From contig JALZVW010000070.1 of assembly GCA_023301745.1 (NCBI GenBank), positions 2,427-66,426 of the forward strand: DNA of 64,000 bases, in the 5' to 3' direction. The DNA is from Arenicella sp. Lineage in GTDB: Bacteria > Pseudomonadota > Gammaproteobacteria > Arenicellales > Arenicellaceae. How positions within the stretch are numbered: the first letter of the stretch is position 1; every line of letters begins with the position of its first letter. Below are positions 1 to 64,000 of this stretch, in pieces. Below the pieces are notes generated by a model that had not been told where the DNA came from, did no database searches, and saw nothing but the letters and a program-made list of their open reading frames with translations. A program made the translations under genes and the position numbers.

Positions 1-2004
1 TTAACAATGGACAAAAACCTGAGCTATGACCTGCACAGCACGCTGTATTGGTTGCGCTTTGGTCACTACTCGCCCAAAGAGCTAGACGATGAGTATTCCT
101 CTCGAATATTCGATTCTTATATCAAAGTACTAGATCCTAACAAAGTCTACTTCACTCAAGAAGATATGGACGGTTTCGAAAAATACCGCACCAAACTTGA
201 TGATTTAATTAAAAAGCGTGACGTAGAAGTCGCTTTTGATATTTTCAAACTGTATCGCCAACGGCTTGATGAGCGTACAGAAACCATTCTTAGCTTAATT
301 GATACCGATTTCGACTTCACTAAAAGTGAGTCGATTAATATTGATCGAGATACCTATTCGTGGTCCCAGAACACTAAGGCAGTTAATGCCAAATGGTATA
401 AGCGCATTAAGAATGATACGCTTCAGCAGCTGATGGCGAAAACTGAAATTGAAGAAATACGCGCGAATTTGAAACGCCGATATAACCGTCAACGTGACGT
501 TATCTATCAATTAAAATCAGATGAAGTATTCGAATGGTTTATGAATTCATTCACTCGTGACCATGGCCCGCACACGACCTATATGTCACACGTTACTGCT
601 GAAAACTTTGAGATCAGCATGTCATTACAATTAACCGGCATTGGCGCGGCGCTAACGACCGATGAAGATTATACAGTTGTTAACCGTATTATTACTGGCG
701 GCCCGGCCGAGAAAAGCAACGCGATCAAAGCCGAAGACAAAATCGTCGCGGTTGGCCAAGAAGGCAAAGAGATGATTAACGTAATCGGCTGGCGCCTGAT
801 GGACGTGGTGCAAATGATTCGTGGTGACCTAGGCACTAAAGTGCGCCTTGATGTGCTGTCTGGTGCCAACGCTCCGGGCTCACCGCCTGAACGACTTGAG
901 TTAGTCCGTGATTTGATTAAATTGGATGACCAAGCGGTTAAGCTGAGTACTATTGAAGTACCTGATGGCGAGAACAAACACAATTACTCTGTGATTAGCA
1001 TTCCATCATTTTATTCAAACGCTGATCAAGTTCGAAATGGCGGCGGTGAGTTTGTCGCTACGACCCATGATGTCAATCAATTACTCAAAGACGTTAACGC
1101 CTCTGATTCCGAAGGGCTAATCTTAGACCTACGAGGCAATGGTGGCGGCTACTTGAATGAAGCCGTGAGCTTAACCGGGTTGTTTATCGACCAAGGCCCC
1201 GTGGTTCAAGTTGTTGGCTCACGCGCTAATCAACGACAAGTACATCGCGACCGTGACTCGAAGGTCGCTTACGATGGCCCGCTCGTCGTATTGATCGATC
1301 GTTATAGCGCCTCAGCATCAGAAATTTTCGCAGGCGCGCTGCAAGATTACGGCCGAGCATTAATCGTTGGAGAGCGTTCTTTCGGTAAAGGCACGGTGCA
1401 GTATCCAAAGTCCTTGCGTGACCGTAACAACGAACGCAAAAGCAAAATCAAATTCACCAATGCACAATTTTTTAGAATTAGTGGTAGCTCAACTCAGCAC
1501 CGAGGTGTGGTGCCTGACCTAGTTTTAAACGATGGCGAAGAAGACACCGAGTTTGGCGAGCGGTCATACGATAATGCATTACCATGGTCTAAAACCGAGG
1601 CGGCAAAATACGTGCCAGGGTCGTTTGATCAAACGATTTTGAATGCATTGAGCGCCAAGCACTTAGATAGATCAGAGAAATCTCCGGCGTTTAGCTTATT
1701 GCGTAAAAATTCTGAACGTGTAATGAGTAACAAAAACATCAAAAGCCTGTCTCTTAACTTAGATGAGCGGCAACTTGAGCGAGACCAACGAGAAAGCGAC
1801 TCAATGGGCAACCTTAACCAATACCGTGCGTCGCTAGGCCTAGAAGCGGTCAATGAAGAGACTCGCAAAGACAACCCGCTGCCAGATGAAGACGAGCACT
1901 GGAATATTGTCTACCACGCTGAAGCCGCTCGTATCTTGCACGATTACAATCAACGCAATAAAAACGTGATCACCAAAACGCTGGAAAGCACTCCCAATAG
2001 CTAA
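1..2004 (+). CDS. prc: Tail-specific (C-terminal processing) protease Prc, 5' end truncated by the window edge
   Basis: The reading frame is open to base 1, with no stop before the ATG at 7. It is collinear with E. coli Prc from roughly residue 40 onward, so the signal peptide lies upstream of the window. PDZ-region motif 'GIGAALTTDEDYTVVNRIITGGPA'; S41 catalytic-region motifs 'LDLRGNGGGYL' and 'SASASEIFAGALQDYGRALIVGERSFGKGTVQ'. Confidence 0.9.
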   Translation, partial: LTMDKNLSYDLHSTLYWLRFGHYSPKELDDEYSSRIFDSYIKVLDPNKVYFTQEDMDGFEKYRTKLDDLIKKRDVEVAFDIFKLYRQRLDERTETILSLIDTDFDFTKSESINIDRDTYSWSQNTKAVNAKWYKRIKNDTLQQLMAKTEIEEIRANLKRRYNRQRDVIYQLKSDEVFEWFMNSFTRDHGPHTTYMSHVTAENFEISMSLQLTGIGAALTTDEDYTVVNRIITGGPAEKSNAIKAEDKIVAVGQEGKEMINVIGWRLMDVVQMIRGDLGTKVRLDVLSGANAPGSPPERLELVRDLIKLDDQAVKLSTIEVPDGENKHNYSVISIPSFYSNADQVRNGGGEFVATTHDVNQLLKDVNASDSEGLILDLRGNGGGYLNEAVSLTGLFIDQGPVVQVVGSRANQRQVHRDRDSKVAYDGPLVVLIDRYSASASEIFAGALQDYGRALIVGERSFGKGTVQYPKSLRDRNNERKSKIKFTNAQFFRISGSSTQHRGVVPDLVLNDGEEDTEFGERSYDNALPWSKTEAAKYVPGSFDQTILNALSAKHLDRSEKSPAFSLLRKNSERVMSNKNIKSLSLNLDERQLERDQRESDSMGNLNQYRASLGLEAVNEETRKDNPLPDEDEHWNIVYHAEAARILHDYNQRNKNVITKTLESTPNS

Positions 2005-2031
2005 AAGGAGAGGACAACAGCTCGACAATTA

Positions 2032-2072
2032 TAGGCGACTAGAAGAAGCTCTAAGATGCTTCTAGTCGCCTA
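2032..2072 (+). terminator. Stem-loop downstream of prc (13-bp perfect stem AGGCGACTAGAAG/CTTCTAGTCGCCT, no U-tract)
   Basis: Inverted repeat read directly: TAGGCGACTAGAAG...CTTCTAGTCGCCTA, starting 28 nt after the prc stop. No T-run follows, so an intrinsic-terminator function is uncertain. Confidence 0.4.
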
Positions 2073-2136
2073 GACGGTCACATATATTGGCTTATACTTG
2101 ATGGCTAGCTAATCAATAGACAGCGCTCCACTGGCC

Positions 2137-4854
2137 ATGAAGTCAATTTTAGAAAAATCCAGAAAAATTTCGTTCCTCTCTCTTGCCCTAGCAATATCAA
2201 GCACCGGTGTCAGCATTCCTGTAAATGCTGAGATTCCCGTATTCGCCACTCAGATCAACGCTCAAAACGCGCATGCACTTATCAGTAATGGCCCCGATGC
2301 GATTGGCGGCATTGGAGATTGGTTCTTCACTAACGGTACTCTGTGCGGCATTGTCTCAGATGTCGACCATGAAGGGCAATTTTCAACCAAGGGCGGTTCG
2401 CTAGTTGACCTAGGTTTTTGTGGCCGAGCAGATGACCATTTCACGGCCACCCATGATTTATTACAAGGCAGTCGAAGACGGCCTCTCGACGCCAACAAAG
2501 TGAGCATCGAGCACAACGAGAAGTCTGCAACTGTTGTTGTTCAAGGAGCACGCGATGGCACAAAAATCACAAGCCGTTATACCTTAGGCTCCGACCAGCC
2601 CAGCCAAGTACACATCACCAAGAAGTTGTCTCAAACCGATGGCGAGAGTTTTAATTTTTTCTCGACACTGAACTTTAACTACCATTCCTTAGAGGCCTTT
2701 GTACTTAATAGCGAACAGCTTAATCTCAGTAACGGCTTTAAGGCTGAAGATTTTGTTTCTCGTGGCGTAAGTGCCATGAACGTCGCTGCACGCGACGCCG
2801 ACACCATAATCACCATGAGCCCTCCTACCGCAGAAGTGGGCATATCCTACGGTTGGCACTTAAAGTCGGCCGAGCGCGTTGAGGCCAATCACCGCGTTGA
2901 CCTGCCGCGTTTCATGCTGGCCGATGATTCATCCAATGCCATGATTATCTTGGCAGATACTTTTTACATCGGTGATGGAAGCCACGTAGGCTGGGTACAG
3001 TTGCCACAATTCCCCTTATTGTCTCTTGATGATGACTCCTCGATTGAAACGCATGAAATCATTTATGTTGGAAAGCGTGGAGATGTCGCATCAATAACCG
3101 ATCAACTCTTTGCTGACGCGCCGCTGGTTAAAGGAACCGTAAACGAAACTAATTCAGCGGTCCACGTATCATCGCAAGAAGGTATTCCGTTCACCCATGT
3201 TAGGCCCGACAACAACGGGAGCTTTTCTTTTCGCGCACCAAAAGGTCGGTATTCTTTGAATGTTCAAGGGACTGCCGAACGTATGGTCGAACGCCAATTA
3301 GAGGTCGACCAAACGCAAGTCACCTTAGAGCCCCTCGCTCTACCCAAGCCATCAAGCATAGAGCTACCTCAAGGCCACGCAATGCGATTACTCTTTGTCG
3401 GTATCAACGGAACCAAAAGCCCCGATTTCGCCAACATGCTTACCGGCTTCTCTGTTCAAGAAGACGATGGCATCCATTTTAGAGACCCTGTATCGAACGT
3501 GTTTCTAGCGGGTGTAGAAAGCGATGTTAAGCGCCTAGAGATTGGTCCTGGTGACTATCAAGTCTATGCGACCAAAGGGCCCGAATACTCGCTTGAGAAG
3601 ACAATCATTAAGGTAGCGCCACAAACCGACCTAGTTTTAAACATCGACATACCAACACAGGTGGTTAAGAGCCCAAATTATATCGCCAGTGATTTGCACG
3701 TTCATTCTGGCATTAGCTTTGACAACGCCTTTTCAGAAACCGAACGGGTGAGAACCTTTGTTGCGGAACATGGCGAGGTCATGGTCTCCAGCGAGCACGA
3801 TGTGCCAGTGGATTTTGCAGCCAGAATTTCGGCGCTTGGCGTATCAACGAAAATCACATCGATCGCCGCAGCCGAAGTCACCAGCTTACTACCAACCGAA
3901 CAAAATCAATTTACCGGAGGCCATACTAATTTTTTTCCTTATACGCCCAACCCACATGCCTATCGTCGAGGCATGGTCAATCATGAGGACAAACGGTTAC
4001 GCGACATCATTGATGAGATTAAAGAGCAGCAAGGAGACGACATATTAGTACAACTCAATCACGCCAGGATGACACTCGCGCTAAGCGGAGAGCTGCCAAA
4101 CAATTGGAAAGAATTAGTAGATGATGGTCATTTTCTCGACCATATGGGGCCGGCAAATCACCCGTATAACCCCGGTGAGCCACTGCACTCGCACCCCAAC
4201 AATGCCTTAATAGAGCCGCATAAAAAGACCGGTACGCGAGATTTAGATATCGATCTCTTTGAAGTTATTAACCCAAGTGATGGGCAAAACAATGAGCGCA
4301 TCCAAGCGCTTCGCCTAGATTGGCTCTCATTCCTCAAACAGGGTGAGAAAATAGTTGCCACCGCAAATAGTGACTCTCATCACGCCAATGAACAGGTCGC
4401 GCTGCCGCGAACTATGGTCGCGATGAAGGACGACCGAGTAGAACACTTTAAGCAAAGCGAGTTTCTAGCATCGCTAAAGTCAGGTAACGCCTATGGCACG
4501 ACGGGGCCTATCCTTGCAATAAGCCTCTCTGATGTTAATATGGGTGACACTTTTACAGGGCAACGCGGCCAACTATCACTCAAAATAGTGTCCGCCGATT
4601 GGATTCCAGTCACCAATGCGAAAATCCAGATCAACGGAGAAACTGTTGATGAGTATGAGTTAAACAGCGGCACCGAACACACTCTATTAATACCGTTGTC
4701 GTTTGATAAAGACTCGTTTGTCACCGTTGAGGTAAGCGGTCCAGCAACACAAGATTACCAGCGGGTGTACCCGGGTTTAGAACCTTATGCTTTTTCAAAC
4801 CCTATTTATGTCGACTTCGACGGTAACGGTAAATGGCAGGCTCCGGGCCTATAG
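2137..4854 (+). CDS. Secreted multidomain protein with a C-terminal PHP-type (CehA/McbA-like) metallohydrolase domain
   Basis: Sec-type signal peptide (MKSILEKSRKISFLSLALAISSTGVSIPVNA). The C-terminal third carries PHP-like metal-ligand motifs 'SDLHVHSGISFD', 'VSSEHD', 'LNHAR' and 'ANSDSHH'. The central 'GSFSFRAPKGRYSLNVQG' resembles a carboxypeptidase-regulatory-like beta-sandwich. The N-terminal ~500 aa are not recognised. Confidence 0.55.
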   Translation: MKSILEKSRKISFLSLALAISSTGVSIPVNAEIPVFATQINAQNAHALISNGPDAIGGIGDWFFTNGTLCGIVSDVDHEGQFSTKGGSLVDLGFCGRADDHFTATHDLLQGSRRRPLDANKVSIEHNEKSATVVVQGARDGTKITSRYTLGSDQPSQVHITKKLSQTDGESFNFFSTLNFNYHSLEAFVLNSEQLNLSNGFKAEDFVSRGVSAMNVAARDADTIITMSPPTAEVGISYGWHLKSAERVEANHRVDLPRFMLADDSSNAMIILADTFYIGDGSHVGWVQLPQFPLLSLDDDSSIETHEIIYVGKRGDVASITDQLFADAPLVKGTVNETNSAVHVSSQEGIPFTHVRPDNNGSFSFRAPKGRYSLNVQGTAERMVERQLEVDQTQVTLEPLALPKPSSIELPQGHAMRLLFVGINGTKSPDFANMLTGFSVQEDDGIHFRDPVSNVFLAGVESDVKRLEIGPGDYQVYATKGPEYSLEKTIIKVAPQTDLVLNIDIPTQVVKSPNYIASDLHVHSGISFDNAFSETERVRTFVAEHGEVMVSSEHDVPVDFAARISALGVSTKITSIAAAEVTSLLPTEQNQFTGGHTNFFPYTPNPHAYRRGMVNHEDKRLRDIIDEIKEQQGDDILVQLNHARMTLALSGELPNNWKELVDDGHFLDHMGPANHPYNPGEPLHSHPNNALIEPHKKTGTRDLDIDLFEVINPSDGQNNERIQALRLDWLSFLKQGEKIVATANSDSHHANEQVALPRTMVAMKDDRVEHFKQSEFLASLKSGNAYGTTGPILAISLSDVNMGDTFTGQRGQLSLKIVSADWIPVTNAKIQINGETVDEYELNSGTEHTLLIPLSFDKDSFVTVEVSGPATQDYQRVYPGLEPYAFSNPIYVDFDGNGKWQAPGL

Positions 4855-4927
4855 ATGGGCTAACGCTGTGCGATTTAGTTGTTCTGACGGTGCAATTTAA
4901 TGCCAACACTTTGACTTAAACCGACTT

Positions 4928-5887
4928 ATGAAAACCATAAAAATAGCCTCTGTACTTTTTCTCTTATGTGTTGGCTTTGCAACGCACGCTGAACCGCTAC
5001 CGACTAGCGCGCACCAAATTGATGAGAAATCGGCAATCGTGCTCGGCCAATCGTATCGTCTTCAGGTCTCGAATGCCGAGCGTCCTATTGAGATCAATGT
5101 GTACTTGCCTGACAGTTACGATAAAACAGATTCTAGTGTTGACGAGTCTAACCAAGCTCAAGAGACACAATACCCGGTGTTATACCTTATCGATGGCGGC
5201 AAAGATCAAGACTTCAAACAAATTTCGGGCTTGGGTGCACTTGCATCGATTAATCCCTATATTTTCCAAGAATTTATTGTTGTTGGCATCAAGACCCAAA
5301 ACAGGCGCTTTGAATTAACCAGTCTAAACCTTGATAAACGATATGACCGACCTGACGGTTATTTAGGTGGCGCCGACGAGTTTCGCTCGAAAATCAAAAA
5401 CGTCATACTTCCGTTTATTGAAGGTCAGTTTAGGACATCGTCTAAAAGAATAGTCGTAGGCGAATCGTTAGCCGGCTTATTCATCAGTGAAACCTTGCTT
5501 AAAACACCAGATCTTTTCACCGACTATATCGCAATCAGCCCTAGCCTTTGGTACGACGATAGACAGTTGGCAAAGCAAACGTCAGAACTTCTAAAAAAGC
5601 ATGACAACAGCACTAGAAACCTTTACATAACAATGGCAAATGAAGGTGGCACGATGCAAAAGGGTTTAGACGAAATGCTCGAAGCAATTAAAAAGTCAGG
5701 GTTAAAAAACCTTAAGACACGTTATGTAGACAGACGCGACAATGAGTTTCATTGGACAATTTATCATGATGCTGTGTCAGATGCGCTTCGCTGGATTCTA
5801 CCCAACCCTGGGCCAGACTATGCCGATGAAGAACTCCCTTGGTACTTGATAGATGGCGCCAACCCTCCAGACTGGAACCCCAAATAA
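4928..5887 (+). CDS. Secreted alpha/beta-hydrolase of the 'putative esterase' (esterase D / IroE-like) family
   Basis: Signal peptide MKTIKIASVLFLLCVGFATHA. 'YPVLYLIDGG' plus the nucleophile-elbow motif 'GESLAG' (GxSxG) are typical of this family. Confidence 0.65.
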   Translation: MKTIKIASVLFLLCVGFATHAEPLPTSAHQIDEKSAIVLGQSYRLQVSNAERPIEINVYLPDSYDKTDSSVDESNQAQETQYPVLYLIDGGKDQDFKQISGLGALASINPYIFQEFIVVGIKTQNRRFELTSLNLDKRYDRPDGYLGGADEFRSKIKNVILPFIEGQFRTSSKRIVVGESLAGLFISETLLKTPDLFTDYIAISPSLWYDDRQLAKQTSELLKKHDNSTRNLYITMANEGGTMQKGLDEMLEAIKKSGLKNLKTRYVDRRDNEFHWTIYHDAVSDALRWILPNPGPDYADEELPWYLIDGANPPDWNPK

Positions 5888-6030
5888 AAAGCGCTCAATG
5901 AATTTAATACTAAGCTAAAAGCGTCGCCAAGCAAGAAAACTCTGTATTTCACAACGTCAAGTAGCTCAATATAGTCTAATCGAGGTTAGACAGTTCATTA
6001 TTAACTCAACAAAAAAATGAAGGTATTAAT

Positions 6031-6405
6031 ATGCTTGGATACACGACTATTGGCACTAAAAATCTAGAGAAGGCGACTGAATTTTATGACGCACTTTTAG
6101 AACAAATTGGCGGAAAACAACTGATGGGCCTAGATCGCATTAAATTTTATGGCACCGAAGAAGGCGGTGCGATGCTGGCGGTCTGCACCCCTGCTGACGA
6201 GGGTGAGCAAAGCTGCGGCAATGGCCAAATGATCGCCATTTCGGGAGGGTCTCCCGAAGGTGCTGACGCTCTTTACAACAAGGCAATCGAGTTAGGTGCG
6301 ACCGATGCCGGCGCACCCGGCCAACGCATGCCATTTTTCTACGGTGCTTATGTATACGACCTCGATGGCAATAAAATTGCGTTTTACCACATGACTCCTG
6401 CTTAA
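6031..6405 (+). CDS. VOC (glyoxalase/bleomycin-resistance/dioxygenase) family protein
   Basis: 124 aa. 'MLGYTTIGTKNLEKATEFYDALL' and the C-terminal 'GAYVYDLDGNKIAF' match the paired beta-alpha-beta-beta-beta VOC fold pattern. A purine-rich stretch lies upstream of the ATG. Confidence 0.7.
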   Translation: MLGYTTIGTKNLEKATEFYDALLEQIGGKQLMGLDRIKFYGTEEGGAMLAVCTPADEGEQSCGNGQMIAISGGSPEGADALYNKAIELGATDAGAPGQRMPFFYGAYVYDLDGNKIAFYHMTPA

Positions 6406-6447
6406 GTTTTACGGCTCGTTGTAAAGCCGAACAATCGAGTTATAAGC

Positions 6448-6476
6448 AAAGCGCCAGCACTAGAGCTGGCGTTTTT
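6448..6476 (+). terminator. Rho-independent terminator between the convergent VOC and OmpA-like genes
   Basis: Hairpin CGCCAGC-ACTAGA-GCTGGCG followed by TTTTT. An A-run precedes it, so it could act on both strands. Confidence 0.6.
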
Positions 6477-6498
6477 ATGCCCATCGACAATCTAAATC

Positions 6499-7173
6499 TT
6501 AGATAGAAATAGGAACCAAAACAATTTCAACTCGGCGATTCTGGCTACGCCCTTGACCCGTGTTATTACTGGCGACTGGGTAAGCCTCACCATGCCCATA
6601 AGTTTCTAAGCGCAACGGTTTGACACCCCGACTCAGAAAGTACTGCGACACCGAAGCTGCCCGCCTTTCTGAAAGCTGTTGATTGTGCCCAGTTGAACCA
6701 CTGCTATCTGTGTGCCCCATGATTTCGATCAGTGTTTTATCATACTCTTTGACAACCAAATTAACCGAATTGAGCACCTGAAAAAAATCACCGCTAATAC
6801 TAGCGCTATCGACTCCAAATGTAATATTTGACGGCATATTGAGCACAATATGATCGCCTTGACGGGTGACACTCACCCCTGAACCGGCTAGTTTTTGTCG
6901 CAACTTAGCTTCTTGCACATCCATATAATAGCCGACTGAACCGCCTGCTAGCGCCCCGAGCCCAGCGCCAATCAGCGCACGCTTACGTCGTTCACGGCTA
7001 TCATCACCACTAATAAGGCCGATCACCGCACCCGCTAAAGCCCCAACGCCTGCACCGATGGTCGCCTTACTTGTTTGACTTTCGTTGGTGTAAGGATTAA
7101 CCGTTGTGCATGCGCTCAAAGCGAACGATGAGGCAAGCACGGCGACCGTGTGGCGTGTATATTTGAGCATCAA
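6499..7173 (-). CDS. OmpA-family lipoprotein with a glycine-zipper region (YiaD-like)
   Basis: Lipobox 'FALSAC'. Gly-zipper 'GAGVGALAGAVIGLISG...GAGLGALAGGSVG'. C-terminal OmpA peptidoglycan-binding motif 'GHTDSSGSTGHNQQLSERRAASVSQYFLSRGV...NRRVEIVL'. Confidence 0.8.
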   Translation of the reverse strand: MMLKYTRHTVAVLASSFALSACTTVNPYTNESQTSKATIGAGVGALAGAVIGLISGDDSRERRKRALIGAGLGALAGGSVGYYMDVQEAKLRQKLAGSGVSVTRQGDHIVLNMPSNITFGVDSASISGDFFQVLNSVNLVVKEYDKTLIEIMGHTDSSGSTGHNQQLSERRAASVSQYFLSRGVKPLRLETYGHGEAYPVASNNTGQGRSQNRRVEIVLVPISI

Positions 7174-7396
7174 AACTGTTCCTAAAAATTATTGTGGCCC
7201 TTATTATATCTTTATTGTCGAACACTAGAGGCCGCCAAGTAAAATTATAAGGAAACGGTAACAGTTATACGAAAAACGTCGTCAGAGGCATCGGCGGTAA
7301 GCAAGAACCGCCGATCATGAATGCACTTAAAAATGACAGTTCAGTTTGAAAGATCACCATGGATGGCACCTATGCGAACAATCAAAAACCAGAGCA

Positions 7397-8422
7397 CTAT
7401 TTATACTTTGAGTTGTTTTCGGCACTAGCAAGGCCATTTTGGAAACGAGATAAGCTCGAGAATAAACCGCCCAACAATTTATCTTGAAGCCCCACTTTTA
7501 TCTCGATACTGATCTCGTAAATATCAAATTCTTCTAGAGCGTTAATAAGATACTCATCACTGGTAATTAACTCATCGACTAGATTCAATTCAAGGGCTTG
7601 CTTTCCATACCAATGCTCACCGGTTGAGACCTTATCGATGTCTAGTTTAGATCGATTTTCGGAAACGAAATCTCGAAAGAGTACGTGTGTTTCTTGTAGC
7701 TCGAGCTTCAATTTCTCACGTTCTTTTTCACCATTCTCACCGAACATTGTCACTGTGCGCTTGTACTCACCGGCCGTATGTTGCTCCCAGTCGACACCAA
7801 CTTTATCTAACAATCGATGGAAGTTTGGCAACTGTGCCAGAACCCCGATCGAGCCGAGAATGGCGAACGGCGCAGCAACGATTTTGTCGGCGACACAAGC
7901 CATCATGTAGCCACCACTGGCGGCAACCTTATCAACCGATATTGTAAAATTAAGGTTCGCGTCCTTAATGCGTAACAATTGTGATGCCGCAAGACCGTGC
8001 TCATGAACAACTCCGCCGGAGTTATCCAATTTCATAAGAACTTCATCTTGAGGCTCTGCGATCGACAAAAGAGCGGTCACCTCTTCTCGCATGGTTTCGA
8101 CTTCAGAGGCTCGAATATCGCCTTCAAAATCGAGCACAAAAAGCTTAGGACGAGCCTTTACAACCTTGGCCGATTTTTTTTCTTTCTTCGACTCTTTAGA
8201 TTCCGACTTCAATAATGCCTTATGGGCCTTCTTATCCATCACAGACTGTTGGACGGTGGATCGTAACTCATTGTACTTATCGTTAAGATTCGTAATTTTT
8301 AAGCTCGAACCATCTTCTTTTTTGCGCGCACCTCCTATAATTGCCATAGCAAAAATTAATGCCACTAAGCCAGTAACAACCTTGGCGATAAAAAGACCAT
8401 AAGAAAATAAAAATTCAGACAT
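7397..8422 (-). CDS. sohB: Inner-membrane peptidase SohB (S49 family)
   Basis: Collinear with E. coli SohB along its whole length, e.g. 'YGLFIAKVVTGLVA', 'DKVAASGGYMMACVADKIVAAPFAILGSIGV' and 'VSTGEHWYGKQALELNLVDEL'. Confidence 0.85.
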   Translation of the reverse strand: MSEFLFSYGLFIAKVVTGLVALIFAMAIIGGARKKEDGSSLKITNLNDKYNELRSTVQQSVMDKKAHKALLKSESKESKKEKKSAKVVKARPKLFVLDFEGDIRASEVETMREEVTALLSIAEPQDEVLMKLDNSGGVVHEHGLAASQLLRIKDANLNFTISVDKVAASGGYMMACVADKIVAAPFAILGSIGVLAQLPNFHRLLDKVGVDWEQHTAGEYKRTVTMFGENGEKEREKLKLELQETHVLFRDFVSENRSKLDIDKVSTGEHWYGKQALELNLVDELITSDEYLINALEEFDIYEISIEIKVGLQDKLLGGLFSSLSRFQNGLASAENNSKYK

Positions 8423-8687
8423 GAGTTAGTAATCAAAGTGTACGTAAATAGCCGCGTATTATACCGAGCTATCCTATCGTTGCACCATCAGTAGTGCGTT
8501 TACTTGACATTTAGCGTTGCTTAACTATAGTTGGAGTCCACTTGTTCGTAACAAAGCCAGTATTCAATACACCCTTTTGTCAGCAAGTAAAAAGGCAGTA
8601 TCAAAAAAACCTAAGTTCAATGATAGTTTTACAACGAATTTAATAACGAATACCACAACCAGTCTCAACACCAGAGAGAGGAATAAA

Positions 8688-9338
8688 ATGGCCGCAGCTA
8701 AGTCAAAGAAGAAAGCGAAGAAGATAGCCAAGAAGGCAGAAATTAAAAAAAACACGGCGACAGCCGCGGTCAAAAAAGTAGCTAAAAAGGTTACCAAGAA
8801 AGCCGCTGTCAAAAAAGTAGCCAAAAAGGTTACTAAGAAAGCCGCTGTCAAAAAAGTAGCTAAAAAAGTTGCTAAGAAAGCCGCCGTTAAAAAAGTAGCT
8901 AAAAAGGTTACTAAGAAAGCCGCCGTCAAAAAAGTAGCCAAAAAGGTTACTAAGAAAGCCGCCGTCAAAAAAGTAGCCAAAAAGGTTACTAAGAAAGCCG
9001 CGGTCAAAAAAGCAGCCAAAAAGGTTGCTAAAAAAGCCGCCGTCAAAAAAGTAGCTAAAAAGGTTACTAAGAAAGCCGCGGTCAAAAAAGTAGCTAAAAA
9101 GGTTACCAAGAAAGCCGCGGTCAAAAAAGCAGCCAAAAAGGTTACTAAGAAAGCCGCGGTCAAAAAAGCAGCCAAAAAGGTTGCTAAGAAAGCCGCCGTC
9201 AAAAAAGTAGCTAAAAAGGTTACTAAGAAAGCCGCGGTCAAAAAAGTAGCTAAAAAGGTTACCAAGAAAGCTGCTGTCAAAAAAGTAGCTAAGAAGAAAG
9301 CTAAAAAAGCAGGTTTAAGCATTCCAAAACCGTTTTAA
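8688..9338 (+). CDS. Histone H1-like Lys/Ala-rich repeat protein (AlgP/Hc2/BpH-like nucleoid-type basic protein)
   Basis: The ATG at 8688 is preceded by GAGAGAGGAA, whereas the tracked ORF start at 8517 has no such support. The 216-aa product is about 25 aa followed by 13 copies of AAVKK(V/A)AKKV(T/A)KK and a degenerate 14th. A strong terminator follows. Confidence 0.75.
   Translation: MAAAKSKKKAKKIAKKAEIKKNTATAAVKKVAKKVTKKAAVKKVAKKVTKKAAVKKVAKKVAKKAAVKKVAKKVTKKAAVKKVAKKVTKKAAVKKVAKKVTKKAAVKKAAKKVAKKAAVKKVAKKVTKKAAVKKVAKKVTKKAAVKKAAKKVTKKAAVKKAAKKVAKKAAVKKVAKKVTKKAAVKKVAKKVTKKAAVKKVAKKKAKKAGLSIPKPF
8763..9308 (+). repeat. Tandem array of 39-bp (13-codon) in-frame repeats: 13 near-identical units plus 1 degenerate unit
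   Basis: Units read directly, e.g. GCCGCGGTCAAAAAAGTAGCTAAAAAGGTTACCAAGAAA. They differ only at a few mostly synonymous or V/A and T/A positions. Units 7-9 (8997-9113) and 11-13 (9153-9269) differ at 1 nt. Confidence 0.95.
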
Positions 9339-9357
9339 GCGGCTATCCCATCATGAG

Positions 9358-9386
9358 AAGCCACTGCTTAGTGCAGTGGCTTTTTT
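9358..9386 (+). terminator. Rho-independent terminator of the Lys/Ala-rich protein gene
   Basis: AAGCCACTGC-TTAGT-GCAGTGGCTT followed by TTTTTT. Confidence 0.8.
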
Positions 9387-9460
9387 ATGCCTGCTTAGCA
9401 CTCAACATAGCAAGCTGTGGTACGATTCGGCGAGAATAATTGCATTAACTGGAGGGCAAG

Positions 9461-10552
9461 ATGTCCAAAGCGCTAGATATTCCAAAAAGCCTCGAAACAG
9501 AGATAAATGATACTGCAGCGATTGCGCGCTCAATTACTCACAGCTCATTAGGCAACAAAGCCGAAGCAGACCTTCGAGCCAAGTTATTGAAACAGCTTAA
9601 AGATCAAGATGCTATTTTGGTATCCCATTATTACGTCGATGAAGACCTTCAAGACTTAGCCGAACAAAGCGGTGGAACGGTCTCTGATTCTCTAGAAATG
9701 GCACGCTATGCTTACGAGCACAAGGCAAGCACTATTATTGTTGCCGGTGTTAGATTTATGGCTGAAACTTCGAAAATTCTCAGCCCGGAAAAACGCGTAC
9801 TATTGCTGGATAATGAGGCCGAATGCTCGCTCGACATTGGCTGCCCAATTGACGAGTTCTCTGCGTTTTGCGATGAGCACCCAGACCGAACTGTCGTCGT
9901 GTATGCCAATACCAGCGCCGAGGTGAAAGCACGTGCCGATTGGGTTGTTACTTCGTCGATCGCGCTAGAGATTTGCACTCACTTGCGCGATAAAGGCGAG
10001 AAAATCATCTGGGGGCCCGATAGATTCTTAGGAGGCTACATCCAGAAAGAGACTGGCGCCGATATGATCATGTGGCAAGGCTCATGCATTGTGCACGAAG
10101 AATTTAAGGCAGAAGCACTTTTAGCGATGAAACAAGAGCACCCAGATGCCGCCGTTTTAGTCCACCCTGAGTCACCTATGAGTGTGGTGGATTTGGCCGA
10201 TGTTGTCGGCTCAACGAGTAAAATCCTAAACGCAACACGCGAACTGCCCAATAAGAAGTTCATCGTCGCTACCGAAGATGGCATCTTTCACAAGATGAAG
10301 CAATATTCGCCTGATAAGGAGTTTATAGCCGCACCGACCGCTGGCAGTGGCGCTACTTGTCAAAGCTGCGCTCAGTGCCCGTGGATGAAGATGAATGACT
10401 TGCAACGCCTAGAAAAAGTACTCAATACAGGTGAAAATGAAGTTTTGATCGACGAAAGCGTGCGAGCTGATGCTGAGCGTTCGCTAAAACGCATGGTCGA
10501 TTTTGCCAATGAACATGTCCGCCCAGGAATGAAAGTAACTGGAAATGCTTAG
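9461..10552 (+). CDS. nadA: Quinolinate synthase NadA
   Basis: Collinear with E. coli NadA: '[15 protein letters not shown]', '[10 protein letters not shown]', '[18 protein letters not shown]', '[25 protein letters not shown]', 'HPESP', and Fe-S cysteines '[12 protein letters not shown]'. Confidence 0.95.
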
Positions 10553-10727
10553 ATCTGTTCCAAGCTAATTCAAAGCGCGGCGAAACAGCCCTTAAGCGCC
10601 TCTACGGTGAGGCAACTAGGCTTAGGTTAGCTGAACCGCTTGTCGTAGGCCATTTGCAGTACACAATCACTCCAACAATACTGACGGCCAAACTGCGCCG
10701 CACTTTCACCTTTAAACCACGAGCCAA

Positions 10728-11726
10728 ATGAAATACCACGGAACCGAAAGTGACATAACAAACAATAGTTCGTCAATTGGCGTATTGCTGATCAATCTTG
10801 GCACACCTGACAGACCAGTGTGCCCCGGGCTACGCAAGTACCTTGGAGAGTTTTTAATGGACCCGCGGGTTATCGAGCTCCCAACACTGCTACGCACAAT
10901 TTTGGTGAAAGGAATAATCGTTAATTTTCGCTCGCATAAAAGTGCCGCCATCTATAGAGAAGTTTGGACTGATGACGGGTCGCCGCTGCTAATAAATAGT
11001 ATGCGCCTAGGCGAGAAAACAGCCGCTCTCCTGGGTGACGGCTTTGAGGTAGAAGTCGCCATGCGTTATGGCAACCCGAGTGTTGAAGAGAAAATTAAAG
11101 CACTGCACCGTAAAGGTGTACGAAAGATTGTCACCGTACCTCTCTATCCACAGTACAGCGGCAGCACTAATGGCTCAACGTTTGACGCCGTAGGCAAAGC
11201 GCTCAGCAAGCAGCGATGGGTCCCTAGCATCAATTTTGTCAGCGATTATCACCAATACGACAGCTATATTAAAGCGGTCGGTGACTCAATATCTAGTCAT
11301 TGGGAAAAGCACGGCCGAAACCAAAAACTAGTCATGTCATTCCATGGCGTACCGCAGAAATACATAACACGCGGCGATCCCTATCAGTCTCAATGCGCTG
11401 ATAGTGCACAGCGTATCGCCAATTACCTGAAACTTAAAGACGATGACTGGCAACTGGTATTTCAATCGCGGTTTGGCGCAGAAGAATGGCTTCAGCCATA
11501 TTGTGATCAAACCTTAAAGTCATATCCTGAGCAAGGAATTAAATCAGTGGATGTGATCTGCCCTGGGTTTAGCGTTGATTGTTTGGAAACATTGGAAGAA
11601 ATTGAAGGCGAAAATAAAGAGTACTTTATGCACGCTGGTGGAGAGAAATATAGCTATATTACTTGTCTCAACGACACCGATAGCCATGCAGGGCTGATGG
11701 CCGAAATTGTTAAAAACAATCTTTGA
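10728..11726 (+). CDS. hemH: Ferrochelatase HemH
   Basis: 'IGVLLINLGTPD', 'MRYGNPS', 'PLYPQYSGST', 'SFHGVPQKY', 'FQSRFG...WLQPY' and 'CPGFSVDCLETLEEI' match ferrochelatase signature regions. Confidence 0.9.
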   Translation: MKYHGTESDITNNSSSIGVLLINLGTPDRPVCPGLRKYLGEFLMDPRVIELPTLLRTILVKGIIVNFRSHKSAAIYREVWTDDGSPLLINSMRLGEKTAALLGDGFEVEVAMRYGNPSVEEKIKALHRKGVRKIVTVPLYPQYSGSTNGSTFDAVGKALSKQRWVPSINFVSDYHQYDSYIKAVGDSISSHWEKHGRNQKLVMSFHGVPQKYITRGDPYQSQCADSAQRIANYLKLKDDDWQLVFQSRFGAEEWLQPYCDQTLKSYPEQGIKSVDVICPGFSVDCLETLEEIEGENKEYFMHAGGEKYSYITCLNDTDSHAGLMAEIVKNNL

Positions 11727-11856
11727 TTTGGTGTTCATTTGAAACGCTAAAGGCCTTCACTGCTAGCCCGACGGTTAGCCGTTCAAGTTATCAGCGCCAC
11801 AATTCACCTTTTCAGTGGCCTCAAGCACCACTGGTTGCGTCGCTACGGATCAGCCT

Positions 11857-12870
11857 CTATTTAGTGACGTAAGCCGCAATAACGTCGATAGCGCGATCAA
11901 TCATCGCATCGTCGATACCACTATGCACAACCAAGCGGAATATGCTGCCACCAGTAAACATCAATCCTTGATCGGCACACCACGCCTGAAAAGCTTCACC
12001 GAACCCACTGCCGCCAGAAAGATAGACCATATTTGTATGAGCCCCACCTCCCTCAACGTTCAAGCCTTCAAGCCCGCTCAAACCTTGCGCTAAGCGCTCT
12101 GCCCTTGCATGATCGTCAGCTAAACGGTCGATATTATGGTTAATCGCGTATAGGCCGGCAGCCGCCAAAATACCGGCTTGGCGCATGCCACCACCCACCA
12201 TTTTTCTCCAACGCCGCGCGTCATTGATGACCTGTTTATCGGCGACTAATACTGAACCGACCGGCGCCCCTAAGCCTTTACTAAGACACAAGGACACTGA
12301 ATCGAATTGACCGCAAATCTCGGATAATTCTAGGCCTTGGGCCACCGCCGCATTGAATGCTCGAGCGCCGTCTAAGTGAAACACTAACTCATAGTTATCA
12401 GCCAGGGCTCTGGCGCTAGCAATATAAGATTGCGAAATAGTTTTGCCACCGATGGTGTTTTCCAGCGCTAATAACTTAGACTTCGCAAAATGGAAATCGT
12501 TTGCTTTAATCGACGCTTCAATTTTGTCCAGTGGGATTGTTCCATCAATACTGTGTTCAATAGGCTGCGGTTGAATACTGCCTAAAACGGCGGCACCACC
12601 CGCTTCGTATTTATAAGTATGGGCATTCTGCCCGACTATGTATTCATCGCCACGCTGGCAATGAGTGAGCAGTGCGACTAAGTTGCTTTGTGTTCCACTT
12701 GGAAAGAACAAGCCCGCCTGGTGTCCAGCACGTTCAGCGAGCTGAGCTTCAAGTTGAATCACCGTTGGGTCTTCGCCATACACATCGTCGCCCACTTCAG
12801 CATTCGCCATAACCTTGCGCATTGCATCACACGGCTTAGTAACCGTGTCACTTCTAAGGTCAATAATCAT
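11857..12870 (-). CDS. ltaE: Low-specificity L-threonine aldolase
   Basis: N-terminal 'IDLRSDTVTKP', then 'GDDVYGEDPT'. The PLP-lysine context 'LCLSKGLGAPVGS' is typical of LtaE/GLY1-type aldolases. Confidence 0.85.
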   Translation of the reverse strand: MIIDLRSDTVTKPCDAMRKVMANAEVGDDVYGEDPTVIQLEAQLAERAGHQAGLFFPSGTQSNLVALLTHCQRGDEYIVGQNAHTYKYEAGGAAVLGSIQPQPIEHSIDGTIPLDKIEASIKANDFHFAKSKLLALENTIGGKTISQSYIASARALADNYELVFHLDGARAFNAAVAQGLELSEICGQFDSVSLCLSKGLGAPVGSVLVADKQVINDARRWRKMVGGGMRQAGILAAAGLYAINHNIDRLADDHARAERLAQGLSGLEGLNVEGGGAHTNMVYLSGGSGFGEAFQAWCADQGLMFTGGSIFRLVVHSGIDDAMIDRAIDVIAAYVTK

Positions 12871-12871
12871 T

Positions 12872-13732
12872 TTATACTTTTTTTATCGGCAAAGAGGCCA
12901 TCGGAATATCATTATCATGAAACATCTGAATCAGGCTTTCCAATACCGTTGATCGCAAGGTAGTTCTGGTGGTCACGTCAATTAAGCGATAACGCGCTTC
13001 GTAAAGAACACCGGAAAGCATATGCCCTTGATCATCATCCCAAATTGAGCGAATCACAACGGTTGTCGTTCCATCAATGATTCCGTCAACTTTTTCTATC
13101 GCTTCTATTGTTTTAGCTTTTACTACAGCAGGATCTGCTCGGTAGTCGGTTTGAAACCGTATACGTGCTCGCACGGGTTGGGGATCAATTGAAAAATTTT
13201 TAATGGTTGAAGATGCCAACACGGCATTCGGGTAGTTAACAATAACCCCATCGGTGTTACGAATGGTCGTACGCCGCAAGCCTATATCGACGACGTCGCC
13301 CCAACCACCCCAGTGGCGGCCTATTTTATCAATCATAATGCGGTCACCTATGCGAATAGGGCGATCCGCAATCAAGAAAATGCCGGCTAAAATATCGGCT
13401 AGGGTTTCTTTAGCCGCCAAGCCAATTGCGATACCAAAGATACCAGCACCTGCCAAGACTGGCCCCACCTGAATGCCATTTATTTTCAGCACCCAAATCA
13501 AACCGGCAAACAGCGCCACTAACCACAAGAATTGCTTTAGAAAATGGATCAAGCGGTCATCAAAATCGTTATCAGTCTTTGAAGCCAGCAATTCTAAGCG
13601 CCTTAACAGAACGAATCGGCCTAAGTAAAAAGAGATAATGACAGCAACGACGGCAATCAGAGATTGCACCAGCGACGGTAAGCTAATCCAGAACGTCAAG
13701 AAGTCTTGGCTAAATTGGTTGAGGGTTTCCAT
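12872..13732 (-). CDS. Small-conductance mechanosensitive channel (MscS family)
   Basis: Three N-terminal TM helices, then the MscS pore/beta-domain signature 'GLAAKETLADILAGIFLIADRPIRIGDRI'. Confidence 0.8.
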   Translation of the reverse strand: METLNQFSQDFLTFWISLPSLVQSLIAVVAVIISFYLGRFVLLRRLELLASKTDNDFDDRLIHFLKQFLWLVALFAGLIWVLKINGIQVGPVLAGAGIFGIAIGLAAKETLADILAGIFLIADRPIRIGDRIMIDKIGRHWGGWGDVVDIGLRRTTIRNTDGVIVNYPNAVLASSTIKNFSIDPQPVRARIRFQTDYRADPAVVKAKTIEAIEKVDGIIDGTTTVVIRSIWDDDQGHMLSGVLYEARYRLIDVTTRTTLRSTVLESLIQMFHDNDIPMASLPIKKV

Positions 13733-13975
13733 AATACGGTGACAGGCTAATTAAGCGTTAGTATTGCAATCAATCATAAAATAAATCAGTCGATAGAGCA
13801 CCGCTGATTTGCTGAATATCTACTTCACGCTAGTCGGCTGACATTGATGCGACAAACCTATTCGAGTGAGGCGTAAACTAAAAAAGCAATCGAAAGCAGT
13901 CTGAAAAACGAGAGTGAAAAAACAGAACGCCAATTGACAGGAGCGCTTTCCACTCTAGCAGCTACTTTTCAGCGA

Positions 13976-14653
13976 TCATCCACCCCAAGATTGGCGTTGC
14001 GAGCGATTAGCGATTGACAAGATCCAGCCAAGCAAAAGACCGACCAATATCGCGCCGACTCCCAAGACAAACCAGCTTTTAGATTTTTGATCGCTTAGAT
14101 TTTGATTTTCTATGCGAATACCGTCTAACTCCAACAGTAATTGCTGCACCTCAACCTCGAGCTTAGCACTGCGTTGCGAAAGATTAACCGCATCGGCCGA
14201 CACCTCTTTAATCGTTGCGAGCTCTTCTGAGGCGGTCTTAAAACTACCAGTCAAACGGATATTTTGCGCAATTAATTCTTGGTTTTCTTCTTGAGATCGT
14301 GCCAATAAGGTTTGCAACTCTCCAGGCTTAGAACGCAACTGCTTTAGTTGGCCTTCAAGATACTTGACACGGTTCCGGGCGGACCCATTTTCACTTAGAA
14401 AGCGTGTCAGCACGTAACCAATTTTGCCGTCACTCGTTTGCACTTGACTGTGGCCTTTACCCGCATCTTCGCGCAACACTTCTAAACGTGCCCCGCTGTT
14501 CAGCGAATCAACAATTTTATTCTGCACGCTCGGGCCAGTTCGTAACATGACTTTAAAATCATCGGTCACATAACGAGTTTGAGCCGCCGCCGTGGAGCCC
14601 CAAAAAGCAATTGTTAACACAAGAGAAAAGACAGAAATTTTAATATTTTTCAT
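13976..14653 (-). CDS. SH3b-domain membrane-anchored protein (YgiM-like)
   Basis: The architecture matches E. coli YgiM: signal peptide, 'TRYVTDDFKVMLRTGPS' SH3b start, a long coiled-coil segment and a C-terminal TM 'WFVLGVGAILVGLLLGWIL'. Confidence 0.7.
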   Translation of the reverse strand: MKNIKISVFSLVLTIAFWGSTAAAQTRYVTDDFKVMLRTGPSVQNKIVDSLNSGARLEVLREDAGKGHSQVQTSDGKIGYVLTRFLSENGSARNRVKYLEGQLKQLRSKPGELQTLLARSQEENQELIAQNIRLTGSFKTASEELATIKEVSADAVNLSQRSAKLEVEVQQLLLELDGIRIENQNLSDQKSKSWFVLGVGAILVGLLLGWILSIANRSQRQSWGG

Positions 14654-14747
14654 TATTTAAACGAAATAGAAATGCTTCAAATTTAATCCATTATACCTAT
14701 GCAATCGGCAGGTCAAAGGCAGTTAAACTAATTGTTAACTCAAGCCC

Positions 14748-16133
14748 TTAATCTAAGTCTAAATCTTTGAGTTTTCGGGTGAGTGTGTTTCTACCCCAAC
14801 CAAGCAATCTGGCCGCGTTTTGACGATGACCGTTGGTATGATCGAGTGAGACTTTAAGCATAACACCTTCGAAGCGTTTCAATAAATCATCAAGTACATC
14901 CTGTTGACCCAAATTAAGTTTTTGACGCACTAGCTTCGCCAATGCGGCCTCCCAGTCTTGGGCGACAACTTCTTGCGAGAAACCAAGAATTTCTTTCGGT
15001 AAATCCTCAACACTCACTGAGGTTGCTGGTGCCATTACGGTAATCCATCGACATATGTTCTCAAGCTGACGTACATTACCAGGCCAATCATAGGCCATCA
15101 TTTTAATTAGAGCTTCATCAGACAGAACCTTCATCTCGACCTGAAGCTCATCAGCACTGGTTCGCAGAAAGCGTTTAGCTAATAACGTTACATCTTCGGC
15201 ACGCTCACGCAATGATGGAATATCAATTCGAATAACATTCAAACGATGATAGAGATCTTCTCGGAAAAGCCCTTGTTTGACTTGCTTCTCTAAATCGCGA
15301 TTAGTCGCCGCTAACACGCGCACATCAACCGACACTAGATCTCGGCCACCAACCCGATAGAAACGCCGATCCGACAGCACCCTGAGTAAACGTGTCTGCA
15401 AGTCAGCACTCATCTCTCCAATTTCATCAAGAAAAAGCGTGCCACCATCTGCTTGCTCAAAGCGCCCTTTGCGTTGTGCCTGCGCCCCTGTAAAAGCCCC
15501 TTTCTCATGGCCAAACAATTCAGATTCAAGCAACTCAGCTGGAATTGCAGCGATGTTTATCGCCACAAAAGCTTTCGTCGCTCGAGGGCTGTGATGATGC
15601 AGAGCGTTGGCAACCAATTCTTTACCGGTGCCCGATTGACCACATACCATTACATTAATGTTCGACTTTGCTAGGCGCCCTATGGCTCTAAATACTTCTT
15701 GCATGGCAGGGGCTTCGCCAATAATTTCGACTTCGTCGCTCAGTTCCTCTTCGTGCCTGACCTCACCACCTTTGGGCTCAACCGCGCGGTGAACCAATCG
15801 AACCGCCTCGTCCAAATCAAAGGGTTTGGGAAGGTACTCAAAGGCGCCACTCTCATAACTGGCTAACGCGCTATCTAAGTCGGTGTGCGCCGTCATAACA
15901 ATGACCGGTATGTCTGAGTGCTTATCATGCAGAATCTTTGCCAACGCCAAACCGCTCATGCCCGGCATACGAATGTCGGTCATTAATACTTCTGGCGAGT
16001 CTTTTTCGAGGTGACTTAGCGCTGATTCGGCGTCTTCAAAATCACTTACGTCAAAGCCCTCAGAGCGTAATGCTCTTGCTAACACCCAACGAATCGAAGA
16101 ATCATCATCTACTATCCAAACTTTATGCATCAT
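14748..16133 (-). CDS. ntrC: Nitrogen regulation response regulator NtrC (sigma54 enhancer-binding protein)
   Basis: Receiver domain ('VWIVDDDSSIRWVL...TDIRMPGMSG'), AAA+ sigma54-interaction domain ('GQSGTGKE', 'GAFTGA', 'GGTLFLDEIGEM') and C-terminal Fis-type HTH ('NAARLLGWGRNTLTRKLKDL'). Lies downstream of ntrB and glnA. Confidence 0.93.
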   Translation of the reverse strand: MMHKVWIVDDDSSIRWVLARALRSEGFDVSDFEDAESALSHLEKDSPEVLMTDIRMPGMSGLALAKILHDKHSDIPVIVMTAHTDLDSALASYESGAFEYLPKPFDLDEAVRLVHRAVEPKGGEVRHEEELSDEVEIIGEAPAMQEVFRAIGRLAKSNINVMVCGQSGTGKELVANALHHHSPRATKAFVAINIAAIPAELLESELFGHEKGAFTGAQAQRKGRFEQADGGTLFLDEIGEMSADLQTRLLRVLSDRRFYRVGGRDLVSVDVRVLAATNRDLEKQVKQGLFREDLYHRLNVIRIDIPSLRERAEDVTLLAKRFLRTSADELQVEMKVLSDEALIKMMAYDWPGNVRQLENICRWITVMAPATSVSVEDLPKEILGFSQEVVAQDWEAALAKLVRQKLNLGQQDVLDDLLKRFEGVMLKVSLDHTNGHRQNAARLLGWGRNTLTRKLKDLDLD

Positions 16134-17215
16134 TAGTATCCTTGTATTCCTTTAGAAGTGCTTGAGTCGCCGTTAATGTAGGGCAGATAAATGGAGAAGC
16201 AGGTTTTGCCATGATGGTCTTCCAATTGCACAACACCTTTATGCCGTTGAATAATTTCTTGAGTAATCGACAAACCTAAGCCTGTGCCTTCAGGCCGACC
16301 GGTTACCAACGGGTCAAACAAACTATTTCGAATCTCCTTAGGCACACCTGGACCGTTATCCCAAATTTTTATTTTTAATACCTGACGATGCATTTCCTGG
16401 TTCAAAGTAACAAAACGTTCAAATTGAGTCACAAAGCCAAGCTTAATCTTAGCTCGCCCTTTTTGTGCCTCGATACCATTACCTACAATGTTAAGCACGG
16501 CCTGAATTATCTGTTCTTTATCGATATTGATCTCAGGTAAGGCTGGATCATAAAATCGGTCGACGATAACTGGTTCAGACGATTTGACCGAAATTAAATG
16601 CAAAACATGCTCTAACACTTCGTGAATGTTCAAGTATTGAGGCTTTAACTGCTCACGAGACCCCATTACTCGATCAACCAAACGAGTCAGACGGTCGGCC
16701 TCTTTAATCAATATATCGGTAAGTTCTTTTTGTGACGGTTCGGCGAGCTCTCGATCCAACAATTGAGCCGCACCTCGAATACCACCCAACGGATTCTTAA
16801 TTTCGTGCGCTAAGCCTCTCATCATCAACCTGAATGCCTGCTGACGTTCAAGTTGATTTTTTTCTTTCATAAATCGTGAAATCCGATTTATGACATTCAA
16901 TTCAACTAAGATCGACGGCGCATCGCCATCGGCGTTGGTCACGCACGACAATGTCATATCTACCAACGACTCTCGCCCTGCGACATAAATAGCAATTTCA
17001 CGTAAAGTAAATTGAGCATTGTTCTGCAAACAATCCTCAATGCACTTTTCTACCGAGTCATTGGGTATCAAGTTGACCAGAGGTTGACTCAATAAGTATC
17101 GGCGACTTTGACAAAACAGCTTTTCAGCTGCAATATTTACGAGCTCTACATTGCTTTGACGATCTATAACGATCACCGCACATTCCAAGCTTTCAATAAG
17201 AGACGCGTAATTCAT
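16133..17215 (-). CDS. ntrB: Nitrogen regulation sensor histidine kinase NtrB
   Basis: PAS-like N-terminus, H-box 'GLAHEIKNPLGGIRGAAQLL', N-box 'QAVLNIVGNGIEA' and G-boxes 'DNGPGVP' and 'GTGLGLS'. The stop overlaps the ntrC start by 1 nt. Confidence 0.9.
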   Translation of the reverse strand: MNYASLIESLECAVIVIDRQSNVELVNIAAEKLFCQSRRYLLSQPLVNLIPNDSVEKCIEDCLQNNAQFTLREIAIYVAGRESLVDMTLSCVTNADGDAPSILVELNVINRISRFMKEKNQLERQQAFRLMMRGLAHEIKNPLGGIRGAAQLLDRELAEPSQKELTDILIKEADRLTRLVDRVMGSREQLKPQYLNIHEVLEHVLHLISVKSSEPVIVDRFYDPALPEINIDKEQIIQAVLNIVGNGIEAQKGRAKIKLGFVTQFERFVTLNQEMHRQVLKIKIWDNGPGVPKEIRNSLFDPLVTGRPEGTGLGLSITQEIIQRHKGVVQLEDHHGKTCFSIYLPYINGDSSTSKGIQGY

Positions 17216-17259
17216 TTATGCACTAATTTGTGTTCAGAATAGTATTTATTTACTTAATT

Positions 17260-17276
17260 TGCACCAAAGTAGTGCA
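17260..17276 (-). promoter_or_regulatory. Candidate NtrC-binding box in the glnA-ntrB intergenic region (glnLp-type autoregulatory site)
   Basis: TGCACCAAAGTAGTGCA matches the enterobacterial NtrC consensus TGCACCA-N3-TGGTGCA at 13/14 positions. It lies 45-61 nt upstream of the ntrB ATG and just downstream of the glnA terminator. Confidence 0.55.
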
Positions 17277-17284
17277 CTACGGAA

Positions 17285-17314
17285 TAAAAAAACGCCTCGA
17301 TCTCTCGAGGCGTT
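17285..17314 (-). terminator. Rho-independent terminator of glnA
   Basis: On the minus strand: AACGCCTCGA-GAGA-TCGAGGCGTT followed by TTTTTTT, starting 14 nt after the glnA stop. Confidence 0.8.
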
Positions 17315-17327
17315 TTCACAAGCTAAT

Positions 17328-18737
17328 TTAGCAGCTGTAAGACAACTCAAATTCGATTGGGTGCGTAGCCATACGCAAAGCATCTACTTCGGCTTGCTTA
17401 AGCTCGATATAACCATCGATCGCGCTATCAGTAAACACGCCGCCAGCAGTCAAGAACTCACGATCTTTATCTAGCGCTTCTAAAGCGTAATCCAGGCCGG
17501 CCGCAACCATTGGGATTTTCGCTTGCTCAGCCGCTGGTAATTCATAGAGATCTTCGTCAGCCGCATCACCTGGATGAATCTTGTTTTTGATCCCGTCAAG
17601 GCCGGCCATCAACATTGCCGCAAATGCAAGATATGGATTAGCCGTAGAATCTGGGAAACGAATTTCAATACGGCGACCTTTAGGGTTAGTCACATAGGGA
17701 ATACGACAAGACGCAGAACGATTACGTGCCGAATAAGCTAGCAGAACCGGCGCTTCAAAGCCTGGAACTAAACGCTTATAACTATTGGTAGAAGCATTAG
17801 CAAAAGCATTAATCGCTTTTGCGTGTTTGAAAATACCACCGATGTAGAAAAGAGCCGTTTCGCTCAAACCGCCGTAGCCGTCACCAGAAAAGATATTTTC
17901 ACCATCTTTAAAGATCGACTGATGAACGTGCATACCAGAACCGTTGTCACCAACAATCGGCTTAGGCATGAAAGTCGCTGTTTTACCAAACATATGAGCC
18001 GTGTTATGAACTGCATATTTGAAAATTTGTACTTCGTCGGCTTTTTGCACTAAGGTGTTGAAGATAGTACCAATCTCACATTGTCCAGCCGTCGCAACTT
18101 CGTGATGATGCACTTCAGTTGGGCAGCCCATTGCTTCAGCTGACTGGCACATTGCCGCACGTAAGTCGTGCAGTGAGTCCACAGGTGGCACCGGAAAGTA
18201 ACCGCCTTTCAAGCCTGGGCGGTGACCCATGTTGCCGCCATCGTATGACTTATCTGAGTTCCAGCAGGCTTCTTCAGAATCGATCTCGAAGAAAGTACCA
18301 CGAGCTTCTGTAGAGAAACGAACATCATCAAATACGAAAAACTCGTTTTCTGGGCCAAAGTAGGCTGTGTCGCCGATACCTGTTTCTTTCAAGTACGCTT
18401 CTGCACGCTTAGCGATTGAACGTGGGTCGCGCTCATAGCCAGCCATCGTGCTGGGCTCAATGATATCGCAACGTATATTTAATGTTTTGTCTTGAAAAAA
18501 TGGGTCAAGAACGGCCGTTTCAGGCTCAGGCATCAAAATCATGTCCGATTCGTTAATGCCTTTCCAACCAGCTACCGAAGAGCCATCAAACATCTTTCCT
18601 TCTACAAACGTGTCTTCGTCTACTACTGTAGTCGGGACCGTTACATGTTGTTCTTTACCGCGCGTGTCGGTGAAACGAAAGTCGATATACTTGATATCTT
18701 CTTCTTTTATCTGCTTTAGTACGTCTGACGCTGACAT
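17328..18737 (-). CDS. glnA: Glutamine synthetase type I
   Basis: Start set at '[13 protein letters not shown]' (ATG at 18737, preceded by GAGGT), not at the upstream in-frame codon at 18779. Contains '[16 protein letters not shown]', 'FDGSSVAGW', '[16 protein letters not shown]' and the adenylylation-loop region '[10 protein letters not shown]'. Confidence 0.95.
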
Positions 18738-18940
18738 TACTTTTACCTCAAAAAATGGATTAAATTTAGTCGGTCGCATAACGCACTGCAGTTTGATTAC
18801 GCGACCTGGCGGCGGTGAGTATTTAACCTAGATGATGAACACTCAGATATTTAACGTTTTAATATCTGAATAAGCTAAACCTGATTAAACACTGGAGTTA
18901 CCGCGATTATTCGGCTGAATTTTTTCAGCTAAATTATAAT

Positions 18941-18956
18941 AGCAAACATCGTGCCA
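18941..18956 (-). promoter_or_regulatory. Sigma54 (-24/-12) promoter of glnA (glnAp2-type)
   Basis: The minus strand reads TGGCACGATGTTTGCT, an exact fit to TGGCAC-N5-TTGCW. It is about 200 nt upstream of the glnA ATG, with two NtrC-type boxes about 70-130 nt further upstream. Confidence 0.75.
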
Positions 18957-19025
18957 ACATAACTAAGACCAAACTCACTAAAATCGGCTCTAAAATGCTA
19001 TTACCAAGCAAGCCTGCGACACCAC

Positions 19026-19072
19026 TGCACCAAATCGGTGCTTTTGGTTAATTTTCGCACCGAAGTGGTGCG
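19026..19072 (-). promoter_or_regulatory. Two NtrC-type enhancer boxes upstream of the glnA sigma54 promoter
   Basis: TGCACCAAATCGGTGCT (19026-19042) and CGCACCGAAGTGGTGCG (19056-19072) match TGCACCA-N3-TGGTGCA at 12/14 and 11/14. Their centres are 30 bp apart, comparable to the E. coli glnAp2 enhancer layout. Confidence 0.65.
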
Positions 19073-19080
19073 AAAAATGC

Positions 19081-19551
19081 TTATAAATCAATTTCTAGCG
19101 TTTCTTTAACAATTTCCATTGCCGCAATGCTCGTAGACTCCTTTACGCCGGGTAAATTCAATAATTCACCCTCTAGCAAATCTCGATAAGCCGCCATATC
19201 TTTGATGCGCGCTTTTACCAAAAAATCAAAACTCCCCGTCACGAGATAGCACTCTTGTACCGACGGAACCTTTTGAATAGAGCGTCGAAAATCTTCAAAT
19301 GTTTTTTTACTGGTTCTATCTAGACTTATCTGCACAAACACTACCAAGCCTTTATCTAATTGTTTCGCGCTTAGCTTGGCTGAATACCCTTTTATATAAC
19401 CTGAGCGCTCAAGCTTGCGAACACGATCAATACACGGAGTGGTCGTTAAACCGACTCGCTTACCCAAATCGGTGTACGAAATTCTTCCATCGCCTTGCAG
19501 CACATTGAGAATGTTACGGTCGTATTTATCTAAAGTTTCATTTTCCTGCAT
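19081..19551 (-). CDS. Lrp/AsnC-family transcriptional regulator, divergent from ald
   Basis: Start set at 'MQENETLDKYDRNILNVLQGDGRISYTDLGKRVGLTTTPCIDRVRKLERSGYIKGY' (ATG 19551). HTH plus a RAM/ligand domain collinear with E. coli Lrp. The longer tracked ORF would overlap the ald start. Confidence 0.85.
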   Translation of the reverse strand: MQENETLDKYDRNILNVLQGDGRISYTDLGKRVGLTTTPCIDRVRKLERSGYIKGYSAKLSAKQLDKGLVVFVQISLDRTSKKTFEDFRRSIQKVPSVQECYLVTGSFDFLVKARIKDMAAYRDLLEGELLNLPGVKESTSIAAMEIVKETLEIDL

Positions 19552-19725
19552 AAAAAACCCATCTGCCTTATTGCTATATTTCAGGAAATATAACTGATTT
19601 TTCATTAAAAAAAATAAAATATCACTTAATAAATTGAAATATAAAAAAAATATTAGCTTAAACAAATTCCCTCTCACTAGTATCATTTTGAAATCACAAA
19701 CAGCGCTAAAAACGAGAGTCCAAAC

Positions 19726-20838
19726 ATGAAAATCGGTGTCCCTAAAGAAATCAAGAACCACGAGTACCGTGTAGGCCTAAGCCCTGCGAGCGCTAAAGAA
19801 TTATTAGCTCATGGCCACGAGATTATGATTGAAACAGGCGCAGCGGCCGGTATCGGTTTAAGTGACGATGTGTATTCAAACATGGGCGTAAAAATAGCCA
19901 GTACAGCTGAAGCCATCTTCGCCGAAAGCGACATGATCATTAAAGTGAAAGAACCTCAAGCAGCTGAGTGCACTCAGCTAAATAAGGGGCAGCTTCTATT
20001 CACCTATCTACACCTCGCGCCAGACCCAGAGCAAACCGCCGCTCTTTTGGAATCAGGCGTTACGGCGGTTGCTTACGAAACGGTTACAGGGCCAGGAAAT
20101 TCATTACCCTTGCTAGCGCCAATGAGTGAAGTTGCCGGTCGTTTATCAGCCCAAGCTGGGGCACATTGCCTAGAACGCGCACAAGGCGGTAGCGGCGTGC
20201 TGATGGGTGGCGTACCCGGGACACAACCAGCCAAGGTGTTCGTAATCGGTGGAGGCGTTGTAGGTCAAAACGCGGCATATATAGCAAAAGGCATGGGCGC
20301 TAACGTTACAATAGTAGATCGATCGATCCCAAGACTTCGTCAATTAGACGTTGAATTTGGTGGCCGCGTTACCTGTTTATATTCAACCAAAGAAGCGATT
20401 GAAAATAATTGCGCTGAAGCCGACTTGGTGATTGGCGCGGTATTACTGCCTGGCGCAAATGCACCAAAGTTAGTGACGCGAGAAATCATTAAGTCAATGA
20501 AATCTGGCTCGGTCATTGTTGATGTTGCGATCGACCAAGGCGGATGCTTAGAAACATCTAAAGCCACGACTCATCAAGACCCCACATTCGTTGTTGACGA
20601 TGTGGTTCACTACTGTGTAGCCAATATGCCTGGCGCAGTTCCACAGACATCAACCTACGCATTAAATAATGCGACGTTGCCATTCGCATTAAGCATGGCC
20701 AATCAAGGCTGGCAGAAAGCAATGCGTCAAGATGCGCATTTACTAAATGGCTTAAACGTACATGAAGGCATGTTAACTTATGAAGCTGTCTCGCAGGCTC
20801 AAGGCTTAGCCTTTGTTGACCCGGCGAGTTTGATTTAG
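19726..20838 (+). CDS. ald: Alanine dehydrogenase
   Basis: 'MKIGVPKEIKNHEYRVGL', the Rossmann motif 'VFVIGGGVVGQNAA' and 'VDVAIDQGGC' are typical of Ald. Confidence 0.93.
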   Translation: MKIGVPKEIKNHEYRVGLSPASAKELLAHGHEIMIETGAAAGIGLSDDVYSNMGVKIASTAEAIFAESDMIIKVKEPQAAECTQLNKGQLLFTYLHLAPDPEQTAALLESGVTAVAYETVTGPGNSLPLLAPMSEVAGRLSAQAGAHCLERAQGGSGVLMGGVPGTQPAKVFVIGGGVVGQNAAYIAKGMGANVTIVDRSIPRLRQLDVEFGGRVTCLYSTKEAIENNCAEADLVIGAVLLPGANAPKLVTREIIKSMKSGSVIVDVAIDQGGCLETSKATTHQDPTFVVDDVVHYCVANMPGAVPQTSTYALNNATLPFALSMANQGWQKAMRQDAHLLNGLNVHEGMLTYEAVSQAQGLAFVDPASLI

Positions 20839-20864
20839 CTTTCTACTAGGTCATTTCCGATTAG

Positions 20865-20892
20865 AGCCTTCGTGATTGCGAGGGCTTTTTTT
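20865..20892 (+). terminator. Rho-independent terminator of ald
   Basis: AGCCTTCG-TGATTG-CGAGGGCT (one G-U pair) followed by a T-run. Confidence 0.75.
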
Positions 20893-20975
20893 GGCTGTAT
20901 GTTGTTCTTTACACGGCCGAAAAAAAACCAAGGCTTTCCATCATAGCCAGCCATCAAATCTTACTTTAAGCAGGC

Positions 20976-21680
20976 CTACAAACTTAGCAGTTTTTTCAAC
21001 TCTACCGCATTTCGGCGACTCACTTCGATAGCTTGGCCATCACTCATAGTCAGGTCATAGCCGTCTGCGACACTTTCATCGATTAGCTGAATTTGGTTTA
21101 GATTGACAATGTATTGTCGATTGGCTCTAAAGAAACATGCCCTGGGAAGGCGGGCTTCAATGCTACTCAAGGCTTTTTTGATAAACGGTTTATGTGATTC
21201 AAAAAAAACTCGTGAATGATTTTTGCAGCTCTCAAAATAACGAATATCCTGAACGGATACGAGATGGCATTCATCGCCGTCATTAATGAAAATTTTGCTG
21301 CCCATTTCCAATAATTGCGCAACTGAACTAGCGTCTCGTGAACCTAGTTTGTCGACGGCAGTAGCTAGCCTTTCGGGACTAATTGGCTTCAAAAGGTAGT
21401 CAACCGGGCTGTAATCGAACGAACGATACGCATACTCAGAGTACGCCGTTGTAAAGATAACTTGAGGTATATAGTCAAGCTGATCTAACAGGTCGAAGCC
21501 GCTTTGGCCTGGCATGTGAATGTCTAAAAAAACGACATCAGGTCGCTTTTCAATAATTAAGGTAAGCGCGGAGTCAGGATGGTCTGCCGAACCAACAACA
21601 TCTAATTCCTTAAACTCAGACAACATGCGCAATAAGCCTTCGCGCGCCAATCGTGAGTCTTCAACTACAATTGCTTTCAC
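20976..21680 (-). CDS. LytTR/AlgR-family response regulator
   Basis: Receiver domain ('IVEDSRLAREGL...LDIHMPGQSGFDL') plus a C-terminal LytTR DNA-binding domain ('VSVQDIRYFES...FFRANRQYIVNLNQI'). Overlaps the kinase gene by 4 nt. Confidence 0.85.
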   Translation of the reverse strand: MKAIVVEDSRLAREGLLRMLSEFKELDVVGSADHPDSALTLIIEKRPDVVFLDIHMPGQSGFDLLDQLDYIPQVIFTTAYSEYAYRSFDYSPVDYLLKPISPERLATAVDKLGSRDASSVAQLLEMGSKIFINDGDECHLVSVQDIRYFESCKNHSRVFFESHKPFIKKALSSIEARLPRACFFRANRQYIVNLNQIQLIDESVADGYDLTMSDGQAIEVSRRNAVELKKLLSL

Positions 21681-22879
21681 TTGTCTGACCCTTGGGGAAT
21701 AGTAACGGTTACATAGAAACGATTCTCTGTAACCTCGGTTTCAATCGAGCCGTGGCCGGCATAAAGTAAATCTAAACGTTGGCCGATATTGAACAAACCA
21801 ATACCCGGCTCGCTGCGTTTTCTCGTATAGTCTTCAGGAAGATCATTGCCAACGCGTATCGTCATCAACCGACCCTCGAGTGCCGCAGAGACATTAATTG
21901 TGCCGCCATCTCGGATATTGTCAATACCGTGTTTAACCGCGTTCTCTAATAACATTTGTAAAACCATCGGAGGTAGTTTACATACAAGAAGCGAAGCCGG
22001 TATATCGAGTTCAAACAACAGCCTTTCTTCAAATTGGATTTGAATCAAATCGATATAGCGGCGGCTTATTTCAAGTTCATCTTCAAGAAGCACCTTGTCG
22101 TTCTTTGAACTATCCAACGAATACCGCAATACGCTGGACAGTGACATCAACATTTTTTCAGCGTTAGCCGCGTCCTCATGAATCATAAACCGTATATTGT
22201 TTAATGCATTAAACAAGAAATGCGGGTTAAGCTGGTTGGCTAGACTCACCAGCTCTGCTTCCTTTAAACTGTTTTGAAGCCTCAAATTATCAACTTCAAT
22301 ATTTTTTGTTTTACGTCGACTCGTGATGCCGATATAAAGCATCATCCAGCACAGCAGATAAAACGCGGTAGTAAACCAATTTTGAAAAAAGAATTCAACA
22401 ACCACCTTAGCTGACGAAATACCTCCGTCTTGATAACTTCGGTAATAATAAAGGTCGTCAAAATATAAAGTCATTGTCACGGCTGACATAAGCACAACAA
22501 TAAAAAAACCAAAGAATACAGAGCTTGCGATGGTCTTAAATAAAACCATTGCGTGCGTCTGGGTTTCCCACTCAGCAGTTTTATAATGACTTCTCAATAT
22601 CAAACCAGAAAAGAAAAAACCCGCGCCCCATGTCATCCCAGCTAGCGTGTAAAAATCCCAGACTGACGTAGACCTAAGAATAGTGTTAAGCGCTAGATCA
22701 AAGAGTATCGCGATAATAATACCGCCCGTGTGGTAACTCCAAAAATCGGAGCTAGCGTCAAACAAATCGCTATTTAATAAAGAGCGAAGGCTCTTTAGAT
22801 ACGCAGTGAACTCAGCCCAGTTTTTTTGTACCTGAGGGTGATTCCAAGTTGCTTTAAGACGGGTGAGTATCACGTGCAC
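21677..22879 (-). CDS. LytS/YehU-type sensor histidine kinase (multi-TM sensor, His_kinase + HATPase_c)
   Basis: N-terminal polytopic region. 'QLNPHFLFNALNNI' is the signature of the LytS-type internal His-kinase region. C-terminal ATPase motifs 'LLENAVKHG' and 'PGIGLFN'. Confidence 0.8.
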   Translation of the reverse strand: MHVILTRLKATWNHPQVQKNWAEFTAYLKSLRSLLNSDLFDASSDFWSYHTGGIIIAILFDLALNTILRSTSVWDFYTLAGMTWGAGFFFSGLILRSHYKTAEWETQTHAMVLFKTIASSVFFGFFIVVLMSAVTMTLYFDDLYYYRSYQDGGISSAKVVVEFFFQNWFTTAFYLLCWMMLYIGITSRRKTKNIEVDNLRLQNSLKEAELVSLANQLNPHFLFNALNNIRFMIHEDAANAEKMLMSLSSVLRYSLDSSKNDKVLLEDELEISRRYIDLIQIQFEERLLFELDIPASLLVCKLPPMVLQMLLENAVKHGIDNIRDGGTINVSAALEGRLMTIRVGNDLPEDYTRKRSEPGIGLFNIGQRLDLLYAGHGSIETEVTENRFYVTVTIPQGSDK

Positions 22880-22897
22880 ATTAACATTTTATTGAAT

Positions 22898-23173
22898 TTA
22901 ATTAAGCGATTCGATCGCTGTATCAAGAACCGAGTTGATTGACTTCTTTGCAATGACAAGCGATTCCACGACCACCATTTTACAATGATAGGCTAACCGA
23001 TAGCTTGCGTTAAGTATCTCAGTATCGGCCTGCGCAACGGCGTGTTGAAGCGTATTAGCTCTTGCATCAAATGCCAGGTTTCCCGGGTTAATTGGAATAC
23101 GCTGGTAGACCACCGCTGCTCCCATGAATGCGACTAATGTTATCACCGCCCAGTTTGTTCGATTCATGACCAC
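22898..23173 (-). CDS. Small hypothetical protein with one N-terminal TM/signal segment, first gene of the putative LytS/LytTR operon
   Basis: 91-aa ORF 18 nt upstream of the kinase gene, on the same strand. It has a hydrophobic N-terminus 'WAVITLVAFMGAAVV'. No family recognised. Confidence 0.4.
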   Translation of the reverse strand: MVMNRTNWAVITLVAFMGAAVVYQRIPINPGNLAFDARANTLQHAVAQADTEILNASYRLAYHCKMVVVESLVIAKKSINSVLDTAIESLN

Positions 23174-23328
23174 CGCTCCTATTATTCACGTCGCATCTAA
23201 GTTTCAACACCGTCATTTTGACATAGTGACGCCCCAGCAGTAGAACAAGGTGCCGAGCGGCGACACTGGTGGATGAACGGTAGTTTTCTGTCTAAAGAAG
23301 GCTAGTTAGCAAGAACATAGGGGAAAAG

Positions 23329-23356
23329 TCGGTGCTTCTTAATCGGTGCTTCTTAA
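23329..23356. repeat. Perfect 2 x 14-bp tandem duplication TCGGTGCTTCTTAA
   Basis: Read directly; intergenic, about 155-185 nt upstream of the 22898..23173 ORF. Confidence 0.85.
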
Positions 23357-24080
23357 GGCCTCTTCTGGCCATCAAGCCGCGAACCGTAAGCAAGCCGTGT
23401 ACTCAGCAACTAAATCTTCAACGGTTTATTAATAGCTTGCAAGGTCGATGTCACGCGCCTAAAGCAGCTGATAAAAGGTTTATGGCGGAGCCATAGCCCG
23501 GCAGAGCAATAGCTCAATCTCGATACAAGGAAATGAATAGAAAAATGCGAGAAACGGACATTCATGTCCTTACGATAACGTACAACGCTGTAGGTTAAAT
23601 ACGAAAACAAAAAGACTCGCCCTTATTATTATTGTTAACGAGTCTTTTCATTTTCATGAGTCGTGCTATTAGTTGCACTCTCCTCACTCCTGGCGACTTG
23701 GACTAGACCAATGTCTGGAACGCAAATTACCTAAAATTTAGGTTCTTGTCTATGCTTTTATAACCAAATGTTACAACAGGTATGAACAAAAGTAATATTA
23801 TTGACAAAATGTCCATTTTCACACGATCGTCACACTTGAAAACTGGTCTAATGACCATTATTTACTGATAGAAAGGAGATTAAAGCACTCGCAAATTTGA
23901 GCCTGCCCGCTATAATATCAATCTAATTTTAGGCAGCCGCCAGCTTATTTTATAAGCCTTGCCTTACTTATAGGCGAGGGTTATTTATTTTGCGATTAGT
24001 CCCTTCACCATTTGTTAGATATCTAACCAACAAATCTCTAGAAACATTAAGCTTCTGGTAACAACACCTGATTGAATACG

Positions 24081-24974
24081 ATGAGTAAAGTACTAAGCTT
24101 CCAAGATATGATTCTGCGCTTGCAGCAGTTTTGGGCCGACAATGGCTGCGTGATCATGCAACCAATGGATATTGAGGTTGGCGCTGGCACGTTTCATTCA
24201 CCAACGTTTTTAGGTGCGATTGGCCCTGAACCACTGAACGCGGCTTATGTACAACCGTCACGCCGCCCGACCGATGGCCGCTATGGTGAAAACCCGAATC
24301 GCTTGCAGCACTATTTTCAATACCAAGTGATTCTCAAACCATCGCCAGACAATATCCAAGAACTTTATCTAGAATCTCTAAAGGAGCTCGGCATCGACAT
24401 GCTTAGTGATGATGTTCGTTTTGTAGAGGACAACTGGGAGTCGCCAACAATTGGCGCTTGGGGCCTAGGCTGGGAAGTTTGGCTCAACGGTATGGAAGTC
24501 ACACAGTTTACTTACTTTCAACAGGTTGGTGGTTTGGATTGCAAACCCGTTACCGGCGAAATAACCTACGGATTGGAGCGTATTGCTTTGTACCTCCAAG
24601 GCGTTGACAGTATTTACGACCTTAAGTGGACTGATGGTTTCACCTACGGTGATCTCTACCACCAAAACGAAGTTGAGCAATCTACATTTAACTTCGAACA
24701 TGCCAATGTTGAGGAACTGTTTCACCAATTCAGCGCCTGCGAAACTGAGGCGAAATACTTACTTGAACAAAAATTGCCACTACCGGCTTATGAGAAAATG
24801 CTTAAAGCGTCACACTGTTTTAACATGCTTGATGCCCGCCATGCGATTGGCGTGACCGAACGGGCTCGCTATATTGGCCGTATTCGCACCTTAGCCAAAG
24901 GTGTTGCTAAAGCGTATTACGAATCACGCGAGGCTTTAGGCTTTCCGCGCGGCCGAACAGCGGGAGACTCATAA
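24081..24974 (+). CDS. glyQ: Glycine--tRNA ligase alpha subunit
   Basis: Near-identical blocks to E. coli GlyQ: '[42 protein letters not shown]' and '[22 protein letters not shown]'. ATG at 24081 preferred; an in-frame TTG at 24072 is an alternative start. Confidence 0.95.
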
Positions 24975-27064
24975 TGACTGATACTCTCTTGATTGAACTC
25001 GGCACCGAAGAACTACCTCCGAAAGCATTGAAGAAGCTTAGTGACGCGTTCAGCCTTGAAATACTAAGCGGGCTAATTGAGGCTGAGCTAATCACTCAAT
25101 CTGATGCTGATGCGGCGTCGCCGTTTGCATCACCGCGCCGTTTAGCGCTAACGGTTCCCAATGTGATTCCATCTCAACCCGATCAAACTATTGAACGTCG
25201 TGGCCCGGCACTTCAAGCCGCTTTCAAAGATGATGGCCAACCCACACCAGCCGCAATGGGTTTTGCTAGATCGTGTGGCGTTGATGTTGAAAATCTTGAG
25301 CGGCTAAAGACCGATAAAGGTGAATGGTTAAGCTATAACCTCAAACAAACGGGTAAAACGCTTGCTGAACTGGTACCAAATATTATAGATCAGGCAATCA
25401 AACGTTTGCCAATCCCTAAGCGTATGCGCTGGGGTGACGGAACCGCGGAATTTGTGCGCCCCGTTAAATGGCTCATTGTGATGCACGGCAGCGATCTTAT
25501 ACCCGCCACTATTTTAGATATCAACTCAGGTAATAGCAGCCGTGGCCATCGCTTTCATAGTGACGGTGAGTTACTTATCTCGAGCGCCAATAATTATGAG
25601 CAAACCTTATTAGAACAAGGGCATGTGATTGCCAGTTTCGCTAAGCGCCAAGCCATGATTCTAGAGCAAGTTAAAACCGCGGCTTCTAGCGTAAATGGCT
25701 CTATTGAAGACGACCAAGCGTTACTCGACGAGGTGACAGGCTTAGTTGAGCACCCGACGGCCGTGATGGGTGGTTTTGACCGGAGCTTTCTCGAGGTTCC
25801 TCAAGAATGCCTTATCTCATCAATGCGCGACCATCAAAAGTATTTTCACGTTATTGATGCCGCTGGTAAATTAATGCCACACTTTATCACGGTCAGTAAC
25901 ATTCAAAGTAAGAACCCCGAGCAAGTTCGCTCTGGTAATGAAAAAGTACTTCGCGCTCGGCTATCAGATGCACAGTTCTTCTGGGAGACCGATCAGAAAA
26001 CCAAACTGATTGATCGTGTCGAAAGTTTAAGCAAGGTAACGTTCCATGCAAAACTCGGCAGCCTATTAGATAAGTCCAAACGAATACAAACGCTCGCAGG
26101 AAACTTAGCCAGCCGAATGGGCGGCGATGAAACGATAGCAATACGCGGAGCACTACTTGCCAAAGCTGATCTAGTGTCAGACATGGTTGGTGAATTCGAT
26201 GAACTTCAAGGTATTATGGGGCATTACTATGCCGATCGCGACGGTGAACCGGCGGCCGTCGGCGAGTGCGTAGAACAACATTATTGGCCTAAATTTGCTG
26301 GCGACCGCCTACCCACTAGTGCCGAAACTCAAGCCGTTGCATTGGCTGATAAGCTCGACAGTCTAGTGGGCATCTATGGGGCGGGAGAAGTGCCAACGGG
26401 AGACAAAGACCCCTATGGCTTGCGCCGTGCATCATTAAGTATTTTACGTATCTTGATAGAGCAACAACGGCCGTTTAAGCTGTCAGAATTAGTCGCTGAC
26501 TCGGCCACTATTTATTCAGATACGCAAGGCATTGAAATCGACGACGATACCCAAACCGCTATTGTGAATTTCATTCGTGGTCGCTTAACCGCCCTTTATC
26601 AATCGCAGAATATCAGTACGGCAACGATTAATTCAGTAATGGCGTGCAAGCCCGATAGCCCCTTAGATTTTGAACACCGAGTAAAAGCGGTACATGCATT
26701 TAGTCAAGCCCCTGAAGCGGCAGACTTGGCTGCGGCGAACAAACGAATCAGTAATATCTTAAAGAAACAAGCCAGTGATGTTTCTCTACAAGTCAGTGAA
26801 TCACGCTTGTCAGAAACCGCTGAAAAAGAACTTTTTTCAGCGATTCAAGGCATTGAAACTGATTGTGTTACGTTCTTTAACCAAGGCAATTATCAACAAG
26901 GCTTAGAAAAGCTAGCCAGTCTGCGTACGCCGGTTGATAACTTTTTTGAACAAGTCATGGTAATGAGCGAAGACGACGCTGAAAGACAAAACCGTTTGGC
27001 CTTATTAAAACGCATGCAAAGCTTGTTTTTGCGTGTAGCTGATATTGCCTTACTTCAAGCCTGA
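24974..27064 (+). CDS. glyS: Glycine--tRNA ligase beta subunit
   Basis: The ATG overlaps the glyQ TAA (TAATG). 'LLIELGTEELPPKAL', 'SPRRLAL', 'MRWG' and 'GFDRSFLEVPQECLISSMRDHQKYF' are typical of GlyS. Confidence 0.95.
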   Translation: MTDTLLIELGTEELPPKALKKLSDAFSLEILSGLIEAELITQSDADAASPFASPRRLALTVPNVIPSQPDQTIERRGPALQAAFKDDGQPTPAAMGFARSCGVDVENLERLKTDKGEWLSYNLKQTGKTLAELVPNIIDQAIKRLPIPKRMRWGDGTAEFVRPVKWLIVMHGSDLIPATILDINSGNSSRGHRFHSDGELLISSANNYEQTLLEQGHVIASFAKRQAMILEQVKTAASSVNGSIEDDQALLDEVTGLVEHPTAVMGGFDRSFLEVPQECLISSMRDHQKYFHVIDAAGKLMPHFITVSNIQSKNPEQVRSGNEKVLRARLSDAQFFWETDQKTKLIDRVESLSKVTFHAKLGSLLDKSKRIQTLAGNLASRMGGDETIAIRGALLAKADLVSDMVGEFDELQGIMGHYYADRDGEPAAVGECVEQHYWPKFAGDRLPTSAETQAVALADKLDSLVGIYGAGEVPTGDKDPYGLRRASLSILRILIEQQRPFKLSELVADSATIYSDTQGIEIDDDTQTAIVNFIRGRLTALYQSQNISTATINSVMACKPDSPLDFEHRVKAVHAFSQAPEAADLAAANKRISNILKKQASDVSLQVSESRLSETAEKELFSAIQGIETDCVTFFNQGNYQQGLEKLASLRTPVDNFFEQVMVMSEDDAERQNRLALLKRMQSLFLRVADIALLQA

Positions 27065-27091
27065 TTATTTGCTTTGCCAAACAATAAGCAC

Positions 27092-27649
27092 ATGAAGTTA
27101 GTGATTCTCGATCGCGACGGCGTTATCAATAAAGATTCGTCGTCATTTATCAAGACGCCAGACGAGTGGCTGCCGATAAAAGGCAGCTTAGAAGCAATCG
27201 CACGGCTATCACAAGCGGGCTATGAAGTCGTTATCATTACCAACCAATCAGGTATTGGTCGAGGCTTATTTAGTGCCGATATGCTGGCCCAAATACACGT
27301 ACGCATGATTGACTACGTACAACAACATGGGGGGAAAATTCAAAGCGTATTATTTTGCCCTCACCACCCCGATGATGGCTGCGATTGCCGAAAACCTCTT
27401 GCCGGCTTGTACCATGAACTCGCCGGCCGCTTGAACATCAACTTCAGTGGTGTTTTCTCAGTCGGTGATTCAATTAGAGATTTACTCGCTGCAAAAAGTG
27501 CCGGCGCTCAACCCGTTTTAGTGAAAACAGGTAACGGCAAAAAAAGCTTAAAACGCATTGCTAACGACCCTCAGGTAGACTTAGATGGCACGCTGGTATT
27601 CGATAATCTCGCTAGCTTTACTGACGCGCTCCTCAAGCAAGAAATTTAA
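27092..27649 (+). CDS. gmhB: D-glycero-beta-D-manno-heptose-1,7-bisphosphate 7-phosphatase
   Basis: HAD motif 'LDRDGVIN', 'VVIITNQSGIGRG', the zinc-binding 'CPHHP...CDCRKP' and 'VGDSIRDLLAAKSAG'. ATG at 27092 preferred over the TTG at 27074. Confidence 0.85.
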   Translation: MKLVILDRDGVINKDSSSFIKTPDEWLPIKGSLEAIARLSQAGYEVVIITNQSGIGRGLFSADMLAQIHVRMIDYVQQHGGKIQSVLFCPHHPDDGCDCRKPLAGLYHELAGRLNINFSGVFSVGDSIRDLLAAKSAGAQPVLVKTGNGKKSLKRIANDPQVDLDGTLVFDNLASFTDALLKQEI

Positions 27650-27681
27650 ATCAGTGCGATGACTTACTTACTATTTAAACT

Positions 27682-28377
27682 ATGATTTATATTCGATCGA
27701 TTTTGTTTTACCTAGGCGAAGCGCTGTCTACAATTCCCTTTATGTTCATCTCAATATTGGCGTTAGCATTTCCGCCAATTACGCGTTCGAGGATGATCGC
27801 CGGATGGGCTAAATTCGTCACCTGGTGGCTACGCATAACATGTGGATTGACGCATCGACTCGAAGGATTAGAAAATATTCCTGAAGAGCCTTGCGTATTC
27901 GCCTGCGCGCATCAGTCGACTTGGGAAACAATTACCACACAAACTTTCTTACCGGCGCTTGCTTGGGTGCTAAAAAAAGAACTACTGAGCATCCCTTTCT
28001 TCGGCTTAGGTTTGCGCGCATCTGGCCCCATTGCGATTGATCGATCAGATCAAAAGAATGCATTAGATCAAGTTGTTGAGCAAGGAATCGAAAAATTCAA
28101 AGAAGGCCGCTATGTATTGATTTTTCCGCAAGGCACACGCACGGCTTATGGTGAATCAGGCCGATACAAAAAAGGGGCGGCAAAATTGGCGATCGCCGCC
28201 AATAAGCCGATCATTCCAGTGGCCCATGATGCCGGCAAGTATTGGTCACGCGACAGTTGGTGGATTAAGCCAGGCACCATTCGCTGCAGTTTTGGCCCAG
28301 CGATTAGTGTTGAAGGGAAAACAGACACCCAGGTAACGCAAGAAATTCAAACGTGGATTGAAGCGCAAGGCTTATAG
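27682..28377 (+). CDS. Lysophospholipid (1-acyl-sn-glycerol-3-phosphate) acyltransferase, PlsC family
   Basis: N-terminal TM. The acyltransferase motif I variant is 'AHQSTWET', and motif III is 'IFPQGTR'. Conserved position after glyQS-gmhB. Confidence 0.8.
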   Translation: MIYIRSILFYLGEALSTIPFMFISILALAFPPITRSRMIAGWAKFVTWWLRITCGLTHRLEGLENIPEEPCVFACAHQSTWETITTQTFLPALAWVLKKELLSIPFFGLGLRASGPIAIDRSDQKNALDQVVEQGIEKFKEGRYVLIFPQGTRTAYGESGRYKKGAAKLAIAANKPIIPVAHDAGKYWSRDSWWIKPGTIRCSFGPAISVEGKTDTQVTQEIQTWIEAQGL

Positions 28378-28440
28378 CTAAGCAGGCGGTTAAATAATCA
28401 CCTAGAGCCCTCTCTCAACCAAGCTGCCTTCGAGAAATAC

Positions 28441-29637
28441 ATGAGTAAAAACACAGCACCACCGAGTATGTCGGGCCAAAGCACTAGTACAACTTCCGAA
28501 GATGCCGCAATTGCGTCAGCCGATGTTGCCGCGGAGATTGGAAACCAAGTTCCGACCTTTGCTGACTTATTACCCGACATTGCTAAACCCTATTGGGAGT
28601 TTGTACAGCAATACCCAATTATTGAAGCCGCTATTATTTTCATCATTTTCTGGACTTCGGCCTCTTTCATTCGGCACTTCGTACTTAATTTGATTCAGAA
28701 AGTCACCAGCAGAACTAACAGCCATCTCGATGACGAAGTTATAGCCGACCTTCGTAACCCGGTGTTTAATACAGTTCTTTGGTTTGGGCTAATCGTTGCG
28801 ACAAAATCAACTGGCTATGTAGACGGCCTTGCGGCGTACATAAGCCCAATTGCACTGTCGATGATCGTACTCATATGGACTCGCGCTACGATGACCATCA
28901 GCGGCAAACTGATTACGGCAATGTCGCGTGACCAGTCTCGCTTTAAAACAATGGATGTTCGTACCGAACCGCTACTCGTGATTACCAGTAAGATATTACT
29001 GATGATCGTATGCGCTTACTTAGTGCTGGTGATTTGGGGAATTAACCCAGTTGGCTTACTAGCCTCAGCGGGCATTGTTGGTATCGCGGTTGGTTTCGCG
29101 GCTAAAGACACCTTAGCAAATCTATTTTCGGGCGTTTTCATTCTCGCCGATCGACCTTACAAACTGGGCGACTACATCAATCTAGATAGTGGTGATCGAG
29201 GTAAGGTAACGCATATAGGAATTCGAAGTACACGGCTAATTACTCGTGATGATATTGAAGTAACCATTCCGAATGGTCTAATAGGCAACCAAAAAATCAT
29301 CAATGAAAATGGCGGGCCAGGACACTCGATGCGTATCCGCCTAGACCTTCAGTGTGCCTATGAGGCCGACCTAGACAGAGTTGAAGAAGTACTCATGGGC
29401 ATTGCGAGTGCGCATAAAGAAATAAAAAAACACCCAGCGCCAAGAGTTCGTTTTCGGGGCTTCGGTGATAGCGGCATTAACCTTCAACTAATGGGTTGGA
29501 TTGACGAGCCACAAGATCGTGGCCGAATATCTCATACCCTTTATAAAGAAATTCATTCTACTTTTAGACAGCACGATATCGAAATCCCTTACCCAAAGCG
29601 CGACATCACTATACTCGAGCAAAGTAACTCTGGTTGA
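28441..29637 (+). CDS. Mechanosensitive channel family protein (MscS family, extended N-terminus)
   Basis: Multiple TM helices, then 'GIAVGFAAKDTLANLFSGVFILADRPYKLGDYI'. Confidence 0.8.
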   Translation: MSKNTAPPSMSGQSTSTTSEDAAIASADVAAEIGNQVPTFADLLPDIAKPYWEFVQQYPIIEAAIIFIIFWTSASFIRHFVLNLIQKVTSRTNSHLDDEVIADLRNPVFNTVLWFGLIVATKSTGYVDGLAAYISPIALSMIVLIWTRATMTISGKLITAMSRDQSRFKTMDVRTEPLLVITSKILLMIVCAYLVLVIWGINPVGLLASAGIVGIAVGFAAKDTLANLFSGVFILADRPYKLGDYINLDSGDRGKVTHIGIRSTRLITRDDIEVTIPNGLIGNQKIINENGGPGHSMRIRLDLQCAYEADLDRVEEVLMGIASAHKEIKKHPAPRVRFRGFGDSGINLQLMGWIDEPQDRGRISHTLYKEIHSTFRQHDIEIPYPKRDITILEQSNSG

Positions 29638-29724
29638 TAACCGCAGCAGGATTGATCGATAAGAGCACAAGTAAAACACGCTAATAACTAGGCCAATCAA
29701 TCAAAGCGTGTTGGTCAACGGCGC

Positions 29725-30189
29725 TCAAGTCGATGATGTTTTAGACGGTGACCCGCATGGGCCTGATGCCGACAGACTGATATCTACTTGACGCCGACCC
29801 CGAGCAATTTGTACGCAATCACCTTTCTTAAGCTCGAGGTTTGACGACAGTACTTCAATGCCTCTACCACGAGAAGTGTCAATAACATAACGCATTCCGG
29901 GTTTACGTGTAACCACCTCTTCGGCCGTCGCGCCGACCGCAGAGCCGACGAAAGCACGTGCCAAGAAGCCAAAAAATGAATTACTTGTTGCGTCCTGAAC
30001 GGCGGCGGCCGATACGGCGAATGCTCCGATACCCGATCTCGAACCACCAATGGTCACTTTTTCTGTATCAGTGATAGTGCCATAACTAATCGATTTATAA
30101 GCCTGCCCGCGCGATACAACTTTACCGTTTGAGGCGCAACCGGCCAACATTACCGTAATAGCGGCCATTATCATTAATTTTGAATTCAT
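29725..30189 (-). CDS. Hypothetical lipoprotein
   Basis: Lipobox 'MLAGC', with Gly/Ala-rich zipper-like segments. No family recognised with confidence. Confidence 0.6.
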   Translation of the reverse strand: MNSKLMIMAAITVMLAGCASNGKVVSRGQAYKSISYGTITDTEKVTIGGSRSGIGAFAVSAAAVQDATSNSFFGFLARAFVGSAVGATAEEVVTRKPGMRYVIDTSRGRGIEVLSSNLELKKGDCVQIARGRRQVDISLSASGPCGSPSKTSST

Positions 30190-30337
30190 TCGAATCTCCG
30201 AAGATTAGCTTAGTATTTCAAGTAAATTAAACTACTTCGAACAACAATAATATTTAAACTTGGGTATGGTAATGTTTGAGTAATCAAGTATTTATTGGTA
30301 CTACATATGAGAGTTCATTGAACTTATCGTCACTTGA

Positions 30338-30649
30338 CTACTTTCTAATAGACACTCTTCCGAGCAAGATCTGCCAAAACATCAACCAATCGCCCATCAA
30401 GCTAAAGAGAGGATATTGAAAGGTGGCCGGCTTGTTTTTCTCAAAGAAAAAATGACCAACCCAAGCAAATGCATAACCACTGACAATCGCCAAGCCAAAG
30501 TAAACTATATTTTGCAAGTAGAGCCCTTGCACCACGCAAGCCAGCACCACGAGCGAGCCAATAAAGTGTAAGCGCCTACAGGTGGGGTTTTGATGCTCAG
30601 ACAAATAGTAAGGATAGAACTCAGCGAACGATTGGTAGCGGTTTTGCAT
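30338..30649 (-). CDS. DUF962 / Mpo1-like membrane protein
   Basis: 'FAEFYPYYLSEHQNPTCRRLHFIGS' and 'WVGHFFFEKNKPATFQYP' match the DUF962 pattern as I remember it. Confidence 0.65.
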   Translation of the reverse strand: MQNRYQSFAEFYPYYLSEHQNPTCRRLHFIGSLVVLACVVQGLYLQNIVYFGLAIVSGYAFAWVGHFFFEKNKPATFQYPLFSLMGDWLMFWQILLGRVSIRK

Positions 30650-30724
30650 AACGTGTACCCAAATAAAATTTACTAGTAGTCAGCTTTAAAATAAGCCCAT
30701 AAAGAACGTAACCAAGGCTAAACA

Positions 30725-32311
30725 CTAGCTGTTATTGTATTCGGCCAGATATTCATCAAAGCTTAGAGTATCTTTGGCCTCAATCTCAGTTTGATCTCGT
30801 AAAGATTGCTCAGCCAGCGTCTTCAAATTCTCTTGAAATTCAGTGTTCTTATCCAAGCTAGCAAAATGCAATTTATGCTTGTCAGCCTGTTCACCAGCGA
30901 TCTCAATAAATTCTGAGCCGGAGTCGATTAACCCCATCATATGCCCCGAGGGCGTCAAACTCGGCTCGTCTATTTTCGCCTGCTGAGCATAAACCGCCGA
31001 GCTGTACTCAAAGCTACTATGCGCTTTATCAAGCAATTTGGCTGTACCCATTATTGCGTCAACGAGCTCTGTTGCCGCCTCAGCGAATGGCACCTGTTTC
31101 TCGCCACGTTGCAATGTAAGCTCAGGGTCTCGGCCACGCATAATGACATTGCGTTGGTTGCCTTTAATTTCGGGGCAACTGGTATCACTGGTTTGCGGGC
31201 ATTGGGAAAACAAACAATACAAAAGAAAAGAGTCTAAAAATCGAATTTGTTGGGCACTAAGACCTTCTGCAAGAAAAGGATTGATGTCTAAAATTCGCAC
31301 CTCAATATACTCGACACCACGATCACGTAACGCAGAAATCGGCTTCTCACCCGACTCAGTCACTCGTTTTGGTCGAATATCACTATAATATTCATTCTCA
31401 ATTTGTAAAACATTAGTATTAAGCTGTTGATATTTTCCATCAACTTTAACGCCAATGTCTTGATAGGCTTTGTATTTATGTTCCATCGCTTGCGCTAAGG
31501 TAGTCACATAATCTTCAAGCGAAGCATAGGACACGTGAAGTGCTTCTTGAGCCGAGTTTTGGTAACCCAAATCGCTCATCCGCAGCGACGTAGCGTAGGG
31601 CATGCCTAAGGTGTTTTCACCCAAAGCGCTTAAGCCATGCTCACTTTCCGGGCGATCGCCAAGAAAAGATTTATCGAGCACTGGCGATGCGCCAAATAGA
31701 TAGTGAAGAATCCAGGAATAACGGCGAAAATTTCGAATTAGCGAAAAATAATGTGCGGACTTAAAGTCTTGTAACGATTGCTCCGGATTGGCATCTTGCT
31801 TATTCAGCTTTGCTTGATAGTCTTGCCAAAAAGCATCGGGTAGAGAAAAATTATAATGAATGCCAGCAATCGACTGCATTGTTCGGCCATAACGTACGCC
31901 TAGGCCTTGTCGATACACATGTTTAAGAGTGCCAACATTTGAATTGCCATACATCGCAATCGGAATACTCTCATCGCCATCGAGTTGACAGGGCATGCTA
32001 GCAGGCCAAACTCGCTCATTGCCAATGTTAGTTGAGGTGAACGCATGCAAATCACTCAGATATTCAACCGTTTCTTCAACGCCGTTCAGCACTGGCGTAA
32101 TAAACTCGAGTAGAGCTTCTGAATAGTCTGTGGTGATACTCGGGTGAGTCAGAGCTGAGCCTAGGGCAATCTGGTGCTCAGTCTGAGCGACGCCAGACTC
32201 TTTACTTACACGCAAGCCCTCTTTTTCGACGCCGCGAACAATACCTGACAAGGTACTAGCAAGCTTATCGTCGACGATAGACAAGGTTGACGTGCATTCT
32301 GAATTGACCAT
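30725..32311 (-). CDS. gshA: Glutamate--cysteine ligase
   Basis: Collinear with E. coli GshA: 'GVEKEGLRV', 'GSALTHPSITTDYSEALLEFITP', 'GIHYNFSLP', 'YLFGASPV', 'PYATSLRMSDLGY', 'LQIENEYYSDIRPKR' and 'GVEYIEVRILDINPF'. ATG at 32311 preferred; a TTG at 32332 is also in frame. Confidence 0.92.
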   Translation of the reverse strand: MVNSECTSTLSIVDDKLASTLSGIVRGVEKEGLRVSKESGVAQTEHQIALGSALTHPSITTDYSEALLEFITPVLNGVEETVEYLSDLHAFTSTNIGNERVWPASMPCQLDGDESIPIAMYGNSNVGTLKHVYRQGLGVRYGRTMQSIAGIHYNFSLPDAFWQDYQAKLNKQDANPEQSLQDFKSAHYFSLIRNFRRYSWILHYLFGASPVLDKSFLGDRPESEHGLSALGENTLGMPYATSLRMSDLGYQNSAQEALHVSYASLEDYVTTLAQAMEHKYKAYQDIGVKVDGKYQQLNTNVLQIENEYYSDIRPKRVTESGEKPISALRDRGVEYIEVRILDINPFLAEGLSAQQIRFLDSFLLYCLFSQCPQTSDTSCPEIKGNQRNVIMRGRDPELTLQRGEKQVPFAEAATELVDAIMGTAKLLDKAHSSFEYSSAVYAQQAKIDEPSLTPSGHMMGLIDSGSEFIEIAGEQADKHKLHFASLDKNTEFQENLKTLAEQSLRDQTEIEAKDTLSFDEYLAEYNNS

Positions 32312-32454
32312 AATATTTTTATATTCCTGCAAATTAGCCGTCTATTGTACTTAATATTGTCGTTCAATGGTGTGACGAATTATGATCAATTAACCACGAT
32401 TTAGGGGTGATCGTACAAGATGAGCGCCGAACGGCTTAGACCCTAACAAGCCTG

Positions 32455-32502
32455 GCCGTGCTTTGAAGGTCACAACCTAGCCATGCTTTGAAGGTCACAA
32501 CC
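32455..32502. repeat. Two 23-bp direct repeats GCC(G/A)TGCTTTGAAGGTCACAACC with 25-bp period
   Basis: Read directly (32455-32477 and 32480-32502, 1 mismatch). Located between the SDR gene's 3' end and the gshA 5' region. Confidence 0.85.
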
Positions 32503-32544
32503 GACGCTGAATTAATATGCCGATTAGCCACTCAATAAAAAAGA

Positions 32545-33369
32545 CTAACTTAAATCGTTATTTTTAACCATTTTGGAGTATTGCTTAGCCGCCAACTTCA
32601 TCAATAGCTTAGGAAAATAACGTTTAATCCAAAGCGCATGCATTTCTGTACCTTTGCCAACGTTGATTTCAGGTTTTCGACCTAGAAAGCCCTTCATGAT
32701 TGCTTTAGCACACTCATTGACATCCATGCCGCCTCGAGTCTCAGCGTCTTGCTTGCCGTAGGCCGAGCCATCGCCAGCAAGAGCACTGGCGGCAATTGGC
32801 GTTCGTATATAACCAGGTACAATGGTTGTCACCTTAATGTTTTGATGATCAACTTCGGTGCGCAGTGCATCGAAAAAACCCATCATCGCGTGCTTGGCGG
32901 CACAATACCCAGTTCGAAAAGGCACACCGATTTTTCCAGAAACAGAGGACGTTACAGCAAGATGACCACTGCCTTGTTCGATCATGACCGGCAATACCGC
33001 TTTAGTGAGCGCTATTTGCCCAAACACATCAACGTCAAAGATCGTTCGGTAGGTTGATACATCGGTATTCAGGCAACTCGAGCGCTGTGTAATACCCGCG
33101 TTGTTTATCAACATGTCGATGCGCCCGCGCCAGGCCCGCGCGGCCTCAACTTTGCTTGCCAAGCTAGCTTCATCGGTGATATCCATCGACAGCGCTAACG
33201 ACGAGTCATTGCCAGATATAGCATCGCATTTAGCTTTTGTAGCCTCTAGAGCCGCTTCGCCTCTAGAAGACAGAATTACACACGCTCCCTGAGCGGCAAA
33301 CTCTAAAGACAGCGCCTCACCAATGCCAGATGATGCCCCAGTGATCCAAACAACTCGATTTTTAAACAT
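32545..33369 (-). CDS. SDR-family oxidoreductase
   Basis: 'ITGASSGIGEAL', 'NNAG' and the catalytic 'YCAAKHA'. Confidence 0.85.
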   Translation of the reverse strand: MFKNRVVWITGASSGIGEALSLEFAAQGACVILSSRGEAALEATKAKCDAISGNDSSLALSMDITDEASLASKVEAARAWRGRIDMLINNAGITQRSSCLNTDVSTYRTIFDVDVFGQIALTKAVLPVMIEQGSGHLAVTSSVSGKIGVPFRTGYCAAKHAMMGFFDALRTEVDHQNIKVTTIVPGYIRTPIAASALAGDGSAYGKQDAETRGGMDVNECAKAIMKGFLGRKPEINVGKGTEMHALWIKRYFPKLLMKLAAKQYSKMVKNNDLS

Positions 33370-33419
33370 TCACCACTCTCTGTGCGCCCAGCACACGATC
33401 AATGCCACTACCTAACATA

Positions 33420-33689
33420 TTAGTTCACATCGCTCTGCTCAGGCTCTATATCGTCCGGCTCACCGCGCCGCAACTCGACCACGTAGGCGCCTAATAAACT
33501 AGCAACAAAGACAATCGGCAAGCCAAATATTAAGGTGAAAGTCCAACTGTCCTTAGCTTGAGTGTCGGCCAAGGTATTAACGATGAACAACCCCATCGAC
33601 AACAGCACGGCAACCACCCACTTCTCGCTCAGTAAATAGGTAACTAAGCCAATCAGAAACGCCAGTATAAAAAGGATCGCAAATATCAT
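33420..33689 (-). CDS. Small hypothetical membrane protein (3 predicted TM segments)
   Basis: 89-aa ORF, strongly hydrophobic with an acidic tail. No family recognised. Confidence 0.45.
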   Translation of the reverse strand: MIFAILFILAFLIGLVTYLLSEKWVVAVLLSMGLFIVNTLADTQAKDSWTFTLIFGLPIVFVASLLGAYVVELRRGEPDDIEPEQSDVN

Positions 33690-33768
33690 AGATTAATCAT
33701 AGCATTGTCGTTGGTAGGCACGCGCTTCATCCTAAGTAAGTTATCGCCAAACATATACCGGCTAATAG

Positions 33769-35109
33769 CTAAAGAATGTAGCGTGCGTAATCTTCGTTTT
33801 CGACTAACTCGTCGAGATGTTGATTAACATACGCTTGGTCAACCGTTACGGCATCACCAGAGCGATCGCTCGCTTCAAAGGAAATGCCTTCAAGCAGTCT
33901 TTCGAGCATGGTGTGTAAACGGCGTGCACCAATATTTTCAGTGCTTTCATTAACCTGCCAGGCCAGTTCAGCGATGCGCCGAATGCCGTTTTCAGTAAAC
34001 TCTAGGCTCACGCCTTCGGTCGCCAACAAAGCATCATATTGCTCAGTCAGAGAAGCATCGGGTTCGGTTAAAATACGAGTGAAATCGTCAACCGTTAAGG
34101 CATCAAGCTCTACCCGAATTGGCATACGGCCCTGTAATTCTGGAATCAAATCAGACGGTTTAGATAATTGAAACGCCCCTGAACCAATAAATAAAATATG
34201 ATCGGTTTTAATCATGCCGTGCTTGGTCGAAATTGTGCTGCCTTCAATCAACGGCAATAAATCACGTTGCACGCCCTCTCGCGATACATCCGCACTTTTA
34301 CCACCTTCTGAGCGCCCGACTATTTTATCGATTTCATCAATGAAGACGATGCCATGGTTTTCTAAACGTTGAATTGCGTTCAACTTAATGTCTTCTTCGT
34401 TCACCAATTTAGCCGCTTCTTCTTCCACCAACACTTTTAAAGCGTCTTTGACTGTCATTTTACGACTTTGCTTTTTGTCGCCGCCCATGTTTTTCATCAT
34501 GCCTTGCAATTGACTTGTTAACTCTTCCATTCCTTGAGGACCAAACAATTCAACGCCCGCATTCTGGGCCGAAACCTCTACCTCGATTTCTTTGTCATCT
34601 AAACGGCCTTCACGCAGTTTTTTGCGAAAGCTCTGCCGTGCGGCTCCGTCTTTGTTGTCGGCCGAATCAGGTGTAAAACCGACATCGCGAGCAGGCGGCA
34701 ATAAAATATCGAGCACCCGCTCTTCGGCGGCATCCTCGGCTCGAACTTGCATTTTCTTCATTTCGGTTTCACGCTGGCCCTTAATCGCAATATCGGCAAG
34801 GTCGCGAATAATCGAATCAACTTCTCGCCCAACATAACCTACTTCAGTAAATTTGGTGGCTTCGACCTTGATAAACGGTGCATCAGCAAGATTGGCCAGG
34901 CGTCGAGCGATTTCAGTTTTACCAACGCCTGTTGGACCAATCATAAGGATATTCTTCGGGGTGATCTCAGCACGCAAATCGCTATCTGGCACCTGTGATC
35001 GGCGCCAGCGATTGCGCAAAGCAATCGCGACAGCGCGTTTAGCATCGCCTTGGCCAATAATATGCTTATCGAGTTCTTGTACGATTTCTCTTGGGGTCAT
35101 TTCACTCAT
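33769..35109 (-). CDS. hslU: ATP-dependent protease ATPase subunit HslU
   Basis: '[17 protein letters not shown]', Walker A '[15 protein letters not shown]', '[11 protein letters not shown]' and the C-terminal 'EDYARYIL'. Confidence 0.96.
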
Positions 35110-35110
35110 T

Positions 35111-35635
35111 TTAGAACTCCAGCTCTTCTATTGTGAGGCTATGGTTTGTATAGACACAAATGTCAGCCGCGATATTGAGTGACTTATCGACAATCTCTTT
35201 GGCGGTTAACTCAGTGTTCGATACCAACGCTCGTGCGGCTGCTTCAGCATAAGCACCTCCGGAACCAATTGCCATCACACCCGCCTCGGGCTCAATAACA
35301 TCTCCGGTTCCAGAGATAATATAAGAAGCTTCTTTGTCAGCCACACACAGCAAGGCTTCGAGTTTGCGCAGCATTCGGTCAGTTCGCCACTCTTTGGCCA
35401 ACTCAACCGCCGCTTTGGTAAGTATTCCTTGGTGTTTTGCCAACTTAGCATCGAATAGTTCAAACAAAGTAAATGCATCGGCTGTGCTACCAGCAAAACC
35501 GGCAATTACTTCACCCTTGTATAGGCGACGTACTTTACGAGCGTTGCCCTTCATTACAGTATTGCCAAGAGAAACTTGACCGTCACCACCAATAACCACT
35601 TGATTATCGCGGCGCACAGAAAGAATAGTAGTCAT
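35111..35635 (-). CDS. hslV: ATP-dependent protease subunit HslV
   Basis: '[38 protein letters not shown]', with the catalytic Thr at position 2. Immediately upstream of hslU. Confidence 0.96.
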
Positions 35636-35783
35636 TCTGAACCCTAGTTATGTTGCCACCTGCAGGAAGCGGCTTATATCATTTTTGTTGGATCAAACAC
35701 CCAGTGCCGTCACAAACCTTAGACTATGTATGTTGCGACGCATTCGGCTGATTCAAGCGGATTAGCGTATTTATTGCTGTAGA

Positions 35784-37592
35784 TTAATCAAATTCAACCA
35801 CTTCTATTACACCTTCACGGCGAGGGTCGACTCCACCCTCCAAACGACCATCAGGGTGTTGATATATAACGCTCAAGCCCGAGTTCTCACCAGCACTTTC
35901 GTTAACCTCATAACCATAATTGCGAAGACCGGTGATTATTTCATCTGAAGCGCGAGATTTTTCAATTCGAACTTTGCCACGCCGAGCCACCATATTAGGT
36001 AAGTCTACCGCTTGCTGAGGGCTTAGGCCCCAGGCCAAAACGCCCACCAACGTTTTCGCGGTATAAGCAATAATCGAATTGCCTCCCGGCGAACCACTCG
36101 CCATCAGAAACTCTCCATGCTGATCTAAAACAATGGTTGGAGACATGGATGAACGCGGTCGTTTATTTGGGGCTACATTATTAGCAACCGTCTTACCAGA
36201 CTCGTCAAGGGGCTTAAATGAGAAATCGGTCAGCTGATTGTTCAAAAACATACCTGCCGCCATGCGCGTATTACCAAAAATACTCTCAACGCTTGCGGTT
36301 AAGGAAACAACATTGCCATCGCCGTCAACCACCACAAAGTGAGTAGTGCCAGGCAAGTCATCAGTTCCATCGGCACCATAGACGACTTTTGCCGTTGTCT
36401 GATAAGCCCATGGATCACCAGGGCTTACCGAGTCGACCGCTTTTTCAAGCGTAACAAGTTCCGCTCGGCGCTTGAGATATTCGCTATTCAACATTCCATC
36501 CAGCGGCACATCGACAAACAGGTTATCGCCCACGTATTGATCACGATCAACATACGCTAGGCGCTGAGCCTCAGCAAAAAGCGCCCAATTCTGTGGGTCG
36601 CTTGCGCCTTTATTGCTAAAACTTGGGGTGTGTTCTAGCAAGCCCATTATCTGACCGACGGCCACCCACGATGAAGCCGGCGGAGGGCCACACAGCAGAT
36701 GACCCTTAAACGCCATGCATAATGCCTGTCGCTTTTGAGCCTTGTAGTTCTTTAAATCCTCTAAACTCAAACTACCCGCTCGAGGGCTTTGTGAGGTCTG
36801 CCGAACAATCGCCTTAGCGATACTGCCTTCATAAAAAGCTCGCGGCGTAGCAGAAATAAGGTTTAAAGCATCGGCGTAGTCTGCATTTTTAAGCACATCA
36901 CCAGCCTGAAGAGGCTCGCCGTTATCATTAAAAAAGTATTGATGAGCATCGATAGGCCCGTCTTCAAGTGTTTTAGGAATATATTTGGCAAACCGCGAAA
37001 TCATTCCGTGCAAACGAGGCGACACTTTAAATCCATTTCTTGCCAACTGCTTAGCTCTATCAAAATGTGGCCCCCAAGGAAGTTTGCCATGATCTTCGTG
37101 AGCCAATGCCAACATCGCCACCATGCCGGGAACACCGGTCGACAAACCGCTGTTCTTAGCATTAAGAAAGCCGATTGATTCGCCTTCATCATTCAAAAAC
37201 ATGGTCTGCTCGACTCCGGCTGGCGCGGTTTCTCGACCGTCGTACACGTCGACCTTGTTACTGGCATTATCAAAATGCACCATAAAGCCGCCACCACCAA
37301 GGCCAGAGCTCTGTGGTTCGACCAAGCTCAATACAGCTTCAATCGCAATAGCGGCATCAACCGCTGAACCACCGGCTCTCAATACATCGGCGCCAGCTTT
37401 AGTCGCATGAGGGTTCGCCGTGACAACCATACCCCGCCCGCCGGCCTTTGAGGCGGTTGTAGGCTGAGCCTTAGTTTTTTGAGCCGCATTTTCTTTAAGA
37501 CTTAGCTCATCAGGCACAGTTGAAGTACATGCACCTAAAAATAGCGCGGATATTAATACGAAGTATTTTGTCATTTTCATTTTTGTCGTCAT
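35784..37592 (-). CDS. ggt: Gamma-glutamyltransferase (lipoprotein-type signal)
   Basis: Lipobox 'LFLGAC'. 'GGNAVDAAIA'-type motif 'GGSAVDAAIAIEAVL', the autoprocessing/catalytic Thr context 'LPGTTHFVVVD', and 'GSPGGNSII'. Confidence 0.92.
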   Translation of the reverse strand: MTTKMKMTKYFVLISALFLGACTSTVPDELSLKENAAQKTKAQPTTASKAGGRGMVVTANPHATKAGADVLRAGGSAVDAAIAIEAVLSLVEPQSSGLGGGGFMVHFDNASNKVDVYDGRETAPAGVEQTMFLNDEGESIGFLNAKNSGLSTGVPGMVAMLALAHEDHGKLPWGPHFDRAKQLARNGFKVSPRLHGMISRFAKYIPKTLEDGPIDAHQYFFNDNGEPLQAGDVLKNADYADALNLISATPRAFYEGSIAKAIVRQTSQSPRAGSLSLEDLKNYKAQKRQALCMAFKGHLLCGPPPASSWVAVGQIMGLLEHTPSFSNKGASDPQNWALFAEAQRLAYVDRDQYVGDNLFVDVPLDGMLNSEYLKRRAELVTLEKAVDSVSPGDPWAYQTTAKVVYGADGTDDLPGTTHFVVVDGDGNVVSLTASVESIFGNTRMAAGMFLNNQLTDFSFKPLDESGKTVANNVAPNKRPRSSMSPTIVLDQHGEFLMASGSPGGNSIIAYTAKTLVGVLAWGLSPQQAVDLPNMVARRGKVRIEKSRASDEIITGLRNYGYEVNESAGENSGLSVIYQHPDGRLEGGVDPRREGVIEVVEFD

Positions 37593-37710
37593 TTAGCAAA
37601 CATAACAATTGTACCCTCAAGCTTTCATCAACGATACATCACTCGAAACACGATACACTGACCGAGTTAATTATTTGTTGTTAAATCTTCGAGTCACTAT
37701 CCGTATCATT

Positions 37711-39042
37711 ATGAATTCAAAGAAGAATCAAGAAAGAGCGATACCCAAAACACGCTTAGGCCGTTTAGGCCGAATCGCCAAAATGGCTGGCGGTGTTGCA
37801 TCAGGCATGATCGGTGAAGGCGCAAGACAACTAGCGCAAGGTAAACGCCCCAAGGTAAGTGATTTATTATTAACACCGTCAAATGCTCGTAAAGTAGCCG
37901 ATCAACTGGCCACTATGCGTGGTGCGGCCATGAAGGTCGGGCAACTATTGTCGATGGAAACAAGTGATTTTCTGCCACCCGAATTAGCCAATATTTTGGC
38001 TCAGCTTCGTAATCGGGCTTTTATTATGCCTCGGGGCCAACTGATTGATTCATTGATTAGCGCCTATGGCAAAGACTGGGAATCTAAATTTGAACACTTT
38101 GAATTCGAACCACTCGCGTCCGCGTCAATTGGTCAAGTGCATCGCGCAACCACCTTAGACCAGCGAAAGATAGTATTGAAAATACAATACCCTGGCGTTG
38201 CTGAAAGCATAGACAGTGATGTCGACAATATTGCAACGCTATTTAAGGTAACCAACCTACTGCCTAAACATATGGACATCACTGAGCTACTCCGCGATGC
38301 CAAACTTCAGTTGCATGAAGAGGCTAACTACGTTCAGGAGGCCGCTTATCTTGATGCGTTTCGAGAAGCCCTAGGCGATAACAAAGATTACGTAATTCCG
38401 GAGCATCACCCTGATTTAAGCACCGAACGCATCTTGGCGATGGACTTCGTAGACGGCGAACCAATCGAGTCACTTGGCGATCTTGACCCGTCAATCGTCG
38501 ATAACTTGATGAAAAAAATGTTCGAACTAACATTTAAAGAATTGTTCGAATTACGTCTAATGCAGACTGACGCCAACTTCGCCAACTATTTATTTCAGCA
38601 CGACACCCATAAAATCGCATTACTTGATTTTGGCGCAAGCCGACGGTTCAGCAAACGATTTGCAATCGATTACAAACGCCTTCTCAGAGCCGTCACTGCG
38701 GGCGACGCGCAAGCAACTATTCTGGCAGCCGATAAACTAGGCTACAAAGCCAGTGACGCAAGTCAATCCTACCAAGAGTTTCTGATTGAGGTATTCGCCA
38801 TTGCTTTAGAGCCGTTTTCTAAGCCTGGCTTATACGACTTCAAAAGCGCGCAGCTGTCTAACCGGCTGTCGCAGCTAAGCCAAGACGGTTATAGCTTTAA
38901 AGAATTTTGGCAAACCCCGCCGACCGACATTCTCTATCTGCACCGCAAACTCGGTGGCATGTACATGTTAGCCACTAGGCTCGGCGCGCGGGTAAACACC
39001 CATGCAATCGCAAGCCCGTATTTGCAAACGCTTGCACTGTAA
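37711..39042 (+). CDS. ABC1/UbiB(AarF)-family atypical protein kinase
   Basis: ATG at 37711 ('MNSKKNQERAIPK'). 'PLASASIGQVHRA', 'VLKIQYPGV' and 'QTDANFANYL' are typical ABC1 kinase motifs. Confidence 0.8.
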   Translation: MNSKKNQERAIPKTRLGRLGRIAKMAGGVASGMIGEGARQLAQGKRPKVSDLLLTPSNARKVADQLATMRGAAMKVGQLLSMETSDFLPPELANILAQLRNRAFIMPRGQLIDSLISAYGKDWESKFEHFEFEPLASASIGQVHRATTLDQRKIVLKIQYPGVAESIDSDVDNIATLFKVTNLLPKHMDITELLRDAKLQLHEEANYVQEAAYLDAFREALGDNKDYVIPEHHPDLSTERILAMDFVDGEPIESLGDLDPSIVDNLMKKMFELTFKELFELRLMQTDANFANYLFQHDTHKIALLDFGASRRFSKRFAIDYKRLLRAVTAGDAQATILAADKLGYKASDASQSYQEFLIEVFAIALEPFSKPGLYDFKSAQLSNRLSQLSQDGYSFKEFWQTPPTDILYLHRKLGGMYMLATRLGARVNTHAIASPYLQTLAL

Positions 39043-39072
39043 GCGAAAGATAAGCAACTATTTACCGGGCAC

Positions 39073-39912
39073 TTAGCTTCCCGTAACCAACCGCTGGCCT
39101 TTTTGACCTATTTTCAATAATTGCTGGTCACCCAACACCTGAGCGGTTGCGAACTTGCGCTTAGCGCTGGTGATTTTTAGAGTCATCACAACATCGCCAA
39201 GCACTTGGCCTAACTCATCAATAATATTATCGGCCTCGGTCGAGTAAAGCACTACAGTGTCACCCGTTTCAAGAAAACCTTCGCCGTAGTTAAGCGTCAC
39301 CGTTCCATCCTCGGCGACACTCATAACCCTAACCGGAAAAAGACGTGAAACCAATTGACTGACCATCTGATCAACGGCCTGTTGAACCGCGTTATCGAGA
39401 GCCTTTTTTGTCATGCCCTGATCGCCGACCTCAAGCCGCGCGGAAAACTTAGTCTCGACGCTAGAACGAAAGTCTTCAGTCGCATCAGCCACACCGATCA
39501 ACTCGAAATTAATTCCTAGAAGACCGGTTTCATTACCGGAGCTGCCAAGCGTTTCTTTAGACACTCGAAACTTAGTGACATCAGCCTTAAGTATATAATC
39601 TAGGCCAGCTTGCGCCACCGCGTTACCAGAATACTTTTTAGCATAGTAGTCATTCAGGTTACGGCCCTGCTCGTTAAGACGAGCCTTTAATTGTGAGTAG
39701 TCCAACACGGTAAATTTACGAGTTTTAGCCAGAGCACTATTAATACCGAGATTAAGCGCACTATGAACGTGCTCGGTGAATTGTGATTCGCCGCGCTTAT
39801 CAGCACTGAAGGTAATATCGCCAACACCAATCGTTCCAACCTGTTGAGCGATTGCTTGAGTAGACGAGAATATCATCGCCGCCAGACTTAAAAGCCGTGT
39901 GATTTTTTTCAT
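39073..39912 (-). CDS. Secreted hypothetical protein (possible CsgG/LpoB-like N-domain plus a FlgT_C-like beta-domain)
   Basis: Signal peptide 'MKKITRLLSLAAMIFSSTQAIA'. The domain suggestion comes from general pattern resemblance only ('KFTVLDYSQL...', and the C-terminal 'VRVMSVAEDGTVTLNYGEGFLETGDTVVLYS'). Confidence 0.5.
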   Translation of the reverse strand: MKKITRLLSLAAMIFSSTQAIAQQVGTIGVGDITFSADKRGESQFTEHVHSALNLGINSALAKTRKFTVLDYSQLKARLNEQGRNLNDYYAKKYSGNAVAQAGLDYILKADVTKFRVSKETLGSSGNETGLLGINFELIGVADATEDFRSSVETKFSARLEVGDQGMTKKALDNAVQQAVDQMVSQLVSRLFPVRVMSVAEDGTVTLNYGEGFLETGDTVVLYSTEADNIIDELGQVLGDVVMTLKITSAKRKFATAQVLGDQQLLKIGQKGQRLVTGS

Positions 39913-39977
39913 TATATGACCGTAGTGAGTCGTAAAATACGAAGTTAAGAAAAATTCTTCATTTGCTTATGTCTAAG

Positions 39978-40025
39978 ACAAGTTTCAAGCAATCTAAGTT
40001 TCAAGCAATTAAAGTTCCAACCAAT
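39978..40025. repeat. Three tandem 16-bp direct repeats (A/C)(C/T)AAGTTTCAAGCAAT / TAAAGTTCCAACCAAT
   Basis: Read directly; 66-113 nt upstream of the 39912 start codon. Confidence 0.8.
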
Positions 40026-40283
40026 TAATGAAGATTTTCCTCGAATATATCACTCTCGCAAACCGAATGCATCACGCGAAAGCCTGACAAAACCTAGTAT
40101 TAGCCACATTGTTCAGCAAATAGCGTCAATCGCCTAATTAAACATTTCAGCCCAATAAAACCAGTCATACAACAAACCTTTAGGTTCACTTTCGTATTTT
40201 TAGTCGCACCCGTAAATTGAACCCGGTCAAACACTACGCTCTGATTAAGCAACTGATTTATGCCGAGAAAGTAGAATAGCGCT

Positions 40284-41525
40284 TTACGAATAATTTGGCA
40301 GATAGCCGAAAACGCTGGCCAGTTTAAGCGCGACGATTAGCAGCCCGAAGCTTAAAACCACAATCCATCGAGCCGACAATAATGCGCGATCGCTCGATAT
40401 AAGTTTGCGGTACATCAACGCCGGGACAATAAAAAAGCTAAAGGCAACAAAGACACCGGCATATGCTATCGCACTGACAAATCCATAAGGAGCAACAAGG
40501 CTCGCCAGCAAGGGCGGAGCAAACGCCAAACCAACCGATTGCGCGCGGCCAACCGGAGTCGGCTTAAACTTAAATCGATCAACTAAAAAATGAGCCAAGC
40601 CCAAGCCAATACTAAGAAAAGAGGTGATCACCGCAAAATGGGAGAACCAAGTTAACGCCAAGCCGATCAAGGAACTATCGGTTCGACTCTGCAACATAGT
40701 GACTAAGCCGGCAAGCCCGCCGCCGTTGCCCGAGACTTCGATAAAGCCGGTTCTGGGGATATTACCAAGCGTCGAAGCTAACCACACCACGTAGACTAAA
40801 AGCGCCAATAACAAGCCGAACAAGACACTCAAGTTAATTCTTACTCTTTGGTTATCGTAGTGGCTGCTTAAACTCGGCACTAATCCAGCGCAAGCGAAAG
40901 CGGTTACAAACACCGGCAAGGCCGACCAAAGGTATACCGCGCCGCCTGTTTGCCGATCAAATAGTATAGATACATCGGCCGACACGACCAAACCTGAATT
41001 TGCGGCTGAAAACGCCACACACATGGCGACCATTAGCAGCGTGCTGACTCGGCTGACTGACGATGTGCCCACCCAAATAAACAAGGCCATTACGCCAGTA
41101 AACAAAATGCTCAATACCCAGCGGGGTAACCCGAAATCACCACCGAAGACCGAAGCCAGGCTCGCCCCTAAAATACCGGCGCCGGCCGTAATATAGGCAT
41201 ACATCAAGATAAACATGACAAACGCGATAGATAAATTATTAACCCGCGCCCAAATCTCGCCTAAGGTGCTCCGTATCAAGGTATCGAAACTGCTGCCCGA
41301 GGGGTATTTGACATTCACCGCAATCAATAACGTGGCGGCCAAATACGTCAACAAACAGACCATTACTAAGCCTAGAGTCGCCCAAGAGAACCAAGCACCA
41401 GCGGACGCTAAAGGCAAGGCGAACATGCCAGCACCCACCGCCCCGCCTGCAACCAGAATTACACCATGCCATAGTGGTTTAACCGCCGACTTGGTGGCGC
41501 CTTTTCTTTTTAATGTCATCGTCAT
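40284..41525 (-). CDS. Aromatic amino acid permease (HAAAP family, TyrP/Mtr/TnaB-like)
   Basis: Eleven-TM-type profile. N-terminal 'GVILVAGGAVGAGMFALPLASAGAWF' is characteristic of HAAAP transporters. Confidence 0.75.
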   Translation of the reverse strand: MTMTLKRKGATKSAVKPLWHGVILVAGGAVGAGMFALPLASAGAWFSWATLGLVMVCLLTYLAATLLIAVNVKYPSGSSFDTLIRSTLGEIWARVNNLSIAFVMFILMYAYITAGAGILGASLASVFGGDFGLPRWVLSILFTGVMALFIWVGTSSVSRVSTLLMVAMCVAFSAANSGLVVSADVSILFDRQTGGAVYLWSALPVFVTAFACAGLVPSLSSHYDNQRVRINLSVLFGLLLALLVYVVWLASTLGNIPRTGFIEVSGNGGGLAGLVTMLQSRTDSSLIGLALTWFSHFAVITSFLSIGLGLAHFLVDRFKFKPTPVGRAQSVGLAFAPPLLASLVAPYGFVSAIAYAGVFVAFSFFIVPALMYRKLISSDRALLSARWIVVLSFGLLIVALKLASVFGYLPNYS

Positions 41526-41623
41526 AGCTTACACCGAGTAAGAACACTATGGCGTGCAATATTCGGTCATATACTCCGAACAAATTTTTGACTATAATCT
41601 CGGCCCCGATAGCTTTATCGGGG

Positions 41624-41775
41624 TTCTCAGGGCGGGGTGCAATTCCCCACCGGCGGTAATCACAAACATTAATTGTAATGTGTAGCCCGCGGGCGCTTCT
41701 AATTATTCATTAACTAGAAGGACAAGCAGACTTGGTTAGATTCCAAGGCCGACAGTGAAAGTCTGGTTATGAGAA
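41624..41775 (+). promoter_or_regulatory. FMN riboswitch (RFN element) aptamer controlling ribH
   Basis: P1 TTCTCA...TGAGAA encloses the conserved cores 'AGGGCGGGGTGCAATTCCCCACCGGCGGTA', 'AGCCCGCGGGCG' and 'GATTCCAAGGCCGACAGTGAAAGTCTGG'. A perfect TATAAT lies at 41592-41597 upstream. Confidence 0.9.
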
Positions 41776-41867
41776 TAAGGTGGAGAGTCATTGGTTTTGC
41801 AGACGCAATCCAGCGATGTCACCCCTTGTTTGCCCTCAATTTAGTGTTTCAGATTGAGTTAAATATA

Positions 41868-42326
41868 ATGACAAATCCTTCTTCAGATTCAAAGCGAATC
41901 GCTTTCATTCAAGCCTGCTGGCACCGTGACATTGTTGATCAATTACGTGATTCATTTGCAAAAGAGTTCGCAACCTTAAGCGACTTGAGCGTAGATTTCT
42001 TCGAACTGCCCGGCGCCTATGAGATTCCCCTGCATGCTAAAACGCTCGCTGAAAGCGGCAAATACGCAGGCATCGTGGCCGCCGGATTAGTTGTCGATGG
42101 CGGTATTTACAGGCATGACTTTGTCGCTACCGCTGTTATAGATGGCTTAATGCGTGCACAAATGGACACAGGCGTGCCAGTATTCTCTGCAGTATTAACC
42201 CCTCACCATTTTCACGCGGGCGAAGAACATACCGAGTTCTTCAAAGCTCATTTTGTCAAAAAAGGCAAAGAAGCCGCCAATGCCTGTGTGCAAACTATCG
42301 CCAGCTTAGACAAGCTCGCTATTTAA
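41868..42326 (+). CDS. ribH: 6,7-dimethyl-8-ribityllumazine synthase, type II (Brucella RibH2-like)
   Basis: 'RIAFIQACWHRDIVD', 'ELPGAYEIPLHAKTLAESGKYAGIV', 'VVDGGIYRHDFVATAVIDG' and 'VLTPHHFH' closely parallel Brucella RibH2 as I remember it. ATG at 41868; the tracked start at 41769 lies inside riboswitch P1. Confidence 0.85.
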   Translation: MTNPSSDSKRIAFIQACWHRDIVDQLRDSFAKEFATLSDLSVDFFELPGAYEIPLHAKTLAESGKYAGIVAAGLVVDGGIYRHDFVATAVIDGLMRAQMDTGVPVFSAVLTPHHFHAGEEHTEFFKAHFVKKGKEAANACVQTIASLDKLAI

Positions 42327-42346
42327 CCGCCTAAATATAATAACGA

Positions 42347-42380
42347 TTAGGGCTGCGCTCAGCAGATCAAGCAGCCCTAA
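42347..42380 (+). terminator. 10-bp stem-loop downstream of ribH (no U-tract)
   Basis: TTAGGGCTGC-N14-GCAGCCCTAA, 21 nt after the ribH stop. Confidence 0.4.
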
Positions 42381-42531
42381 AGCACCCAGCACTCGCAGTG
42401 CATTGCTTGCGAAAAGTAGTAATCTCAAGAGAAATCAGGGCACGCAAACCTAAGTTGCAAGAAAAAGGGTTTGAAATCTCTGTGGAACAGCGCAAAATCA
42501 TTGCCAATAGAGTCGAAGAGATATCCATAAT

Positions 42532-43977
42532 ATGGCCGACACCGCCTTGCCAAACACCATAGTTAGTTTCATACACGATTCAATAATCGGTTTTATTAAC
42601 AACCTTTTGTGGGGCGACTATAGTGTTTTGATTATTCTATTAGTGGTCGCCGGCATTTGGTTTACCGCGTCCTTAGGCTTGGTGCAATTCAAGCACTTTG
42701 GCCACATGTTCAGCTTAATTAGAAGTAGTACTAAATCTGATAACGAGGGCATCAGTTCATTTCAAGCACTGTGCACCAGCCTCTCGGCACGAGTAGGTAC
42801 GGGCAACTTGGCGGGTGTGGCCATGGCTATTTCGGTTGGCGGCGCAGGCGCTGTATTTTGGATGTGGGTCATCGCCTTGCTCGGCATGGCTACTGGTTTT
42901 GCCGAAAGCTTGTTAGCTCAAGTATATAAAGTTCGCGACAAAAACAACCAATTTCGAGGTGGGCCAGCCTACTATATACAACAAGGTTTAGGCAAAAAAT
43001 GGCTCGCGGTCACGTTTTCTGTTTGCTTATTTCTCGGTTACGGGCTGTTCTTTAGCGCCATGCAGGCCAACACGATTAGTGACGCGCTGAACAACGCCTA
43101 TCAGATACCAACCTTATATTCTGGGCTGGTGATCACCATTATTGCGGGCGCGATTGTCATTGGCGGATTACGTACCATCGCGCGCTTCGCCGAGCTAGTG
43201 GTGCCGATCATGGGCATCGCCTACATCGTTACGGCACTAGGCATAACACTGTATAACATCAATGCCGTGCCCGAAATGCTAATGAACATCATCAATTCGG
43301 CCTTCGGGTTACAAGAAGCTGGCGCTGGCGCGCTAGGTGCCGCTCTCAAAGCAGGTATTCAACGAGGCCTATATTCCAACGAAGCGGGATCAGGCAGCGC
43401 TCCGCATGCCGCCGCTAGCGCCTCACCAAACCCAAATCACCCGGCTACACAAGGTTATATTCAAATGCTTGGTGTGTTTTTTGACACCATTATTCTATGT
43501 ACCTGTACGGCGGTAATCATTTTACTAGCCGGCGACATTCCCGCTGGAGAAATGACCGGCATTCGCTTAACCCAAGATGCCATGACTCAACATATTGGTA
43601 GCTCGGGCCTGCATTTTGTATCGATCGCGATCACTCTCTTCGCATTCACGTCAGTTGTTGCTAACTACGCCTATGCCCAAAGTAATCTTAGGATTTTTGG
43701 TATCGATAATAGATGGGGAAACGGAATTTATACCCTCGCCTATTTAGCGATGGTATTTTGGGGCACCGGCGCCCGACTAGATGTCGTTTGGAGTGCCGCC
43801 GACATGGCCCTTGGCTTGATGACACTGGTTAACGTTATTGCATTAGTGCTACTAACACCAACCATTGTTGCAGTTAGTAAAGATTATTTTGCTAAACATG
43901 ACAATGACAAGCCTATGAACTTTAAAAAGGGCGACTGCGCAATTCAAGGCAAAACTGAAGATGGAATTTGGAGCTAA
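42532..43977 (+). CDS. Alanine/glycine:cation symporter (AGCS family)
   Basis: 'SSFQALCTSLSARVGTGNLAGVAMAISVGGAGAVFWMW' and 'GLYSNEAGSGSAP' are AGCS signatures. Confidence 0.88.
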   Translation: MADTALPNTIVSFIHDSIIGFINNLLWGDYSVLIILLVVAGIWFTASLGLVQFKHFGHMFSLIRSSTKSDNEGISSFQALCTSLSARVGTGNLAGVAMAISVGGAGAVFWMWVIALLGMATGFAESLLAQVYKVRDKNNQFRGGPAYYIQQGLGKKWLAVTFSVCLFLGYGLFFSAMQANTISDALNNAYQIPTLYSGLVITIIAGAIVIGGLRTIARFAELVVPIMGIAYIVTALGITLYNINAVPEMLMNIINSAFGLQEAGAGALGAALKAGIQRGLYSNEAGSGSAPHAAASASPNPNHPATQGYIQMLGVFFDTIILCTCTAVIILLAGDIPAGEMTGIRLTQDAMTQHIGSSGLHFVSIAITLFAFTSVVANYAYAQSNLRIFGIDNRWGNGIYTLAYLAMVFWGTGARLDVVWSAADMALGLMTLVNVIALVLLTPTIVAVSKDYFAKHDNDKPMNFKKGDCAIQGKTEDGIWS

Positions 43978-44049
43978 TCGCAGAACCAGCTATATTTGCG
44001 GCTCTAGGGTATGCAGACTATCGAAACATGTGCGATGGTCGGGCCAACA

Positions 44050-44916
44050 ATGAATGTATTCACAATTACACTTAGTTTACTGATGATAATAGATCCGAAT
44101 TTTGCCCAAGCCGTTGATGTACAAGGCCACCGAGGGGCCAGAGCGGTATTGCCTGAGAATTCTTTACCAGCGTTAAAACACGCTCTAGAACTTGGCGTCG
44201 ACACGCTCGAGTTTGATCTGGGAGTAAGTAAGGATGGCGTGGTTGTGGTGATGCACGACCAACGAATTAACCCTGTTATTTGTCAATATAAAGATGGTTC
44301 GCAAGTAGAGGAAGATCTATGGGTTCATCAATTGAGCCTCGAGCAAATCAAACAGTTCGATTGTGGCGCCAAGAAGAACCCGAGATTTGACAAGCAAGCC
44401 ACTATTGCCGGAACCGAAATACCCACTCTCGCTGAAGTATTTGAAATGGTTACCACCTCAGGCCTGTCGAACGCAAAGACGGTTGCATTCAATATCGAAA
44501 CAAAAAGCGACCCAGACATGCCTCACGCTCAGCCCGCGGCCGAGTCTTTTGTTGAAGCGATTTTAGAAGTCGTTCAGCAATACGATTTAGAGCCGCGCGT
44601 GACATTGCAATCATTCGACCCCGCGACATTAGTCGCCGCTAAGAGTATCGCGCCAAACTTGCAACTCTCAGCACTATTCAGCGACAAGCCCGACGACTGG
44701 GTAGACGCCGCTGAGTCAATGGGCGCCGACATCGTCTCGCCTCATCACACGCTGATCGGCAGACGAGATGTCGACGCGATTCAAGATGCTGGCTTAGGCG
44801 TGATTCCATGGACGGCAAACAGCAAGCGACAATGGGCGCGGCTGATGAGACTCGGTGTTGACGGCATCATTACCGACGACCCTGAGGCGCTACTAAAGTA
44901 TCTGGAGCGCCTCTAA
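44050..44916 (+). CDS. Glycerophosphodiester phosphodiesterase (GlpQ/UgpQ family), secreted
   Basis: Signal peptide 'MNVFTITLSLLMIIDPNFAQA', then the GDPD motifs 'QGHRGARAVLPENSLPA', 'LEFDLGVSKDGVVVVMHD' and 'GVDGIITDDPE'. The start is chosen at the ATG that yields the signal peptide. Confidence 0.8.
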   Translation: MNVFTITLSLLMIIDPNFAQAVDVQGHRGARAVLPENSLPALKHALELGVDTLEFDLGVSKDGVVVVMHDQRINPVICQYKDGSQVEEDLWVHQLSLEQIKQFDCGAKKNPRFDKQATIAGTEIPTLAEVFEMVTTSGLSNAKTVAFNIETKSDPDMPHAQPAAESFVEAILEVVQQYDLEPRVTLQSFDPATLVAAKSIAPNLQLSALFSDKPDDWVDAAESMGADIVSPHHTLIGRRDVDAIQDAGLGVIPWTANSKRQWARLMRLGVDGIITDDPEALLKYLERL

Positions 44917-45104
44917 ATGCTGAGCGCTCGTTAAGCATTAATAAAAGGCTTAACGCGAGAAAACTGCTCATACTTAACGGCATGTATTGAACTGACTGGA
45001 GCACTAGATGGACACGATTATGATGAGCCTTCACGCCTACATAATTTTTTATTTCAGCTCAAAAATTAGTGATAATTTTAGCTAAAATAGTGTCTACTTC
45101 TCGT

Positions 45105-45854
45105 ATGTTAATAGAAGTGAAACGACAGGGTGCTTGGCGCTGCCTAAGTAACCCTCGACAACAAGATTGGGTTAAAAGTCTGGCCGAGATTCCAGAACTA
45201 TTAGAGACGCTATCGATACTACCAAAGACCCTCAAAGACAATCATCGAAGCTTGGTAATGCTGGGTGAATTGTCCGGAAGACTCATGGTGGCTAAACAAC
45301 CGCGCGATAAAAATAAACGCCTTTGGGCAAGAGTCCTTAGTTACATCGAACAAACCGAGGCCGCGCAAACGCTGTCGACCTTAGAACATTTTCACCAACT
45401 AGGCATTGAGTCAGTTCAACCTCTTTTTGTGCTAGAGAAACGCTCTCTAGGGGCGGTAGTTGATTCGTGGGTGTGTTACGAGTTTAGAGCCGGCACACCC
45501 TGCGATGAATCCTGCGTGTTCGATATTATTGAGATGCTTAAAACAATTCACCAAGCGGGGTTTCGCCACAATGACCCAAATTTGGGTAACTTTTTGCTTG
45601 ATGATCAAGGCGAAATGTTTGTACTCGACTCGCGCGGCCGCAAACGTTCAGGCCATTTTAGTGATGCCAACGACTTCTTTTTACTCAAGAAAATAAATAA
45701 AACCTTGACTGATTTTCAGGTAAGTGATGTCGAGCATCTAGATCCAACAACTTGGGGTTATCGCTTAGCCGTGCTGTACAACAAAATAAAGTCGGCTCGT
45801 TCATTTGTTAAAAATAGACTAAAGAAAAATAGACCCAAAAATACTCAAACGTAA
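45105..45854 (+). CDS. Lipopolysaccharide-kinase (Kdo/WaaP/InaA-like) family protein
   Basis: Catalytic-loop-like 'GFRHNDPNLGNFLLDDQGEMFVLD'. Size and layout fit the small LPS-kinase family. ATG at 45105 preferred over the GTG at 45069. Confidence 0.6.
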   Translation: MLIEVKRQGAWRCLSNPRQQDWVKSLAEIPELLETLSILPKTLKDNHRSLVMLGELSGRLMVAKQPRDKNKRLWARVLSYIEQTEAAQTLSTLEHFHQLGIESVQPLFVLEKRSLGAVVDSWVCYEFRAGTPCDESCVFDIIEMLKTIHQAGFRHNDPNLGNFLLDDQGEMFVLDSRGRKRSGHFSDANDFFLLKKINKTLTDFQVSDVEHLDPTTWGYRLAVLYNKIKSARSFVKNRLKKNRPKNTQT

Positions 45855-45858
45855 AACA

Positions 45859-46128
45859 TCACTCTGATCGGGCTTTATGCTTCAGCGGTGTGAATATAAT
45901 AACCAGCGACGCTAATACGAGAATAGGCACAATCACCAACGGACCAAAAAAATAATTGCTGAAAAAATAAGCTAACGATGTAAAGCCGATAACGGTAAGC
46001 AACGACCATAAAACATCATGCCTTAGCGCTTCGCCACAGCTCACGCACTTAAGGGTCAAGCCAAATAATTTCCTTACCCAACTCATCGCAGTATTGCCAC
46101 AGTTAGGGCATAGTAATATTTTCGTCAT
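45859..46128 (-). CDS. Small zinc-ribbon membrane protein (hypothetical)
   Basis: 'CPNCG...CVSCG' (CxxC-N20-CxxC) followed by two hydrophobic helices. ATG at 46128; a GTG at 46149 would overlap the upstream gene's stop. Confidence 0.45.
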   Translation of the reverse strand: MTKILLCPNCGNTAMSWVRKLFGLTLKCVSCGEALRHDVLWSLLTVIGFTSLAYFFSNYFFGPLVIVPILVLASLVIIFTPLKHKARSE

Positions 46129-46138
46129 ACCGAATACC

Positions 46139-46978
46139 TTATTGGTCACGGTCTAGCTGCCAGTTTGGCTGACGCTTTTCGATCAGCGCATTGACACCCT
46201 CTTGGTAATTAGGCTGCTTCATCATTGCTTTAAGTAACTCGCCAGCTTCCTGGTTCGACGTGCCCACGTCGCGATGCAAGTCAACATAGACTTGACGTTT
46301 TGACTGACGCAGCGACTCTGGCGCGTTTCTTGCGATCAAATCAAGCGCGTAAGCACGTACATCAGCCATTAAGCTCTCTTTGCTAGAGAGTTGGTGTACC
46401 AATCCGATTCGCTCAGCCTCTTGTGAAAGGAACTTACGACTCGAAATAAGTAATTCGGCGGCTCTAGAACCGCCGATAAGTCTTGGTAACAACCACGATA
46501 AACCACATTCAACCGGCAAATTTAGCGGGCCATGGGCGGCCGTAAATTTAACTCCACTAACCGCAAAGCGAATGTCTGTATAACAGGCCAACACAAACCC
46601 GACACCGGCCATTGGCCCATTTATCGCTGCAATCACCGGCTTCGATAATGCAAGGTGATAGGCATAGTCGTGCCTAAACTCGGCAAATTCGGTCGACCCG
46701 GGTGTAATTAAGTCAGGACCAGTCCCCGAATCATATTCTCCGGTCTCAGCAAAAACTTCTAGACCATCGACATCGGCACCAACGCAAAAGTAGTCATCAG
46801 CACCAGTAACAATAATCACACCCACGTCGGCATCGGTATCGGCTTTATGTAAAAGCGCACGGTACTCCGTGTGCATAATTCCCGTCCAGGCATTGGCTCG
46901 GTGCGGCCGGTTTAAGGTGATCGTCGCTATGCGGTCATTGACCTGATAAAGGGTTTCGTACAATTCAAGGTTGCTCAT
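46139..46978 (-). CDS. Enoyl-CoA hydratase/isomerase (crotonase) family protein
   Basis: 'ITLNRPHRANAW', 'VIIVTGADDYFCVGAD' and 'PVIAAINGPMAGVG' form the crotonase oxyanion-hole pattern. Confidence 0.85.
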   Translation of the reverse strand: MSNLELYETLYQVNDRIATITLNRPHRANAWTGIMHTEYRALLHKADTDADVGVIIVTGADDYFCVGADVDGLEVFAETGEYDSGTGPDLITPGSTEFAEFRHDYAYHLALSKPVIAAINGPMAGVGFVLACYTDIRFAVSGVKFTAAHGPLNLPVECGLSWLLPRLIGGSRAAELLISSRKFLSQEAERIGLVHQLSSKESLMADVRAYALDLIARNAPESLRQSKRQVYVDLHRDVGTSNQEAGELLKAMMKQPNYQEGVNALIEKRQPNWQLDRDQ

Positions 46979-47117
46979 ACTGTTTATCCAGTGTTAGTTC
47001 TGAAGTCGCTGGCCTAAGCCGCACTGGGGCAAATTATATGCTGACACAATTTCATGGTCGTCACATCCAACAACTAACCAGCCTTTTATAAATACCGATC
47101 AACTGTTAACCTTAAAA

Positions 47118-47600
47118 TCAACCGGCATTAATCGCTGTCGCGACATCCACCACTGTTTCGCGCTTTAACTGTTCCATAGAAAACGTCGACGAGACGCCTG
47201 AGAGCCCCGAAACTCGCGTGATGAGCTCTTGATACACATTATCGTAATGCTCAAGATCACGAACCAATACTTTCAGCAGGTAATCCACATCACCAGTCAT
47301 ACGATGACATTCAATGATTTCAGAAATTTGTTCAATAGAGTCGGCAAACGATGTTAACCATTGCTGATTATGGGTATCGATACGAATGGAGACAAAAGCC
47401 GTTATGCCAAGGCCGATTGCTTTCGGGCTAACAATCGCCACTCGACGTTCGATAACACCCTGTTCTTCTAGCCGTTTAATTCGCCGCCAGCACGGATTGT
47501 TAGTTAAACCAACTTGGCCCGCAATATCTTGCACTGAAACGGTGGCATCTCGTTGCAAGATACCAAGAATATTACGATCAATATTATCTAATTCTATCAT
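47118..47600 (-). CDS. Lrp/AsnC-family transcriptional regulator
   Basis: 'LDNIDRNILGILQRDATVSVQDIAGQVGLTNNPCWRRIKRLEEQGVI' (HTH) plus a C-terminal RAM domain. Confidence 0.88.
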   Translation of the reverse strand: MIELDNIDRNILGILQRDATVSVQDIAGQVGLTNNPCWRRIKRLEEQGVIERRVAIVSPKAIGLGITAFVSIRIDTHNQQWLTSFADSIEQISEIIECHRMTGDVDYLLKVLVRDLEHYDNVYQELITRVSGLSGVSSTFSMEQLKRETVVDVATAINAG

Positions 47601-47788
47601 ATGGCTAAAAACTGAAAATTAATTCTACAAAAAACCATATTATACAGAAATTATTTACATGTTTTGCAGCGAATTCAGTTGAACTAATCTAGTTATTTCA
47701 GCCATTAGTCAGTTCGCGATAGTAGCGGCGATCTACCAACCGCTACGCATAGAATAAACCACCATGAAATTGGAGACCGCCGTTTTGC

Positions 47789-48052
47789 TCACTCAGGCTT
47801 TCGAGCGACCATTTGGCTATGGTCTCCCAATGAGGTATCCATACGATGCTCGACCATAGCCGCATGCAAGCCAACAACAACCTCACTGCCAGTTTTGACA
47901 CACATAAATGGAAATACAGCATGTAAGAAGCAAGCAATGCCGCCAAAGATCATGCGAACGCCAAACTTACTGGCGCTGACTAAGTGCTGAGCATAAGTCT
48001 CACCGACCAATGCAGGGTGATCTTGAAACAGCCTATCGAAAAAATTGTTCAT
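47789..48052 (-). CDS. DUF6356-like small membrane protein
   Basis: 'FDRLFQDHPALVGETYAQHLVSASKFGVRMIFGGIACFLHAVFP' resembles the DUF6356 family pattern as recalled. The overlapping 67-aa ORF (47743..47946) is discounted. Confidence 0.5.
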   Translation of the reverse strand: MNNFFDRLFQDHPALVGETYAQHLVSASKFGVRMIFGGIACFLHAVFPFMCVKTGSEVVVGLHAAMVEHRMDTSLGDHSQMVARKPE

Positions 48053-48252
48053 TTTTATCCTAATTCAGTGATTGTTGCCAACACAGCATCGCAATGGCCT
48101 ATGCATCAAATAAGTATTTAGTATACTTAGTGACACATTGCTCGGCATCCCAAAAAACGCTAGAAAAAAAACAAAAATTGGTATGAAAATGACAAAAAAA
48201 GACTATAAATAGATTTATATTTCAAGATACTAATATCTAGAAGAAAATAGAA

Positions 48253-48283
48253 AAAAGGCATTCAAATAGGAAATATGCCTTTT
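48253..48283 (-). terminator. Bidirectional-type hairpin terminator downstream of the 7TM-HTH / KAS III cassette
   Basis: AAAAGGCAT-N13-ATGCCTTTT, flanked by an A-run and a T-run, inside a very AT-rich spacer. Confidence 0.6.
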
Positions 48284-48491
48284 GGACTTTTCATCCTCAG
48301 GAAGCCACAATGCCCATCGGCGCGCCAATCTTCGGCAAAGCTTGTGCTTTTCCAGGCACGCATCACTACCATGATCGCGCGCTAGCGGGTTGGTCAACGG
48401 CTTGAGTCGTCAAGACCAAGCTGAATTAGAGACGCCCTAGCTCAATGAATAACATTCAAGGTAAAGATTCAGCTCATTTTTACAGAACACA

Positions 48492-49427
48492 TTAATCGCC
48501 TTGTCCGTGTCCTCTCATTTCCAAGCGATTGAAAATACCGTAAAGCGTACTTCGTTTAATACCAAGGTTATTGGCGGTTAACGACACATTATCGCCCGCT
48601 CGATCTAAGGCGCTTTGAATTAACATTCTTTCTATTTCGCTCTTGGTTTCAGGTAACTTGGTATCACCAACCACATGTGAACGATAAATAGACACCAGTT
48701 TCTTTTCAGCTTTCCGTTGCGCTGAGAACGGGAGCCCACCTTGAATATTAATTAGATTGTTATTTTTCTCTGTCAGGACAACCAGTAATAGAAAAAATGT
48801 GCTAGCAAAAGGAATTAAGATTGCGCCGGTATACTGGAAGTTCGCTTGCATCATGATCATGACGATCAGAGAAACAATAATGATCGGTGATAACGCGAAG
48901 CCTGCGTAAAAACACTTCAACTGAACATTTATATCAATGGTCGTGGCATAGCGCCTGACCAAAATATAAAAAATCGAGGCAAACCCTAAAAGCACTACGA
49001 GTTGGAACAAAAAGTAGTAGTCACCCTTGACCGCGGTAATCGCATAACCAATCGAGACTGCTCCAGCTATAATCAAATCTGTTTGGAAAGTCACTAAAGC
49101 CATTAACACCGCAACACTAAGTGCGACGGTGTTAAACATAATATGACTGCTTTGATTTGCAACTGACATTGCGAAAATACACATAAACGCGAGTGAAAAT
49201 AACAAGGCTACATAGTATGACCTTAGTAAATTTTCCGAAACTATGTTGTTGAACAATTCAGAAATCACTAAAAACTCAGACAAATTGTTTACAGCAAAAA
49301 AGATCAACAAACACAAAAATGTTTGTGATGCGTAGTCGGCCTTTTTAGTGAGAACGTTCTTTGCAAGAATATAAACCCATACCTTTGAAAGTAGAGCTAT
49401 CAGTGCTGGTAAAGCAAAAACAGACAT
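48492..49427 (-). CDS. Polytopic membrane protein (about 7-8 TM) with a C-terminal Fis/NtrC-type HTH (HTH_8); putative membrane-integral one-component regulator
   Basis: The first ~220 aa are almost entirely hydrophobic helices. The C-terminal 'EIERMLIQSALDRAGDNVSLTANNLGIKRSTLYGIFNRL' fits the Fis-type HTH pattern (compare NtrC in this window). No receiver, AAA+ or kinase motifs. Confidence 0.65.
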   Translation of the reverse strand: MSVFALPALIALLSKVWVYILAKNVLTKKADYASQTFLCLLIFFAVNNLSEFLVISELFNNIVSENLLRSYYVALLFSLAFMCIFAMSVANQSSHIMFNTVALSVAVLMALVTFQTDLIIAGAVSIGYAITAVKGDYYFLFQLVVLLGFASIFYILVRRYATTIDINVQLKCFYAGFALSPIIIVSLIVMIMMQANFQYTGAILIPFASTFFLLLVVLTEKNNNLINIQGGLPFSAQRKAEKKLVSIYRSHVVGDTKLPETKSEIERMLIQSALDRAGDNVSLTANNLGIKRSTLYGIFNRLEMRGHGQGD

Positions 49428-49448
49428 AATAAATCATCCCATATTTAA

Positions 49449-50492
49449 CTAAATTTGGTATCCAAACTCTCCGACAACGAGTCCTGAGCCAGAATGAATA
49501 CCTCCAATTTTATCCCCAGATCTTAATTTACCAGTATTGAGGAGCTTTTCAAAGTTAATCGGGAAGGTTGCTGAAGTAATATTAGCTAAGGTGTCATAGG
49601 TTTTAATCATATGTTCGTTATCAACGGTACTAAATGATTGGAATTTCTCGAATGGTCTCTTGCCCGTTTGGTGGCTCAACACCCAATCAAAACTATTCCA
49701 ACCAAGCATTAATAAGGTTTCGTCAATGATTTTACGGTGCATCCATATCGATGCTCCGACTATCGGCCCCATATTCATCTGACCATGGAATGTTCCGTCT
49801 GAGTTGACTCCGTAGTAACATTTGTCTACATGTGAGCTGTCTGTTTTAGTGTGAAAAAGCTTAAAACCTGTGTCTTCGTCAATGTCAGAAAGCCCTAAGA
49901 TTACAGCGCCACCGGCATCTCCTACGGTTAGAGCGCCAAGCGTTTTTTGTGCTGTTTCAGCATCGACACCCGCTTTAAGATATTCGACCGCGGCGAGTAA
50001 AATTCTTGAAGGAATTTCCCCAGTACAGATTAATGCATGCCTAACAGTGCCACTGTGTAAAAAGTGGTTTGCCGTCTCAATCGCATGCATAAACCCAAAA
50101 CACGCATTAGACATATCAAATACATGATTAGCCTTTAGATTAAGTCTCGCTTGTATTGTGTGAGCTGTTGCTGGTTCAGAATGATCTCGTTCGATACCGC
50201 AAAAAATCACCAAATCGATTAAGTCTGGGTTAATATTTGATTCATCAATCGCTTTTTTAGCGGCCGGAATCGCTAAGTCTGATGGTTGGAAATCGGCAGG
50301 TGATATCCGCCGCTCTTTGATTCCCATTGATTCGGACATCCAGTTAATTGGAATATCATATTGAATATCCGATTTTATTTCCGACATAATATCGTCGGAT
50401 TTTAGCGTCTGCTCCGGTAGGTATGAGCCAACAGATAAGATTTTAGTGTTGGCTATTTCAGTTTGAAAACGCATGCTTGTGTGGTAGTTCAT
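49449..50492 (-). CDS. FabH-like beta-ketoacyl synthase III family condensing enzyme (not in a fab cluster)
   Basis: The Cys-His-Asn triad contexts are present: 'DMSNACFGFMHAIE', 'WVLSHQTGKRPF' and 'LANITSATFP'. 347 aa, located 21 nt upstream of the 7TM-HTH gene. Confidence 0.8.
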   Translation of the reverse strand: MNYHTSMRFQTEIANTKILSVGSYLPEQTLKSDDIMSEIKSDIQYDIPINWMSESMGIKERRISPADFQPSDLAIPAAKKAIDESNINPDLIDLVIFCGIERDHSEPATAHTIQARLNLKANHVFDMSNACFGFMHAIETANHFLHSGTVRHALICTGEIPSRILLAAVEYLKAGVDAETAQKTLGALTVGDAGGAVILGLSDIDEDTGFKLFHTKTDSSHVDKCYYGVNSDGTFHGQMNMGPIVGASIWMHRKIIDETLLMLGWNSFDWVLSHQTGKRPFEKFQSFSTVDNEHMIKTYDTLANITSATFPINFEKLLNTGKLRSGDKIGGIHSGSGLVVGEFGYQI

Positions 50493-50523
50493 AGTAATTC
50501 TCGTTGTTAATATTAAAAATAAA

Positions 50524-50546
50524 CATGTTACCGATATGGCAACATG
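50524..50546. promoter_or_regulatory. Near-perfect 23-bp palindrome (candidate operator) upstream of the KAS III-like gene
   Basis: CATGTTACC-GATAT-GGCAACATG (8 of 9 arm positions complementary), 32-54 nt upstream of the ATG at 50492. On the minus strand it contains a -35-like TTGCCA. Confidence 0.4.
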
Positions 50547-50738
50547 CCCATTTTTTAATCATTCGAGATTTAATAGCTAGCCAAAAAGAGAAGAACTATG
50601 GGCTAAAAGTGATAGTTTGGGCCCTACTAAGGCCTAAACTGTGGAATATAAGCGCGGGCGCTTAGCCGCATTAACAAAATACAACTAAGCCGTCATAAGA
50701 AGCGGCCGCGATTGTCATGCTGCTACCCTACTTAGCCC

Positions 50739-53700
50739 CTACTTAGCTACGACGGTAACCTTGTGCCCGGCCACCCAGTGCTTATGTTCGTCGGTGTAGT
50801 AAAGATACGTGCGGCTTGCTGGGCCAGTGAATGAACCTGGCACGTTTGCGGTTAGGCTAATCGGGACCACGCGTTTCTCATTCGCGTTTAAAGCGCGCCA
50901 GTACAAAATCACTTCTCGGCCAACAACTTCGTAGCTGCTGATCCGGTCGGCACCCACCAGTTCTTTTAGCTGATCGTGGCGCACCTCTAGACCGGCCGGT
51001 ATGCCAATAATGGCCATGGGTGTTGGCGCAATGTTGCTGCCGACTGACACCGTCACCTGCATTTCTAGTGGTTCGCCTTCTACGATGTTGTTGTGCGAAA
51101 GCTCTGTTTCAAGTTGTATTTGCGCTTGGTCATTACTCACCGGGAGTGTCGTGTTGTAACTTACCTCTAGGGCAAATGGCATCTTGCTACCGTCACTCAT
51201 TTTGAGCGCCAGGGTGTGCTTGCCGGCCGTTAAGGCGGCGGTAAAATCAGGCAGTTCTATTGCACCTTTTGAGTCTGTGTCAAACGCTACGGGCGTGCCG
51301 AACGGCTTGCCATTAAGTAACAATTGAACCTTACCGGCGCGTTTTGGCTTTGCCCTTGCGGCGTCGTACGCGTTGATTGCTTTAAGGGCCAGTATGGTTG
51401 ACTGGGTAGAGCCAAAACGACCTGATTGGCTGCGCTCAAATAACCATTTCATTGAGGTTTCGACATTGGCGGCCCAACGGGTGTCGTCTCTAAGCCACGC
51501 CAGCAATGTCAAACTTGTGGTCTCAATTAGTAGGCTATCGCCACCTGAACGTGTGATCGAGGTTTCGGCATTGGCTACCGCGCCGATTTGATTGACCTTA
51601 TCTACTAACTTTTGACTGAGGACGGTGGCCGCCGCATTGTCATTGGCTAAGTAAAGGATGTTGGCGGCCAGTGCGATAACGTAGCTGTCTTTGCTTGTTA
51701 GTGCGCGCGCTTTGACGGCGGCGATTTCTTTTGCAAGGGTAGACACGGATTCTCCGCTTTCGAGCAAAGACCACACTATATAGGCATCGGTTGTCGGCTG
51801 TGGTGCGCCGCCGAAACTATCGAGCGCTTTGCTGTTGCGCTTGAAGCCGCCGTTACCATCGCGGCGTTCGAGTAACCAATCACGAGTACGCTTGATCATC
51901 GCGTGGTCAACAGACATGACCTTGGCCATATCAACAAACTCCATCAAACCGTAGGCGGTTAGCGCTTCATGTGCTGGGTTAGCGCCAAACCATTCATAGC
52001 CTTTGTCTTTAGACTCAAAACCAATAAGCTTTTTGTAGCCCTGATTCAGCAGTGTTTTGGCTTTGGCGATTTTGTCAGGGTCGATCCCTTGATGGCTACT
52101 AAAATATTGCTGCGCCATAACAAGCGGGTAATTGGTAGAACTGGTTTGTTCAAAACAACCTGAGGGCTGGCGTAGCAACGCGTTTAGAGCTTCTTCCATA
52201 TTTGCTAGCGGCGAAGGGTAAACCTTGGCGATGGCTTGAATACTGCCTCGTTCAATCGCATCGGGAATAATAATATCGGTACTGAAGCTGTTCTCTGGCC
52301 CGACTAAACCACCATGGTTAACGCTAAAAGGAAAACCATTAGCTTTAACCACTAAGGTGCGCGTGACTCGGTCGGCAAACGGCCCGGCGGCAGCACTCAA
52401 CACCAACGGAAATTGGCCTGGCTTGTCGGCGACGATGCGAACAACTTGTCTAATTCGCTCACCGGCTTTGAGCGCCGAGCTATCGGCTTGCTGAATGTTC
52501 AAGCCTTCGCCTTTGACTAACAGGTTTGCACTCTCTATATCTTGGTCTGACGAGTTAACCATTGCCACCGGCAACTCAACAAGATCACCAACGCTGACTT
52601 CAAGCGGCATTTTAGGTTCGATATAAAATGGCTCAATTGAACTAATCAAGGTGTCGCCCGAGCCGAGCGCGCCGTTACGGCCAAAGGCGTCGCCCATAAT
52701 CCGAAAGCTGGTGACACTATCTGATAGGCCAAATTTAATGCTGGCCTTACCATCGCGCGCGCTAGTGCGAATGCCCTTATGCCAATACAAGGTTTCGGCA
52801 AAGTCAATACGGTCGTTGGCTCTACGATTAGATCTAACTTTGTGAGCGTATTGGCGAATAATTATGGCTCGTTTTGCTTCAAACATTGGGGCTATCTTAC
52901 CGAGCGGATTGACTCGGTTTGCTTGCAATACAAATTCTTGATCAGCTATATCGGCACCGAGCACTGGGGCTTCATCAGCGACTAACTCAATTGGCTTATC
53001 CAATTCAGCCTCGACGGCGGGTTCGGGCACAGGTGCCGGCTCGACCAGCACTTGGTTCTTAAATAATCGTCGATTGCGAACCCCAGCGACAGCGATCTCT
53101 TCGATTGCGAGGTTCTGGCCACGACGATAGTCATTAAACTTAGGCAGGCTTCGCTCGGCTAAGGCTCTCATCGCGGCTTCTAAATTCTTGCCTTTAAGGC
53201 TTGAGTAGTCGACCAATATAAAACGCCGCCACCCTTGAGTGCCTAGCAATAGGTCGACGGCCTTAGGGGCTTTTTCGTTTTCAACATCTAGATACACATG
53301 GGCATCGGCGAGGTCGTTCACTTCATTTTCTAGGTACACCATGACCGGCAGCCGTGGTGCATGTTCGCGCTTTTCAATAATTTCTAATACGGCATCATCG
53401 GTTACGGTTAGACCGACAACCGCTTCAACCGGCTTGCCGTTTTCGTCGGTGGTTAGAATATCAACCGACACCTCACTGCCCGGCACAACTTGCTGATTAG
53501 AAACAGAGAACGACACATTAACTGCGAATTTGGGTTGCCGATAAACCAAACGTTCGGCCAATGGCACACCGTCAGCTGACCAAGCGGTAACGATTAAAAC
53601 ACCTTCGGCATCTTTTGCATCGAGCTCAATAGCGTCTGAGTCAACACGTATTTTAGTAGACATCGTTTTCGTATCGAGCAACTGATCTCGCTTATACAGC

Positions 53701-54860
53701 GTAACCTTTGCTGGGCCATTTTCGCCAAGCGAAGACAGCTGAATCGAGATCGCGTCGTCGTAGGCGTACACCGCTTGGGCGCTGCGTACGACCGTGCCAC
53801 TGCGTTTAACCTCAGGCAACCGAAATTGACGATCAATGCCCGATGGCGCATCTAAGACTAAAACATAACGGGTATCAGCCGCAGGCGTAAACGAAAAGTC
53901 ACCGCGGCCTTCATGAACGGTTGAAAGTGTCGCTACCGAGGGCCCTGTTATGGCGCCGCCACTGTGTTTAAAAACACGCCCTTGAATATCAGCGGGTTTG
54001 CCATCAGGCCGATTCGCTTGAAGGTAAACTCGACTCGCGAGACCGGCAACTAAATCACCACCCTCGGGATAAAAACTTATGCTCATGGTCTGTAAAATAA
54101 TCGGCAGGGTTTTGCTTGCTGTTTCGACCACGCCACCGTCTTCTATTACAAAGGCGATGCTTCCGTCACCAATTTCTATGGTTTTCGGCAAATTGAACTT
54201 AGCCGATAAAACGCCGTTATCAGCCAAACGATAGCCAGATTTTTTAAACACTTGCTCACCGTCAACGCGAGCAATCACGGTGACCTTAGCGCCCTCGGGT
54301 TTGCCGCCCTCGGCACGGCTAATCTTAATATTTGCCTGAACTTCATCACCAGGCCCGTAACCTTCACGAGCAAATTCGATCTGGGTTTTCAAACGGGGCG
54401 CTCGGTACGCGCGAATGTCAAAGCTGCGCTCGGTTTGCGGCACCCCAATCGAAGGGCTTGATACCAATGCGGTATAACGCCCGCCCGGCGTACCCGCGGG
54501 AATCAACCATTTGGTACCCGCTGTGCTGTCATCACCCCTCGCGTGAGTACTAAATACGATGTCGCCCTTCGGGCCTTTGATCTGCACATTGATGTCCGTC
54601 ACACCGTTCGCCAACGGTGTGTTGTCGGCAGCATTCAAGATCGTAGCGCGTAAATAAACCGATTCATTTTCTCGATACACGGGCTTATCGACACTCGCAT
54701 AGACTAAATAGCGCGCTTCACCGCCTAATTGCTCAGCGGTAACAATAGACCTAGCATTAAGCTTCACCGGCTTATCGCCATCAGAGCTAAACGCTGAGCC
54801 AAAAGACAAAACCACTAATAATAAGACTAAGAAAACCACACACTTATTTAATGCCAACAT
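50739..54860 (-). CDS. Alpha-2-macroglobulin-family protein with a thioester motif (secreted, non-lipoprotein)
   Basis: Sec signal peptide (…LSFGSAFS). MG-domain-like 'VDKPVYRENESVYLRATIL'. Thioester motif 'SGCFEQT' (CFEQ at nt 52146-52157, Cys around residue 902). An alpha/alpha-toroid TED-like region follows. The C-terminal receptor-binding-like domain contains 'ISSYEVVGREVILYW'. Confidence 0.88.
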   Translation of the reverse strand: MLALNKCVVFLVLLLVVLSFGSAFSSDGDKPVKLNARSIVTAEQLGGEARYLVYASVDKPVYRENESVYLRATILNAADNTPLANGVTDINVQIKGPKGDIVFSTHARGDDSTAGTKWLIPAGTPGGRYTALVSSPSIGVPQTERSFDIRAYRAPRLKTQIEFAREGYGPGDEVQANIKISRAEGGKPEGAKVTVIARVDGEQVFKKSGYRLADNGVLSAKFNLPKTIEIGDGSIAFVIEDGGVVETASKTLPIILQTMSISFYPEGGDLVAGLASRVYLQANRPDGKPADIQGRVFKHSGGAITGPSVATLSTVHEGRGDFSFTPAADTRYVLVLDAPSGIDRQFRLPEVKRSGTVVRSAQAVYAYDDAISIQLSSLGENGPAKVTLYKRDQLLDTKTMSTKIRVDSDAIELDAKDAEGVLIVTAWSADGVPLAERLVYRQPKFAVNVSFSVSNQQVVPGSEVSVDILTTDENGKPVEAVVGLTVTDDAVLEIIEKREHAPRLPVMVYLENEVNDLADAHVYLDVENEKAPKAVDLLLGTQGWRRFILVDYSSLKGKNLEAAMRALAERSLPKFNDYRRGQNLAIEEIAVAGVRNRRLFKNQVLVEPAPVPEPAVEAELDKPIELVADEAPVLGADIADQEFVLQANRVNPLGKIAPMFEAKRAIIIRQYAHKVRSNRRANDRIDFAETLYWHKGIRTSARDGKASIKFGLSDSVTSFRIMGDAFGRNGALGSGDTLISSIEPFYIEPKMPLEVSVGDLVELPVAMVNSSDQDIESANLLVKGEGLNIQQADSSALKAGERIRQVVRIVADKPGQFPLVLSAAAGPFADRVTRTLVVKANGFPFSVNHGGLVGPENSFSTDIIIPDAIERGSIQAIAKVYPSPLANMEEALNALLRQPSGCFEQTSSTNYPLVMAQQYFSSHQGIDPDKIAKAKTLLNQGYKKLIGFESKDKGYEWFGANPAHEALTAYGLMEFVDMAKVMSVDHAMIKRTRDWLLERRDGNGGFKRNSKALDSFGGAPQPTTDAYIVWSLLESGESVSTLAKEIAAVKARALTSKDSYVIALAANILYLANDNAAATVLSQKLVDKVNQIGAVANAETSITRSGGDSLLIETTSLTLLAWLRDDTRWAANVETSMKWLFERSQSGRFGSTQSTILALKAINAYDAARAKPKRAGKVQLLLNGKPFGTPVAFDTDSKGAIELPDFTAALTAGKHTLALKMSDGSKMPFALEVSYNTTLPVSNDQAQIQLETELSHNNIVEGEPLEMQVTVSVGSNIAPTPMAIIGIPAGLEVRHDQLKELVGADRISSYEVVGREVILYWRALNANEKRVVPISLTANVPGSFTGPASRTYLYYTDEHKHWVAGHKVTVVAK

Positions 54861-55104
54861 TCATCACCTATTTCTTTCAACAGAGTTTTACACTATCGCA
54901 TATATTTTTATTACGCGAACCATGGGCTTTTATGCCAATCATAGTTAAGACGAGCGGAGTCGTCGGATCCTTGGTCGTTTTTTTAACAAATATAAATACC
55001 ACGCCTATTTTCCTCAGCAATACTGTCAGTATCACGTCTTTATAGGCGAGGTCGGCTTATAATATCGTCCACCAATAGACTTCTCACCGAATCCTTAGAC
55101 GCTT

Positions 55105-55509
55105 ATGAACAATACCTTAAAGACGTTCGACTCTCTGTATTTCACACTAGGCCGCGCCTTACTGGGCACCTACTTTCTGTTGCCGGGAATCATGAAAATC
55201 GTTCAATACAATGGCACACTTGCGCTGATGCTAAGCAAGAGCGTGCCCTTTGCCGAGCTGTTATTACCATTAACCATTGCCTTGCAGGTTGGTTTAGGGC
55301 TGCTTGTAATTTTTGGCAAGGTGGTTCGAATTAGCGCGTTACTATTATTTGGGATGACCATTTTGATCAATCTCTATATTCATAATTTTTGGACCTTACA
55401 GGGCGACCCAAATTATGCTCACGAATTACAGAATTTTGTTAAAAACTTAGGTATTGCCGCAGGTTTATTAGTATTAGCTGGGCGCAGTGAAAAACCCGCT
55501 AAGCAATAA
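55105..55509 (+). CDS. DoxX-family membrane protein
   Basis: 134 aa with 4 TM helices. 'LGRALLGTYFLLPGIMKI' and 'HNFW' match the DoxX pattern. Confidence 0.8.
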   Translation: MNNTLKTFDSLYFTLGRALLGTYFLLPGIMKIVQYNGTLALMLSKSVPFAELLLPLTIALQVGLGLLVIFGKVVRISALLLFGMTILINLYIHNFWTLQGDPNYAHELQNFVKNLGIAAGLLVLAGRSEKPAKQ

Positions 55510-55775
55510 GAATTAACGCATTATTAACGCTGGCTTGACGCAGCAATAACAGCGTTGCGCTAAATTGCAGCCAATTCGATTCCTAATCAAGAAGTTCTAT
55601 AGCGTGCAAACCGGCTTGAGAAAGTAGACATAATAAGGATATTTGTTGGGCAAAATTTTCACTTTGTCAGCCGGCGCAGCACAAATGGAATAACTAGTTT
55701 GTTAATTCTTGAGGGAATCGAATTACTCATATAAGCGATTACTGTGCGACTAAAATGAAACGCAGCGCGGTTTAC

Positions 55776-55811
55776 CTGAAGCGCCCTTGAACACTGAGGC
55801 GCCCTTAAACA
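55776..55811. repeat. 2 x 18-bp tandem repeat CTGA(A/G)GCGCCCTT(G/A)AACA
   Basis: Read directly; 53-88 nt downstream of the tas stop codon. Confidence 0.8.
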
Positions 55812-55863
55812 TTGATAGCGCTCAGCTATTCCCCGCTGCCAACAAATCACAGCATTCGATAAT

Positions 55864-56916
55864 CTAAAATGGCTGAGGGAAGCGTCTAATTACCGCCGCT
55901 ACTTGCTGAACAATCTCGTCGGATAAGGCAATTTCATAGGCATCAATATCTTCTTTGAGTTGCGCCATAGACGTTGCACCAATGATCGTTGAAGTAACTC
56001 CGGCTAATTGATAAACCCACGCTAGCGACAACTGCACTAAACTTAAATTGTTCGCATCAGCGACTTCTTTATACGCGGCAATCGCTTGGTGTGACGAAGC
56101 CGTGTCTCGAAAGATGCCATTACGCTGCAGCATGGTCCAACGACAACCTTCTGGTTTCGCTCCGTTGGCGTATTTGCCCGAGAGTGCACCACCGGCAATC
56201 GGAGACCATGGCAGATAGGCCACATCGTTAAAGACACAATTTTCGATTACATACGGCCAGTCCTTCAAATGTAGCAGACTAAATTCATTTTGAATTGATG
56301 CCATCTTAGGCAGGTCATGCTTATCGGCTAACCGCAGATACTCGTTAATACCCCAGGGGGTATCATCAGACAAACCAATGTTGCGAATTTTACCTTCCTT
56401 CATCGCCACATCTAGGGCTTGTAAAATCTCCAACATGCCATCGCTCTCAGCCTTAATGTCGGTTTTTCTGGGATCAACTTTACCAGGCCAATGCTTGGCG
56501 AAATGCGGCGTTGCACGATTTGGCCAATGCAATTGATACAAATCGATGTAATCCGTTTTAAGGCGCGCTAAAGAATCGTCAAGTGCCTCTTTAACTGATG
56601 CAGCGCTAATCGGCGAGCCGCCACGCACCCATGGCAAGCCGCCACCCGCGATTTTACTGGCCAGCACAATGTCTTGGCGCTTACTAGGGTTAGCCTGAAT
56701 CCAATTGCCAATAATAGTTTCAGTGGAACCATAAGTATCTTTGCTCGGCGGCACTGAGTACATCTCAGCGGTATCAATAAAGTTAATGCCTTGATCAAGC
56801 GCGTAATCAATTTGCTCATGGCCTTCAGCTTGAGTATTTTGTTGGCCCCACGTCATGCTGCCTAAGCAGACTTCGCTTACTTGAAGGTTACTGCTACCTA
56901 GTTTTACTTTTTTCAT
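55864..56916 (-). CDS. tas: NADP(H)-dependent aldo-keto reductase, Tas-like
   Basis: Collinear with E. coli Tas: 'LGSMTWGQQNTQAEGHEQIDYALDQGINFIDTAEMYSVPP', 'DYIDLYQLHWP' and 'LRLADKHDLPKMASIQNEFSLL'. Confidence 0.88.
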   Translation of the reverse strand: MKKVKLGSSNLQVSEVCLGSMTWGQQNTQAEGHEQIDYALDQGINFIDTAEMYSVPPSKDTYGSTETIIGNWIQANPSKRQDIVLASKIAGGGLPWVRGGSPISAASVKEALDDSLARLKTDYIDLYQLHWPNRATPHFAKHWPGKVDPRKTDIKAESDGMLEILQALDVAMKEGKIRNIGLSDDTPWGINEYLRLADKHDLPKMASIQNEFSLLHLKDWPYVIENCVFNDVAYLPWSPIAGGALSGKYANGAKPEGCRWTMLQRNGIFRDTASSHQAIAAYKEVADANNLSLVQLSLAWVYQLAGVTSTIIGATSMAQLKEDIDAYEIALSDEIVQQVAAVIRRFPQPF

Positions 56917-56938
56917 AGTTCTTATTGGCTGTGTTTAA

Positions 56939-59900
56939 TTACGGCTGAACGGTCTCTGGCGCGTAAGGCCAATGGATCAACTGCTTCAAAAGTGGAAAGT
57001 ATACTGCGAGTTGTATCGGTCTTGCGTCAACTTGACTGAATAAAAAGCCATATTTTTCGAGCTGGCCTTTGTGCCGACTTCGCACTTGTTCAGTCGCGAA
57101 CTGCGCGCTGTCGCCGTCGTCATGAACGGTGCTTTTGTAGTCCACGATCCATCGCGTGCCATTATCATCGACAAACGTACGATCCAATCGATAGCGGTTA
57201 ACTGATCCATTTTCGATCGCTGACAGGGTAAATTCACTGTTTGATTCCGGATAGTGCCTAAATAGAAAGTGTGCTTCGCGATGGCTTTGAATGTTTTTAA
57301 TCGCCACGACTAAACGCTGCACGGCATAATCCAACGCACTATACTGCACTCGCAAATTAAGTAGCTCGGCTCGCCAGCGCTTTACCAAATCAGGGCCAAT
57401 CTCAATATTGAGTACATTTTCGCCGTTGTACTGTAACCAATCATGAAGAACAATGCCGACGCCCGTCGCTACGGCGGTTGCCCACTCATATTCAATTGTG
57501 GCGGTTTCGTCGGGGCCACGTTGGTCGGGCACTTTTGGCGCGCTATTTAGCTGCGGCATAAGCTGCCATATTATTGACTCCCTATGCGATTGAATAAAAT
57601 CAGTCGGCAACCGTTCAAGAGTCTGAGAGATTGGCTGGTCTTCACCTGTGATTGTTGGTTCAGGGCATGGAAAACTAAACTTGCTTTCCAATGCATCCCA
57701 AACAGTAGCCAGTAAGGTGCTTTTGGTCGGTGGTCGCACACAAGCGGTTTTTGCATCGAGTTTTGCTCGAGCAATTAACACTAGCTTTTGCTCAGCTCGA
57801 GTAGCCGCTACATACATTAAACGAATCGCCTCATTAGAACTGCGCTTTGCATCTAAGTGACGAAGGTATTGGTAATGCAAACTATCACTGGTTTGATTAG
57901 TAAAAGGGGCGAGCAATAGGTTTGATTCACCTACTTTGCTCTGGGCTTCGGCCCACATTAATACTTCTTTATCAGCATTGCGCGGGGTATTGCCGAGGCC
58001 CGGCAAAATCACCGTGTGATATTGCAAACCTTTGGCTTTATGTATTGTCGAAACTACCACCTTGGGCATCTGACCATCAACGTTTGATTGAGGTTGTGCG
58101 TAAAGGCCTGCCAACGCCGTATCAAGTTCACGCATTGATGGCAGGTCACCCCCGCGCTCAAGACCGGCAATTAAATCAAAGACCGTTTCAATATCTTCTT
58201 TGCTCGCTCCAAACAAAGTATGCTCGCCACCCAAACCCAGCCACGCCCAACGCGTCAAGCTAGCAAGAGGCACTTGCTGGCGCTGCTCCATTGTGAGTCG
58301 CATCTGCTCAATAAAACGAGACAAATTTAAACAAGCCGCGTCACTCATATGGTTGCTTTGAAACTGTTGCAATTGAGACCAAACAGTAACATCTTGTTTG
58401 CCCGCCCCATGCTGACCCGCCAATGATTTAATATCGCTTAAGCTAAGGCCGCACCATGGACCTCTAAGCAGCGCTAGCCAGGCAACTCTGTCATCCTCAC
58501 GGCAAATCGCCTTGCACAGCGTGAGTACGTCGATTACCGCTTGAAGCTCAGCGAGCGGTTGAATGTCTAAGCCGGCATAAGCAATGCCAGCAGCCTGCAA
58601 TTTGGGTAATAGATACTGCAACTGAGGACGCGTTCTGACTAAAATTGCAACTTGATCATGGCTACTTTGAAATTGACTAATAGCCTGCTCTACTGAGTTC
58701 AACAATAGATCGGCCTCTTGCTCTCGAGTATGACTAAGAACATAGTCACAGGCTGGTCCGGCGCCCTCTTTTGAACAACTTGCCTCAGCATAGCTGATAG
58801 CGCCAGAAAGCACGTCGTTGCGGTTAGGGAAGCTGCTTTTAAACACCTGATTAAACCACGTGACCAAACTATTACTCGACCGAAAATTCTCAGTGAGATT
58901 TAGTGTATCAATCTTTAAACCTCGGAAAATATTGGTTTTGGTGTTATTGATCACTTGTAAAAATAAGCTTACATCAGCTTCTCGAAAGCGGTAGATCGAT
59001 TGCATCGGATCACCGACTAAAAACAAGGTTTTATATTCTTCTGTGTCAGCCCAACCTGCGGTTAGTTTTTTAAGTAATTCAATTTGCCCGTGAGAAGTAT
59101 CTTGGAATTCATCAACCAGAATATGTTGTAAATGAGTATCCATCCGCAAGCCGAGATCGGTTGGGTTCTCTAACTCTTGTAATGCCAGATTAGCACGCTG
59201 AGTTACTTCACTATGGTCACACTCACCCGTGGCTCGGAATCTGAGTTGCAGCAATGCAGCCAGCGCTTTTAGAACTTTTTCTAAGGCCAGTAATTGCGCC
59301 CAATCGGCATCATCAAATGACGCCTCAGGTAGTGCTTTGGTTTCATTTAAAGCTGCCAGCAACTCCCAATCGTCGGCAAAACCGCTTAACACCTCATGCA
59401 TACGATTGGTATTGGGTGTCTTCGCTTCAAAGCCGAGCCTTTTATCAACTTTTTTACGAAAGTTCTTACCACTGAGCAACATGTGAGACAGCGCTCGCCA
59501 ATGCTCAACAGTGAGCTCATCACCGTCTATAAAATCTTTAAATACCTCAAATGGCGAGACTGCGCCTTCCTTGGTAACTAAATTTCCAGAGGCATAGAGG
59601 GCTAAGCTGCAGAGCTCGTCAGTGGCCGATTGAGGCAATATCTCAGCAATGCTGGCTAATTGCGCATCGACAACATTCTGCCACGCGGATTCAAGATGCT
59701 GCCTCATTGAGCCTAAATCACCTTGCAACAAGTGACGCAACCATTGATCACGTTTTGCCAGCATCGACGAAAACAGCTGACGAGCTTTGTTGTAATTAAA
59801 GTCTAACTCCAACATTACCGTAGTTAAGTAGGGAGTAATGGCTGATTCGCTCTCCAGCAACTCATTAAAAAGCTGCTCAATAGCCGCCGAGTAATGCGTA

Positions 59901-60334
59901 TCGGCTTGATCAGTTGTTCTGGGCCGGTCACCTAAACGACTGAGCCACGGCATACTCGCAGTGAGCTTGGCACAAAAAGAGTCAATAGTAAGAATTTGAA
60001 GCTGGTGTGGTGCGTCCAATAAGCGCCAATTGTATTTTTCATCTTGGGCTAGCACCGCCGCCGCTAGATTAATCCCTTGTTGTTCGAAGGCATCATCACT
60101 GCTTTCACCACGTTCTGCGTATTGAATGAGTTCGAGTAAACGCTCTCGCATTTCAGCCGTGGCCTTGCGGGTAAAGGTTATGGCCAATACTTGCTGAGGC
60201 TTATCCACCGTGGCAAGCAGAGTGAGTATGCGATACACCAATAGGCCGGTTTTACCCGAGCCGGCTGGTGCTTGCACTATAAATGACCGTTGCGGGTCGA
60301 GTGCAGCACGGCGAGCCTCAAAATCGCTAATCAT
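56939..60334 (-). CDS. AddA-like UvrD/Rep-family helicase with a C-terminal PD-(D/E)XK nuclease domain
   Basis: Walker A 'APAGSGKTGLLV', 'ILVDEFQDTS', 'LFLVGDPMQSIYRFREA', and motif VI-like 'RLMYVAATRAEQKL'. The C-terminal nuclease motif is 'WIVDYKST'. Overlaps the upstream partner by 4 nt. Confidence 0.8.
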   Translation of the reverse strand: MISDFEARRAALDPQRSFIVQAPAGSGKTGLLVYRILTLLATVDKPQQVLAITFTRKATAEMRERLLELIQYAERGESSDDAFEQQGINLAAAVLAQDEKYNWRLLDAPHQLQILTIDSFCAKLTASMPWLSRLGDRPRTTDQADTHYSAAIEQLFNELLESESAITPYLTTVMLELDFNYNKARQLFSSMLAKRDQWLRHLLQGDLGSMRQHLESAWQNVVDAQLASIAEILPQSATDELCSLALYASGNLVTKEGAVSPFEVFKDFIDGDELTVEHWRALSHMLLSGKNFRKKVDKRLGFEAKTPNTNRMHEVLSGFADDWELLAALNETKALPEASFDDADWAQLLALEKVLKALAALLQLRFRATGECDHSEVTQRANLALQELENPTDLGLRMDTHLQHILVDEFQDTSHGQIELLKKLTAGWADTEEYKTLFLVGDPMQSIYRFREADVSLFLQVINNTKTNIFRGLKIDTLNLTENFRSSNSLVTWFNQVFKSSFPNRNDVLSGAISYAEASCSKEGAGPACDYVLSHTREQEADLLLNSVEQAISQFQSSHDQVAILVRTRPQLQYLLPKLQAAGIAYAGLDIQPLAELQAVIDVLTLCKAICREDDRVAWLALLRGPWCGLSLSDIKSLAGQHGAGKQDVTVWSQLQQFQSNHMSDAACLNLSRFIEQMRLTMEQRQQVPLASLTRWAWLGLGGEHTLFGASKEDIETVFDLIAGLERGGDLPSMRELDTALAGLYAQPQSNVDGQMPKVVVSTIHKAKGLQYHTVILPGLGNTPRNADKEVLMWAEAQSKVGESNLLLAPFTNQTSDSLHYQYLRHLDAKRSSNEAIRLMYVAATRAEQKLVLIARAKLDAKTACVRPPTKSTLLATVWDALESKFSFPCPEPTITGEDQPISQTLERLPTDFIQSHRESIIWQLMPQLNSAPKVPDQRGPDETATIEYEWATAVATGVGIVLHDWLQYNGENVLNIEIGPDLVKRWRAELLNLRVQYSALDYAVQRLVVAIKNIQSHREAHFLFRHYPESNSEFTLSAIENGSVNRYRLDRTFVDDNGTRWIVDYKSTVHDDGDSAQFATEQVRSRHKGQLEKYGFLFSQVDARPIQLAVYFPLLKQLIHWPYAPETVQP

Positions 60335-63129
60335 AGCGACTCCTCCGGGCCGGCTAGCGTTACCTTAAGATGGCCCGAGTTCAATAATTCAGGGAGATCC
60401 AATTCGGCGCTTCGTAATTGAGAAATTCGACACAGCGAATGCAGGTCGCAATACTGGCAAGTAGATTCATCGATCGGGTTGACTGTCGCATCACCGGCCA
60501 GAAAATCGCTGGCCAGCTGTTCAAAAATAGCGGACCATCGTGCTCGATTGTCGTGCCAGTCTTGCTCGTACTTGTCTGCATAGCGGGATGCTTTACGAAA
60601 GATACCGACTTCCGAGAGTTCGATAAACTTTGGTTCAAGGGTCTTAATCTGCGCAAAAGCAATGCCTGAAACCGGTGTATTTTTAGCCTTGTCTAATGCT
60701 AATGCGTATAGTGGCATTTGTGTGCTTTTTATTCTCTCGCCGGTCCAGTCGTTACGATTCACCGCACCCGTTTTATAATCAATAATGACACTGCGGCCAT
60801 CACTTGTAAGATCTAACCGGTCAATAATGTAGCGGTAACGAATGCCGCCAAGCTCGCCTTCACGTTGCTCTTCTCGCTCCACTACGGCAAAGTTCGTTGG
60901 GCGTTTATCTTCTTCTTTTAGCCAGGCTAACAGCAAGTTTCGTAATCGGCTTTGTTCGTGCCTGAGCAGGGTTAGTTTGTCTGAACTAAGTTTAAAAGCA
61001 CCTTGAGTAAAGCACTCGTCTATTACGCTTGTGATGAGCATTACACGCTTAGCTTCGTCCATGTCAGTGAGTGTCGCTTGATTTTGTAGGCGCCCCCATA
61101 GCATATCCAAAAGCTCATGCACGACATTACCTCTATCAAGGCCATCTAAGCCAAACTCCGCTTCGTTTTCATCAAGAAAGCCCAATTGATGGGTGGCAAA
61201 TGCCTTGAACGCACAATTAGATTGATTCTCAAAAATTTTGGACCCACCGCGAGCGCGACCGGGTTCTAGCCATGGCGCACCTTGTGTGTCTTGGTAGGCA
61301 TCTAGGCATACCTCAGCATGGGCATCATGGCCTATCTGCGCGCCGTCGGCTAGCTCAGCCGTAGACCAAACCGCAGCTCTAAATAGAGCGCTTGCTTGTA
61401 TCGCAATCTCTTTATTTTGATCACTGATGCTTGGATACGAAATACGCCTATTTTTTGCGCAGCTTAGTAGGTTATTGATTAAGCTCTGCGCGTGAACAAA
61501 GCCAGATTCAGCGGTTGATTCAGGGTGCCCAGCATCAACCAAGAAACGATTCGATATAAACGCATCGTTGGCCGGCGGCGCGGGGTAGTCTTGATGCATG
61601 CCCGTCACAATACAGGTATCAACCTCACGCCCAATCGCCTCAAAAACGCCCGAAATCAGAATCGGCGAATCAGCGCCTTTGGGCGAGAAGACTGCATTTC
61701 GAGCCATCTGCTGAAGCAGCTCAAAAGCGCGGTTTAGGCCCGCTCGATTTTGCACAGCAGCCAAGCCCGTAAACTCTTCGAGCAAGGCGGTCCACCGAGT
61801 TTCTAGTTGATATTGAACGCTGTTCATTTGCTGACCTTGAGGTGCCGTACGCCACTGCCATAATGCCAGCCAATCACTGAACACTTCGATCCAGTCGGTA
61901 AACCTAAGCGCGGCAAAGCCGGACCCCTCTTTTGCTTGACTCAGGCGTTGCTGTAACGCTTGCCTCTGGCTTGCTAGATTTTGCAATGCTAGCAATAAGG
62001 TATCGTCGATTGGCCGATCACGTTGTTCAAAGTAATCCAAACACTGCTGATAAAGAATAGGTAGTTGGTCAACCGAAAAAGTATGAATTCGTTGGCGTTT
62101 TAACCATTGCTCGAAGAAACGCCCTTGCTCACGGAACTGAGCGCTAAAACCTAAGAAGCGATTACGCAATAGGAAACCAAGTTCGATTGTATTGGTGGTG
62201 TTTTTCAATAAAGAAATAACACTTAATGCCGCTTCAACAGCCGCCAGATCGAACAAAGGTTGACCCAAACTAAAACCATAGACCGCGTTATTTTGCTGCA
62301 CACTCAGTGGTGACTCTGATGGGTAAAATACGTCTCGAGCAAGTTCCTGGACTTGTGCCTGTCGGTGCGCCAAATCAGGAATAACTAAGCTAATTGTATG
62401 ATTCGGGTCTTTCTCTAAACAGTCTCGCGCATAATTCAGCGCGGCGGTAATTTCAGCTTTACTGTTCTCGTATTTAATATATGACGTCGACTCAACAGCG
62501 ACTGACGGCTTAGACATTTTGCACACTATGCCACTTGCTCGCGCCCGTGCTAAGTATTGCTGCTGCGCCGCAGTAAGTAAATCATACGAGATTAAGTGGA
62601 GCTCGGAAAACGGATGTTCAATCGCTGGCAAGGTGAGCAGTGCACTAAGCAACAATTGTTCATCAAGCAGACCTCGCTTATTGAGAAGTGTTTGATAATC
62701 TTGTGTCCATAGAACGAACTGCTCGGTATCGGCCACATGGTCTTGCTGTAATTGAGACAGGCTAATTTGCCAGTCGTGCAAGAGCTTCCAACTTCGCTGG
62801 GCCGCGCGCGTTGTTTGCTGAACATTGAGTAGCGTGAGTTCGTTCTCACTTCGGCGCGACGTTTCAATCACCTGGGTCCACAAAACTGAAGACTGCTGAG
62901 TGCTGATTAAGCTATGTATGTCTAAGGTCTCAGACAGTTGATTACGATTATGTTGCCAAAGCTGTCGCAAATAATCTGACCAAACCAGCACTGTTGGGGC
63001 AATCCAAACAGACTGCCCCGAGGCGAGGAAGTATCGTGCAACTCGTTCGTTTAGCTCATTAGCCAAATTTCGCGTCGGCACGATTATCGCTTGATTCTGA
63101 TCCAGTTTACTTAGCCATTCATCTTGCAT
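60331..63129 (-). CDS. AddB-like PD-(D/E)XK nuclease subunit with Fe-S 'iron-staple' cysteines (no Walker A)
   Basis: C-terminal 'VIIDYKTG' nuclease motif. The cysteine pattern is 'C' in 'QSNCAFKAFATHQL' plus 'CQYCDLHSLC' (C-x2-C-x5-C), as in AddB. No GxGKT is present in the N-terminal helicase-like region. Confidence 0.75.
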   Translation of the reverse strand: MQDEWLSKLDQNQAIIVPTRNLANELNERVARYFLASGQSVWIAPTVLVWSDYLRQLWQHNRNQLSETLDIHSLISTQQSSVLWTQVIETSRRSENELTLLNVQQTTRAAQRSWKLLHDWQISLSQLQQDHVADTEQFVLWTQDYQTLLNKRGLLDEQLLLSALLTLPAIEHPFSELHLISYDLLTAAQQQYLARARASGIVCKMSKPSVAVESTSYIKYENSKAEITAALNYARDCLEKDPNHTISLVIPDLAHRQAQVQELARDVFYPSESPLSVQQNNAVYGFSLGQPLFDLAAVEAALSVISLLKNTTNTIELGFLLRNRFLGFSAQFREQGRFFEQWLKRQRIHTFSVDQLPILYQQCLDYFEQRDRPIDDTLLLALQNLASQRQALQQRLSQAKEGSGFAALRFTDWIEVFSDWLALWQWRTAPQGQQMNSVQYQLETRWTALLEEFTGLAAVQNRAGLNRAFELLQQMARNAVFSPKGADSPILISGVFEAIGREVDTCIVTGMHQDYPAPPANDAFISNRFLVDAGHPESTAESGFVHAQSLINNLLSCAKNRRISYPSISDQNKEIAIQASALFRAAVWSTAELADGAQIGHDAHAEVCLDAYQDTQGAPWLEPGRARGGSKIFENQSNCAFKAFATHQLGFLDENEAEFGLDGLDRGNVVHELLDMLWGRLQNQATLTDMDEAKRVMLITSVIDECFTQGAFKLSSDKLTLLRHEQSRLRNLLLAWLKEEDKRPTNFAVVEREEQREGELGGIRYRYIIDRLDLTSDGRSVIIDYKTGAVNRNDWTGERIKSTQMPLYALALDKAKNTPVSGIAFAQIKTLEPKFIELSEVGIFRKASRYADKYEQDWHDNRARWSAIFEQLASDFLAGDATVNPIDESTCQYCDLHSLCRISQLRSAELDLPELLNSGHLKVTLAGPEESL

Positions 63130-63300
63130 AGCCGAAGTTTAGCATCGCTTTTGAACTAGGTGTTGTACTGAATTTGCTGCGTTCTATCAATTGCACAAAA
63201 GAACTCGCTTAAACCCCATAATCATGGCGATCACCAATGCGACTCAAGCTAGCATTAGGCTAGCTTGAGTCAGGGCTTAATTACTCATGCTTCGCTCACA

Positions 63301-64000
63301 TCAGCCAAATGTGGTCGGCGATTTATCGTTTATATCGGCCAATAGAGGGCTCTCTTGCGCACGTGCAAAAGCATCATCAATCGCTTTAGAGCGTTGTTGA
63401 ACAGCCTCACGTTCAGAAGGGTGAGTAAAAATATACAATTCCTTGGCATTCAATGCCTCGACCACCCGCTGACCGACAAGCTCAGGGGGAATACCATTCT
63501 CGACCAGCTCTTGTGCCGCATTGTGCTTTGGCGCAGCGCTAGGGTCTACCACGCGATTTTCGTCACGGTGCTCTTGCTGGCGATTACGATGAGATAAATG
63601 AATTCGAGTTTTTACAAATGCCGGGCACAAAGCCGACACATGAATATTGTGCTTTGCTAACTCAACATGCCATGACTCACTCATGCCAACGACGGCGACT
63701 TTTGTAGCCGTATAAGCACCGGCATAAGGCACCCCTATCATCCCCGCCATAGATGCGACATTTATCAACCAGCCGCCTTCTCCGTGGCTCTTGATCAGCG
63801 GCACAATCACTTCAGCACCATAAATAACACCTTTTAGGTTAACATCAATCACCCAATTCCAATCCTTATGGTTAGTTGCTTCGATAGGCCCTGGGGCTGA
63901 TGCCACACCCGCGTTATTGACTAACATATGAACTTTACCAAAGCGCTCTATGGCTTGCTCGCCCATTGACCGCCATTGGTCTGGATCAGTAACGTCCATT
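63301..64000 (-). CDS. SDR-family oxidoreductase, 5' end beyond the window
   Basis: 'LVNNAG' and the catalytic 'YTATKVA' are present. The Rossmann 'TGxxxGxG' region is missing because the ORF runs off the right edge. Confidence 0.8.
   Translation of the reverse strand, partial: MDVTDPDQWRSMGEQAIERFGKVHMLVNNAGVASAPGPIEATNHKDWNWVIDVNLKGVIYGAEVIVPLIKSHGEGGWLINVASMAGMIGVPYAGAYTATKVAVVGMSESWHVELAKHNIHVSALCPAFVKTRIHLSHRNRQQEHRDENRVVDPSAAPKHNAAQELVENGIPPELVGQRVVEALNAKELYIFTHPSEREAVQQRSKAIDDAFARAQESPLLADINDKSPTTFG

Follow-up and report, generated by a model that had tools for sequence, protein, structure and literature searches.

A conserved gene pair for an OleA-like condensing enzyme and a predicted seven-helix membrane regulator in Arenicella-type bacteria looks like a signal-maker and signal-receptor module

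Introduction

The locus described here raises the question of what a stand-alone condensing enzyme and a membrane protein that ends in a helix-turn-helix (HTH) domain, encoded by two neighbouring genes, do together. The original prediction had proposed that they form a cassette of a signal synthase and its receptor, and our analysis supports this proposal in part: the adjacency of the genes, the paralogous pairs, the co-divergence of the two proteins and the dyads upstream of the enzyme gene speak for it, while the FabH-type label of the enzyme, the shared terminator and the eighth transmembrane (TM) helix call for correction. The pair looks like an undescribed, and as yet unproven, signal-maker/signal-receptor module. 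The reading that we prefer, at a probability of roughly 0.45, is that of a lipid ketone or pyrone synthase acting together with an in-membrane one-component receptor and transcription factor.

Results and discussion

Gene content and layout of the locus

Within the window, which is the whole 64-kb stretch of DNA that was analysed, the two genes are co-directional open reading frames on the minus strand with a gap of 21 nt between them, just as had been described, and they are probably co-transcribed (Table 1). Both genes are real: homologues of the enzyme number more than 560, and the membrane protein belongs to a family of 263 clusters (50% identity, E <= 1e-30), almost all of which are about 300 aa long. 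The hairpin terminator that the two genes had been thought to share 3' of position 48492 is not supported: a terminator scan of this region gave no match, the sole inverted repeat is one of 8 bp (48419-48426 / 48467-48474), whose loop is 40 nt long and which lacks a T tract, and the region does not fold better than shuffled sequences (z = -0.33). The GC hairpin listed in Table 1 divides the upstream alpha-2-macroglobulin-like gene from the two-gene module. No known RNA family or riboswitch was found between positions 47900 and 51000 at E <= 1.

The neighbours examined in the window are unrelated housekeeping genes, among them the alpha-2-macroglobulin-like, DUF6356 and Lrp/AsnC genes. The enzyme gene does not lie in a cluster of the plsX-fabHDG-acpP type, in line with the earlier remark that it is away from such a context, and no second KAS III gene occurs within the 64 kb.

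Table 1. Features of the two-gene module and of the DNA upstream of it
Feature	Position	Strand	Basis or remark
OleA-like thiolase-fold condensing enzyme, 347 aa	49449..50492	-	Pfam ACP_syn_III + ACP_syn_III_C, fold, profile
Glu106 codon	50175-50177	-	coordinates checked
Cys131 codon (NACFGF)	50100-50102	-	coordinates checked
His274 codon (SHQTG)	49671-49673	-	coordinates checked
Asn304 codon (ANITSA)	49581-49583	-	coordinates checked
Intergenic spacer, exactly 21 nt, TTAAATATGGGATGATTTATT	49428..49448	-	sequence read; without terminator
7TM-HTH transmembrane transcription regulator (predicted), 311 aa	48492..49427	-	Pfam HTH_8, AlphaFold model
Seven-helix membrane domain, aa 1-221	48765..49427	-	AlphaFold model; distant HisKA_7TM relative
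Cytoplasmic tail (predicted), aa 222-301	48525..48764	-	HTH_8, AlphaFold model
Pfam HTH_8, aa 264-296	48540-48638	-	3e-7, 30.5 bits vs cut-off 22
Near-palindrome, 41 bp	50515..50555	-	about 45 nt upstream of enzyme ATG; candidate element
Conserved box CTAGCTATTAAATC	50567..50580	-	common to close orthologues
Terminator-like GC hairpin	50653..50670	-	directly 3' of alpha-2-macroglobulin-like gene (terminator scan)

The condensing enzyme

The enzyme matches both Pfam families that had been suggested for it, ACP_syn_III (5.9e-13) and ACP_syn_III_C (1.5e-10), and the Cys-His-Asn contexts reported earlier are complete: Cys131, His274 and Asn304, together with Glu106, are invariant in all 57 of 57 enzyme relatives. 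To this extent the description as a stand-alone KAS III-type enzyme holds, and the ACP_syn_III fold and the catalytic triad are also shared with FabH, PqsD and DarB/StlD. The FabH-type label, under which public annotations list the enzyme as 3-oxoacyl-ACP synthase III, fits less well. The enzyme falls below every NCBIfam cut-off, including those of the FabH models TIGR00747 (140.8 bits vs 292.1), which agrees with the expectation that it is not the housekeeping FabH, and NF006829 (160 vs 249), and of the closest model, PRK09258 (176.5 vs 285). Matches to DarB/StlD and PqsD are much weaker, with 24.1 bits against a cut-off of 450 (NF005293) and 20.6 against 550 (NF053539) for the DarB/StlD models, and with 60 bits for PqsD (3H76) in a profile comparison that gave 106 for the best FabH.

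The best PDB match of the enzyme family profile is OleA from Xanthomonas campestris (139 bits). In the profile alignment to OleA (3ROW), Glu106 falls at Glu117, within a common (R)D-x-x-E-P-x-T-A motif, and Cys131 at Cys143, which forms the OleA triad with His285 and Asn315. FabHs carry Tyr or Phe at the position of Glu106: the residue is a Tyr in the aligned H. influenzae FabH, and in E. coli FabH the trans-subunit pocket position is Phe87. Comparison of folds points in the same direction, since the top 16 Foldseek matches of the enzyme model are all OleA (TM 0.86-0.87, against 0.78-0.79 for FabH and 0.79 for PqsD) and the helical insert of OleA, which FabH lacks, is present in the enzyme and aligns to OleA without gaps and to FabH with gaps. 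In sequence identity, at no more than about 25%, OleA and FabH are equally distant from the enzyme. Judged by these residues and the modelled fold, the enzyme appears better described as OleA/PpyS-like, that is, as a head-to-head condenser, than as a FabH-type KAS III.

OleA is the non-decarboxylative Claisen thiolase of the olefin and beta-lactone pathways, which joins two acyl-CoAs head-to-head into 2-alkyl-3-keto acids or ketones. The Glu of OleA that corresponds to Glu106 has been described as the base in this enzyme, which is assayed by p-nitrophenyl ester hydrolysis (PMC7064751). In PpyS, formation of the quorum-sensing pyrone by head-to-head condensation depends on the Glu E105, which has been equated with OleA E117 (PMC4578411). 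The correspondence between Glu106 and PpyS E105 is drawn via the OleA alignment rather than from a direct alignment to PpyS, and Glu106 hints at head-to-head chemistry without proving it.

It is improbable that the enzyme is instead an alternative FabH isozyme, which would start fatty-acid synthesis from unusual acyl-CoA primers in a decarboxylative condensation with malonyl-ACP and be controlled by the 7TM-HTH protein as a homeostat of membrane fluidity or lipid composition. The Pfam domains and triad, the public annotation and sequence scores against FabHs that about equal those against OleA would all agree with such an isozyme. However, the scores lie far below both FabH cut-offs, Glu replaces the Phe/Tyr that lines the FabH primer pocket, the extra insert and the better fold match are those of OleA, the gene lies outside any fab cluster, and the two to four paralogues per genome would be unusual for FabH.

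The predicted membrane regulator

The second gene had been predicted to encode seven to eight TM helices fused directly to a Fis-type HTH. The fusion is borne out, and the number of helices in the AlphaFold model (pLDDT 77.7) is seven rather than eight (residues 6-26, 32-59, 65-90, 96-115, 138-162, 166-194 and 204-221), with a beta-hairpin (120-134) between TM4 and TM5 on the predicted periplasmic side. The predicted periplasmic loops comprise just 5, 5, 22 and 9 residues, which leaves almost no periplasmic surface. The charge distribution is consistent with an N-out, C-in orientation, and the Lys/Arg-rich tail fits the cytoplasm. Near-invariant residues of the membrane domain are Lys15 (TM1), Glu51 (TM2), Tyr71/Tyr72 (TM3), Tyr138 and Pro206. 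The tail consists of a juxtamembrane linker modelled at low confidence (aa 221-231) and four helices, the last part of which is the Fis-type HTH.

The C-terminal segment indeed scores as an HTH, namely HTH_8 (Table 1), and Pfam and NCBIfam reveal no receiver, AAA+ or kinase domain in the protein, as had been read from the sequence; the NCBIfam matches are confined to the last 50-80 residues or so. HTH_8 is also matched by 24 of 43 diverse family members (best 7.8e-13), and in other members different HTH families are matched at this position. A C-terminal Fis-type HTH_8 is common to the NtrC-type enhancer-binding proteins, whose AAA+ sigma-54 and receiver domains are absent here.

The relation of the membrane domain to HisKA_7TM (PF16927), which had been put forward as one of the sensor families to look for, holds at the level of the family and not for the window protein itself. 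Eight of the 43 diverse members match HisKA_7TM (best 2.6e-10), and the match of P0213 extends over profile positions 7-217 of 224 at 19.7 bits, which is below the cut-off of 28.6; the membrane domain of the window protein has no Pfam match at E <= 1. Weaker family matches are to 7TMR-DISM_7TM. The N-terminal seven-helix sensor bundle is what the protein has in common with HisKA_7TM and 7TMR-DISM proteins; the output of the former is a histidine kinase, whereas here the membrane domain is followed solely by HTH_8. A Foldseek search of the PDB for structural homologues of the membrane domain gave weak generic GPCR-like 7TM matches only (E >= 4.5e-3, TM about 0.5), which we take as a resemblance in topology rather than as homology. 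As to the size of the family, an exhaustive profile search yields 1509 7TM-HTH clusters at E <= 1e-3, and the 16-19 matches of a word-indexed search are an artefact of its sensitivity.

The regulator also shares with ToxR, CadC, BcrR and Rsp the combination of membrane-spanning segments and a DNA binding domain in one polypeptide. In Rsp the PilR-derived domain is Fis-type and the PilS-derived module is polytopic, and the protein is a precedent for joining a polytopic sensor to a Fis-type HTH. Most transmembrane regulators are single-pass, and the DNA binding domains of ToxR, CadC and BcrR are N-terminal; to our knowledge, neither a HisKA_7TM-like bundle nor a condensing enzyme as partner has been described for any of them. 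Membrane-anchored transcription factors are common, and transmembrane transcription regulators have been defined as a class by predicted TM regions and a DNA binding domain in a single chain; N. gonorrhoeae Rsp belongs to it as a PilS membrane receptor module joined to the PilR DNA binding domain (PMC10269533).

That the membrane protein is no transcription factor at all, and that its seven helices accept the lipid product, export it or act as a scaffold for it, seems very improbable. The C-terminal helices would then make contacts with other proteins, or proteolysis would set them free for a different role. The membrane domain of the window protein, which matches no characterised family, and the low-confidence linker leave some room for this reading, but it is opposed by an HTH_8 score above the Pfam cut-off in the window protein and by the HTH matches across the family, by the relation of the membrane domain to sensor domains (HisKA_7TM and, more weakly, 7TMR-DISM_7TM) rather than to transporters or acyltransferases, and by the frequency of membrane-anchored transcription factors noted above.

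Pairing across genomes

The original prediction had named the conservation of the neighbourhood as one of its checks, and the two genes are found adjacent in 57 unique pairs (about 60 copies), mostly from marine Arenicella-type bacteria (Arenicella/Arenicellaceae) and unclassified gammaproteobacterial MAGs, amid unrelated flanking genes that differ between loci. The related loci were collected with the enzyme alignment, the 7TM-HTH alignments having no stretch that is conserved enough. Four pairs are convergent; in the other 53 both genes run in the same direction, separated by 22 nt in the median. Wherever the DNA downstream of the enzyme gene is long enough, a partner is present: in three of the four seemingly unpaired cases the partner is truncated by the end of the locus, and in the fourth (L029) there is too little downstream DNA. 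The pairing is near-obligate and extends to members as distant as P0289 and P0265 at the edge of the family. Cultured Arenicella xantha (public genome GCA_003315245.1, with RefSeq proteins) has two pairs, and many MAGs contain two to four per assembly.

The enzyme and the receptor co-diverge (Pearson 0.82; Mantel 0/2000), and the receptor evolves faster, with a median identity of 31% vs 50% for the enzyme. Like autoinducer synthase/receptor pairs, the adjacent genes are passed on and duplicated together. An adjoining enzyme gene is missing for two distant 7TM-HTH genes, and some loci contain two receptors in tandem; the receptor can therefore occur without a synthase. No account of the pairing came up in searches of the literature on HisKA_7TM, on Arenicella with ketosynthases or quorum sensing, on OleA and quorum sensing, on membrane one-component regulators with ketosynthases and on seven-transmembrane plus HTH proteins, and the original prediction knew of no such system either.

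Adjacency and co-divergence, and likewise co-transcription, are equally expected of a regulator and its target gene that have no ligand relation. The 7TM-HTH protein might accordingly sense the state of the membrane or a hydrophobic compound from outside the cell, for example fatty acids or hydrocarbons from algae or sediment, and switch the adjacent OleA-like enzyme, whose product would be a membrane or storage lipid of the cell itself (a long-chain ketone or keto-acid) and not a signal. We regard this as the main rival, somewhat less likely than the synthase and receptor reading; it accounts for the orphan 7TM-HTH genes and is compatible with HisKA_7TM domains for which no ligand is known (PMC5847659) and with known OleA products that are membrane hydrocarbons and not signals (PMC7064751). 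Against it, OleBCD, which is required for olefins, is absent from all flanks examined: the oleB, oleC and oleD genes (the set of AMP-ligase, alpha-beta-hydrolase and OleD) that accompany oleA, or oleC and oleD alone in the case of beta-lactones, are missing from the window and from the gene tables of loci L001-L009. In addition, several diverged pairs per genome with a faster diverging sensor are hard to reconcile with a single bulk-lipid role and are what diversification of signals and receptors typically yields, and the nearest functional precedent, a stand-alone head-to-head thiolase that bears the Glu, is the signal synthase PpyS.

Proposed mechanism and comparison with known systems

In the synthase and receptor module that we prefer, Cys131 of the OleA/PpyS-type thiolase would load one acyl thioester and Glu106 from the partner subunit would act as the base, as the sequence and fold suggest. 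A second acyl thioester would then be joined to the first acyl chain in a head-to-head, non-decarboxylative condensation, and the 2-alkyl-3-keto acid would lose CO2 to give a dialkyl ketone; with a 3-ketoacyl thioester as one of the substrates, cyclisation to an alpha-pyrone may occur instead. Either product would be hydrophobic and partition into membranes, where the 7TM protein may bind it inside the helix bundle, with Lys15, Glu51 and Tyr71/72 as candidate contacts. We infer purely by reasoning that the product of the enzyme could be the ligand of the receptor. The change would pass via the juxtamembrane helices to a dimeric Fis-type HTH, which would bind the dyad-symmetric sites that precede the enzyme gene (see below), resulting in autoregulation, and probably other targets too. 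The 7TM-HTH protein would stay in the membrane while binding DNA, like ToxR, BcrR or Rsp, and the several diverged pairs per genome may constitute parallel, separately tuned channels.

Among the closest known systems are the alpha-hydroxyketone systems CqsA/CqsS (CAI-1 of Vibrio) and LqsA/LqsS (LAI-1 of Legionella), in which the synthase gene likewise adjoins that of a polytopic membrane receptor, and a hydrophobic ketone is sensed by a multi-helix membrane domain with almost no periplasmic part. CqsA, however, is a PLP-dependent acyl-CoA transferase and not a thiolase, and CqsS is a 6-TM histidine kinase that acts through a phosphorelay, whereas here the receptor itself carries the DNA binding domain. 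Another is the photopyrone quorum-sensing system PpyS/PluR of Photorhabdus (and PyrS), which combines a stand-alone OleA-related ketosynthase, a hydrophobic signal and a dedicated transcription factor (PMC4578411); PluR is a LuxR-type solo receptor, unlike the 7TM protein with its Fis-type HTH. The present enzyme differs from OleA itself in that it is always paired with a 7TM-HTH gene and is multi-copy per genome.

A broader and distinctly tentative interpretation is that these pairs represent a new class of bacterial communication, in which OleA-type thiolases would make lipid ketone or pyrone autoinducers and the receptor, with a GPCR-like 7TM topology, would itself be the transcription factor. 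Such a receptor would detect the signal inside the membrane, without a kinase, G-protein or second messenger, and Arenicella-type bacteria would operate several orthogonal channels.

If the product is the ligand of the receptor, the combination of a head-to-head thiolase with a DNA binding 7TM receptor would be a new architecture for cell-cell or autocrine signaling. It would also supply the HisKA_7TM sensors, an uncharacterised family, with a first ligand class and a first output logic, and give OleA-like enzymes a stand-alone physiological role outside the olefin and beta-lactone pathways. A compact two-gene membrane sensor/actuator that is naturally diversified, possibly into orthogonal variants, could serve synthetic biology. 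Even if the two genes are simply regulator and target, they define a large family of polytopic one-component regulators that is dedicated to a lipid-condensing enzyme.

Conserved dyads upstream of the enzyme gene

The enzyme gene is preceded by conserved dyads that are specific to clades and in which both arms have changed (10 cells, 0/500 shuffles). The near-palindrome of the window has arms of 18 nt that are 78% complementary, with the core CATGTTGCC-ATATC-GGTAACATG at 50524-50546, and is a candidate for the operator of the HTH or for a 5'-UTR hairpin. At the orthologous position L001 and L003 contain a perfect GTTGC-N6-GCAAC, and the 341-aa sister clade has a different dyad, TGTCT-N6-AGACA, between an extended -10-like box and the RBS. 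Clades with different upstream dyads have a rather conserved HTH recognition helix, and the dyads could therefore be 5'-UTR hairpins and not operators.

HTH_8 is typical of sigma-54 activators. A sigma-54 promoter reading of GTTGC...GCAAC is rejected, however, since GG-N10-GC is matched in L001 but in neither the window nor L003, and since the regulator is without AAA+. The use of further copies of the dyad as markers of a regulon was likewise discarded: the dyad of the window is imperfect, and the single match of its core motif in the window is the site itself, with 1.16 expected by chance. The conserved box 5' of the near-palindrome (Table 1) might be a promoter or serve the HTH as a further site; (C/G)T(A/G)G(C/T)TATTAAATC is common to the window, L001 and L003 at an equal distance from the dyad.

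A conserved two-gene module

Our analysis reveals a conserved, autonomous and paralogously expanded two-gene module in which an OleA/PpyS-type condensing enzyme is followed by a seven-helix one-component regulator (7TM-HTH). In the window, the spacer between the two co-directional minus-strand genes is exactly 21 nt, in agreement with the original prediction, and the pair forms the lowest-GC 2 kb (within 48001-50500; 0.401 versus a mean of 0.461 +/- 0.022, standard deviation of 2-kb windows). The low GC may reflect either lateral movement or a lineage-specific composition of both genes.

Coordinates of the module, its upstream elements and its neighbours in the window (nucleotides), and segments of the 7TM-HTH AlphaFold model (residues)
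Feature	Position	Strand	Remarks
7TM-HTH gene	48492..49427	-	ORF, 311 aa
Condensing enzyme gene	49449..50492	-	ORF, 347 aa
Near-palindrome	50515-50555		41 bp; dyad as core, one G:T position in core
Common box	50567-50580		CTAGCTATTAAATC
Terminator-like hairpin	50653-50670		after alpha-2-macroglobulin-like gene
Alpha-2-macroglobulin-like gene	50739-54860	-	1373 aa
DUF6356 gene	47789-48052	-	87 aa
Lrp/AsnC regulator gene	47118-47600	-	
Enoyl-CoA hydratase gene	46139-46978	-	
Small CxxC ORF	45859-46149	-	96 aa
TM helices 1 to 7	aa 6-26, 32-59, 65-90, 96-115, 138-162, 166-194, 204-221		
Beta-hairpin	aa 120-134		joins TM4 and TM5
Cytoplasmic tail			four helices, HTH last

The condensing enzyme resembles OleA

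The enzyme matches the Pfam families ACP_syn_III (5.9e-13) and ACP_syn_III_C (1.5e-10), and the catalytic Cys-His-Asn contexts noted in the original prediction (NACFGF, SHQTG and ANITSA) place Cys131, His274 and Asn304 as expected. These three residues and Glu106 are invariant in 57/57 family members collected. Homologues are publicly annotated as "3-oxoacyl-ACP synthase III". The enzyme itself falls under every curated NCBIfam cut-off, including those of FabH (NF006829, 160 bits versus 249; TIGR00747, 140.8 versus 292.1), the closest model PRK09258 (176.5 versus 285) and StlD/DarB (20-24 versus 450-550), which bears out the earlier view that it is unlikely to be the housekeeping FabH.

When the single sequence is searched against PDB sequences, FabHs and Xanthomonas campestris OleA come out about level, and PqsD far lower. 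With a profile of 12 family members, OleA (3ROW) comes first at 139.3 bits. In the profile alignment, the family-invariant segment E-R-D-x-x-E-P-A-T-A-H lies over S-R-D-Y-L-E-P-S-T-A of OleA, with Glu106 on OleA Glu117, whereas FabH has Tyr/Phe at this position. Likewise, the helical segment between TGE and GDAGG aligns gap-free to OleA but with gaps to FabH. OleA uses Glu117, contributed by the partner subunit, as the base in a non-decarboxylative head-to-head Claisen condensation, and PpyS, the photopyrone synthase, cannot make its quorum-sensing pyrone without the equivalent Glu105 (PMC4578411, PMC7064751). The AlphaFold model of the enzyme (pLDDT 77.9, pTM 0.83) retrieves only OleA structures among its top 16 Foldseek matches (TM 0.86-0.87), as against 0.78-0.79 for FabHs and PqsD.

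Both the profile alignment and the predicted fold describe an enzyme that appears OleA-like rather than FabH-like. That it is a further FabH isozyme is unlikely, being at odds with Glu106, with how the fold matches, with the cut-offs of the families and with the number of copies. Nor is it a bona fide member of the ole pathway: it shares about 25% identity with OleA, and oleBCD genes are absent from the surroundings of its copies in the window and in the gene tables of the related loci L001-L009.

A predicted seven-helix membrane bundle fused to a helix-turn-helix domain

The partner was described as a membrane protein of about 7-8 helices joined to a Fis-type HTH without receiver, AAA+ or kinase domain. 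The domain composition holds, with HTH_8 at residues 264-296 (3e-7, 30.5 bits, cut-off 22) and none of the other three; as to the helices, the AlphaFold model (17 homologues as input, pLDDT 77.7) has seven and not eight. The distribution of Lys and Arg gives modest evidence for a topology that would be N-out and C-in, and the periplasmic loops have just 5, 5, 22 and 9 residues. Lys15 (TM1), Glu51 (TM2), Tyr71/Tyr72 (TM3), Gly122 (hairpin), Tyr138 and Pro206 are near-invariant in the diverse family, and the conserved polar and aromatic positions inside the bundle are plausible candidates for ligand or switch residues.

While a word-indexed search returns 16-19 homologues, an exhaustive profile search finds far more, namely 1509 clusters (50% identity) at E <= 1e-3 and 263 at E <= 1e-30; the best 150 matches listed are almost all about 300 aa and full length. 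Public annotation calls them "hypothetical protein / Regulatory Fis family protein". HTH_8 is found in 24 of 43 diverse members (best 7.8e-13), with other HTH families at the same place in others. The sensor family HisKA_7TM (PF16927) is matched by eight of the 43 (best 2.6e-10), in one case over profile positions 7-217 of 224. The membrane part of the window's protein itself has no Pfam match at E <= 1, so this kinship is distant and confined to the family level. In the literature HisKA_7TM is listed among histidine-kinase sensor domains, with no ligand given (PMC5847659). Foldseek against the PDB yields only weak, generic seven-helix matches to GPCRs (E >= 4.5e-3, TM about 0.5), a likeness of the modelled bundle in topology only.

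Membrane-anchored one-component transcription regulators are a known and common class, most of them single-pass; a precedent is Rsp of Neisseria gonorrhoeae, in which a PilS membrane sensor module is joined to the PilR DNA binding domain (PMC10269533).

Pairing, duplication and co-divergence

In gene tables around homologues of either protein, the two genes lie side by side amid unrelated flanks in L001/L002, L003, L004-L007, L008 and L009. The last two are paralogous pairs of the cultured Arenicella xantha, whose membrane proteins share only 33-35% identity with that of the window. A scan with the enzyme alignment, one genome per species, gives 51 loci at 42-65% identity, mostly labelled Arenicella, Arenicellaceae or unclassified Gammaproteobacteria MAGs and often several per assembly. 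Some pairs (P0004, P0077, L014, L056) occur in MAGs labelled Paracoccaceae, Alteromonas macleodii, Polaribacter or Cryomorphaceae; since the distribution is otherwise tightly Arenicella-type, these look like binning errors and not true hosts.

HMM searches over all ORFs of the collected loci identify 57 unique pairs (53 co-directional, 4 convergent) with a median gap of 22 nt. Four enzyme genes are apparently partnerless: in L028, L057 and L059 the sequence end cuts the partner off, and in L029 the downstream DNA is too short to judge. Two or three adjacent pairs are present at L024, L039, L041 and L043, and a single enzyme gene has two 7TM-HTH genes in tandem behind it at L047 (3057-4975), L039 (1065-3383), L041 (1148-3467) and L065 (106-1978). 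A third enzyme gene in L039 (7156-7729) and L041 is broken into fragments and is probably a pseudogene. The tandem receptors and this fragmented gene therefore indicate that the module duplicates and decays locally. Four related metagenome contigs (L004 3182-3991; same gene in L005-L007) have a gene for an IS200/IS605-type Y1 transposase some 150 nt beyond the downstream end of the pair. Taken with the unrelated flanking genes at other loci, this is a hint of a module that changes place.

At the distant edge of the receptor family, five proteins were sampled. An enzyme gene directly precedes P0289 (L063) with a 1-nt gap and a C-terminal enzyme fragment precedes P0265, but upstream of P0240 and P0141 the enzyme gene is absent; the contig of P0213 is too short to judge. 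Pairing is thus the rule without being absolute. The two distant orphan receptors lie at L061 702-1631 and L067 4001-4978; a LuxR/GerE-type response regulator comes after the former, and a divergent FAD-dependent oxidoreductase stands before the latter.

Pairwise enzyme and receptor distances are correlated (Pearson r = 0.82; 0/2000 Mantel permutations as high), and the receptor diverges faster than the enzyme (median identity 31% versus 50%). We tentatively read the module, with a probability of roughly 0.45, as a synthase and its in-membrane receptor and transcription regulator. The enzyme would condense two acyl thioesters head-to-head, giving a keto-acid, ketone or pyrone that is hydrophobic; the bundle, which lacks an extracytoplasmic domain, may sense this product within the membrane; and the Fis-type HTH would then act on the upstream dyad and other targets. 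It is less likely that the 7TM-HTH protein merely regulates the adjacent enzyme gene: a synthase and receptor are favoured by the many co-diversified pairs that single genomes contain, by a receptor that evolves faster than the enzyme, by the lack of oleBCD and by the precedent of PpyS.

Each component is of a known kind (head-to-head thiolase, transmembrane transcription regulator, synthase/receptor gene pair). Full-text literature searches found neither the pairing nor the 7TM-HTH family described, in line with the original prediction. The module is strongly conserved and open to experiment in A. xantha; the synthase and receptor reading, if true, would provide a first ligand class for HisKA_7TM-type sensors and a signalling role for OleA-like enzymes.

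Upstream elements and flanking genes

In the window's clade (window, L001 and L003), some 45 nt separate the enzyme ATG from an upstream dyad GTTGC-N6-GCAAC, perfect in L001 and L003, with the common box about 20 nt further upstream. The layout in the 341-aa sister clade is different and strongly conserved: box 1 (GCAACTGTCTATTTTTCGTAAT), then an extended -10-like element (TGCTAATAT) and, immediately ahead of the RBS, a dyad TGTCT-N6-AGACA. The arms of the latter dyad vary jointly (GTCG/CGAC, GTCC/GGAC), with 10 cells changed on both sides, a number reached in 0/500 shuffles; all slid controls are lower. The promoter region of this clade (L009 5880-6003 and 13 related loci) contains two AAC(T/C)GTCTnWTTT copies about 52-55 bp apart, either side of the -10-like element, of which only the downstream one is a full palindrome; they could be candidate binding sites on the same DNA-helix face. 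From sequence, the dyad symmetry would fit either a dimeric-HTH operator or a 5'-UTR hairpin. Speaking against an operator, the HTH recognition helix changes rather little between clades with differing dyads. The core motif of the window's dyad occurs once in the window, no more than chance, and the module region has no match to Rfam families.

The pair had been thought to end at a shared hairpin terminator, but the terminator scan finds no such site 3' of 48492: the sole inverted repeat there has arms of 8 bp around a 40-nt loop and lacks a T tract, and folding is no better than in shuffles (z = -0.33). On the other side, because a terminator-like hairpin follows the upstream gene, the pair probably has its own promoter within 50493-50738.

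The product of that gene, which is the module's immediate upstream neighbour, is a secreted alpha-2-macroglobulin-like protein; besides MG2, A2M and TED domains it has a signal-like segment at its N-terminus and a thioester-like GCFEQ motif. On the downstream side, the strand of the module carries a gene for a small DUF6356 protein about 440 nt away, and then that of an Lrp/AsnC regulator; neither is kept beside the pair in other loci. Further on, the last 11 nt at the 3' end of an enoyl-CoA hydratase gene are shared with a small ORF whose product has hydrophobic segments and two CxxC pairs. This product may be a small membrane protein of zinc-ribbon type whose translation is coupled to that of the hydratase.
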